DNA of 64,000 nucleotides from Octopus vulgaris (Eukaryota). Below, one piece after another: positions 1-64,000 of the stretch. The DNA lies in contig OX597833.1 of NCBI GenBank assembly GCA_951406725.2, positions 24,676,001 through 24,740,000 of the forward strand. The letters run 5' to 3'. The position numbers and the translations under genes were made by a program. The notes under the pieces are model-generated. The model did not search any database. It saw only the letters and a list, made by a program, of their open reading frames with translations, and was not told where the DNA came from. The stretch's first letter is position 1. Every line of letters begins with the position of its first letter.

Positions 1-540
1 TTGATGCTGGGTAACAGATGATATTCAGATGGAGTCAAATCAGGAGAATGGGAAGGATGATCAACAGGTTCAAAGCCACAGTCATGCACAGTAACCATTG
101 AAACCAAGGACTTGCGTACTGGAGTATTGTCCTGATGAAACAAGACCTCTTTCGTTAGTTTTTCTGGGCGTTTGGTCTTCATAATCTTTGGTAACTGCCT
201 CAGAAGTTGACTTAGCACTCTCCATGATGGTGTCGCCCGTCTGACGATAGTCAATAAACACGAGGCCTTTTGCATCCAAATAACTGAAACCGTCACCTTC
301 CCTGTACGAGAAACGACGTTGGCCTTCGTTGGAGAAGGTGAGGAGGGGTGTTTTCACTGCATGGATTTTCTTTTTGTCGCTGGATTAAAGTGATGGAACC
401 AACACTCATCCTGTGGCATGAAACGGTCATGGAAACCAGCTGGATCTACCTAATACAAAGCCAGATTTTTCTGTGATATGATCGGCTTGGTGCGCTTTTT
501 ATCAAGTGTCAGAAGATGTGACAACCACTGAGAAAAATCA
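1..540 (-). pseudogene. Mariner transposase fragment (catalytic region), frameshifted, runs off window start
   Basis: Minus-strand frames give QDECWFHHF, KVTVSVIWDAKGLVFIDY, HQDNTPVRKS and HPSHSPDLTPSEYHL (the mariner YSPDLAPSDYHLF motif), with stops and frameshifts. Confidence 0.85.
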
Positions 541-542
541 TC

Positions 543-613
543 GTCATGTCAGCCGACAAGAATGTATCGTAGCTCTTAGCTCCGACATTCGAAAATCCGA
601 GTACTATAATGAC
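543..613 (+). ncRNA. Degenerate type I hammerhead-like motif in a short repeat family (relatives at ~8575-8695 + and ~18265-18325 -)
   Basis: gtcat..ag CCGACAA gaatgt[loop]acattc GAAA atccgag TA ct..atgac; perfect 6-bp helix II; core differs from CUGACGA at 2 positions. Confidence 0.5.
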
Positions 614-704
614 AACCTTTTACTGTTTGTTCTAAATTATAACATATATAAATACTCCTTTATTTCTAACATTGAGATCTCATTCTTTTGTTGTTACTTT
701 TTAT

Positions 705-787
<83 letters not shown>

Positions 788-792
<5 letters not shown>

Positions 793-1084
793 CGCGACCG
801 ACCAGGCTTTCAGATGTTGCTACACATCGTTGGTCACAATGCGTTTCGCATTGCTTTAGCATTCAAATGACGCCACCCCGCTGGCTAAGCGAGCAGGCCA
901 ACCGAAGAAAGAGCGACAGAAAGTTGTAGCGAAAGAGTACAGCAGGGATCGCCACCGTGCTGGAGCCTCGTGGAACTTTAGGTGTTTTCGCTCAATAAAC
1001 ACTCACAACAACCGGTCTGGGAATCGAAACCGCGATCCTACAACCGCGAGTCCGCTGTCCTAACCACTGGGCCATTGCGCCTCC
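788..1084 (-). mobile_element. tRNA-derived SINE family A (octopus OR-like)
   Basis: Reverse complement starts ggcgcaatggcccagtggttagg (A box) ... ggtttcgattccc (B box); second copy at 47251-47541 (+). Confidence 0.85.
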
Positions 1085-1100
1085 ACACACATATATATGT

Positions 1101-1166
<66 letters not shown>

Positions 1167-1167
1167 C

Positions 1168-1563
1168 TTTTACTCTTTTATTTGTTTCAGTCATTTGACT
1201 GCGGCCATGCTGGAGCACCACCTTTAGTCGAGCAAATCGACACCGGGACTTATTCTTTGTAAGCCCAGTACTTATTCTATCGGTCTATTTTGCCGAACCG
1301 CTAAGAGACGGGGACGTAAACACACCAGCATCGGTTGTCAAGCAATGCTAGGGGGACAAAAACAGACACACAAACACACACTTATATATATATACATATA
1401 TACGACAGGCTTTTTTCAGTTTCCGTCTGCCAAATCCACTCACAAGGCATTGGTCGGCCCGGGGCTATAGCAGAAGACACTTGCCCAAGATGCCACGCAG
1501 TGGGACTGAACCCGGAACCATGTGGTTGGTTAGCAAGCTACTTACCACACAGCCACTCCTGCG

Positions 1564-1566
<3 letters not shown>
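1168..1566 (-). mobile_element. tRNA-derived SINE family B, full length
   Basis: Head aggcgcaggagtggctgtgtggtaag...gggttcagtccc, central ttgggcaagtg, internal microsatellite, (gtaaaaga)n tail; more than 12 copies in the window. Confidence 0.9.
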
Positions 1567-1637
<71 letters not shown>

Positions 1638-1652
1638 TGTGTATGTGTGTGT

Positions 1653-1900
1653 GAAGGCACATGGTTAGGGCGTCGCATTCACGATTGCGAGATCATGGGT
1701 TCGATTCCAAGACCGCGCGTTGCGTCGTGTTCTTGAGCAAAGCACTTTATTTAACGTTGTTCTCCGATCATTTCGTCATCTGACAAGTGACAAATGGTGC
1801 ACCTGTGCAGGTAATGTCGATTTGGTTGAGGGAGTGAGCTTATGTGAGCACAAACATTTGACCACTATAAACAAATCATCTGTATGGTTGTTCGGCCACT
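1653..1900 (+). mobile_element. tRNA-derived SINE family C, diverged
   Basis: gaaggcacatgg...gggttcgattcc...gttcttgagcaaagcacttta; head homologous to 45897-46241 (-). Confidence 0.7.
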
Positions 1901-3277
1901 AAGGGCTACATGAAGGATAATACATGACAGACAAGCTGAGGCCGTACGTAGGTACGGCAACAAAGAGAAAAGATCGAATGAATTAAAAAAGGTGGTGTAT
2001 TAAATTTTTTTAATATTACGACAAAATGGGAATGACAAAATGTAGTGTTGGACGTGGACACCCCACAAGCCACGAGCTACACTTCTCTCATGAGTGAGAC
2101 TTAGGGGTTCGCGCTCAATTTAAACACATCCATACGCAACAGGCATGGCACTTGCATCCAACTAGTCTCATATATCCGCGGTGGCAGTCATTCCCTATCT
2201 AGCCTTAGTTTCCTTTTCAGGTGGTAGATGAAATAATTGGATAAACCAATGCCAGAGAGAAAGTTGCCTGTCCTCAAACATTTCACTCGCGCCAACCGCA
2301 AACCTCTTTCATTATAGCCACCAAGCAGAGAAAAGTTGCCTGCCTGTCTCGGTTAAAGGAGGGTGGTGAGAAAATCTTGATGATGGACTTAGTTGATAAC
2401 TGTGCTCCTCACAGATATGACAGCAGGTGTTCGACATAAACCCAGAGGCCCGAATTTAACGGAGACCGTACGATTGCCGAACCCTCATACGTCGTCTAAC
2501 GACGGGAGAGTACATAATGATGATGATGATGATCGTGATGATATATATATATATATATATATATATAATTCAACTGTGTGTATGTGTGTGTATTTGTGTG
2601 TGTGTCTGTGTGTTTAACTTCCCGGCACATCTCCTCCTAGCCAACAAATCGTAGAACCACCAAAAATGGGTCACTTAAAGTTTAGGCGAATGAAAATTGA
2701 ACTGCGCTATTTCTGTTCCGAAATTCATCTCGCAAGCGCAAAAGTCGATAATGTGTTTGTCTAGGCCTTATCCCATGCATTGAATAGAGAACTTTACTCA
2801 GTCAGCTATTTGACGTGAACTGTGTTCACCACGCGTGCAAGCATGCGTAAATTGCATGAAAAATAAAAAATCAAGATATAAAAACGAATTGCCGTAAACA
2901 TTGTAGAAATTCGGCAAAGAAATGAATTTTCAGGATGTAGCCTGGAGGGTTTTTTCGTATTAATCGTTTGGACTTTGTGAACACATACCAATTGTTTTCG
3001 TAACATTTTTAACGCTTTGAATTAAATGTGACCATTTTGCGTTGAGTCTGCAGTTTGAATCACTTTAACCAAATTTTAGCAGGCCGGATTTTTGATCATC
3101 CCGATACATCGCCAGCGACTCCCTGAAACTCTCCCCTGAAATCCCCGTTGAGAAATCTATATATATAAAACTCAACGTGTGTGTCTGTGTGTATATCTGT
3201 GTGTGTGTGTGTCTGCGTGTTTAACTTTTGGATCTACCAAGTTTCATTATTAAGGATGGAAAGTAGTGTGTAGCAAA

Positions 3278-3666
3278 TCTATATATATAAAGCTGAAGTT
3301 GTCTGTGTGTGGCAGGTTTGGTAGCCTTCAACTAACACTATCTCCTTCGAGACCCTGCGGCGCAAGTTGACCAAAATTGAGAGTATGATAGAAGAAGGCT
3401 TGCTCTTCATTTTGTAGAAGATAAAATTCAAATCGGACCATGTTAACACCAAACATTATTTACCTCAAAAAGGTGCTTTTTTTCTATGAAAATCCCTATT
3501 TTTTACGATTTTTGACTGCTGTGTCACCTTTTTTCGGTGTATTTCAACTGGAAAAATGTTTACTTGAAGAGAATAACAAGTTGCATAATGCAAAATTTTT
3601 ACTTTTCAAAAATTCTAATTCTAAAGGGTCGAAACAAACCCAAGCAACACCGGGTGATACTGCTAG
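3278..3666 (+). mobile_element. Non-autonomous Helitron
   Basis: 5' TC (tctatatatataaag), 3' CTAG, inserted between A and T, subterminal GC-rich cccaagcaacaccggg motif; same 3' end as 18328-18722; another Helitron-like 5' end at 3156. Confidence 0.75.
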
Positions 3667-5401
3667 TATATATATATATAGGCATGTGTAGATAGAAACT
3701 AAACTCTTGAACACAGCCGCAATAGACAGAGAAAATTTGTGACAGAATATCACGATGACATCACTATCATGTCAGTTTATGGGGATTTATGATTGCCTCA
3801 GATGTTGAAAGCCAAAGAAAGTAAACTTTAGAATTGTTGTTCAGTTTTAAATGAACTGTCCATCTCTTGTATGTAATTTTCATTGTTTTATACAGAGCCG
3901 ATAATTTATAATTTTTCGATAGCATGTACAGCCGTTCGAAATTTGATTAATTTCTTAGAGTTAAACAGGCAAACGGAGTGAATAAAGCATCTCTGAAAAA
4001 TAATCCACGTCTTGTTTAAGGGTTTACGGATGCTTTGTTTAATCTTTTCTTTATCTTTCAGTTTATTTAAGTTCTTCATTTTAAGATAGAATGGATGATA
4101 TACTGGCTTAGTATTGGGACAACTTTGTTTATATACAATCTCTCCAACAGCCGAGGGCGTTGTATGATATCGATGGCTTTTCAGTAATCAATATATACCA
4201 TACAGAGAATTTTGTCTTCTCTAACTGCTCGGTTTACCATTTGTGTGTTTTAGTACTTAGGAATTAATATTGTTTTTTTTCTCTCTTGTAACCAATTGGA
4301 TGCTGATTCTGGTCCCTATAGTAAATTAAAGACTGCTGCTGATATAGCACCATCATGTGCTGGTTAAATAGCTGAAGCAGAAATCGGGAGCTTTATCAAT
4401 CCCAGGAGCTTTTCAGATACAAGTAGTCAGGATTTCCTTGTCAAATTCCCCAATAAATAAGATGGGCGATGCTTGTGAATTTTATTGTTTTTTTTCTCCG
4501 TCTCTATTTTTTCGTCCATTGAGCATCATTATCCTGTTGTATATTTTCATTTATATACTTTCTCACTAAGTTTAAATCTCTGTTGTATTTCTTCGCTGTG
4601 ATGCTTTTCTTTTTCTTTTTCTTATAGATATCATTGTAGAATGTTTTATTATTTATTTTAAATGCGTGATTCTGATAGCAAAAAATGCTCACATTTCTGA
4701 GTCTTTTTGCCTGGAACAGTGGTTTCAGTTTTTTCTTTATTTTCAGCATCTATTCTATTTTCATATTATGTTTTCTTAATATTTGTCTAGTTTGTTTGTC
4801 TTCTCATACTAAACCTCTATCTGTTTATTTCCATATCTTAAGATAGGTTTGATCTATTTTTTGTTGATATTATAATGATTATTTTCTTTCGCCTATTGTT
4901 TGATGGGTGTGGGTGAGAAGTAATTTATTCTTTTACGAACAAACCCACATATTGTTGTATATCCTAAACAAATTATATCTTTTTGTGCAGTGCTGTTCGA
5001 GGTTGCTTACGTACAAACAAATATCTTCTTGTTTAGTTCTAGATAGTGCATATTTATACGCAAAATTGTTCCAACGCCGACCATGCCATCTCTATTTAAA
5101 CACCCTACATCTCAGGCAGCCTTATTCATTTTACTCTGCATTGGTTAAAATGTCAGGGTATGTCGATGGAGGTTATGCTGTTATTTCTATGAAGATGAGG
5201 AATCAGATTCAGCTTGCTCTTGATAGCTCACAGAGCCTGGTTGTGTTTTTTATATTAGTTTTCGAGGAATATAATTGCTTATACGTAATTTAAAGATTGT
5301 TTCTATTGATCTCGGATGATTGATTTTTAAATCACACATATAAAATTTACTTTATATGCATAAATGCATATATACATACGTATTTACATAATATATGCAT
5401 T

Positions 5402-5640
5402 TGTGGTAATCCTGGTGAGCAGAGTGGAATGGGATCTATAAGATTCTTTGGTTGCCTTCGGATGTTGTTTATCCCTACAGTTCGAATTTTCTCGTTGTTG
5501 TATTTTATTGTTTCCATTGTATTGCCCTAAATTATTTTGCTGCCCTTGTAATCAATAAAATGATTGTTATTAAATTAGTCGAGTACATTCTGAGGATCAC
5601 CCCACCACACACAGGTTTCCTCTGTCTGGCGAAAGCGAAG
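5402..5640 (+). mobile_element. Possible LTR remnant
   Basis: TGTGG...CCACA termini (5402-5609), AATAAA inside, PBS-like tggcg shortly downstream; no second LTR seen. Confidence 0.25.
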
Positions 5641-6128
5641 GTGTGGTTGACGAGGTCCGAAGAAAAAAAAGAATAATAAATTGAGGAAATACACCTTTTC
5701 CTTTGGTTAAGCCCTCATTAACCTCTTTTAAAGTTCTAATTGAAAAGAAAAGGGATAATGGGAAGAAAAGTGCTCTCCCAGTAAATTTATGGGAAGGCGG
5801 GTGACGTTTTCAAAAATGTAAAAGGTGAATGGACCTGCTGCAAGCATATGCATGTTTACTGGAGAACAACAGTTGAGGGTTCGTACTTTTGGTGGTCAGG
5901 GTAACCGTGGATATCTGGAGCTCCTTGACTGGCTCTTCTTTGAGGTTCTCTCGAATAAGAACAGTAGCCTTTATCTGTTGACATATTTTGTATACTCTTC
6001 ATATAATTGTTATCCCATTTCACTGTTTTTCCTTTCTTTCCCCTCATATTTTAAGTAGCCTCCACACAAATTGTAGACTATCCTTATGATGTCCTCCTTA
6101 TCTATATATAACTGTAACATATAAAGAC

Positions 6129-6185
<57 letters not shown>
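6129..6185. repeat. (TAA)n microsatellite
   Basis: Direct reading. Confidence 0.95.
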
Positions 6186-6187
<2 letters not shown>

Positions 6188-6235
6188 TAGTCTTCATTAT
6201 TGTTGTTGTTTTTGATGATGTTGGCTTTGTTAAGC

Positions 6236-6400
6236 CGGTGAGCTGGCAGAATCATTAGTAGACCGGACACATGCTTAGCGGCATTTCGTCCGTCTTTACA
6301 TTCTGAGTTCAACTTCCATCGAAGTCGAATTTGCTCTTCCTCTTTTCATGGTTGATAAAATAAGTACCTGTCAAGTACTTGGGTCGATGTAATCAATTTC
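6236..6400 (+). mobile_element. SINE family D (Nin-domain-like), diverged
   Basis: ggtgagctggcagaatc...ttctgagttcaa...gttgataaaataagtacc. Confidence 0.75.
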
Positions 6401-6799
6401 TTCTATTAAAAACTGCTTACACAGTGACAAAATTTAAAACCATTTACTATATTATCAAATATTCTGTTATGCTATGTACGACCTCAAGTGTGGCTACTAT
6501 TTCAAGCATGACAGATGATATAGCATTTATTCAACAAATTTGGCGTTCCACTACAATTCCAATCTGCTTTCCCCAACAGTGAGCCACAATATGTCATCCC
6601 TCACTGCAAGAAATAGTAACGAAATTTATTGTCTTAAAAATAGAAAATGAAGGGTACACTGGGTGATGTAGTCCAAGATAATCCGAATCAAAAGACTGGA
6701 GTAGAAAGTCTTTCATAACAATTCTTCTGAAACACGGCTGAGTATGGCCAAAAACGCAGGGAAAGATGAACAAGACCAAGAAGAACAACAAAAACAGCA

Positions 6800-6871
<72 letters not shown>

Positions 6872-6902
6872 GCTACTGCTGCTACAACTGCTACTACTGC
6901 TG

Positions 6903-6985
<83 letters not shown>
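6800..6985. repeat. (CTA)n microsatellite with CTG interruptions
   Basis: Direct reading; source of the poly-S/L/Y ORFs. Confidence 0.95.
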
Positions 6986-6988
<3 letters not shown>

Positions 6989-7078
6989 CCAGCCAGTGTA
7001 TATCTAACCTATAAATGACAAGACAGCGTTATGAAGAAATACGTATGTATATGTGTATGTATGTATATATGTGTATAC

Positions 7079-7205
<127 letters not shown>

Positions 7206-7632
7206 TATATATAAGTGTGTATATATGTACGTATAGTTATACAGACATATCATCATACACATATAGTATTGTTGGGTTGTAAAACGTAACAGGCTTCCGC
7301 AGAGAAAATGTATGGATTGTTTTGTTGTAACACTTAAACAGGGGGCTGGTTAACTAAAGCTGGAATCAGTTGTTGTTGATGTTATTTTCCTTTTCTTTTC
7401 GTATTGCTTTTGTCTTTGGTCACAGGTTTTACATAAATCAAAGGGTGACTATGGCAGTTTGAATAAAACAAACTTCACCATCTCCTATATATTTTGTATT
7501 CAGCATGCCGCAAAATACCCGAAAGTATTGTTGTAACAGTATCATTTACACCAGATTTAGTTAAAAGTAGGAAAGCTCTAGAATTCGCCACTCACAATAT
7601 ATCATGTGAGTTTATGTATATGTGTGCGCACC

Positions 7633-7704
<72 letters not shown>

Positions 7705-7737
7705 ATATATATATGTATGCATGTATGTATGTGTCTG

Positions 7738-7789
<52 letters not shown>

Positions 7790-7812
7790 TACACATATAC
7801 ATATATATATCT

Positions 7813-8130
7813 ATTCTTTTATTCTTTTACTTGCTTTAGTCATTTGACTGCGGGCATGCTAGAGCACCGCCTTTTTAGTCGAACAAATCGACCCCAGAAC
7901 TTATTCTTTGTAAGCCTAGTACTTATTGTATCAGTCTCCTTTGCCAAACCGCTATGTTGCTGGGACGCAAACACACCAATATTGGGTTTCAAGTGATGGT
8001 ATGGGGGGGGGGACAAACAAATACACAATCACGCACACAGACACACAAACAGACACACACTCACTCACACACAGACAGACACACATACAGACACAGACAC
8101 ACACACATATGATACACTTCTTTCAGTTTA
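7813..8130 (-). mobile_element. SINE family B, head-truncated
   Basis: gtcatttgactgcgggcatgctagagcaccgcc...taagcctagtacttatt matches 1168-1566. Confidence 0.8.
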
Positions 8131-8833
8131 AAAAGCACCTAATACACTCTGTGAAGTGGTTGACATTAGAAAAGGCATACAACTCTATAAACCATAAAAA
8201 GTAGGTACTGGAGCATATATTAAGTGTCATCTTCATAATTTTCTCGATTTTTGAGTTGTTTTATTTGTTAGTTTACTTGTTTCTGACGTTCTTGTTTCGC
8301 AGAATCGTTGTTGCAGAATCTCTGCTGTTTTTATTTCAACCAAATCCTGACACTGATCAAGAACAATTTGAGCCAGACAACTCTGAGACAGCATGTGAGT
8401 CTCTACACGTATGCTTTACTTGTTAAACATAATATATAAATTGACTCCTTATCATCTTAAAAAGGAAAGGCGCTTTGACTATTGTAGATTCAGATATATA
8501 AAAAGGTAGGAGGAACGTTAAGTAGAATTACCCTACGGACTAAACACATCCACTACCACCCAAATCTTTTAGCTCCAGCATTTGAAACTCTGAGTTTTCG
8601 CATGACAACTTACTGATTGTTCTATACTATATATAAATTCCTCTATTTACATAATATCGAGATCTCATTCTTTTGTTGTCATTTTATTATTAGTAATATA
8701 TATATTTGATTTCAAATGATGGTATGGAGGACAAACAAATACACAATCACGCACACAGACACACACACACGCATACTCATAGACATACAGACATATATGT
8801 ATATATATATATATATATATACATGCATATATA

Positions 8834-10121
8834 TCAGGTCTTCCCATACGTTCTGTCCAAATTTTGAATAAAGAAACTAGTGATCAAATGTTATATTTAA
8901 TTGAAATTGAATCATCAATGTACTTTCACTGATTATCTATGACTTCCTTCCATGTATTTACAAGCTTTTTAATCCCATCAATGTAAAGCTCTTTTCGTTT
9001 CAAAAGGAAGAACTCTGAATTGTCAGTTTCGACCTCCTCCTGGCTTGCAAAATTTATGTCCCACAAATGATTCTGTAAACTACGAAACAAATGGTAATCT
9101 GAAGGAGCAAGATCGGGAGAATAAGGTGGGTGAGGAATTTTTTCCCAACCAAGCTCTTCGATCTTTTGTGATGTGATCTTCGCAGTGTGGGGTCACGCAA
9201 TGTCCTGATGAAACTTCACTCCTTTTCGATTCTCGAAAGCGGGTCTTTTTTTCTTCAAAGCTTAGTTCAAACGCTCTAATTGCTGACAGTAGACTTGAAC
9301 ATTGATTGTTGCATTGGGTGGTAACAGTTCAAAGGAAATTACTCTTTGCAATCACACCAGATAGGGAGAAGAATCTTTTTTTCCATGAAGTTCCCTTCTC
9401 GGTTGTGGTTGAGCATTTTCCCTTTTACCAAGCCACTGTTTACGACGTTTAACATTTCGATAGATGATCCATTTTTCGTCACCAGTCACAAGTCTATCCA
9501 AAAAGGGTGAAATGAGTTCGTGAGAATGGAGAGAAGAGCAGATGTCAAATCGGGATTTGCGGTTGCATTCAGACAATTCATGAGGCACCCATTTTTCAAG
9601 TTTAGGAATATTTCCAAGTTGTTGAAGTTGTATGGTTGAACAGTTGTATGGTTTGAACTAAGCTTTATTGCCAATTCGTCAACTGATAATGCAGGATTTT
9701 CTTCAAGCAATCCTCAAGGAGCTTATCATCAAACTCAACTGGACGTCCTGTCCGATCTTCATCTTCAAGACTGAAATCTCCACTTCTGAATTTTGCAAAC
9801 CATCTTCTGCAAGTTCTTTCATTCAAGCATTCTTTCCCATAAACTGAGTGTATGTTTCGAGTCGCTTCGGCTGCAGAGTTTCCTTTTTTGAACTCATAAA
9901 GCATTATGTGCCTTAAATGCTCTTTGGATACTTCCATGTTAGAAAGGGTTTTAATCAAAGAAAATTTAATTCTCTTATTCTGTAAAATAATATTTAATTA
10001 GTTTAAATGTACACAAACGCAGAAAAATAATTTTTAATTCCATTAGACATTCTAAAATACTATTAAATTTCATTCAAACTTAAAAAGGGTAAAATCGGAC
10101 AAAACTTATGGGATGACCTGA
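8834..10121 (-). mobile_element. Full-length mariner transposon (1288 bp), inactive
   Basis: TIRs tcaggtcttcccatacgttctgtcc / ggacaaaacttatgggatgacctga, TA on both flanks. Confidence 0.92.
8900..9937 (-). pseudogene. Mariner DD34D transposase pseudogene (Hsmar1/cecropia-like)
   Basis: MEVSKEHLRHIMLYEFKKGNSAAEATRNI, WFAKFRSGDFSLEDEDRTGRP, PHEL, VTGDEKW, PYSPDLAPSDYHLF; split over several frames. Confidence 0.9.
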
Positions 10122-11036
10122 TATATTTATATATGTATATATGTACGTCTGTGTGCATGTGTGTGTGTGTGTGTGCGCCTATCTGTGCTGGTGTGTTTAT
10201 GTCCCCGGTTCGGCAAAAGTGACCAATAGAATAAGTGCGTGCCATGTTTTAAAAGTAAGCCCTGGTGGCGATTTATTCGATCCAAAATGTAACAAGTAAT
10301 GGTGGTGAAAGATTGTTTTCACCACTATCACTTGAAGCGAAATCGAAATGTAGATGGTGAAGCACCTTGTGTCACCAGAGGAGTCACTTGTGCGCTGTGC
10401 GTTACATCTGGTGCTATTTCATAGTTCCATGTCCACTAGGGAGCAGTGCAGTACGAATCTGAAACGATTGTTGTGCTAATAAATGCTTCTTATTTCTTTA
10501 CTGCCCACAAGGGGCTTATAAATGCTTCTTGTTACACTCCGTATTCTGTATTTATTTTTATAATATATCCTATGTGCACCTTGGAATTCTGGACGTAGAT
10601 CCAACAACGAACGCACAGTTTCGCTGATAACGCCTGGTGGCCATAAGTGGTGAATGTGCTCTGCAGACATTACCCGGGACTTACCCTGAATCTAAGTTTG
10701 GATACTGCTTTTAACGTCTACTTTCTAAACCTTAAATCGACAGTTTTGTTTAGAATGGAACAAAAATAAGGTTATATGCATAAATATACAATTAGTTTAA
10801 TAGATACACATTTGAAAGCGGTTTTGTTTCATTGGTCCTTTCAACTAACGGTCTTTTCCATAACCGGTTGCATGCAGTAATAAATTGCGGTTTAAAAGCA
10901 TATTATCATAAAAATCGAAGAAAACCTTAAATCAAAAATAGCTTATAAAGAAGGAAAAGGCCTGAAAACCCAGGGTAGATCATTAGCTGTAAAATATTAA
11001 TAAATTAATAAATTAAAAGATATAATCCGTTTAAAA

Positions 11037-11090
<54 letters not shown>

Positions 11091-12749
11091 TACTAAACAT
11101 ACAGATGCAGGTACATGGCTACATACATATACAGATATATATATATATATGCAAGACATTATATACAAAAGCATATAGATGTACGCACGCACACATACAC
11201 ACGCGCACAAAAAATCTGCTGGCGTATACTTATACAAGTCATTTGTTACAAGCGAAAGGAAGAGAAAGAAAAAAATCAGATAATAATAAGTAGAGGGAAG
11301 AAAGAAAACAGTGGAAAAGAAAAAAAAGAAATAAAAGACAGAAAAACAGAAGATTAGAGAGAAAGGGAAAAATAGATACGAGTAGAGAGTGTGAATTGAT
11401 GGCGTTCGAAAAGTATCTAAAGAAGATTAGATAATTCATTTAGCTTGCGAAACGAACGCATAAAAGCGCGCACATAAAATTACATGTATATCTACATAAA
11501 TACAAACATACATACAAACACATACACATATAGATACGTATACAAATATGCAAAAATATGTACGTAAATACATCATGCTCACATATTTAAAAGTATACAC
11601 ACACATATATATGTATATATGTATATGTAAATATATATATGCATATATATACATATATATACACATGTTCACACACGATATATACGCACACACATACATA
11701 CATATATATACACATACCTACAATACATACATACACAAAAATATATAGACATATCTTCACATCAAGATAAATATACACATCATAACGTACATACGCAAAT
11801 AATTTTAAAATTACTGTCTGGTGTATGTAATATTAAAATGTTAAAATAAGGAAATTGCACATTAATTTGATATAACATAATTAAATGCATGAGTAAACAA
11901 CAAAATAAAAATAAACCTCCACTAAGCTTAAGCTTAAATTTGTAAAACAGTCGAAGGCTTTCTTAAAAGTGAAGTCGCAATATGCACTAGCACTGCAAAG
12001 CAAAATAACTACAACGTGTAAATTCAAATTCAAATGCGACAGTCAAAATTTTCCAAAAGTCATAACATTTTACACATACGGTATTTTATCGTTTGACATT
12101 TTAAACCTCGCGGCGTACCTGCAGGAATTTAAGAGCTTGCGTCTCTGGTTCAAAGCATGTTTATCCTAGAACAGGATGAAGGACGTTTCTGAGATGCAAA
12201 GATTACATTTCATAGACCTTTTATCATCATACGGACATGGAGCTTGTAAATTGCTCGAATATCGCGCTTTGACAGCCCATTTCAGATAATTGTCACAACG
12301 ATTTCTTTATTACCCACAAGGGGCTAAACACTGAGGAACAAATACAAACATATAAGTAAGGACTCAACCTCCACCGTTGCGAATTCGTTGCGACAAACGA
12401 ATGGGAAAATGAAAATAATGAATAATGAAACGGAATGAAGCCACTCGACCTCACATCCGAGAGACTTCATTTACACTTTTTAAAACATTTTTTTACAAAC
12501 TTATAATTCAGATAGTTTAACTTAGGCGGCAACTTAGTCGCGTCCGCAGTCACGCCTATGTCCAATGTTTCTCACCCACAGTTTCCCTTTAAATCAAATC
12601 ACCTTTTTGGGTGGTGGTTGGGGAGCTTTGGGCACCTATCTGTGTTATTGTCTGTGTCATAAGGGACAGGGGTAGGATTGATGACTGCAGGGTGAGGGTA
12701 TAACAGCATGGGATCGGGTGGGAGTCGGCTGGGAGTCGAGTAGGGTGGT

Positions 12750-13080
12750 GATTCACATTTTTTCCTCAGACCTTTTCTAGTTTTCCACCTCTTAGCTTGT
12801 GTCCATTCCTGCTCTTCTTCCTTCCCAGGCTCTTCTTCGCTTATAGACGACTTAGCTAGAGGTGGAGGTGCTCATTTTTCTTTTTGTTCCTTTGCACTGG
12901 ATAGAGGGAATTCTGCTTTAATGTGGTCTTTTACCTTACATTTAAAATACCTAGGCCTCCTGCCCTCCACCATAGCTCTCAGCTTGATGTCGCCGTCGAC
13001 CGTGATGGTCTCCACTATCTTTTCTAGATCTTCCGGGGCGGCACTCTTGTCGACACTCTCATTTTAACAGCGCTTCCCCC
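12750..13080 (-). pseudogene. Decayed LINE ORF1/gag-like fragment with zinc knuckle remnant
   Basis: Minus strand reads EDLEKIVETITVDGDIKLRAMVEGRRPRYFKCKVKDHIKAEFP, a degenerate CX2CX4HX4C knuckle. Confidence 0.55.
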
Positions 13081-13384
13081 ATCAAACAAGGGGGACAGCG
13101 TTAACAGAACTACTGTAAGGCAACAGAAACAAGTGTCTTAAGACACAACAATTAATAACAAATACAACTTTGTCTAACCTTTCACACAAGCAAAATTCAC
13201 GATCAACTCAGAAACAGATTATTGTAACAAAGGTGAAAAAATATCAATGTTAAGTTATTGATGCATTCATGCTATCAGGAAATTGGAAAAAAAAAAATAA
13301 TAAAATGCTTAAAAAATTCAAAACGCCGCAAAAATCTTCTTGGTTCAAAACGTTGCTTATTTTTTACTGAACCTGATATATTTG

Positions 13385-13385
<1 letters not shown>

Positions 13386-13473
<88 letters not shown>

Positions 13474-13474
13474 A

Positions 13475-13558
<84 letters not shown>
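13386..13558. repeat. (ATCT)n microsatellite
   Basis: Direct reading. Confidence 0.95.
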
Positions 13559-13559
<1 letters not shown>

Positions 13560-14163
13560 TCATGGATTTGGTTCAGTCATTTGACTGCCGCCATGCCTGA
13601 AACTGCCTTTAGTCGAACAAATCGACTCCAGGGCTTATTCTTTGTAAGCCTAGTACATATTCTGTCGGTAACTTTTGCCGAACCGGTAAGTTACGGGGAC
13701 GTAAACACACCAACATCAGTTGTCAAGCGATAGTGGAGTGAAAAACACAGACACACAAACAAAAATATACATACATACATATACATTGATTGCTAGCCAC
13801 TAAACCTTTTATTATTTTTTCCTCTCTGTTTATTTATGAGTTCCTTTCTGTTGCAGAGCGTAGGTTCGAAACGTAAAAGACTTTCTCATTCCTCGAACGT
13901 TAAACTAATACATCCGTTTGTTGTTTACACACCCATCTTCGTCTTTTGTTTTGTTTGTTTGTTTTTTTTTGTAAATTCCAACTATATATATATATATATA
14001 TATACGGGCTTCTTTCAGTTTCCGCTCACCTAATCTACTCACAAGGCTTTGGTTCGCCCGAAGCTATAATATAAGACACCTGGCCAGAGTGCCACGTAGT
14101 GGGACTGATCCCAGAATCATGTGGCTGAGAAGCAAGCTTCTTACCACACGCCCACACCTGCGC
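13560..14163 (-). mobile_element. SINE family B with a ~200-bp hammerhead-like insert (13787-13983) in its internal microsatellite
   Basis: Family B tail 13560-13780 and head 14003-14163 are separated by unrelated sequence. Confidence 0.8.
13844..13879 (+). ncRNA. Degenerate minimal hammerhead-like motif
   Basis: cttt CTGTTGC a gagc gtag gttc GAAA cg TA aaag; helices I and II pair, core mutated; relative of 30743-30777. Confidence 0.45.
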
Positions 14164-14412
14164 TTATATATACATATACGCAATGTATATTTATGTATCT
14201 ATATGTATATAAACATACATATATACATATACACAAACATATACCTATACATACATACACATACATATATAAATTATATATATATGCATACATATATATA
14301 TACATATATATATGTGTGTGTATATATATATGTATATGTATACACCCCCCACACACATATATATATATGCTAAATGAAAGACGGAACATGGAAGATACGA
14401 GCATTTTTATTA

Positions 14413-14515
14413 ATCACGACAATTGTTCCAACATATCTAGTATCAAACCCTCGCGGGTGGAATACTTAACTGGTTCAGAAGTAACCGACGTTGCAGATAT
14501 GTCTCTTGGGGTGAT
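14413..14515 (-). ncRNA. Degenerate hammerhead-like motif with long helix II loop (homolog at 60431-60538)
   Basis: Reverse complement: atcac CCCAAGA gacatatct[loop]agatatgtt GGAA caattg TC gtgat; palindromic helix III caattg. Confidence 0.5.
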
Positions 14516-15721
14516 AAAGAGATATAACTTGTTTAAATAACAGTTCCACAATATATCTTCTCATTTCGTGTGAAGAAAAGCAGCAAAAGGAGAACTTAAT
14601 TCATCCATACCTTAAAATAAATTATGTTAACTGTTACTCAAACATCATTCTCAAATGCATTGTGCGAAAGTACATTTACATGAACGTAGGCATCTTTCAG
14701 AAATTCTCTCAATGATCTTCTCATTGGTCCACAGAATAGAAAGGGATTCCTCGGAGCAGAATTGGCATCTCCTGGAAGTGATGTTTTATGGTAATGCGTG
14801 CCTTATACACTCACACACATATATACCCCTCCCATATATATATATACACACACACATTTTATTGAAGTTTATTGAACAGCAGCTCTTTTGTCGGTTACAT
14901 ACAGTGAGTGTGTATATTTACGAGCTTGTGCGCGCCTGTGCGTAAATTTTGATTGCAGAAGCCAAAGTTACTACTTACAATTTCACTCCGTGGAGTTTTG
15001 GTTTCAGGCGACTAAATTCAATAACTTCCTAATAGTATTGAGTACAGTTCCTCTCGTTCATTAATTAACCTTGTCGTACACACAGAAATAGATTTATAGT
15101 CATATATACATATATATATGTAATATTCCTTGAACAACCTCACATCTGTTTTGTTTTAGAAGACAAGACGAAATCAAAACGTTCAAATGTTTAAATGTCT
15201 AAGTGTCTAAGTGTCTGCATGTTAGAAGTGAAGAAGTATTTGTTGAAATGGAATGACAATCAAATGTTTGTCGTATCAGAAATAAACATTCACCGGTGTT
15301 TTCTCCTGAGGGTTTTGACAGAACAGTCACATACAAACAGTGGTTTGACGTTCAGAAGTTCGCTTTTTTGAAGTTTTTATTTTGATATGTTTCGTGTTTT
15401 TTTCCTTCTTCTTTATGGTTTTGCGTATGTGCAAGAGTATATGCATGTGTGTGTGTGTGTTTGTGTGTGTTTGTATATGTGTATTTGTATCTGTGTTTAT
15501 AAGAACCGTGTGTTTGTGTTTTTGTAGGTATATGCGTGTTTGTTGTGTGTGAACATATGTGTTTGTGTTTATGTATGGTGCAGTTAGTACAAAAAATTTT
15601 AATTTTGTCACTGTATAATCTGAGGCCAGGTTCGATCGAATAGGCCTATGAGCAAAAGCACTCTAGCCGTGACCATCTCATCTTCACATACAAGTTTATC
15701 TGAGACAATATTATCAAGTTT

Positions 15722-16120
15722 AAGGCGGCGAGGTGGCAGAATCGTTTGCACGCCGGGCGAAATGCTGAGCGGTATTTCGTCTGCCGTTACGTTCTGAGTT
15801 CAAATTCCGCCGAGGTCGACTTTGCCTTTCATCCTTTCGGGGTCGATTAAAATAAGTACCAGTTACGCACTGGGGTCGATATAATCAACTTAATCTGTTT
15901 GTCTGTCCTTGTTTATCCCCTCTGTGTGTAGCCCCTTGTGGGCAGTAAAGAAATAGTTATTTCAGCTGTTTTTACGTTCTGAGTTCAAATTCTGCCGAGG
16001 TTAATTTTACCTCTCATCTTTTCGGGGTCGATAAATTAAGTACCAGTTACGTACTGGGGTCGATCTAATTGACTGGCCCCTTCCCTCAAAATTTGGGCCT
16101 TGTGCTTAGAGTAGAACAGT
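15722..16120 (+). mobile_element. SINE family D (Nin-domain-like), full copy followed by a truncated tandem copy
   Basis: aaggcggcgaggtggcagaatcg...gaggtcgactttgcctttcatcctttcggggtcgattaaaataagtacc. Confidence 0.85.
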
Positions 16121-17121
16121 ATATCATTAAGTTTTAAATGGAAAAAACCTGTAGAGTTTGATTTTATAAAGCTACAATATTTTTTAAAGTTTGGGGGACT
16201 ACGCAGTGGTTAACTTAAGATAAAGAGAAGCAAACTTGTCCTCCAGCAGATATATCTCTTACCACAGGCTCATTCTTTTGACACCCCATCCCCATAGTCT
16301 CCACTGTCAAAAACGGCGTGTTAGTGGGCACATTTTAATTAAATTTAAATGTATAGGTCCAGCAAACACATTTAGCTGCGTTGTGCCAAATTATCGAATT
16401 TTGTCGAATATCATGGTATCTAGAATTATGAGTAGCGACAAATGGTATATTCATATTTGTGTCTTTATGTATAATTCTAATGATATATACATACATTCAT
16501 AATACATACATATATACATACATACACACACATATATATATATATGTATGTATGTATGCATGTATGTATGTATGTATGTATGTATGTATGTATGTATGTA
16601 TGTATGTATGTATGTATGTATGTGCATATAGTTACTTGTAACTTCATATGATAAAGTGTTCTCTGAGGATCCGTTGTGGTCGAGTATCTATATGAATTTG
16701 GAACTTCTATCGCAGGGCTTCAAACCAATATACTTGTGAAATCTCTTATTATAAAAGGCAGATTTTATCTGCCTCACTTTGGGAGTTATAGAAATCTACA
16801 ATATAGGATTTCTTCAATTACAATTTACCTAGCATTTTTAAGAGTACAATGCATCGCGTCATGCCAGGTCCACTTTTTAAAATTTAAACTCCAATTAAGC
16901 AAAATTTACAGAAAACTCACATTCTGGTGTTTGTGTCAAATGCTTTTCTTAGTCTGGTTTACACCACACACAAACGCACACACACAGTGGGCAACGAATA
17001 AAATGAAAGTAATTCACTTACTGTAGTGAGTGATTCTTTCACTCTGCCTCCCACTTCCTCTTTCCACACATAGACACGCAAATATATAAATAAAATTGTA
17101 AGCTAACGTGCGTGTGTGTGA

Positions 17122-17156
<35 letters not shown>

Positions 17157-17255
17157 TGAGGGTGCGCGTGTGTGTGTGTGTGTGTGCGTGTGCGTGAGTG
17201 TATGACAGGAAAGTTTTTTACGACGAATATAACACCTATATCCAAGTAGCAGAAA

Positions 17256-17521
17256 GATAAGACAGTAAGGTGTGATTTGAGGGAGATTTGGTTGCTATTT
17301 CTACCATGTCTAGCTGCCATGTAGGGGTCTCCCTCATAGGCTCATACATACATATATACATAGATAAGACAGTAAGGTGTGATTTGGGGGAAATTTGGCT
17401 GCTATTTCTACCAGGTCTAGCTACCATGTAGAGGTCCCCCTCATTGGCTCATATATATATACATACATAAGACAGTAAGGTGTGATTTGAGGGAGATTTG
17501 GCTGCTGTTTCTCCCAGGTCT
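17256..17521 (+). repeat. Tandem array of ~2.5 copies of a ~105-bp unit
   Basis: ataagacagtaaggtgtgatttg(a/g)ggga(g/a)atttgg starts at 17257, 17364 and 17467. Confidence 0.9.
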
Positions 17522-17886
17522 GTTAGGCCTTCTCATGTAAACTCAAGCTTTCTCATGCCTTGAACATAAGACCAAAGCAGAGAATGTATTCTTTTATTCT
17601 TCTGCTTTTTCCAGCCATTGGTCTGTGGCCATGCTGGGGCAATGCCTTGAAGAATTGTAGTTTAATGAATCAACTCCAGTTTTATTTTTGTAAGCATTGT
17701 ACTTATTCTATCTGTTTCCTTTGTCAAACCACTAGGTGACAGGGATGTAAACAAACCAACATTCGTTGTCAAGCAGTGGTGGAGGACAATCACAAGCACA
17801 GACACGCACACACACACACATACATGCATACATATATACACACATACATACATACATACATATATATATATGTGCGTATATATATA

Positions 17887-18145
17887 TTGCAGTGTGGAAG
17901 GTGTTTGTAAGCCATTTAAGAAACACACAAAAACCGTTACATTCACTTCAACATTTAAATTTAATTTGCCAAAATATTTTCGTCGCTTTGAGACCGCGAC
18001 CTGTTCACTGACAAAAATATCGTGCTAACAGGTCGCGGTCTCAAAGCGACGAAAATATTTTGACAAATTAAATTTAAATGTTGAAGTGAATCTAACGGTT
18101 TTTGTGTGTTTCTTAAATGGCTTATAAACACCTTCAACGCTGCAA
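17887..18145. repeat. Long foldback palindrome, ~119-bp arms and ~21-nt loop
   Basis: 17887-18005 is the reverse complement of 18027-18145 with few mismatches; flanked by TA-rich microsatellite. Confidence 0.92.
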
Positions 18146-18217
18146 CTGTTTTCGTTCCAGCACACGATCTCAGATCAAGTCACTTGCTATGCAAGTACAT
18201 CTCTGTAACTATATATA

Positions 18218-18264
<47 letters not shown>

Positions 18265-18327
18265 TGGTAAAAACAGTAAGATAACAAAAGAAAGAAAGAG
18301 ACCTCAATATTATGTAAATAGAGGAAA

Positions 18328-18722
18328 TCTTTATATTTAAAAGTGAGGTTGTGTGTCTGTCTCCTACGATTTAGATTCCTAACTACTCCCACATTTTGCG
18401 GTGCAGTTTGACCAAAACCGGGTATCTTATAGTCGTGATTCATATCGAGACCGTCTGGGTATTAGCGCGCGTCTACGATGAGTCTACGATTTAAAAAAAA
18501 ATTTACCATCAATTTTTCCCATTTTTAATCCATTTTTGACATATATAAGGGAAGTAACTCTCTAAAATTTATTATTAAATCTCAGAACGTAAAAAGCTAC
18601 AGTAACACCCCTCCCCCTTTGTGGTTAGCCATATTGAGATGGCTATTATACTTTACATCTCTAAAAATGCTTATATAATTATTTCCCTTACAAACCCGAG
18701 CAACGCCGGGCGATACTGCTAG
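18328..18722 (+). mobile_element. Non-autonomous Helitron
   Basis: A|TC...caaacccgagcaacgccgggcgatactgCTAG|T; 3' end shared with 3278-3666. Confidence 0.75.
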
Positions 18723-19002
18723 TGCGTAATATAAACTTGTCTTAATTTTCCTATGCACACACACGCACGCACCATCGCGCGCGTGCGCGCACACACACAC
18801 ACATATACACATATTTTCTTATATGTGCGTATGTGTGCGTGAGTGGAGAGGGTTTTGACAAACATCTATGTTCTGTTGTATAGTTACAGTCGGAAACCCT
18901 ATCAACAACTGTATAAGAATTCATCTAGATGGGACCACTTTATTCTCTCATGGCGGCCCTTTTTTCTTTCTTTTATTGATATTCAACATTATCATCATAT
19001 TC

Positions 19003-19219
19003 TTCTATTCTTTTATTTGTTTCAGTCATTTGCGGCCATACTGGAGCGCCACCTTTAGTCGAAGAAATCGAGTCCAGGACTTATTCTTTGTAAGCGTAGT
19101 ACTTATTCTAACGGTCTATTTTGAGGAACAGCTAAGTTACGGGGATGTAAACACCCCAGTATCGGTTGTCAAGCGATGTTGGGTGGAGGACAAACGCACA
19201 CACACAAACATACACACAC

Positions 19220-19298
<79 letters not shown>

Positions 19299-19457
19299 CG
19301 ACAGGCTTTCAGTTTCCATCTACCAAATTCACTCACAAGTCTTTGGTCGGCCCGAGGCTATGAGAAGACACTTGCCCAAATTGCCACGCAGTGGGACTGA
19401 ACCCGGATCCACGTGGTTGGTAAGCAAACTATTTACTACACAGCCACTCCTGCGCCT
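19003..19457 (-). mobile_element. SINE family B, full length
   Basis: Colinear with 1168-1566. Confidence 0.88.
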
Positions 19458-19504
19458 ATGATAATATTTTTTATTAACATTTGAAGATAATATGTATATA
19501 TATA

Positions 19505-19565
<61 letters not shown>

Positions 19566-19974
19566 CGTTTAACTTGTCGGAGTACAATAAAGAAGTAAAC
19601 CACCCAAATTATCTCTCGTCGGTGAGAAAGTGTCTATGTAATGTATTCGCTTGACCTGCTAAAAACAGCAGCTAGACTGTCGCGAATATCCAACGATTAT
19701 GTTCGATTAGGTGGCCCCGGGTTTTTTGCATATAAGGATAAGTTAGGATGAATATGGTTGAAATAATTTGATCATAGGTGTCCTCCTAATGTTAGTCCAC
19801 TGTTTGGCTGCGAGCTACACGACCAATACTTCCCGGTGAGTATTTTCTTTTCCCCTGTACCAGTTTCAATTAAAAATATGTTATTTTTATCGAACCGTTT
19901 CGAAAGATTTCTGCAAATCTATAACGAATGATATTAATAAAATGCATCGATGGTTTTCAACATTGGGTTGCCAT

Positions 19975-20410
19975 GAAGCGGTGAGTTGGCAGAACCATTA
20001 GCCCCCCCAGACAAAATGCTTAATGGCATTTCGTCTGATTTCAAATACTGCCGAGGTCGACTTTGCTTTTCATCTTTTCGGGGTCGATAATTTAACTACC
20101 AATGAAACACTGGTGGTTGATGTTATCGACTAGTCCCATTCCCGAAAATTTCCGGCCTCGTGCCTTTAGTAGAAATGATTATTATTGTTATTATTAAAGC
20201 AGCGAGCTGATAGGAGCTGATAGGGCGCCGGGTAAAATTCTTAACGGCATTTCGTCTGTCTTCAAGTACTGTGTTCAAATTCCGCCGGGGTCGACTTAGC
20301 CCTTCATATTTTGGGGTTTGATAAAATAAGTACCAGCTGAGTACTGGGAGTCGATGTGATCGATTTACCCTCTCCCCCGAAATTTCCCGCCTTCTGCTAA
20401 AATTTGAAAT
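19975..20410 (+). mobile_element. Two tandem SINE family D copies
   Basis: Heads at ~19975 and ~20197, each followed by the gtcgact...ataagtacc core. Confidence 0.8.
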
Positions 20411-21060
20411 CTTTAATGGGTTGCCGGAAATTTTCGCTCATTTTTAACAATTTATTTATTTTAATCCTTTTCAATGTTATTTGAATTTTCATGAAAAATA
20501 TTTTTATCGCAGTAGTTTACATTTTTCATTTGTAGTTCTTTTCTTACTCTACGATTTTTGTTTATCGTTTCCGAATGTGAATAAATTTTCATTCTTTTCA
20601 GACATATGACGATAACGTATCAAGTAGAAAAGAAAGGAAAAATCCACCAAAATATCCACCAAAGACGAATGGAATTATCTGACAAACCATTAAATATATA
20701 GAGTTTTACGAGTAACAGTTTTATTGTCCATACACACACACACACATACGTGTGTGTGTATGAAAATAGGTTATAATTCAAAAAGCAATGTAATATATAA
20801 AATTCCACCTGCCTACGGTAGTAATTCTCGTATTGTCGCTTGAAGGATCATTCCTGTTACGGAATGAATTACCACCTCCCTACAGACCTTCGAACACATG
20901 TACATACATGAATATATAAATACATACATGCATATATGTGTGTGTGTGTGTACATGTATATATATATATATGCATATATACACACGTGTGTGTACATGTA
21001 TATATGTATACACATATACACACATATATATATACGTATGTAAATACATATATGTGTATT

Positions 21061-21103
<43 letters not shown>

Positions 21104-22549
21104 ATATGTGGGTATATGTGCGTGTATGTAAATATATCAGAGAGAGGGAGATGGCAGAGAATGAAAGAAAAATGTATATGTGGATGCATATATACACACA
21201 TATTCAGAGATGCGTACATTCAGCCTATCTACCTACCTACCTACCTACATACATACATAGATACATGTATTCTATCGGGCATGTATAAAACGTTTGTAAT
21301 TCAAAACGTTTGAAAGCAAAGGAACAACTCTGTTATTTTCCCATTATCGTGGTTTCGCTTCACTCGCTATTACACCTCACATGAAGCAGAAGAAGTCACT
21401 AAGAAGACGAGGTACATAAAATATATATTCACTGAATCCTTAACATTTTCACGTTATTTATATAGTTTTATTTATTTGCTCCCCAAAAGTCATATGACAC
21501 GCCCCATCGTGTCACATTCCTACTTTAGATGGTAAAATTCTAATTCTCTCACTTCTAAAACATGAGCAAGATACAAAGGTACGAGTGAGCTTTTATGCGA
21601 TCGCTCATTTTACTAGAAATACCAGTAAAATTTTCCCGAAACAGGGAAGGACACAGAGAACAGTGTTGTTCTAGATATGCAAACAAAAGTCACCACTGAC
21701 CGGTCTTTCGCTCATTGTGCAGGTAAACCATATTTGACCAGTTTTAGCAACAGAAACAACATAATGAGAGCTGGTGTTGTCGATTATTTTACTTTTTATA
21801 TCGTCTTGTTTCAGTCATTCTCATATTTTTGCTGAGATGGTGTATAAAGACACTTATGACTTAATCTCCTCCCCACACCTTTTATTTACTGATTTATTTA
21901 CTTCTTTATTTTTCTACCCCTAGAATTGTCTTAGTTTGCCTCTGGTTTTAAATGTAGCGGACAAATTGTAGAGAAGACTAGACTTTGGTCAATTCCATAA
22001 TGGACATCAAGTAGTAAGTCTCTAGAATGTTTCAGTAAGTACACTTATAAAAACTTTACGAGTATGCTTTTGGATAAATATTAATTAGCTCTGTTTACGA
22101 AATCACAAGCACTATCGTTCTTCTAAACTTATTGGCGATTCCTGTTATGCTTAAGTACTAGTTTTATTTTATTATTATTTATACACCCGGGTACCCCTAA
22201 AAAAAGAGATTAACCCACCAATTATTTTTCTAGATTATTTGCTACATTAATCTTTTGCTCATCGACTTCAAGCTTTCCATGAGAAATAGCATGATTCTAA
22301 TTTTATTGAGCCTTCTTTCCTCATCTCGAGGTCCTGTTATTTCCTTTTCCCTCTTCTCTTGTTATGTATAATTATTCACTCTGGTGAAGTTCCATGTACT
22401 TGATCGAATGTGCTATAAAGATGACGGATATAATTTTCGTAAGCAATGTTAAAGTTTTGTATTAAAAAATAATTAACCGACGTTGGTCAATTTGTTTGTT
22501 TGTTAATCAAACGTTTTCTCCATTTTCTGATCAAAGCATAAAAAGCAAT

Positions 22550-22715
22550 CTAAACGCTCTGAAATCATCAGAACATCTGAATTTGTACAGCAAGTTCGAC
22601 AGACCGTTGATTACACTTCCAGAAAGTCTATGAGGTCAATTGCAAAAGATCTCCACATATCAGAAGGAAATGGCAGAAATGTTGTACACGAAGACATCAG
22701 GTATAAATCTTATAG
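22550..22715 (+). pseudogene. Tc1/mariner (maT-like) transposase HTH fragment
   Basis: IIRTSEFVQQVRQTVDYTSRKSMRSIAKDLHISEGNGRNVVHEDIRYKSY. Confidence 0.6.
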
Positions 22716-23935
22716 CGTCGGTGAAAAGTAGTTAGGCTGTTCTCTCCTAAACACATACACACACACTGTGTGAGAGCAGTGGATAGGCGCAGATACATTT
22801 GAAAGAGTAAAGTCCCCTGACTAATCAACAAAAAAACCACCCAAAACTATGAATATCTTTTATGTCTGTAAAAATGTACTTATTCTGCTTTTATTTCTTC
22901 AAACATACTATCGAGAAGTTGATAAAGCTCACACTCTCTCACCCTTATACAATAAAAGGTAACACCTAATTGGATAAACTCAATAATGCTTTTCTCTTAA
23001 TATGAAGTAATACAGTTCTTAATTGTCCTATCACTTGTTTGCTGCCGTCTACATTTTTTCTGCTCTCCCTGATCTTGGCTTCCTTTCTCCTCTCTTTTGA
23101 CTTGACAGTTACCAGATATCTGAATATGTATGTACTAAAACGACTGATATAGTTTCCGGAGATAGACCAGTATTTCGTCCTTATATTTTGTTTGCAAAAT
23201 TCTTGATATGAAATCGTGTGTTGAACTAAATTTTGTTTCATCACCGGAGGGTCATTGCATCAAGAGTAAACACACACGGTGGTTCTGTTTAACTTCTTTA
23301 TTCATTTGTCACTTGGCTAACTCTTTTCTCAATTAACTAATCAATTGTTTGATGAATCATTTGGAGCAGAGAGGGCATGCTATTGATTAGGTTGCGAATG
23401 AAGATGAAAGGATTTCTGCAAACATGACTGATTGAGTTATTAACAGAACGGTTAATCAAACATCGATTAATTGGTTAAATAATAACTAATTGACAAATGA
23501 TAATGAAGTGAAATTGAATTAGTGTGAGAGAGACCAAGAGAGACGGAGAAAAACAGTATTTTATCATGGAATAGATTTGCCCCTATTGCTTCGTGCAGTG
23601 TTTTGTTTTAAAGTAGATCGCCTTATCTAACATTGTCTCATGACACGTGATTGTTTTCAGTCCTTAGTCACCAGATTATCTTATGTTACCGGAGACTGAC
23701 TCTCATTCGTTTAACATAATTGAATTGAAATTAGGCGATTGTCTTTAGTATTTTCTCATTCCTTAGTAAATATTTATATTAGATTTACAGAACTTCAATG
23801 ACGTCTCATCACATGCATTTCGAGGTAATAGACATATAATTAACTCAGGTATAGTGATGCAAACGGAAAACAAAACTAGGACATAAAATATGAGTGTATG
23901 TGTATTTTTATTAATCTTTAGCAGAAGCAGCCGAA

Positions 23936-23998
23936 TGACTCAAGGGCCGAGAGTTTGGTGCGTTGAGAGTGACTCAAGGGCGAGAGTTTGGTGCGTTG
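23936..23998 (+). repeat. Tandem duplication, 34-bp period
   Basis: tgactcaagggc(c)gagagtttggtgcgttg twice. Confidence 0.9.
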
Positions 23999-25405
23999 GC
24001 ACGCTAGTCATAGTGGCTGTTCCAGCGCACCTCCCTTGACACCTTTTGTCTCCTGGGTCCATGAGGCAGAAAATTGTACGTCTAGTCCTAAAATACTTAG
24101 ATCCTGTGAGATGCTGTCTTTGTTAATTTTTCTTAAATCCTAGGCTTTGTTTCTGAAATAATGTATTAAGTTACCTCTCTTGATTTATTAAGTATTGGCT
24201 AATGTGTTTTTTTTTTTCAGTAACACGTATCGAAGATAAACCCGTACGCAAGCCACTTATGTTGAATTTTATGACTAGATTTATTTATATTTTTATTATT
24301 TGAGACGACGGGAAAACAACTGTTGTTGTATATCTAATGTCATCTTCCAGTTTACCTTACGTTTATTTATTGATTCATTTACGTTCCACGTCCACCTTTA
24401 CGCGTTTAATAGTGTTTCCCATTTTACAGTAGGCGGACATATTTCATTTACAGAATCCAAAAAGATGGTTAGATGATAAATAATACAAACGAAAATAAAA
24501 CAGAAAATAATGAAAATAAAAAGAAAGGAAAAAAAAGAAATGTTGATTGGTGTCACTGATAATGTTGAGAAAGTTTTGGTGGACACTAGAAAGTATTGGT
24601 GGACACTGATCAACACCAAACAATGATTGCACTGCTCGATCACGCCAGGCGCCATATTATCTGCAAATGTCTCCGTAATCGTATATCATAACTATAAGGT
24701 GTGTCTTTCTCAAGGATGTCGAACAGTTCTGATCTGGAAAAATCTGAAATGGAATACATTCTGTTTTATCAAATCAAACATTTCTGAGGTAAAGGAAGAA
24801 TATACGATAGCATAGATGATGCGATAACAAAAATTGTTTGTTCATTTTTGTCTGTATCCTCTTTGCTATTCTGATGATCTCAGCTTTGACATGTTGACAC
24901 AGACAAATGATAAGCTGCTGTCACTCAATCAAATGCAATCCAGGTATGAGGATTAACCACTGAGGACGCCTCTACATAGACACTCCAAGCGCTAGAAATA
25001 GCAGTTAAATGACAGAAGAACTACATATTATCACGTTGGAGAATGACACACCTTGAAAGGATATTTCGTTAAATTATAGCGCTGGATAAATTATCCGAAG
25101 ATATGATGGAATGTCGGTGGCTGGAATGTTTGAATAAAGAGGCGCAGGAGGCGAAACAACGAAAATAAGTAGGGAGAGAGATTTTTCGATAAAAAGTAAG
25201 TTATACACATAAAATGTAGGCTTCAAGAATTTTCTGTAGTACTTTTAAAAATATTACTTACAATGTGTGCATGTGTGTGTGTGTGCGTGTGTGCGCGTGT
25301 GTTTGTGGGCGTATATTTGTGTGAGTGTATGTGTGCGTGGGCGCGAGTCTGCACGCATGTATGCGTCTGTGAGTACATGTTATATTACACACGCACACAT
25401 TAGAA

Positions 25406-25860
25406 ATAGAAGCAGTATGAGAAGCAAAAAATAGTGTTTATACCCCCACTGTTATGTGGGTGTTGTCTAAGGGACAGCGGTTCTACAATTTTAACCCCAG
25501 GAATAATCTCCTCCAGATGGTTTATTCAGTACACTTTCCACACGCGATATTTATTGCAAGCGGGAGATAACTCTTGCCATCCTAGTTTGAAAACACCAGA
25601 CCACGTGATTTCGATCTTACTGGATCTCTTCAGTGGTGGGCATTTGTTTGCCAAGCATGGCAGCAGTTTAACCTCGCTTGCAGTATATAAAAAATACAGT
25701 GTTTTAATTACCGATTTTGTATCTTCCTCTAGTCCGTTAGAAAATCTCTGTTTGAGATAGAAGCAGTACACGAGTCAAAAGGTAGTGTTTATCCCCACTT
25801 TAATGTGGGTGTTCTCTAAGAGACGTCGTCGCTGCAGTTTTAACCCGAGGAAGACATCTT
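25406..25860 (-). mobile_element. Retrozyme or Penelope-pLTR-like unit: 351-bp period, ~105-bp diverged terminal direct repeats
   Basis: atagaagcagta...tagtgtttat..ccccact..atgtgggtgtt..ctaag starts at 25406 and 25757; contains an intact hammerhead. Confidence 0.65.
25594..25638 (-). ncRNA. Type I hammerhead ribozyme, intact core
   Basis: Reverse complement: cacca CTGAAGA gatc cagtaa gatc GAAA tcacgtgg TC tggtg; helix I cacca/tggtg, helix II gatc/gatc, palindromic helix III cacgtg, GUC cleavage triplet. Confidence 0.85.
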
Positions 25861-25994
25861 CAGCTCTCGAACAGAAATTTTCTAACGGAAATTCTTTATT
25901 GGAATATCTCGGAGCACAAACATAAAACTACAAATAAATAAATATTTAATGTAAATATTGGGTTAAAAATATCTTTTAGATAGAAAAACTCAAA

Positions 25995-26067
25995 GGTTGC
26001 CTGTGTGACTTGAACCCACATCTCCTGTAGACATGACTGGCGGTCTGCCATTGTACCCAAGCAATCC
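25995..26067 (-). other. tRNA-like relic (SINE head or tRNA pseudogene)
   Basis: Reverse complement ggattgcttgggtacaatggcagacc...gtgggttcaagtcacacaggcaacc: acceptor-like pairing, A box and B box; anticodon arm poor. Confidence 0.4.
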
Positions 26068-28996
26068 TTCGAATTTCTCTATCCATTTTAAGTGATGAGA
26101 GTTCGAGTTCAACTGTCAGCCCTTGACTTTTTCTATCCTAAAGAGATTTTCAGCCCAATATTGAGGAGTCAGTGGATAGGAAAATTAAAACCTGAAAAGT
26201 TAAAGGCTTTTCAAAAGAATCACATGTATATGTATATAAATGAGAAATGGGGGTTTTTAGGAGGGAAACTACGATTGTTAGGAGTCTTCCTTATTCAGTT
26301 GCAATTTATCTGCCGCAGGCTACTGCTTGGCACATATCTCTTAACCATGGTTTCACAAATGTGGTAGTTCATTACTTTCTGGACAACTGCCAAGGCAGGC
26401 CGGTTGAAGCGGGTTGAGACATGCCGATGAGATTTAAGCAGTAGACAATTTTTGTAGTGCTAACCATCCTGCGCGTGCGAAGACTGGATTTCCAGCAGAT
26501 CGTACGAAGGAACTCCGACAGTAAGTTTCAAAGGACTGAAAGCAAAGAACAGCAACATCGCAGCGTGACGCTTTTCTCTGAGTACCGTGAGATACGTTGT
26601 TTGTCTTGGTTATTCCATTGCATATCTGGCATAGTTCAAGCATCTCAGTTTCCCTTGCCATTTGTACAGGACATCAGAGACAAGAGGAACATTGTTATTC
26701 GTGCAGCCTTCAATTACAGTATTCTGATCCCAGTACAATACCCCAATCTTCAACCGGAAAAAAATAATTTAGCTGTAATTTGAGTCATTAGAGTGTGCCT
26801 GTGTACTTTGATAAAGAACCATTTAAGTCATTAGAGTGTGCTCATTCTGGAGCACACCATCGAAGGGTTTTAGCTGGTCATATTAACCCAGTACTTACTT
26901 TAAAGCCTGACACATATCTGAGTGATCTCTGTTTATCACACTGTAAGTAATGGGATATAAGTACAGTATTTTCAAGCAGTGTCAACATAAAGACATAAAA
27001 AAACAGAAATATAGGCACACAGTCACTCACATATACACTTGCACGCATACACATATTTCTACGGGTTTCAAGAATAAATTTGGTGTGACATTATAAACTA
27101 CAAAGAAAATTTCTGAGACACATCAATCTGTTATAGCAACACAAAGCGATCGTATGTTGCGTTGGTCTGGGTATTACACGTATCTGTTCCAAAGGTTTGT
27201 CGCTAGTAAGGATACATGTAACATGTAGTACAGGTAATATAGATGGGAGGAGTGCATTTTGGACCTCATGCACGGCTGCTCCATTAAATGATGGCGAACA
27301 TGAAACCCTATGTGTGTATGTGTGTGTGTGTTGTTTAAAACCATTCCAACTACCACTCGAAAACGAGTATGACTTAATCAATTGAAGGTGTTTTCTGCGG
27401 GAAGATATGCGCGCTCAGTGGAACATCAAAGATATGACAGCATGCGGCCGGCATTCATCCCAACCGAGTAGTTGTCGTTGGTCGATAGTATAGTAGAGAC
27501 AGTGACTTACCCACCTCAACTGCGCCTAGACGCAATTACACTCCGCTCATGAATACACCACAAAAGACGGACAAATAGATTCTTTCGCAGCATCCATGGA
27601 GCCGCAGGGGTGCTAAATATTTGTTAAATATGATCATACATATCTACCTTAAGCTCCCTCGTTCCGGATTTCCTGTGGAGGGCTTGCTCCCTTAGCCATT
27701 TTATTTAAACGCTCGATAAATTACCCCATAAGACAGCAAAAGTTTATTATTGTAAGTATGGTTTGTGCTGAGCCAGCCCCGCTCTCCTGCAACAAGTAAC
27801 CACGAGCCCAGTAGTCACCAGGATGTAGATTTTATTTAAAGTTCTCTTTTCTTAGGTCAGCAGCTAAAGAACTGAAAGGCTTCATATGCCCTGGGTCCGT
27901 TTGAGTACATGCGAGTGAGGTTCCTCCGGAAGAAATTTCGTGACGCGCAAATTTAACCTATTGGTACTACTACTCAGAGTAGACATGAGGAGAGCGGAGT
28001 TCAAGAGGTAGTTCCATACTTCTCACAACTCTGGAACTTCCGAACAAGATATCCTCTACCGGTTTCAGTCTAAAATTATACCCAGGATTTTACTCAACCA
28101 TAAAACGCACTGGCGACCCAGGAACTGTGCCCACAATCTTATGATCGTTAGTCCAATTCCCAAACCATAAGGCAGCACAACTTCAAACATATATACACAC
28201 ATACACGCACACAAAGACACTCACAAACATACATACGCATATATATAAATGCACGCACACAAACACATACAAATAGCTACATATATGCTTATATACATAT
28301 GTGTACATATGTACGTGTGTATTTGTGTGAATATGTGCGCGCCTGTGTATGTGTATATATGTGTGAAAGCATTTGTATACATTTTTGCTGAACAACAGAA
28401 ATAAAACGTAATACTAATGAATAATCCAATGTGAAATTATTGTAATTTCTTTTCTCTATTCCCAAATCTTAAAAAGTAGGGCAGCGGGCGAAAGGAAAGG
28501 AAATTAGATCAAGGCTACATTTCATATCAGAAGATGAAAGGTAAAAATATATATATAAAAAACTCCAACAAATTCATAATAATCGTAAATTAAATCAAAT
28601 CATTATTAAATAATCTTGACTATATCCTTGAACCCCGACCTAACGACCACTTACGCATTACCGCAAATTTCTAAACAGAAGCTACTATCACTATTGACTG
28701 CGTTTCTACTACATCTACCGCCGACATCACTCTACGAATAATAATAGCAATATCAGCAAACAGCGAGGCCATTACATCGCCAGCAATATTAACATAATGA
28801 CGAGTTTAGGTATGTAGTGATGGCAGCATCCGAAGTAGTAAGAGTAGCAACAAGACTATTCTCAAGACAAATTTATGTGAAATACGAGATATCCCGCTTC
28901 GTTTCTGGCCATTTCAAAATCATTTCAAATCACATATGCGTACATCATTATATATATACAGGCCTGCACAAACACACACTCACACGTATACATATA

Positions 28997-29030
<34 letters not shown>

Positions 29031-29051
29031 TGGTTTCTTGCCAGCAGAGTT

Positions 29052-29115
29052 TGGGGTCTGAAGATACGCCGTAAGGCTACACCCCTTATGAGCGAGAAAA
29101 CCCGGGTAAGTCCAT
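29052..29115 (+). ncRNA. Hammerhead-like motif in a ~95-bp insert within (TA)n
   Basis: ggggt CTGAAGA tacgccgtaagg[loop]ccttatgagcga GAAA acccggg TA agtcc; core intact, helix I imperfect, palindromic cccggg. Confidence 0.55.
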
Positions 29116-30447
29116 AAACCAACCTATATATATATATATATACATGCTTGAGTGAGAAAGGCAAACAGAGCAAGAGCAGACTAGAGAATATGAGGAAAGA
29201 GAAGAAAAGAAATATTAGAAAGAGATTGAGCCCAAAGAGAAAAGGGAAAGTGGAAGAGAAAATATTTTACTTGGAAAAGACAACCAATGCTACATTTGAA
29301 AATTGTTATTAGCTAATTTCCGCTGTCTGCCATATTATTTTGACCATTTTCTATAATCATCTAATCAATTCTTTTACTAATATATAAAATATCATAATTA
29401 TCTTCCTGTATTTTCCTTCTTTTTCGGGGAACATTTTCGTTATTTTTTTCTATCTTATATCTTTATCTCTTTACAGTTTTGAAATACATTTTGCTTTCCT
29501 TTTCGCCATTTTTATAGGAAAACATTTCATATATTTTTCTTTCTTTACGAAGTTATTTCTAAATTTTTGTTCGCAATATTTTTAGCATAAATCCATATTT
29601 GCTAATTATTAATTAAACACCACTACTATTAATTACTTCTTTCCTAATTTTTTATATTTATATATATTTTTCGTTTCTCGATATGAAAAGAGAAAACAAG
29701 ATATCTTCAGGAAGGAAATATTATTATTTTTCAAATGGTTAATGAATCATATTCATTCCATTTATAATCTCATTCGAATTGAAGCTGACCTTCTAATTAT
29801 CGATATTTATCATATTTCGCTGAGTGATTTGATTAGCGACCATTATCCGGCGATAGATATAATAATTGATGTCACTCTTAATAAGTTTCTCACTTGGCTA
29901 ATATACTACGATTTTCACTGAATATATTGTACTGCTTAATAATTTCTTATATTGGAACAAGTTCGTATATGTTCAAGTATTAGTTTGAATGAAATGGCTT
30001 CAATGTATGACTGGTACCATTTCTCATTGATTCGAGACAATAATTTCAGTTTGATTCGAATCCAAAAGAAGATTTAAATATTATTTGCTTAATCTGATGT
30101 TTTATCGTAACAGACAGATAGAGAGAAAGTCAGACAGACAGATAAATAGATAGAAAAAGAAATAGCGAGAGAGATATGGAGATATGTAGAGAGAGAGAGA
30201 GAGGGAGAAAGAGAACGTGCGTGTGCATGCGCGCGTGCCAGGATAAGAAGTGCAGGCGTGATGTACGGTAAAGATGTTGATTTCCAGACAACACGATTTC
30301 GAGTTCAGTCACATTGTGTAGCACCTTGTGAAACGTCTTCTATTGTAAACTTAGCCCACCAAAGTCTTCCGGCTCAAGCCAACAGAGAAAACGTGTTGGC
30401 TTGGATTTGATAGATGAAACACACACATACACACATACACACGCACA

Positions 30448-30534
<87 letters not shown>

Positions 30535-30601
30535 TCAATAAAACCTTGAATTGCAGTTAAAAATATAAAATAAAGGAAAATGCGCAGAAATTGTATCTTG
30601 G

Positions 30602-30644
<43 letters not shown>

Positions 30645-30742
30645 AATCCAAACATGAAAACACAAAAAGGAAACACAACAACGCGAGGACGTGGAACAAA
30701 TATAGTGTTATTGGACGCTCAGGAAGGAAGGGAAGAAGGAGG

Positions 30743-30777
30743 GTTTAACGTTTCAAGCAGAGCTCTTCGTCAGAAAC
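30743..30777 (-). ncRNA. Minimal type I hammerhead motif of Penelope-like pLTR type
   Basis: Reverse complement: gttt CTGACGA a gagc tct gctt GAAA cg tt aaac; palindromic aacgtt helix III; in a ~155-bp insert between (TA)n tracts. Confidence 0.65.
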
Positions 30778-30805
30778 ATAGGAAAAGGAAAGATATATAT
30801 ATATA

Positions 30806-32414
30806 CAGTTGCGGCCAAAATGTTCAGAACGGCATTGTTTTCAGCAGAAAAGTAGGTATAAGTTTTTATCAAAGTTGTTTTATATTCTATAATTTTCACA
30901 GACAATAAATACGAAATTATTTGTTATTGTTGAGATTTTGGTGTAATTTGAGAGGATAGTGCAAAAGTTATGTATGATTTAGTGATTTACTGCAAAACCA
31001 ATGGCGGCCAAAATGATCAGAACGGTTGCTTTTACTCCGTGTTTTAGTTTATTTAACCGGCGAACTCTAATGTTTTGAATTTGTTTACGTGAAGGTTCGT
31101 TTACTAAACATTAATAAGAATATCTGCAGTGTATTTTGTTAATATAATGCTACTTACTCCGTTAGCAATTCGTCAGCAGATTATTAAGCTTCGAAGGATA
31201 GATAAGTTAAGTATTGGGTCTATTGCAAAGTTTGTTAACAAGTCAAAAAGTGTTGTTCACGGTATTCTTAAGGTCTACGATGATTGTGGTTCGTGTGAAA
31301 CAAGAAAGTTTACAGGTAGGCCAAGAAAAACGACCAAGAGAAAAGATCGTGCTATGGTAAAGTTGGTTAAAAAGGACAGATTTAAAACTGCTGCTGCTGT
31401 TTCTCGGGAAATGAGCATTGTGCTGAAAAACTGTCTCGTCGTTTAGTTGAACATGACCTACAAGCAAGAGCACCTGCAGTGAAGCCACTGATTAGCTCCA
31501 AGAATAAAAAGTGTCGTCTTACCTTTGCAACCGAACATGTGTTGTGGTCTCAAGAAAAATGGCAAACGGTGCATTTCAGTGATGAATCTAAGTTTATGTT
31601 ATTTGGCTCAGATGGGAAAAGGTACGTTCGTCGAAAAGTAGGTGAAAAATTGTCGCCTAAATGCCTTACGACTAGTGTTAAATTCGGTGAAGGAAGTGTC
31701 ATGGTTTGGGGGATGATATCTGGAGATGGTGTGGGCTCTTTGGTGCGATTACATGGAAAGGTAAATGCAGTAGTTTATAAACAACTTGTAAAAGATCATG
31801 TCTTGCCTGTGCTGAGAAATTCAACTAAGCGACCACCCATATTCATGCAGCACAATGCCCCATCTCACAAGGCTAAGGTGGTCATGAACTTCCTCAAGGC
31901 TGAAAAGGTTATTGTTATGGATAGGCTTGCTCAAAGCCCAGATCTCAATCCTATTGAAAATGTGTGGAATATTCTAGGAGACGGTTCGAAAGTCAGAAAT
32001 CCTAAAACAACCGAGTAATTATGGAATGCCCTTCAGGAAGAATGAAATAAGATCACCCAGCAACAAATTGAAAATTTAATTTCCTCATGCAGTCGAAGAT
32101 GTCAAAGTGTGATTGAAGCTAAAGGGCTTCACACTAAATATTAAATAATTCCAGTATTCTCTGTCATTTTTGATTATTTTGTTATATTTCAACCGTTCTG
32201 ATCATTTTGGCCGCCATGGGTTTTGCAGTAAATCACTAAATCATACGTAACTTTTGTATTATCCTCTCAAATTACACCAAGATCTCAGACAATAACAAAT
32301 AATATTGTATGTATTGTCTGTGAAAATTATAGAATATAAAACAACTTTGATAAAAAAATTATACCTACTTTTCTGACGAAAACAATGCCGTTCTGAACAT
32401 TTTGGCCGCAACAG
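30806..32414 (+). mobile_element. Tc1-family transposon with ~225-bp IR/DR terminal inverted repeats
   Basis: TIRs 30806-31028 and 32190-32414, each with two gcggccaaaatg(t/a)tcagaacgg direct repeats; TA flanks. Confidence 0.93.
31147..32144 (+). pseudogene. Tc1 DD34E transposase pseudogene
   Basis: GRPRKTT, VHFSDESKF, VMVWG, FMQHNAPSH (second D mutated to H), QSPDLNPIENVW; frameshift near 31430 and stops after 32015. Confidence 0.9.
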
Positions 32415-32638
32415 TATATATATATATATATATATATATGCATACACGACGGGTTTCTTTCAGTTTCCATCTACCAAATCCACTCACATGAATTTGGTCA
32501 GTCCAGAGCTATAGTAGAAGACACTTGGCCAAGGTTCCACGCAGTGAGACTGAACCCGGAACGATGTGGTTGGAAAGCAAGGTTCTTACCACACACATGC
32601 ATATATATATATATATATATATACACAAACATATATGC

Positions 32639-32677
<39 letters not shown>

Positions 32678-33066
32678 CGTGTATGTGTGTGTGTATACCA
32701 ACCCTGTCTCCATCAAATGTAGTTTTGCAGTCAAAGAAATAATAAACACTTTGTGTTGGACTCGTAATATTCTCTCTCTTACCTTAAATACAACAATTAA
32801 TATTACAGTTTCCCAGGTAACAAATGTTGTATTGAAGTAAACAGTCCCTCTTCACAATGCAACTTATCGTACTTATATTTTAGTATACTTTTAGTGTTTG
32901 TTTTACATTGTTGAACTAAAATGAAATGGGAAAGTACATTTTACACTTGATTTTGTTTGTAGTCCTCAAATTTTACGTTGGTTGAGATTACATGGACTGT
33001 GTAATCTATATAAAAAAACCTGATCTGTTGCACTTGTAGGTCGTAATATATACAGAAGCCACTCAT

Positions 33067-33123
<57 letters not shown>

Positions 33124-33165
33124 AAGACACTGACACATATACATGCAAGATACACTTTCACCCCA

Positions 33166-33204
<39 letters not shown>

Positions 33205-33610
33205 AACACACACTCACATATATATGTGCTACACAGTGGGACTGAACCCGGAACGATGTGGTTGGAAAGCACGCTTCTTACCACGCTGCCACGTCTGCGC
33301 CTATGTATATGTATATGTGTGAATATATATATATTATATATATATTGGTATGTATGTATGTATGTATGTATGTATGTATGTATGTATGTATGTATTAAAA
33401 TGACGATTTAGATAGAACCATGCACTTGAAAATGTATGCACCAGATAGGGGGTAATCTCTGTGGTTACGACTTATGGCTAGTGAGAATCAAAGTATCAGA
33501 TGTACACAGAGAAAACCAACCCAATGAGTATTGAGGCTGGTCCAAATCACGCGTTACTTTGAATAGTACGTTGTTGGTATACTCTAAGGTACCCGACAAA
33601 TCGTAAATTC

Positions 33611-35956
33611 CACTGTGCATATAAGTAAAATCATTGTATTCTACCCAGACAAGTTGTACTGTACTTAACTAATTCCAGTATGCTGATTCCAAATCTGAAC
33701 TCAGAATTGCTATAGCGCATCAGGATTTTGAGTTATACACATAATTATATATCAATACTATATTAGTATTAGTTACGTATTAGTTACTAATACTATATTA
33801 GTATTAGTATAGTTAAGCTCAAGGTAAATAATCATTATAATAGTATATTAGTACTTTATATAGTATATTTACGTTCAAGGCAAATACTACTATAATATAA
33901 TGGTACATAGTATATTCAGGTTAACGAATAACTCACTTTATTTTTTATATTCTCAGCTCAAAATATTTGAAACACTTGCTCTTCCGCTTGTGCGTCGTGC
34001 TGGTCTCCTGTTGTAAGAACCAGCAGTGGTTACCCATCATGTGTGGATTGAACCAGCATTGATACTTCGTTTCCATCTCAGATATGTCCTGGTGGTACCT
34101 CTCACCATGCCCGTCACTAACGGCACCAAGATTCGTTGAAAAAAAAATCGAGATGAGAATGCAAGAAGGACATTTTAAGGGACATTCGGCATCCCATTCT
34201 TTCATATGCTATTAAATCAGCATAGTTTTCAGCTTTATGATTTCAAAGAAAGTTCTGTACAATGAATGAATCCCATGCCGTCATCTCAACTGGATTCAAT
34301 TTATCTCTGAATTTGCTATCAGACATCAATTCTCTGATCTGAGACCTAATGAAAATGCCTGCTTTCAGTTTTGCGTCACTTTTCTCTGCATCAAATTTTA
34401 CTTTCAGGTACTGAAAGCCACAACCTGTGTCATTGCTTTTACGAAGTTTTCCATGAGGCCGAGTTTGATGTGACGGGGTGGAAGGAAGATCTTTTGTGGG
34501 CATACCAGTAGTATATGTTGCACATTGTACCGACCAACTATGCACTCACCTCTTTTAGGCCAATCTTTTACAGTGCAATGATTGCTGCCATCGTGGCTGT
34601 TCCAAACACACAAGAAACGCATACTTTTGGTATATCCCAGCTGCAGTCCCATTAATCATCACAAATATTCCACTTATGAACTGGTTAATTAACTCCTTTC
34701 AGAATGGGCTCCATTGATTCATAAGATTCTTCCTTACCGACAATATGACCCGCAGGAATAGAAGTTTTTTTTCATTAATATTATGTAACAACATAGCTTT
34801 GAGGCTAACCTTGTTCGAGTTTATAAACAGTCTCCATTTGTTAGCCACATGCACGTATCCTACTTTTTGCATGAGTGCATTAATGTCAGTACAGAAACGA
34901 GCATTATTTTCTTGCTTGAGAAAGATAGATAAGCCCCCATGGTGAGAATAGAAAAGAGAAATGTTCGTAAGGAGATTCTGTTGCTGTAGTCTTGGTCCCA
35001 AAACTTCTGCTTTCTCCTTTGTCAATGCTAGGCCACTTACTAAATCATTAAAATCTTGATTAAACAAGCGTGGCTCATTTTTCTTAGCATCAACTATGTA
35101 CTCTTCGTGAATAGGAGAATCAATGTTCATCGTGCGACGTGTCATGGTCTTCAAGTGAGAGGGGACCTGGGAGAGGGTTCTCGAATTCATGTGGGACCGG
35201 ATTTAGAGCCGACTTACAATCTGCATACCCAATTTTTTGCTTTCGTTTTCTTTGAGAAACCGCCATGCAAAAGTAACAATCAGGGACATGATTGGTTGGC
35301 TCATGCCATACCATTGGCATTCCCATCCGTTTTCCATTCAGCCACTGCCTAAGCCCTGAGTAACACATGGTGCAGCATATATGAAGTGTTCATCTCTTGT
35401 CTTGATCCCCAAATTTACGCCCGAAATAATATTTATAGGCAGTTTTTAATTTGGTGGTAAGGTTCTTCTGCTGGTTACGCGGGAAAAATTTCCCACAGAC
35501 ATAATAAAAGTTGCCTGGGTGATTCACACTGCCTCTCCTATTCATGATCAAACACAATGAACACAGTTAAAACAGTAATCACGCAGAGGAGAGATACACA
35601 CTCCACACGTGACATCAGCGTAAACGACACTGAGAGTAACCAAGAACAAACTCAAGTATTCGGCGCTTGCATACAATATGTCAGTTCCATTTATTGTTAA
35701 GCTAAATAGTGAACTTTCTCATCGTTTGTTTTATTGCTGTTATTTCTTTAATTTTGAATTAAAACCGCTTTCATTTTAGCAAATTTTATCATACGGTCTA
35801 TATCTATCCTAAAGAATAGTTATGATCTTGCACATACACATAACTCAAAATCTTGACGTGCTAGACTAATTCTGACTGCGAATTCGGAATCAGCATTCTC
35901 GATTTAGTCTGGAGCACATGCTTTTACCCCGGTAGCAAAATCTTTGTTGTCCAGTG
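33611..35956 (-). mobile_element. Chapaev3-like (CMC superfamily) DNA transposon, decayed
   Basis: CACTG...CAGTG termini with diverged subterminal inverted repeats (atgctgattcc...gattttgagttat). Confidence 0.7.
33945..35545 (-). pseudogene. Chapaev3-like transposase pseudogene
   Basis: YFGRKFGDQDK, PMVWHEPTNHVPDCYFC, WRLFINSNKVSLKAMLLHN, GLQLGYTK, LPPRHIKLGLMENFVKAM, NLGAVSDGHGERYHQDI over many frames; family name assigned from recalled motifs. Confidence 0.75.
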
Positions 35957-36338
35957 CAATCAAATGAATAACATATGATAGATAAAGCTGTTTATTACGT
36001 AACTTTTTATAGAAGAATGAGAACATTACTGCATCACAAAAACCGTAATCATAAGATGAGAAGTAATTTTACAAACAAAAGAATATGCCAACTATGAATT
36101 AAAATATGAAATGGGAGAATGCATTCTCCCGTTTCATGGACTCCTGGCACATTTCATACACTCCAGTTACATCCCGGCTGTATTCCTGGGATATTCTTTT
36201 GCTTGTGAATTTACTTCTCATCTAATGATTATGGTCGTTTGTAATGGAGTAATGTAATCATTATTTTATTAAAAAGTTGCGTAAGAAACAGCTGCAATGG
36301 GCTGACAATTATCCCTCGCATGATATTATTCATTTGAT

Positions 36339-36383
<45 letters not shown>

Positions 36384-36721
36384 ATAAGTCTTGGCCTAAT
36401 GGCCCTAAACATCTGTCTTCGTCGATCGTTTCCGTACATCCCATCTGGTGTCGTTTGTTCATTCAAAGCCCTGATTCTCCACAAATTTTATTGTTTTAGT
36501 ATTTCTGCATGTCTTATGAAGTTTTCCTGTCTTGTCGTTAAAAGCACTAAACAGTCGACAACCAAGGAGGAGTTAGACTATTTTGGTATTTTGTCCCGTA
36601 CTTGACTCCCGTTCTGTGTTTACGTAATTTTCCCTCGTTGGTGATGTCTTGTACATAATATGCATTTTTCGTTTTCATACATACATACATACATACCTAC
36701 ATACATACATACACACCCGCG

Positions 36722-36885
<164 letters not shown>

Positions 36886-37008
36886 AATATTGTTATATTT
36901 CGGAATGGTCATTTTGCCAGTTTAGCCAATAAAAACACACGCACTATATATTTGGTGTTATTTTGCTTCAGTGTTATTTATTTTTTACATTAATCTTAAT
37001 CTTATGTC

Positions 37009-37052
37009 GGCCAGAGTTCTTTCGTCACACTCCTGTGACCGCATCAGTGGTC
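37009..37052 (-). ncRNA. Degenerate hammerhead-like motif
   Basis: Reverse complement: gacca CTGATGC g gtcac aggagt gtgac GAAA gaac TC tggcc; one core mismatch. Confidence 0.5.
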
Positions 37053-37490
37053 CTTTGTTTTCTTCTTTCTTATTTGTGTTTCTCCTTACTAACCGTCAGC
37101 CATTTTGTATTTCTATTGTATGTCTTCATTTGCGCATGCTTATATCTCTATGTGCGTTTATGTTTATTTAGTGTGTGTATGTGGGGGGATGCCTGTAATA
37201 TTTGTATCTTCTATTTATATATGTTCATGTAATTTGTAATTTTATATGTTCATGTAATTTGTATTTTGCTTTTTGTTTTTTGTTTTTGTTGTTTTTGTTT
37301 TTGTTTATTCTTATTTTATTCATGTGTTTACATCCACTTATTATTATCATTACATATGCTTGTATGTATGTATGTATGTATAACAACAATACTAGTAATA
37401 ATAATAATAAATTGAATCGAAAATATGTATATATATATATATATATAGTTATTTATTTCTATTAGTTTATTTATCTGTGTAGTTATTATA

Positions 37491-38018
37491 AATTTACTGC
37501 AGTTACGGGGAGGGGGAAATTCTCTGTTATGGTAAAAAAAAATAGTTGTAAAAAACAGCATATCTATCCAGTGTTACTACCTTCCGGAATGAATTTTCCT
37601 CAACTGTACCTGCAGTGAATGTACCTTTAGCAGTTGAAGTATATCACAAACATATTTAACTTACCCACAGTTCACTTATGCCTAAACACTGCTTGGCACT
37701 GATATTACTGTAATTTTCCCGACCTTGGCGTTCAAGTGGCGCAAATCCGTCAATGTTGTTGACTGTGTTTTAGTTAAAGCCACAGCTTGATAAGGTCAGT
37801 CAGGAGTTGATTCACTTCAGTATTTCCTATTAAGAAGGGCTAAGAAGGTAGAAACTTGCACGTCTGGAAATTCGCAAGGTAGCAGCACTAGACAGATAGG
37901 GTGTTTTCTCCACGGTAACATCAGTGAGATACTCTTTAGCAGTGAAAATGTGTCACAGACATATTTTAAGAAACAAAGTTTGCCTATGCCTAAATACAGC
38001 TCGGCGCTGATATTACTG

Positions 38019-38059
<41 letters not shown>

Positions 38060-38160
38060 TAATATAGGATAAAATTTTTCGAAAAAAATTCTATCAATGG
38101 CATATATATATATATATACAGTATATATATATATATATACATATGTCTATATATATGTAT
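37491..38160 (+). repeat. Left arm of a near-identical inverted duplication (partner 62140-62815); contains a ~308-bp periodic repeat
   Basis: Reverse complement of 62140-62815 with only a few differences seen; ctttagcagt...ctgatattactgtaat recurs at 37626 and 37934. Confidence 0.93.
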
Positions 38161-38593
38161 ATATATAGACACACATACACATATAGTGTTTGTGTGTTTG
38201 CGTGCATACATATTTTCACGCACACATATAGACATACACATAAATGTGAGTATGCTTACATATGTATATATGTATGAACATATGTACAAATCTATAATTG
38301 TATACATGAATGTGTGCATTTACGATAGTATCATATTTCTATATCGATGTTTATGCGTAGCGATGTGTCTATGTACGTGAATAGATAGTATTGACTTTCG
38401 CTGGGGCCCTTTCTTGGTTTCTTGGCCGTTGGAAAGCATTGTCTATCACGTAAAACTAATGTATAAACATAAAACAGTTATATAGGCTTCCAGCATGGCT
38501 GTGAAGTTAAGACGATCGCCTCACAACCATAAGATTTCGTATTCAGAACGACCAGATCGGACGTCAGTAAATCAGTTCCTAATTAAGCCCTAA

Positions 38594-38665
38594 TGTTACC
38601 AGTGACCTAGCACAGAAGACGAATTAGTCATTAGGCTATGCGTTATTATATATATAAATACATTA

Positions 38666-38670
<5 letters not shown>
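38594..38670 (-). repeat. Fragment of the terminal repeat of the 61535-62117 hammerhead element
   Basis: tgttaccagtgacctagcacagaagacgaattagtcattaggctatgcgttatt is the reverse complement of ~61582-61655. Confidence 0.9.
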
Positions 38671-38728
<58 letters not shown>

Positions 38729-39134
38729 CGTCTGTTTGTGAGTATATATGAGTGTTTCTGAAAGATTTTACGTCGTGCTTGTATGATTATGAATTTATAG
38801 TATGTAGATAGCGTTATAATCGATGTTGTCTTTTTGTGAAGCACATCGGCGTATTCGAGTACCATCGATTTGTATATAGATGTTAAAATTGTGTGAGACA
38901 TGCATAAGAACTAAAGAATAGTGGAAAATAGATGTTTCAAGGTGATGAAATATCACGACAGGAGATAGGGAAAAATATTTTGACATTATCTATTCACCAC
39001 TACACATGTTTCATTAGCAAATAGGAGTTACAAAATTGTACAGGAAAAAACATGTAAAATATCTCTTATTCGAAATTCTTCATACAAATAAATTTTTCGA
39101 TTTTTGACCCCCCCCACACACACACACACACACA

Positions 39135-39181
<47 letters not shown>

Positions 39182-40347
39182 ACACACACAAACACACAAA
39201 CACTCACAGACACGCACGCTCGCATACACACAAACACATACACACACTCACACATATATGTACGTAGGTCCGCACATACATACATATATACATACAGTGG
39301 TAAGATTGGAATGGATTAGGTTGAATTTAATCGTTGGCTTAAGCTGATTAAGTCTCTGCGTGGCTGTGTGAATCAACAAATCGACGAATCGATAAATGGG
39401 CTGTAAAAGCAGGGAAAGAAATGAATGAGCGAATGGAATAGAGGGAATACAAAGGATGGAATAGATACGGGTGTGAATATGGGAGTGAAACCCTCTTTTT
39501 ATCTTCAATAGAAACCACCCGTTAAAACATTTGTCACAGTATGACAGAAGCTAACAACATATTCGATGTCAGTAATAAAAAAACAACGAAGTTAGACTGA
39601 TGTTGTTATGGGTGTGGGGAAGGATATACATACATATATATATTATTTTGGGGAAGGATATACATACATATATATATTATTTTGACACCCTGACAGTGGA
39701 GGAAACCCCTTTCTTTTCGATATTTATTTTTCGTTCATTTTTAAAAAAAAATTTGATTATTTATTTATATTTCTCTCGCAGTAGCAAGTGGAAAATGATA
39801 GGATTTCGTGTTCGCTGTTTTTGTAGAATATGAACAGTTCCGTATGAGAGTGTGAATGCACACACACACATACAGATACATACCATAGAATTTTAAGTGT
39901 ACTAGTTTTTAATTAAAACTGCCATCTTCATGTGCTCAAAAGTTTTTGAAAAAGTAAAATATATACATTTTGATGAATTTTTTAAAATTCTTTTTTTTTT
40001 TTTATATATACTCCAATTTCTGTGGAAGTGTATATTTTGTAGATTTCCTCCTATCAGTGATTGTTCTAGTGACTGAAATTACACATATGCCAAGTCCTAC
40101 TTACTTCCCGGCAAGTATGTTTCCGCCACAAGAAACCACACTTGCATGAAAAACAGATAAAAAAGAAAGAAGAGAAATAAAAAGAAAACAAAATAAAAAA
40201 AACAAGCACTTACAAAGTTACACGAACACGCAAACATTTCCATAGACTGAAACATACATACATACATACATGCAGATACACACGCACACGTACACACATA
40301 TACATAGAAGAGAAAGAGAAAGTGAGAAAGTACGAGATAGGTAGATT

Positions 40348-40428
<81 letters not shown>

Positions 40429-40489
40429 GGAGAGAGTGAGAGAGAGTCGGAATAAAAGTGTGTTCCATTTTTTAAAAATAAAATTCAAA

Positions 40490-41410
40490 ACTAATATTTA
40501 AATATTCGTGCATATCTGTATTGAACCACATGCTTTGTTATATTTCTTTATCTTTCACCATCTTTGCGGCAGATTCATGATCCCATCTTCCTGGATCACG
40601 AACTGATATATGTGGTTTTTATGGCCTTCTAGGAAGTTGAAATTCATCTCATTAGAAAACATTTTGTGGGGATCGAAATAAACTGTAATCTGAAAGTGTA
40701 AGGTCAAGTGAGAGCTATGAGCGTAGTAGGACATCCCAACCAAGCTCTACCAAGGAAATACGCCAATTCAGGGCGTTTTTCTTTGATTGCCACCTTTAAA
40801 CGATTGATTTAATTGAAAGCAATGATATCTGAATTCGGCACCTGATTTTGCTGAAGGAACTCGAAATGAACAATGCTCATCAGAATGAAATGAACAATTC
40901 CCATCAGATACAAAGCATCCTTCGGATATTGACCGGGTTTTAGAATGAGTACAGGTGGTTCATATTGTTTTACCGGGATCTCTTCCACTCCATATTATGT
41001 TTGTTCTTTTAAAAAGTGGGACGTTTATGTTGAGTTTAAACATAAATGAAATTGCGGTCCTCTAATTTTCTTTTACTGCTTAATGATGAGGCACACAAAA
41101 TCACAGTGATTCACATATCCAAGTGTTCTTAAATATCGTATACGCTCATATAAGTTTTGTGTAGTATTTCTGTGATATCGCATCGTGTTACTTGGATTAC
41201 TTTTGATTAGCGCTTCGATCTGGTTATCATCAACGATTGTATGCTTACCGGAACGTTCACCGTATTCTAGATCCAAACTTTCACCCCATAACCTTCTTGA
41301 GAACCACTTACGAATAGTCTTCTCAGCTCTGGAGCCATCACCATAAACTGCGCATTATTTTTTCCTGTTAAATCAAAGTTTGTCCCATTTTTTAAAAAGA
41401 GCATCAAATG
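40490..41410 (-). pseudogene. Highly decayed mariner transposase
   Basis: AVYGDGSRAEKTIRKWF, ERSGKHTIVDDNQIEALIKSNP, EDGIMNLPQRW. Confidence 0.7.
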
Positions 41411-41775
41411 GTCAAATAGTGATACATATGTATATCATCAGTAACTTGCTTCAGCCGGTAGAATCCTGTCAAACTGGGGCACCGCTTTGAAGGAATTTTT
41501 CTGAAGAAATAAATCCAAATAATCATTTTGTCCCAAACTCGGTGCTTGAATAAGCACGAGCTTGGGTCATTTTCGTTAAACTTCTAAGTTAGGGGGATAT
41601 AATCTTTCGTACCGTTACCGTACATTGAATTTGTTAGCAAGTTATGGGCTGTAGAAAGTGATATTAACCTATGATACGATGCAGTGATATAAAACCTCAG
41701 ACCTTATAGTTGCAAAGCAAACTTCTTTATCGTTCAATAACACTGCGCTTACATACTTACATACACACGCACGTA

Positions 41776-41941
41776 CGTATGTATGTATGTATGTATGTAT
41801 GTATGTATGTATGTATGTATGTATGTATGTATGTATGTATGTATGCATGTATGTACGTACGTACGTACGTACGTATGTATGTATGTATGTATGTATGTAT
41901 GTATGTATGTATGTATGTATGTATGTATGTATGTATGTATG
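41776..41941. repeat. (ATGT)n microsatellite
   Basis: Direct reading. Confidence 0.95.
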
Positions 41942-42093
41942 TGCTTTGTTAGTATTTCGTGTGTGCATGTATGTATAGGTATTTGTGTGTGTGGGTATGT
42001 GTACGTGTGTGTCTTACTATGTGTATGTGGGTGTGAGTGTGTGAGTGTGTATTTCTGTGTGTGTGTGTGTGTGTATTTATTGGTTCATTTTTG

Positions 42094-42330
42094 TATTCTT
42101 TCGCTTGTTTCCATAATTGTTGACTGCGGCCGGGGAGAGGCACAAACTTCAATGGTTTCTTTTTTAGTCGGGGGAATCGGCCCCTGGACTTTTTTTTATT
42201 GTAAGGCCTGGGCACTTATTCCATCGGTCCCTTTTTGCCGAGCTGCTGGGTTGCAGGGACGTGGACACACCGGCGCCGGTTGCCTGGTGGTGGCGGAAGA
42301 CGGGCGCGGGAACACATGCGCGCACACACA
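42094..42330 (-). mobile_element. SINE family B 3' half, heavily A->G substituted on the + strand
   Basis: gctgggttgcagggacgtggacacaccggcg versus family gctaagttacggggacgtaaacacaccagca; gacgggcgcggg versus gacaaacacaga. Confidence 0.85.
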
Positions 42331-42349
42331 CTCATGTATATATACATAT

Positions 42350-42763
42350 AGGCGCAGGAGTGGCTGTGTGGTAAGAAGCTTGCTTCTCAACCTCATGATC
42401 CTGGGTTCAGTCCTACTGCGTTGCACCTTGGGCAAGTTTCTTCTGCTATAGCCCCGGGCCGACCAAAGCCTTGTGAGTGGATTTGGTAGACGGAAACTGA
42501 AAGAAGCCTGTCGTATATATATATATATATATATGTACGTATGTATGTTTGTGTGTCTGTGTTTGTCTCCCTAGCATTGCTTGACAACCGATGCTGGTGT
42601 GTTTGCGTCCCCGTAACTTGGCGGTTCGGCAAAAAGAGACCGATAGGATAAGTACTGGGCTTACGAAGAATAGGTCCCGGGGTCGATTTGCTCGACTAAA
42701 ATGCGGTGCTCCGGCATGGCCACAGTCGACTGGCTGAAGCAGGTAAAAGAGTAAAAGAGTAAA
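42350..42763 (+). mobile_element. SINE family B, full length, inverted relative to 42094-42330
   Basis: aggcgcaggagtggctgtgtgg head to (gtaaaaga)n tail; about 10 A->G changes in the 3' half. Confidence 0.9.
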
Positions 42764-43561
42764 GTGTAACTACATGGGTTGATACATTTGATTAAAAACA
42801 TCCTTCAAGGCAGTGCTCCAGCATGGCCACAGTCTAATGATGATATAAGTAAAAGATAACAGATGAAAGATGTGTGTGTGTCCCACTTATGCACAAAGAA
42901 AACTTGAGCAATGGATCTGTTCTGAGGTATTAAACAATGCAACAGTAGAAAGCACATGCACACACACACACAGACACACTGCACATACTCACACACACAT
43001 ATACACATGCATGCACACATACAAACACGTACACACATGCATGCACATACACATACAAACATACACACACACGCACACACACATAAAGACACGCATGAAC
43101 ATACACACACATACAGATATGCTGTACATGCTCACACACCCTCGCACACACACACACACACATGCACACACACAGACGTACAGATACAGATACACAAATG
43201 CATGCACACCCACACGCATACACATGCACACACACATATAGACGCACTTGCACAAACACACACACATGTACACACACATACAGACAAACATGCACATACA
43301 TACACACATTCGTACACACATGCACATACACACACACAGACAGACAGGCAAACACACACACATACAGACTAGCAAGCACACACACATTCTTACACACATA
43401 CACACACACACACACAGACAGACAGGCAAGCACACACACCCTTTGACATATTTTTTTGGTATTCTTTGTCTGACTGCATCTATAAATATGTGTGTGTCTA
43501 TACTTAAATATACATACATATTAACATACAAACATATATACATACACATATATACACATAT

Positions 43562-44480
43562 AGGCGAAGTCATGGCTCTGTGGTAAGAAGCTTGCTTCCC
43601 AACCACATGGTTCTGGGTTCAGTCCCACTGCATGCCAACTTGGGCAAGTGTCTTCTACTGTAGCCCTGGGCCGACAAAAACCTTGTGACTGGGTTTGACA
43701 GATGGAAACTGAAAGAAGCCCATCATATATCATCATCGTCATCATTTAGTATCTGCTTTCTATGCTGGCATAGGTCAGATGGTTTGACTGGGACCAGTAA
43801 GCCAGAGAGATGTACCGAGTTCTGATCTGATATGGCATGGTTTCTGCGGCTGGTTGTTCTTCTTGACGGCAACCACACCCAAGAATGAGAAAAAAAAAAC
43901 TATTGAAAAGATTAAGTAAAGATTTCAGGAGTGGCTGTGTGGTAGGTAGCTTTCTTACCAACCACGTGGTTCCGGGTTCAGTCCCACTGCGTGGCATCTT
44001 GAGCAGGTGTCTTCTGCTATAGCCTCGGGCCGACCGATGCCTTGTGGGTGGATTTGGTAGACGGAAACTGAGAGAAGCCCGTCGTATATATGTATTTATA
44101 TGTATGTATGTGTGTATGTTTGTGTCTCTGTGTCTGTTCCCCCTAGCATTGCATGACAACCGATGCTGGTGTGTTTACGTCCCCGTCACTTAGCGGTTCG
44201 GCAAAAGAGACCGATAGAATAAGTACTGCGCTTACAAAAGAATAAGTCCTGGGGTCGATTTGCTCGACTAAAGGCGGTGCTCCAGCATGGCCGCAGTCAA
44301 ATGACTGAAACAAGTAAAAGAGTAAAGAGTATATGCATGTATATATACGTGTGTGTATGTGTTTATAAGGTACGCATAGGCGCAGGCTTGACTGTGCGGT
44401 AAGAAGTTTGCTTCCCAACCACATGGTTTAGGGTTCAGTTTCACTACGTGTATTCTGGGTAAGTATCTTCTACTACAATA
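43562..44480 (+). mobile_element. SINE cluster: family B head 43562-43725, RTE-tail-type SINE end (-) ~43730-43880, family B 43926-44330, family B head 44378-44480
   Basis: Matches to family B; catcatcgtcatcattt...ggcatggtttctgcggctgg tail type. Confidence 0.8.
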
Positions 44481-44489
44481 GAATCCTTC

Positions 44490-44985
44490 TGAAGCATCTT
44501 TGATGGAAAACAGCATTCTATCTATTTTCACCGCACCATTTCACGTCTCACTGGCACGGAGAACTGTCGATAGAACTATGCTATTACAAATGCGAATGTT
44601 TGTTTGTAAACTGCTGTTACTAAAGGATCAGACAAGCATATTCTCTGCAACACAGCTGCCGCTTTGCCAATTCTACGCTTGATGTTACAATCAACATCAC
44701 TATTCTAACTGATGACGCTACCCAGATACGTGAATCTCAACTATCTCGATGTGTTGCTGGTGGAGCTTGTCTTCCTATTTTCCACACTATTTCTTAGACC
44801 ACTCCATATTTTGTCCCAGCTCTGGTGTGAAACCTTGTAGGATTTTATCATTTTCAACGAGCAAGACAATGTCCTTAGCAAAGTCCAGGTCTTTCAGTTT
44901 AGTCTGTAGTCTCCATGGCATTCCTTCATCGAGTATGTCTTCAGTTTTCTTTAGAACAAAGTCTACTGCATACAGCTTGGTCTTC
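44490..44985 (-). pseudogene. RTE-like LINE reverse transcriptase fragment
   Basis: LQTKLKDLDFAKDIVLL (LDFADD motif) and FTYLGSVI. Confidence 0.7.
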
Positions 44986-45857
44986 GGCTTTAATAGTTAT
45001 ACATACATAAATATATAAACACAGGCACTCACACACACACAAACCACATACACATCACACACATATATTCATACAAACGTACATGTTTATATAAATAAGT
45101 TTGTATGTACCGATTAATCTATTTACACTTCCGCGTACATCTTACACACAAACATGCACACAAATATATTTATATACAAATATTTTAGTACATCTCAGTC
45201 AACGCATAAACATGGTGTTTTTAAAATTCTTTTAAATAGTCTGAATGCACACGGTTATAACTGTTTTCCTTGTTTTTGAGAACACACACACACATATGTG
45301 CGTATGTGTATGTGTGTGCATCTATCTATCTATATATATATACATACACACACACACACTCACACACATACACATATATATATATATTTATATCTACATA
45401 CATACATACTTATAAACCGCCACTCATACACCTATGTATGTCTGTAAGTACGTATATATGTAAGTCTTCGCGTGATTGTACGTACTAAAGGTCATCGTTC
45501 GTCGGCCATAATCCGTCCATCCATCCATCCATCCATCCACCCATCAATCATTCATGAATGAATGCATAGACAGCCACGTTTTCTTTTTCTCGTTCAACAT
45601 GTCAGAGGTGAAATTGAAAATTTGGGGAATTTTGTCGAAGCTCTTCAGCTATAAAAATGTCATTTCCTTATGGTTTCGCTTCTGAAGTATCATGGTAAAA
45701 TGACTATATATATTTACTCCTTTTTGTGCCATCGTGGTCCTTAGGGAAACTCCCATTATGCTCGTATAACACTGAACCTTTCATCCAATGCCGGAATAAG
45801 CTAATAAAAATAACAATAGCAACAATAATAATAATAATGATTATAATAATATTGATA

Positions 45858-46587
<730 letters not shown>

Positions 46588-46818
46588 TGAAACGAGCGTA
46601 GTGTTATATTACTTATATTTTTTAAATAATTTTGTTATATATTTAAATAATATAAATTAAATAATCTCATGTATTGGCTTAAGTTTTTCATTGTATGATT
46701 TGCCTAATAGTGGTTTTATCTCTAATTTAATATAATATAATATTTTACTATAAAATTGGATTCAATCCTAAATCTGATTTTTCCCTGTAAGTTTGGATTT
46801 ATCCCCTAATATATATTA

Positions 46819-46873
<55 letters not shown>

Positions 46874-47163
46874 AAAAGGAAATGAAGAAAATGCTGACAA
46901 AATAATTTAAGTAATTTAAGTAATTTAATTAGGTGAAAGTTCTTTTTACCGGTTGCGCATTTGTTAGGCTTATCAAAATTTTTTTAAGAGAGAAAGAGTT
47001 CCTTTCTGATAGATTTTTTCCTCTTGAAAAAATCTATCAGAAAGGAACTCTTTCTCTCTTAAAAAAATTTTGATAAGCATAACAAATGCGCAAAGAACTT
47101 TCACCTAATTAAATTACTTAAATTACTTAAATTATTTTGTCATCATTTTCTTCATTTCCTTTT
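46874..47163. repeat. Long foldback palindrome, ~140-bp arms and 5-7-nt loop, inside (TA)n
   Basis: 46874-47019 pairs with 47027-47163; the left arm has an extra ~9 nt around accgg. Confidence 0.92.
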
Positions 47164-47196
47164 TTATATATCACAACTCATGTTCCACATCTTTTT

Positions 47197-47250
<54 letters not shown>

Positions 47251-47251
<1 letters not shown>

Positions 47252-47541
47252 GCGCAATGGCCTAGTGGTTAGGGCAGCGGACTCGCGGTCGCAGGATCGC
47301 GGTTTCGATTCCCAGACCGGGCGTTGTGAGTGTTTATTGACCAAAAACACCTAAAAGCTCCTCGAGGCTCCGGCAGGGGGTGGTGATTCCTGCTGTACTC
47401 TTTCACCACTCTTTCTCCCACTCTTGGCCTGCTCGCTTAGCCAGCGGGGTGGCGTCATTCGAAGGCTAAAACAATGCGAACGCATTGTGACCAGCGATGT
47501 GTAACAACATCTGATGGTGTGGTCGGTCACGTGTCACGTGA
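47251..47541 (+). mobile_element. tRNA-derived SINE family A
   Basis: ggcgcaatggcctagtggttagg...ggtttcgattcccagacc; homolog of 788-1084. Confidence 0.88.
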
Positions 47542-47909
47542 TATATATATATATACATATATATATATATGTATGAATGTATGTCTTTGTATTTGTATGT
47601 GTGTGTGTGTGTGTTTGTGTGTGTGTATGTGTGTGTGTGCATAGTTGAGATCTAGAGAATACATTTAGTACCGTTCAAATGATTTGAATTTACACTTCCC
47701 TTAGTTTTCTGTGTTTTTCGACCCTGTGTAGGTTTGCTCTGTTGAGAACACACACACACATATGTGCGTATGTGTATGTGTGTGCATCTATCTATCTATA
47801 TATATATACATACACACACACACACTCACACACATACACATATATATATAAATATTTTGGATTTGGCTTGCAAGATTCTTTATATGCGTTCGTGTGTTGA
47901 AGCATATTT

Positions 47910-48102
47910 TGTTGTGTCTGAGGAGACTCATTTTCTTTTTGTGCCTTATAATTTAACACACTCACCGGTGAAATTTCCACTTATTTCTTATTTTTATTGT
48001 TTTTTTTTAAATTTTTATAAATAAGAAATAAGTGGAAATTTTACCGATGAGTGTGTTAAATTATAAGGCACAAAAAGAAAATGAGTCTTCCCAGACACAA
48101 CA
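47910..48102. repeat. Foldback palindrome, ~84-bp arms
   Basis: 47910-47993 pairs with 48019-48102. Confidence 0.9.
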
Positions 48103-48249
48103 GTATATAAATATCTAAATGTATATATATATGAATGTTCATTGTCTAAGTATTTCGTCTTAGTTTCTCCCTATTTGCATGTATACTCTTTTATTTCCTT
48201 TTACTGGTTTCAGCGAGAGGCTGGGGCCATGCTGGAGCACCGGCTTTCC

Positions 48250-49075
48250 GTATTGCTTTTGGTGAAGAAGCGAGTTGGACGGAGCTGCTCTTACCTGTGT
48301 CTCCTGTCGCGGTGTGGATTCATCGGGATTTCAGATAGAAATTTGTCCTGGTGCTTTTTGAAAGTTTCCACATGTACACCTTGCGAATCTCTAAGGTTGT
48401 TTGGCAGTGTGTTAAACAATTGTGGTCCCCTGAAATTCAAGCTGTTGCAGTTTTGGGTCTGCTCCGAAATGAAGAAGACGGGATCTTTGTTATTATGCAG
48501 GGCCATCCAGTTTGGTTGTTAGTATAGCTTTTAATTCCAAAGTTGAGAGCTAGACCTTCTAGGGTCTTTCAGAAGTATAGAACTTCATATCCTCTTGCCT
48601 GCCAGTAGTTAATCTGTATCTTTGTACAGTGGCGCTGGATTACCTTAAGTTTCGTCACCAATTTGAGACTCTGAGGCGACCACAGTTACGACTGAGAACA
48701 AAATCCTCCAAAGGAGTAGCAAGGTTTCTTTTATCTGGTTCTGAATGATCTAAGAATCCATTCAGCTACTCGCCTGCAAAATGTTGCCTTCTTGGTATTA
48801 TGCATATGGAATGTTGCTGAATTACTGATGTCAATTCCCAGATCATGCACTGAATTTTCCTCTGAGATTGCATTTCACCCTGGTCCTATGTATTCTGATT
48901 GTAGTCTGTTTGTGGACTGATAGTAGAGTACTAGAAACTTTTCAGCATTGATCTTCATGTTATTTTCATCAGCTCATTTGTATATCGCATGTAGGTCGAT
49001 TTGCATTTTTAGTATGCAATCAGTGTCCTTGATCACATGTGACACCTTTGTATCATCAGCGTAGCTAGTGGGTGG
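48250..49075 (-). pseudogene. 5'-truncated CR1/L2-like LINE (RT C-terminus)
   Basis: SYADDTKVSHVIKDTDCILKMQIDLHAIYK*ADENNMKINAEKF and NSLNFRGPQLFNTLPNNLR. Confidence 0.8.
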
Positions 49076-49168
49076 CTGACTGTATGTATGTATGTATGTA
49101 TGTATGTATGTATGTATGTATGTATGTATGTATGTCTTATATACATCAAGCTTATTTATTTACATCAT

Positions 49169-49247
<79 letters not shown>

Positions 49248-49252
49248 GTACA

Positions 49253-50116
49253 CAGGGTGCGATAGGTAAATTATCGCAATTTTATACCTTTAATTTAGCG
49301 CATGCTCATTGATTGTTTTTGATTTTGTCGGCTACACACTATAGTAGGGTTACTGTACATACTCTGTGAGAAAAAAAAAGCAGCACCATGACGCAATTCA
49401 CTCAGCCAGAAATTTGGGAATGACATGCTGTACTGCTTGGCATTCGCGCTAGAAGCTTCAGTACGAACATTTCAGTGTGATGGGTGTCAATCTGAGTTCC
49501 AAAATATGTACCGAGAGTGTTAAAAATCAAACATCCAGTCAACCTCATGGTGTTTGGAGTGGTCACTAGTGATGGCGACGTTATGTCTCCATTCATCTTC
49601 CCACACGGCTTCAGACTCGACACGGAGGCCTACATCAATTGCCTGGAGGAGTTAGTGCTGCCCTGGATCAAGAGGGTGGCTGCTGAAGGACCCTCTGCCT
49701 TGCAACATGACTCTGCATCATGCCACACTGGCAGGAGAACCCAGTCATGGCTGTCAGACAATTTCATCCCTAACATCTGGCCACCTAACTCACCAGATTG
49801 CAACCCTCTTGATTATTATGTGTGGGGTACAGTTGAGTGAGAGACCAACAAAACTCCTTGCAACACCAAAGATGAACTCAAGGCAAGGATTACAGCAGCA
49901 TTCACCAGCTTAAACAAGGAGACCATCCAGTAGAGTTGCAGGAGATTCCGAACTTGTCTGGAGGCCGTGGTTGAAGCCAATGGCAATTTTATTGAATAAA
50001 TTTAGTCTTTAGTATTTAAATATATTTTTATGTAATTTTGGTAATGATATGTATTAAATGTCACTGTTATTTTCATTTTTACGTAATTTAGACGACAATT
50101 CATTTACTGTACCCTG
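49253..50116 (+). mobile_element. Internally deleted maT/DD37D-like Tc1/mariner element
   Basis: TIRs cagggtgcgataggtaaattatcg / cgacaattcatttactgtaccctg followed by TA; KHPVNLMVFGVVTSDG, LQHDSASCH, WPPNSPDCNPLDYYVW. Confidence 0.82.
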
Positions 50117-50884
50117 TATATATATATGTGTGTGAGTGTGCGCGCGCGCGTGTGTGTACGTGTGTGTGTTAAGGCTTCCAAATGTTTAGAGCCCAACACA
50201 AAGTCCTTTATGACGTCATAATACGAATGCTTTTAACTCGTATGAATGACTTGATTTCTTTTTAATATCGATCCAATTCTCGAAATAATTCCAGAATCCA
50301 ATTAACTTTAAATGAATAAATGGCAGTAATTAAATTGAGCAGCAACATGGGCTGACATGCTTCATCTTTGCCGTATCCTATTTAATAGTCCGCCATTCTA
50401 TTTCTCTATTTCGATGTGTCAAACTGATCATCCAGAAATTGAGCTTAATTATCAATTGCCGGAGAACTGGCCGAGGGGTTACGAAGGTTGCTTCTCATCC
50501 ATGTGGCTTACGGTTCAGTCCAATGAATAGTACATTGAGCGTTTCCTCTTATATAACCGGGCCGCCCAAAGCTTTGTCAGGAACTGAAAAAAAGCGAATC
50601 GTGCGTGCGCGCACACACACATACACACACATATATATGTGTTTGTGTTGTGTTTATCCCCCACACGCAACCATTTGACAACCGCTGTTGGTTTGTTTAC
50701 ATCCCCATAACAGCATTATTTCGGCCAAAGCGACCAATAGAATAAATACTAGACTTAAAATAAAGGTACCGACGTCAATTGGTTCAGAGAAGCACTTCAA
50801 GGCAGCGCCTCGGCATGACCGCAGTTCAATGACTAAAAAAAGTTAAGTGATAAATAAGATCACTTGAACATTATTGATTAACAT

Positions 50885-51350
<466 letters not shown>

Positions 51351-51487
51351 CTCTATTAAATCCCTATTAAATCAAATCGTAATATGTAAACAGATAAGAA
51401 ACATTTTAATAAGAACAGTTTCTATTCAAACTTTATTCCATTCAATACATATAAAAAGCTTAAATTTATATACAGTCACGCTGTAAG

Positions 51488-52115
51488 TCGGCGAGCTGGC
51501 AGAATCGTTAGCACACCGCGTAAAATGCTTAGCGGTTTCTACATTCTGAGTTCAAATTCCGCTGAGGTTGACTTTGCCTTTCATCCTTTGGGGTTGAGAG
51601 AAGAAGTACCAGTTGAACACTAGGGTCGATGTAATTGACTTACCCCTCCATCAAAATTACTGGCCTTGTGCCAAAATGTGAAACCAATATATTATCATGT
51701 TGTAAGGCGACAAGCTGGCTGAATCGTTAGCATACCGGACAAAATGCTTAGCAGCATTTCGTCCGTCTTTACGTTCTGATTTTAAATTCCACCGAGGTTG
51801 ACTTTGCCTTTCTTCTTTTCAGGATCGATAAAATAAGTACCAGTTGTGTACTTCAGTACACAACTGGTACTTATGTAATCAACTTATCGATGTAATCAAC
51901 TTATCCCTCCCCCGAAATTGCTGCTTTTGAGCCAAAAATTGAAACCAAAATATAATCACATTAAGGCGGTGAGGGGCATTTCGCCTCTTTTATGCTCCGA
52001 CTTAAAATTCATCCCTTCGGGGTCGATAAAATAAGTACCAGTTTAGAACAAGGGTCAATGTAATCGATTAAACTCCTCCTCCTCAAATTGCTGGTCTTGT
52101 GCCAAAATTTGAAAC
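51488..52115 (+). mobile_element. Three tandem SINE family D copies
   Basis: Heads at ~51488, ~51704 and ~51963. Confidence 0.82.
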
Positions 52116-52389
52116 GAATATATATAGTCACATTTTAAGGTTTTGATCAAGAAAATAAGTTCACTTTGAATTTGGATTGCATGTCGAGTGAGAATATTTA
52201 GCTTGAACATCTTATTTGCTTAAGAAAGTGGTTATATTAGTGGATTCGCGTTATGTGGTAATGCTTAAGCGTTATGGTTTTTAAAAATTAGATTTGAGGT
52301 TACATTTAAAACGAAAGTGGAAGTTATAGAGAAAGTGGTACCCATTGAAATTCGCTAAAATCAATTCACGGCTGTTTTCGAGGTTAAAC

Positions 52390-52745
52390 GTGGTAAGTAG
52401 ATTGCTTACCAGCCTCATGGTTCCGGATTCAGTCCTACTGCGTGGCACCTTGGGCAAGTGTCTTCTACTATAGCCTCGGGCCGACCAAAGCCTTGTGAGT
52501 GGATTTAGTAGACGGAAACTGAAAAGAAGCCCGTCGTGTATATGTATATATATGTGTGTGTTTGTTTGTGTGTCTGTGTTTGTTCCCTCAACATCGCTTG
52601 ACAACCGATGCTGGTGTGTTTAAGAGACCGCAGAATAAGTACTAGGTTTCCAAAGAATAAGACCTGGGGTCGATTTGCTCAACTAAAGGCGGTGCTCCAG
52701 CATGGCCGCAGTCAAATGACTGAAACCAGTAAAAGAGTAAAGAGA
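52390..52745 (+). mobile_element. SINE family B
   Basis: gtggtaagtag...ttgggcaagtgtc...gtaaaagagtaaaga. Confidence 0.85.
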
Positions 52746-53348
52746 ATAAAAGTGATATCAATCTTTGCATAACATAATACATAGAGACATCCTTGTATTC
52801 ACGTCGACTACACTCATATGTTAGCTGATCTATATAAAATGGTCATACAGTTATGAAAATATTTATAATTTATTTTTTCGGTGGAAAACTCTTCTTGCAA
52901 TCCTTGGGGATCCCCTTAGCTCTCACCGTAGTACAAGCTCTTCATGCATTAATTGAGCTAGATTATTAATTGTGACAGACCTGGCAGTGAGGTTATTAAA
53001 CCTGCTTCTCAACCATAGAATTCTGGGTTCAGGGGCACATTGAACAAGTGTTTTCTTTTATCACCCCGGGCTGGCCAAAGCCTTGTCAGTGGATTTAGTA
53101 GACAGAAACTGAAAAATCCGTCACATGTGTGTATGTATAAAAGTTCGACAGCCGATGTTGGCTTGTTTACGTCCCCATAACTTAGCATTTGGGCAAAGGA
53201 GACTGACGAAATTAGTACTAAATGCGGTTGAGTTCCAAAATAACTAGTTAAAGTAATCAATCAATCTTTTCCCCACGCGGAATCTGTATGGACTACTAAG
53301 TGGTTTTGCAACCACTTTTACATCCATCGCATTATTGAAATCCTTTTA

Positions 53349-53555
53349 AGGCGGCGAGCTGGCAGAAACGTTAGCACGCCGGGCGAAATGCGTAGCTGTA
53401 CTTCGTCTGCCGTAACGTTCTGAGTTCAAATTCCGCCGAGGTCGACTTTGCTTTTCCTCCTTTTGGGGGTCGATAAATTAAGTACCAGCGAAACACCGGG
53501 GTCGACTAGTTCCCACCCCAAAATTTCAGGCCTTATTTCTTTAGCAGAAAGGATT
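53349..53555 (+). mobile_element. SINE family D
   Basis: aggcggcgagctggcagaaacgttagc... Confidence 0.85.
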
Positions 53556-56336
53556 ATTGAAATCCTTGTTTTAAAAATAATTAGTCCGTTTTTTTTTCGT
53601 TTTTAAATTTAAAACAGTTCTCATTAGTGTCTTATCTTTTTGCTCTCCATCTCTCTCCATTTCTCTATATCTCTCTTTCTCTCAATGATGATGTAAGGGT
53701 CAGAATTTCTTATTTTGCCTTCAAAGTCTTATTTTAGGTTATTGGCTGAGATGCATCAGTTATGGCAGCTGTTAGAGTATCGAACAAAATCTCACCCACT
53801 ATTTAATCTGTTCCTGTGTTCAAATCCTGTTAAGAATGAGTCAGCACTCATTTTTCCAAAGTCGAACATTAAGTGAATGCAAGTCAAGTAATGGTTCGCT
53901 TTAATTACATGTATTCCTCCTCCAGGAAGAACCTTTCCGTTGGAATATTCGATTCCTACCTATTAGTCCATTTTTCCCGATCATACTAGTGCCAACGTTT
54001 CACTTTGACGGTGGTGACATAACATAGTTAAATACGTATCTTTTTAGTGTGAATTTTTTCAAAAACCACTCCTATTTTAAAAAATTTTGCCTTTTAATTT
54101 TTGAACAGTCTTTGATTTCTAATGTTCTGAGACTCCAAATTAGAATGAAATAATAAATAAAATAAAATATAAGAGAACATGTAATTACATTTTCATCCTT
54201 AATTAAATGGAACTGAAGCTAAAGCATTCTACATTTTCAGAATGTGAAACGACTAATGGTTTCAAATGTAAACAAATTATATTTATATAGTACAAATGTA
54301 AAATTCGCTTCGTTATGCTAGTCAGTTTCTGATTAAAAAAGAATTTAATTAAATATTTTTTATTATAAAATATTTTATATTATTTATTTAGAGTTTCTAA
54401 ATGTCTGGTATCTCAAAGCATAATAATCGAAGATACTTAAAGAAAATATTGTAAGAAATTTAAGGGTCCTAAAGAATTTTCATTTGTGGCATGGGTATAG
54501 CCAATTAAATCGACTTCAGTATTTGGTTTACAGTTTATTTCACGCATCCCCTGAAGGGCGGGACGAAATGTTGATCTCAGAAGGGTTTGAACTTCGCTGT
54601 ACATAGTCTTAAGTAAACACTGCAAACTACGATTCTGGTTGCTGCTGTCGGAGCTGGAGTGTGATGAGCTTCAGCACGTCTAAAGCTGCATAACACACCG
54701 TATATCATGACTGCACAGTAGTTTTGACTCAATCAAAGAAGAGAAGGCCCAAGGTGAATATTCATTATATCATTATTGTTGTTTTACCTTGCAGTCCGAT
54801 GAGCTAACAGGATCATTAGATCGCCGAAGAAAATAGTTTACTGCTTTTATTTCTATTGTACCAGTCAAGTACTGACGTTAGTTATATAATCTGCCACTAA
54901 TAGAAACCATTAATATGATATGCAGCGGCGTATTGATTTGGAAGAATCGTCAAGCGGTTGGCCAAATATCTTGCGGCTGTTCCCGCAGGTTCCCCCTCTG
55001 AATTGATATCCCACCACGGTGAAATTTCCCTTTTATTTCCCAGGGGGGCATTAATATAAAGTACCAGTCAAATATTTGGTTATCACCTGTCCCCAAATCT
55101 TCCGGCCTTGCGTCTATAATAATATAGACGTCGTTGTCCACGGCATATATCGATAAAAAATGTTTTGAAATGCATATATACAACGAAAATTGTATAAAGG
55201 ATTCAGCTGGTGATTTGAGTATAATATTTATTAAAATTTTATTGGGAAGGCCTTCGAATTCTCTTGAATTTTGGCTTCATTAAACAAGAAAAAAACCCCT
55301 AAAAGCAAACGTGAGAAGTAAAACGTAAATAAATGATAAAAATAATAAAAAAGATTTTTGTCGAAATGTTTTGGTGGAAACAAATATGCGATAATTTTGA
55401 TACAGTATTGTATTCTTAAATTGTGCTTCAAAAGCAAATTGGTGTTATCTTAGGGTATCTTAATAAAGCGTGAACTCACGCACATGAACAGGCATCTTAT
55501 GACTCTTGTCTTCTACTTGTTACATGGTTTGTGAAGCAAAATGCGCGTCCTTCTGCCTATGTTAAGAATCATCAAGAAACAACTTCCTCCTCCTCCTTCC
55601 CCTCCTTCTCCTCATTATTATTATTTTCGCTAAATTCTTTCAGTATGTGTTTAGAAAATTGATGTGACATGGTGTGTGAGTTAAATTAGGCGTTTACTGA
55701 CAAAAAGACCATACTGGGTGTAGTATATAAAATGTGGGGGTTGCCTGAGACGTGAACTTAACTATCGGTGTCTTATATATAGTTTTAATGGATTTTTAAT
55801 AGGATAATAACAGGGGCTTTGAACGGATGATTAAATAATAATTTTTTTCTTTTACTTTTCATTTACGCTTCATTGAAATATTTCAATGGTCACCAAGATG
55901 ACAACTGACTACGGCTTGGAATTTAATGACAAAAATGAAGAAAAATCCCCATGGCTTTGTAACTACACACAGACACATAAAGGAAAAAGAGCGAAGAGGA
56001 AGAACTCAGGGTGGCCTGTGACACGTTTTTGATCAACATACACAAATACAGTTATTTGTAATGACATACAGCAAAAGGTTTTGGTTTATTAAAATTATCT
56101 TTGTCTCTAGGGCATGTATCGTAATTACAAAGAGGCGATTATGACCAACTCCACGTTAAAAGGGGAGATAAACTTAAGAACCAAGAACTTCTCCAAATTA
56201 ACATGCCGTGAAGGAAAAAGACAGGCTTATGCTCTTAGTATAACAGGGCAATCGTGGATACGTGATGATCGCTCTACACCCGTCATCAGGGCAATTGTGC
56301 GACCTCATCTCCAGTCGTCAAAAATGAGTGTATATA

Positions 56337-56570
56337 CAGACGCACCCAGAAGTCACTGAGGAGCTTTAATTTTTAATAACTCCGTTATTTTTACAAATAG
56401 ATGTATGAAATTTTAATTCAATGTAGAGAAAATAATGGAGATTAATTTGCACTAATTTTTTTTCATCATACCTCTGCCTAAAGTATGAAAAAAATGACAT
56501 CTTTTAAATGGCATCCATTTTCAGCTTCACACTGTATGGGGTGAAGTGCTCTCGAATTCTCAGAGACCCC
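56337..56570 (-). mobile_element. 3' end of a Tc1/mariner-superfamily element
   Basis: TA-CAG terminus; minus frame IQCEAENGCHLKDVIF, typical of the transposase C-terminus. Confidence 0.5.
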
Positions 56571-57669
56571 AAACCGGTAATTTTGACTGTTAATGAACCT
56601 ATCCAAATAAACGTATCCAGGTAAACATTGGGTAATTTCGTTCCAATTCCTGGATTCTGACAGCGTATTGGAGCCTGTGTTCTTAGTCCTGGGGCTTCAG
56701 CTATTGAATCAACTGTACTTTGCATGAGAAAAGGTTAAGACTGCAGATAACTCTTTGCAGCGAAGTTTGTGAAATCCCAAGATGTCTGGACCGACATCGA
56801 GTCGACGTGCCCAGATTCTATTTAATTCTCTCTCGCATTCGTTCCCTTACCTCCTTACTGTTCCTTACTTTTCAAAACGACGAACTAAGTTCCTAATTGT
56901 GTTTTCACTTGGAGTATCTCTCACTTGAATGTGCCTGTGAGATGCTGTCTAGGTTTGAATAATTGTCCCCCTGATTTTTGATAGAATAATTTCACCACAC
57001 GGGTGCGTTGTGCGGTGCCATACTTTTCCATAATTAATTTCCAGGAAATTCCCGGAAAGAAAAGTGTCAAAAAATAAAAGAATTATCTAAAATTGTAATA
57101 CCTATACACATATATGATGATGATGATGATGATGATGACGATGATGGATTCTCTCGTAGTGAATGATAAATGAAGGTTCAGTAAACTAGAGCGGTAATCA
57201 TGTTCTATAGATAGGAATGTGTCTATCGAGGCCTTGCAAACCTTTTGGCAAATGGAATAAGTTGAGGACTCAGTTTGGTCGAGTGTTTGCGGATCATTTG
57301 TTATGTATTTACTTGAGTGGATGGCAGCGCCTGCTTTGCTCCGTGCCACAAAGCCACAATAACAAGTAAGCTTTTCATTTAGAGGAACAGTGTTTTACCA
57401 GAGTGCCTTCATGGTCGCACAAAGTTGGTCTCGATGTCGGACAGAGGAGATATTCAAATACATGCACACACACATACATACACGCACACACACATACACA
57501 CACGCACATACACACAGACATTCACAGACACACAATACGTTGTTGATGATTAGACAAATTAAAATAGCGCACTCAATTTTGTGGAAGTAAATATATTTTT
57601 AAACACCCCCAACAAAAATAAGACACGCTCAGCAACATTGACATATAAGGAGTTACACTACTTACACTA

Positions 57670-57930
57670 TCTTATTTCTTTACTGCCCACAGGGGGCCAA
57701 ACATAGAGGGGGACAAATAAGGACAGCGACCCCAGTACGGAACTGGTACTTAATTTATCGGCCTCGAAAGGATAAAAGGCAAAGTCGACCTCGGCAGAAT
57801 TTGAACTCAGAACGTAGCAGCAGACGAAATACCTATTTCTTTACTATGCATAAGGGGCTAAAAACAGAGAGGACAAACAAGGACAGACAAACGGAGTAAG
57901 TCGACTATATCGACCCCAGTGCGTAACTGC
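57670..57930 (-). mobile_element. Two truncated SINE family D copies
   Basis: atttctttactgcccacaggggg...gtcgacctcggcagaatttgaactcagaacg. Confidence 0.8.
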
Positions 57931-57949
57931 TAATTATTTAATCGACTGA

Positions 57950-57980
<31 letters not shown>

Positions 57981-58025
57981 CTGAGCAGTGAGAAAGAGAC
58001 TGAGTAGTGAGAGAGAGACTGAATA

Positions 58026-58060
<35 letters not shown>

Positions 58061-58506
58061 AGCGGTGAGAAAGAAAGTGCGATACAGATAAAGAGGAGAA
58101 AACAGACCAGTGAGAGAGAGGGAAAGAGTGAGAGAGAAAGATAAAGAGAAATAGAGAAAGAAAAAGAGAGACAGACAGAGAGTAGAAGACAGAGTATTGC
58201 GAAAGAAAGAGAGAGTGAGTGAGAGAGAAAAAGAGAGAGAGAGGGGAGTAAAGAGAGAAATACTGAGAACCGAAAGAGTGAAATCAAGACAGTTGTATCA
58301 TTTTCTAAGGTGTTAGAAGTGGCCATGTGTGTGTTAATGGAGCAAGTTGTTACCTCAGACAAGGAGTTTTAATAAATGAAGATAACAAGAAAACCGCCCA
58401 AATCATGGCATCTGTAAAGGTGTAAGCTGATAACAAGGGCTGAAGAGGCGTTATAGGTCGCAACGCTGATGACAGATTTTCGAATTCCTAGAGATCCTTA
58501 CTACCT

Positions 58507-58540
<34 letters not shown>

Positions 58541-58586
58541 AACAAAAACCCAGATATACGTGTAGGTATGTATGTAAATGTCTCTG

Positions 58587-58625
<39 letters not shown>

Positions 58626-58692
58626 ATGTATGTATATCTATACATAAAATACACGCATATACACATATATATAGATATATATTTTGTATATA

Positions 58693-59583
58693 CGAGGAGG
58701 TACTCAAAAGAAACCGGAATTTTGTAATATTATTTTATTCACCTAGGTTTACATCTTTGCACTACTATCGCCTTCAAAATATTCTCCATTTGAAACAGTT
58801 TATTGGTACAAACGCGTTTTCCACTGGTCGAAGTAGTGCTGGAACTCTTGCGAAGTGATGCCTTTTAACGCCTCCACATCAGCAAATTCCGTAGCACCAG
58901 CTTTCATCACCAGTCACGCTCTTCGAAAAAAAAAAAGGCTGGATCAACTTCCAACTGTTCTTTCAGTTCAGGACAGGCATTCAGTTGTGAGTGCTTTTGA
59001 AGTTCCGTGAGCAAGCGATGCACAAATTTTGCTGTAACTCTTTTCATTCACAATTCCTTGCGCAAATATTCGTTGGCAGGAGCCCCGGGACACACATAAT
59101 TATATCAAAACGTTCGTCAGTTGTTCTGTGATGGTCTTCCAAGATCAGTTCCTGAATTTTCATGATGTTTTCATTGGTTGGAGAGGTTTACGGTCACCCT
59201 GAACGAGATTGGTCTTCAAGCGACAAGTGACCATTCCTAAAGCGTGGAAACCACTCGTAAATTTGTGTCTTGCGCATGGCAGCATCCTTGTAAGCTCTTT
59301 GAAGCATGACGACTGTTTCGGCCGTCGTTTTTTCCGAGTAGAAAACAAAATTTGACGGAAGCACGCTGTTTCTTCATTTCAGCCATCGCAAGAACCGACG
59401 AACGAGGGAGAAGCACTGCAAATAAATGATGCACGATGCGGCAGTACGACTCGACACACGAAAATACCGGTTGGCAGACTGGTACCTGAGGGTTGCATCA
59501 AGTGGCTTCAAGCGGCGGAATCCCGAACCATGATGGGCTTGTTCAACAGAGAACGTTTCCGGTTACTTTTGGGTACACCCTCG
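58693..59583 (-). mobile_element. Internally deleted mariner element (891 bp)
   Basis: TIRs cgaggaggtactcaaaagaaaccggaa / ttccggttacttttgggtacaccctcg; MAEMKKQRASVKFCFLLGK N-terminus and IYEWFPRFRNGHLSLEDQSRSG. Confidence 0.85.
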
Positions 59584-60278
59584 TGTATACACACACACGT
59601 ACACGTACACACACATACACACGCATACACGCACACACACACGCACAAACACACACAAAAAGACACAAAGAGAAAGAAAGAGACAGAAAGAGAGAGAGAG
59701 AGAGAAGGAAAGAATTAGAGAAACAGACAGAGTGACATAGATGGCTGAAAGCAATAAATATACGAGTGTATACATATGTGTGCGAGTATGTATTGTGACT
59801 ACAGATAAAGAGTGTAGGTAGTTAGTAGATAGATATGGGAACACGAAAGATAGAAATAGGGGAATAGAAATAGTTTAATTAGCACAATATAAAGGTTAAC
59901 AAAATACAGGACGAGGAAACTTATCAGCAATAAAGTTGGGAATGTGTGTATGTCAATGCGTGTATATACATGTGTGCGTATTATGTATGTATGTATGTAT
60001 GTTTCGCGATGTTTGTATATACATACTTAAATAATCACACACGCACACATAAAATTGAGCCCGAGAAAAATTTCATTTTGCCCTAAGGGCCTCAAACTGT
60101 TGAGAAGTACAGTATACGGCAATTTACTTCGCTGTCCCACGCAACACTACCAGTACTCGACGTGGTCTTTATGTGAAAGAAAGTTTATTTATATATAGAT
60201 TAAACTTATTGTCTTGTAAGTTTTAATTCTTTATTCGATGAGGCCTAACCTCGTTTCTATGAAGTCTTGGACTCCATG

Positions 60279-60327
<49 letters not shown>

Positions 60328-60430
60328 CGTACGTTATACACTTGGTAGCTTACCTGTAAGGCACGTTCACTTTCGTTGGGAATTTGGATAATGAAAAGGA
60401 CGGAAGATGGAAGATACGAGAATGTATATT

Positions 60431-60538
60431 ATTCGCTATAATTGTTTCGACTCATCTGGCATCGATCTCTTACGGGTGGTATACTTAACAACTGGCTTAG
60501 GTGTATCTGACGGTGTAGATGTGTCTCTTAAGGTGATT
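60431..60538 (-). ncRNA. Degenerate hammerhead-like motif (homolog of 14413-14515)
   Basis: Reverse complement: aatcac CTTAAGA gacacatct[loop]agatgagtc GAAA caatta TA gcgaat. Confidence 0.5.
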
Positions 60539-61337
60539 ACAAATGTATCTCGTTAAAATAACGACTGTACCACAAGATATCTTCTCGGTTTGTGTATAAA
60601 AAAGCAGCAAATTAAATGATACAACTTTATTTTTTTTATATAAGACGATTCATAAATAACAGACGCAAAAAGTAACGAATACACAATACAGCAAAAAAAT
60701 GTATTAAATATAACCGTTATATTTAACAGATATGGATATATGAATGCCCTGGCTTGTGTTGTATGACGCACGTACACTCGCTCGTACAAGCATCCACGAA
60801 GATATAAGCATACGCACACGCGTGGTTTGGCACGCATACGCTCACACTGAACTAAATAGCTACTTCTTGTTTATAAGAATGGGGAGGCTAGAGCTAAATT
60901 TAAATCATCCATACAGTTAAATTTAATTTATCCATAAAGGTACGATATAACTTATGTTTACATGTAGAGAATACTTCAGGCTGTCTATTACGTATTTGAG
61001 GTGAATCATGAATTAGTATTTAGAGGTCTTCCTTCGGGCAGAGTCCACATGCAGAACGCTGACCTTGGTATGGGATACCAGAATCTGTCATGGCCCAGGT
61101 TATCCTATATGGTATTTCCCTACTTGTCAGATGGTGTATGTGGTTTGTTAGGGATGTGGATTTGCTATGCTTCTCATATCTAATGAGTTCAGATATATGT
61201 ATATGCGTGTATGCTTGTAGGTGTTGCTGTACATATATGCATCTATATTTATGTATGTGTGCATGTGCATATGTGTGTTTATGTATGTATGTACACATAT
61301 ATGTTTATAGATGTTGTAGGTGTGTGTGTACAGGTGT

Positions 61338-61383
<46 letters not shown>

Positions 61384-61460
61384 GTATATATATGCATGCA
61401 TGTATGTATATATATACATATATACACATATATATTTATATAGACATATATATATATATG

Positions 61461-61534
<74 letters not shown>

Positions 61535-61538
<4 letters not shown>

Positions 61539-62117
61539 CTCCTTTTTGTGTATCTAGCACTCGCTTCTTTATTTGGAGGCCTATTAATGTATTTATATAT
61601 GAATAACGCATAGCCTAATGACTAATTCGTCTTCTGTGCTAGGTCACTGGTAACAATAATTAATTTTATTACCTTATTTACTTTTTTTAAATATTGCTCG
61701 ATAAATTTGCTCGTAAATTTTTACCGGCATCCTCTCGGTTCGCCGGGTATAATTTGCGTCTGCGCACTGGTCTGAAAAGTTAGGGTTTACATTTCGTTGG
61801 ATTTGCACGTGCTTCCAACGTTATGTTACAACTTGGATTACAAAGGCTTCCTGCTGACGAGTCTGGCCTTGGCAGATAAATTCTATTCATTTGCTAAAAA
61901 AAGATGAAACTGCAGTACAGGATTAGCTGAGATGGTAAACGTTTTTGATTTTCATTCCATTTCATGAATTTATCCCCTTTTTGTGTATCTAGCACTCGCT
62001 TCTTTATTTGGAGGCCTTTTAATGTATTTATATATGAATAACGCATAGTCTAATGACTAATTCGTCTTTTGCGCTAGGTCACTGGTAATAATAATTTATT
62101 TTATTACCCTATTTACT
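61535..62117 (+). mobile_element. Retrozyme or Penelope-pLTR-like unit: 435-bp period, 148-bp terminal direct repeats, inserted in (TA)n
   Basis: 61535-61682 matches 61970-62117 with a few substitutions; an intact hammerhead lies between them; no ORF. Confidence 0.75.
61849..61922 (+). ncRNA. Type I hammerhead ribozyme, intact core
   Basis: tcctg CTGACGA gtct[ggcct tggcagat aaattctattc atttgcta aaaaa]agat GAAA ctgcag TA cagga; helix I tcctg/cagga, palindromic helix III ctgcag, GUA cleavage after 61917. Confidence 0.85.
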
Positions 62118-62119
62118 AT

Positions 62120-62139
<20 letters not shown>

Positions 62140-62170
<31 letters not shown>

Positions 62171-62243
62171 CAGACATATGTATATATATATATATATGCT
62201 GGCCATTGATAGAATTTTTTTCGAAAAATTTTATCCTATATTA

Positions 62244-62286
<43 letters not shown>

Positions 62287-62815
62287 CAGTAATATCAGCG
62301 CCGAGCTGTATTTAGGCATAGGCAAACTTTGTTTCTTAAAATATGTCTGTGACACATTTTCACTGCTAAAGAGTATCTCACTGATGTTACCGTGGAGAAA
62401 ACACCCTATCTGTCTAGTGCTGCTACCTTGCGAATTTCCAGACGTGCAAGTTTCTACCTTCTTAGCCCTTCTTAATAGGAAATACTGAAGTGAATCAACT
62501 CCTGACTGACCTTATCAAGCTGTGGCTTTAACTAAAACACAGTCAACAACATTGACGGATTTGCGCCACTTGAACGCCAAGGTCGGGAAAATTACAGTAA
62601 TATCAGTGCCAAGCAGTGTTTAGGCATATGTGAACTGTGGGTAAGTTAAATATGTTTGTGATATACTTCAACTGCTAAAGGTACATTCACTGCAGGTACA
62701 GTTGAGGAAAATTCATTCCGGAAGGTAGTAACACTGGATAGATATGCTGTTTTTTACAACTATTTTTTTTTACCATAACAGAGAATTTCCCCCTCCCCGT
62801 AACTGCAGTAAATTT
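62140..62815 (-). repeat. Right arm of the inverted duplication (partner 37491-38160)
   Basis: Reverse complement of 37491-38160. Confidence 0.93.
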
Positions 62816-63136
62816 GCCTTTAGAAGTTGAAATATGTCATTAGCACATTTTAAGTAACCTAAAGTTTGCTTATGCTTAAACACTGCTTGGCGCTGATATT
62901 ACTGTAATTTTCAGGAACTTCGAGGTCTACAGACGTAAATCAGTCAATGATGTAGACTGTATTTAAAGCCACGGCTTGATTAGGTCTGTCCAGAGTTGCC
63001 TCTCTTCATTATTTCTCACTGAAAACGCCTAAGACACTAGAAACTTAGATATCTGGAAGTTCGGAAGGTGGCAGCATTTATCTCCAGGGTAGCTGCAGGG
63101 AATTTGGCTTTAGCATTTAAAATATGTCACATATTT
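62803..63136 (+). repeat. Diverged copy of the ~300-bp repeat unit, opposite in orientation to 62283-62700
   Basis: cctttagaagttgaaatatgtca...taaacactgcttggcgctgatattactgtaatttt...ctttagcatttaaaatatgtcac. Confidence 0.8.
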
Positions 63137-63615
63137 GAACTAATCTAACTACTCTCTCTCTCTTTCTCTCACTCACATACACACACGTTCGCGGACATGT
63201 GTGTCGGTGTTTGTCCCCCATTACCGCTTGACAACATGTACTGATGTGTTTATGTTTCCTTTAACTTGGCGGTTCGGCAAAAGTGAACGATATAATAAGT
63301 ACCAGGCATAACATAATAAGCTCTGGGATCGATTCACTCGACTAAAATTCTCTAAGGCAGTTCTCAGCATGACGCAATCTAATGACTGAAACAAGTAAAA
63401 GAATAGAAGAATGGAATTCTTTTAATAGCTAAGAGCAGGCCGTTGAAATGGTGGAGGAAACGTTGGAAAAAATCTGCTATAGGTAGGTCATTACATTGGC
63501 TAGTAGTGAATCTAGCCATGGCAGACTGGATATGCTTTGATTTCTTGCAGTAGAATCCACCCTACTATAAGCACCAAAGGAGTAGGTGTGGCAATCTAGC
63601 AGAAAAATTAGTACG

Positions 63616-63845
63616 TCGGCGAGCTGGCAGAAACGTTAACGCGCCAGGCGAAATACTTAGCGGTATTTCGTCTGCCGTTACGTTCTGAGTTCAAATCCCG
63701 CCGAGATCGGCTTTGCCTTTCGTCCTTTCAGGGTTGATTAAATAAGTACCAGTTACGCACTGGGATCGATACAATCGACTTAATCTGTTTGTCTGTCCTT
63801 GTTTGTCCTGTATGTGTGTAATCCCTTGTGGACAGAAAAGAAATA
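63616..63845 (+). mobile_element. SINE family D
   Basis: ggcgagctggcagaaacgttaacgcgccaggcg...aataagtaccagttacgcactggg. Confidence 0.88.
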
Positions 63846-64000
63846 GGAAAAATTAGTGCGTCGGTAAAAATGGTTTGGAAACATTTTCTGATTCTTTACG
63901 TTCGGAGTATTCGATCTGGTCACCGTTGCATTTTATTCTTTTTGGGATCGATAAAATAAAGTAACAGATGAGCACTGCTGACCATTCATTCGTCCCAAAG

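Follow-up and report, generated by a model that had tools for sequence, protein, structure and literature searches.

The locus analysed here lies in a 64,000-base window of Octopus vulgaris DNA, to which all coordinates refer, and consists of two SINE-like repeat copies that face opposite ways. The left arm (approximately 42084-42335, minus strand) comes from a copy of an older subfamily and comprises its 3' half, with central microsatellite and tail; no head of this copy was found. The right copy is on the plus strand: its head (42352-42512) forms the loop and is followed by a central TA/TG microsatellite, visible in the sequence (42513-42544), and by the tail of a young SINE-like copy (42545-42762), which forms the right arm and ends at its 3' side in short tandem tail repeats. 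A second tail remnant on the plus strand is located just past the right copy (42776-42863). Folding of the plus strand predicted 171 arm-to-arm pairs, 38 of which are G-U, with a z-score of -15.9 relative to 20 shuffles. Realignment with older copies showed that the left-arm subfamily is the older one and has an insertion that young copies are without, and the many other differences of this arm are explained by its older subfamily. Both arms have an extra A (at 42634 and in the partner column of the left arm) within an A-run preceding a conserved core; the extra A at 42634 is missing from the other aligned copies and the shared A is possibly a trace of arm-to-arm conversion.

The focal repeat is represented in the window by about 15 head and about 17 tail segments, and by 150,000-270,000 contig pieces per sequencing run. 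We take it to be an octopus SINE, a label that relies on structure, copy number and prior knowledge of such elements. Searches of Rfam gave only microsatellite-driven matches to it, all below threshold. The left-arm pattern had no match in metagenome contigs, and the family pattern none in viral or metagenome contigs. Protein domains were searched with Pfam in 150 frames, mostly from the 215 passing a length or GC filter, located outside the repeat copies and up to 59.6 kb. No host exon was found among these frames; the only clear domains, and the only hits at or near their cut-offs, were those of Tc1/mariner transposases, next to a few sub-threshold matches.

Tandem repeats account for 10,051 of the 64,000 bases, and the window holds several other repeated structures. 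A Tc1-like element at 30808-32412 has terminal inverted repeats of about 220 bases and a broken transposase (HTH_Tnp_Tc3_2, DDE_3), and mariner fragments are found at 9355-9997 and 41076-41354. The segments 37490-38020 and 62285-62815 form a 531-base inverted duplicate of 99.8% identity with 24 kb between the copies, likely a recent transposon copy; the second of them overlaps a 72% self-palindrome (62418-63076). Foldback (MITE-like) palindromes are present at 17887-18145, 46929-47108, 47910-48102 and 35986-36293, with arm identities of 72-91%, and in none of these four was there an excess of G-T over A-C mismatches.

Strand-specific A>G changes in the arms

A first-pass annotation of the sequence had claimed strand-specific A>G hypermutation in this inverted pair, with about 20 changes in the left arm, about 10 in the right arm, none in the head that forms the loop and a few T>C changes in the left arm. 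Relative to the in-window consensus, A>G represents 13 of 21 substitutions in the right tail and 1 of 13 in the right head, and the 53 substitutions of the left arm include, on the plus strand, 22 A>G together with 6 T>C. With both arms pooled in this first alignment, 35/114 adenosines show A>G and 7/114 thymidines show T>C (p = 1.9e-6), which bears out the strand specificity. Given that the two copies face opposite ways, the bias tracks the locus strand and is independent of how the element is oriented.

An improved alignment including older copies gave 29 A>G sites in the left arm, 4 of them doubtful, and 10 private A>G sites in the right arm, 1 of them doubtful. The excess in the left arm is thus real and had been undercounted, with 25-29 plus-strand sites spanning 42103 to 42322. 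For the right arm, the earlier figure holds for the 9-10 private sites (42605-42742), and three further G (42574, 42657 and 42751) turned out to be shared subfamily alleles and were dropped. Together the arms have 39 A>G per 128 A when all sites are included, or 34 per 123 A under a strict count leaving out the five doubtful sites. The T>C changes of the left arm are indeed few (6-7 on the plus strand) and their columns coincide with none of the right-arm A>G columns, giving no compensatory arm-to-arm change. Plus-strand G>A and C>T each affect 6/100 positions in the arms, and transversions number 18 in the left arm (first alignment) and 2 in the right arm.

The changes are almost confined to the arms. 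In the loop, spared as had been claimed save for a single site, we found 1 A>G per 34 A, compared with 34/123 to 39/128 in the arms (p = 0.0005-0.001); the one site, 42445, is a common family allele at which A makes up 36% of the piled depth in sequencing run X1 (described below). The remnant at 42776-42863 has no A>G among 24 aligned A and so sets the right bound of the changed tract.

The bias is also specific to this locus when compared with other copies of the repeat. Across 26 background segments, A>G (50/1024) and T>C (46/1021) are balanced (p = 0.75) and G>A and C>T predominate; four very old segments, tallied separately, have 15/154 A>G and 16/177 T>C. The A>G share of all substitutions differs between the focal pair and the background with p = 6e-13. 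No A>G excess was seen in the inverted pairs 50637/50884, 51196/52390 and 50884/52563, of which the first is nearly adjacent and the second is 90% identical. The segment 50637-51090, in which two copies of this family are inverted tail to tail with about 20 bases between them, acts as a negative control.

The head of a separate plus-strand copy (43926-44084), 1.2 kb away, has 7 A>G among 11 substitutions. Six of these are private (6/33, p = 0.0002-0.005, uncorrected for about 30 segments), making this a possible second, weaker case. The tail of the same copy has no A>G excess and no close inverted partner was found for its head, the nearest being a strongly decayed head at 41647-41727; the copy may have descended from an edited parent RNA. 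A transition excess in two copies of a second repeat family (54483-54596 and 54935-55118) was examined as well, and hypermutation was ruled out there since the alignment is one of old diverged copies.

We then scored the changed adenosines for pairing and neighbour context. Adenosines predicted to pair arm to arm are changed in 29/87 cases versus 5/36 for the others in the strict set (p = 0.03), and in 32/90 versus 7/38 in the inclusive set (p = 0.06). By 3' neighbour (strict set), the changed fractions are 11/26 before G, 13/35 before C, 10/44 before A and 0/18 before T, corresponding to a 3'-T depletion with p = 0.003 and a 3'-G enrichment with p = 0.08; background copies have no such depletion (3'-T 16/257). 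This 3' pattern matches that reported for metazoan ADAR, which favours a 3' G and disfavours a 3' U (PMC9989829). The 5' neighbour is flat in the strict set (T 7/25, A 10/43, C 11/30, G 6/25). Depletion of 5' G, the context check proposed in the first-pass annotation, is therefore absent (6/25 versus 28/98, p = 0.80, on small numbers), whereas strong 5'-G depletion is described across animals, invertebrates included (PMC5625713; see also PMC9989829). Assuming a relative rate of 0.15-0.25 at 5' G and a background of 3-6%, six or more changes out of 25 would arise with a probability of 0.008-0.10. As 5'-G depletion is the strongest of the ADAR rules, its failure here weighs against an ADAR origin, and we therefore describe the pattern as working like ADAR hyper-editing and do not class it as a proven ADAR product. 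Plus-strand inosine also accounts neither for the T>C changes of the left arm nor for its complex cluster at 42133-42143; these may be a repair scar or reflect the normal divergence expected of an old copy.

The changed arm in independent DNA data

Four runs from four studies were aligned to 42078-42945 at 85% likeness. The runs comprise 2.2-2.7 billion contig letters each; the kind of run is only guessed, and the contig letters together with the numbers of repeat pieces indicate that the runs are genomic. In run X4 (organism B), a contig with a depth of 53.3 covers 42078-42363 and spans all 29 left-arm sites with 6 other letters in 285 bases and 1 gap. Run X7 (organism C) has a contig with a depth of 4.63 and, among the differences listed, the same four. 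Both contigs match the left arm and, at a few places common to the two, differ from the window, and hence are not the source of the window. The left-arm G alleles are genomic, inherited and older than about 2% divergence. At 42311 the window has A, and both X4 and X7 have an additional G.

Run X1 (organism A) is the best sharer of the surrounding 7 kb. Over 42078-42247 it has a 192-base contig, which reaches the left edge of the aligned stretch and differs from the window by 23 letters in 170 bases and 1 gap. Among the 13 differences listed, it has A at at least seven sites where the window has G (42132, 42171, 42172, 42174, 42205, 42210 and 42211), so the direction of change is from A to G. 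At least 12 of the 23 differences are not A/G exchanges and at most 11 are; apart from A/G sites, divergence from the window is about 7% for the X1 contig and about 2% for X4. The contig leans towards being a parent paralogue over a plain allele, at a length too short to place it. A G-form contig over 42078-42247 is not among the X1 contigs listed, which cover about 80% of the run. From about 42301 onward, X1 appeared to cover the locus in the G form; a simulated A-form piece aligns there too under three of four scoring schemes, and we rejected this cover as not diagnostic. The absence of cover at 42890-42945 in X1 and X15 carries no evidential weight.

Fragments from run X15 (organism E) have A at 42205, T at 42213 and G at both 42210 and 42211, and these last two sites may hence not be edits. 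With T in both X1 and X15, the left-arm T>C change at 42213 is derived.

For the right arm, depth piled up genome-wide at the 10 private G sites is 70-95% A; these shares are depth-weighted and skewed to window-like copies; at 42657, A is 16% of the piled depth, marking a true subfamily allele. The right-arm orthologue is hidden beneath the pile of family copies and confirmation by DNA concerns the left arm only. Taken together, the cluster at 42084-42762 is a real, inherited and statistically strong hypermutation at one locus, for which an RNA-to-DNA origin is plausible and unproven.

Proposed origin and rival explanations

The spared loop, together with changes on one strand in both arms, argues for an agent acting on a self-folded single strand. 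The agent known in animals to act on duplexes is ADAR, with RNA as its substrate. As the edited state is fixed in DNA, reverse transcription is then required. We consider it somewhat probable that reverse transcription carried an ADAR-edited plus-strand hairpin RNA into germline DNA, either creating a retrocopy or patching the locus in place. Write-back into the genome had been one of two readings offered by the first-pass annotation and is the best explanation of the present data; it would imply plus-strand transcription of 42084-42762. In the proposed series of events, a transcript running from the left arm through the loop to the right arm would fold into a duplex of about 170 pairs, in which a duplex-specific adenosine deaminase would convert about 30% of the arm adenosines to inosine and leave the loop untouched. 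Reverse transcription would be primed at the 3' tail of the right copy, the enzyme probably being supplied by the LINE partner, and inosine would be read as G. The cDNA would then enter the genome either as a new copy of the parent locus, which is slightly favoured, or by in-place replacement from the locus's own transcript, and would be inherited afterwards with about 2% drift between lineages.

The last private change is at 42742 and the copy ends in tail repeats at about 42762, a LINE-type 3' end in which any SINE copy terminates. No target-site duplication of 8 or more bases was found near the unit, the left boundary of which sits in a microsatellite; the only candidate is a single 9-mer located 1.4 kb upstream. 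Among measured hyper-editing signals, that of octopus ranks with the strongest (PMC5625713).

A process that involves no RNA is unlikely but survives best among the rivals: an unrelated DNA-level event, for instance the error-prone filling of a gap at a fragile palindrome with G placed opposite template T on one strand, would account for the flat 5' context, the extra T>C of the left arm and the complex 42133-42143 cluster. Such a process is at odds with the sparing of the loop between the arms (1/34) and with a density of about 30% of A changed when the right arm has just 2 transversions. Polymerase eta would favour a 5' A or T neighbour, and ApT is the context of transcription-linked A>G damage; a 5' A/T preference is absent from the changed adenosines (p = 0.54) and none of the 18 A in ApT is changed.

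Alternatively, ADAR may have acted on the DNA itself, a reading we regard as slightly less likely still. One arm of the nascent plus-strand RNA would pair with the plus DNA strand displaced at the other arm. Deoxyadenosines in these hybrids would be deaminated to inosine and become G, perhaps in several rounds and with no need for reverse transcription. This would predict changes on one strand and their confinement to the arms, and ADARs are reported to edit DNA within RNA:DNA hybrids in vitro (PMC5389660). The further G at 42311 in X4 and X7 could be a later round, although a single reversion explains that difference as well. This reading would require that two hybrids formed separately and that more than 30 sites escaped repair, and three inverted pairs of equal quality elsewhere in the window are unchanged. 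The 5'-neighbour problem is also the same, since hybrid editing kept the known ADAR preferences in the experiments described there (PMC5389660).

GC-biased gene conversion, a G-rich subfamily or chance are together very unlikely. The two commonest changes of the left arm are both AT-to-GC, and three right-arm G and four left-arm G are present in other copies or runs. Symmetric A>G and T>C, as GC-biased conversion would leave, was not observed (35 versus 7, p = 2e-6), and conversion between the arms cannot produce a G absent from both. A subfamily already carrying the G alleles is refuted at most sites by the predominance of A in the piled depth at the 10 right-arm sites and by the A-bearing counterpart in X1, with A at at least 7 sites. 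The remaining reading of the first-pass annotation, an assembly consensus polished with edited RNA reads, is extremely improbable: X1, the best sharer, does have the A form over 42078-42247 with no G form among its listed contigs (about 80% of the run), and the right arm is without confirmation from other runs, but for the left arm this artefact is refuted by contigs from organisms B and C, from two other studies, which carry the left-arm form (X4 across 42078-42363, X7 with matching listed differences).

Relation to known systems and meaning

With reverse transcription of an edited hairpin as the preferred reading, the closest precedent is found in avian retroviral proviruses, which contain A>G clusters (Hajjar and Linial, 1995; Felder, 1994; both as cited in the review PMC12925331). 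In one of these cases, nearly 50% of the A in an inverted repeat region were changed, which that review ascribes to ADAR acting before reverse transcription (PMC12925331). Those proviruses are genomes of viruses that were going through their own cycle of replication, whereas here the changes are in a nuclear pair of host repeats and are inherited across organisms.

Editing in plant mitochondria is of the C-to-U type. There, retroprocessing is described in which edited RNA undergoes reverse transcription and its edited state becomes fixed in the genome, often in part of a gene only (PMC4987113). That system concerns organelle genes, with intron loss as its mark; the present locus is a non-coding nuclear hairpin with A-to-I-like hyper-editing.

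The best-known inherited deaminase scars are the APOBEC-edited LTR retrotransposons of vertebrates, in which cDNA editing left G>A on the sense strand of the element (PMC4866542, PMC2873906). They resemble our locus in having strand-biased, clustered hypermutation in inherited repeats, with unedited source copies. That screen addressed LTR elements, and in its reported results other cluster types were negligible and invertebrates were at noise level (PMC4866542). Here, in contrast, we see A>G changes that go with the locus strand and are linked to a foldback, and G>A and C>T at 6/100 each do not show the APOBEC signature.

ADAR hyper-editing of inverted SINE RNA (PMC4365171, PMC5625713, PMC9989829) is alike in substrate, type of change, density, restriction to one strand in both arms and 3' neighbour; as described in these sources it normally affects RNA only, and its 5'-G depletion is missing here. 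Within the literature covered, which is only part of the field, no host animal repeat was found to be described as bearing an inherited footprint of the ADAR type. In a population study, polymorphism was 10-15-fold higher at edited sites, a result interpreted there as selection, barring an unknown mechanism that raises A>G mutation at such sites (PMC7186786).

The hairpin itself is probably a one-off scar without sign of function at a functionless locus, although the second A>G-rich copy at 43926 hints that the event was perhaps not unique. It is conceivable, and for now a tentative idea, that heavily editing animals write ADAR-edited hairpin RNA into the germline with enough frequency to leave a genome-wide class of fossils, made of inverted pairs in which blocks of A>G lie on one strand and for each of which an unedited parent or allele exists. 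Through a hairpin that is hyper-edited, inherited and matched by an unedited counterpart, the write-back of editing from RNA to DNA can be tested simply by scanning genomes. If the fossil class exists, RNA editing would be a direct mutational source in heavily editing genomes, and ancient germline transcripts would have left in the fossils a record of their strand and structure and of what the enzyme preferred.
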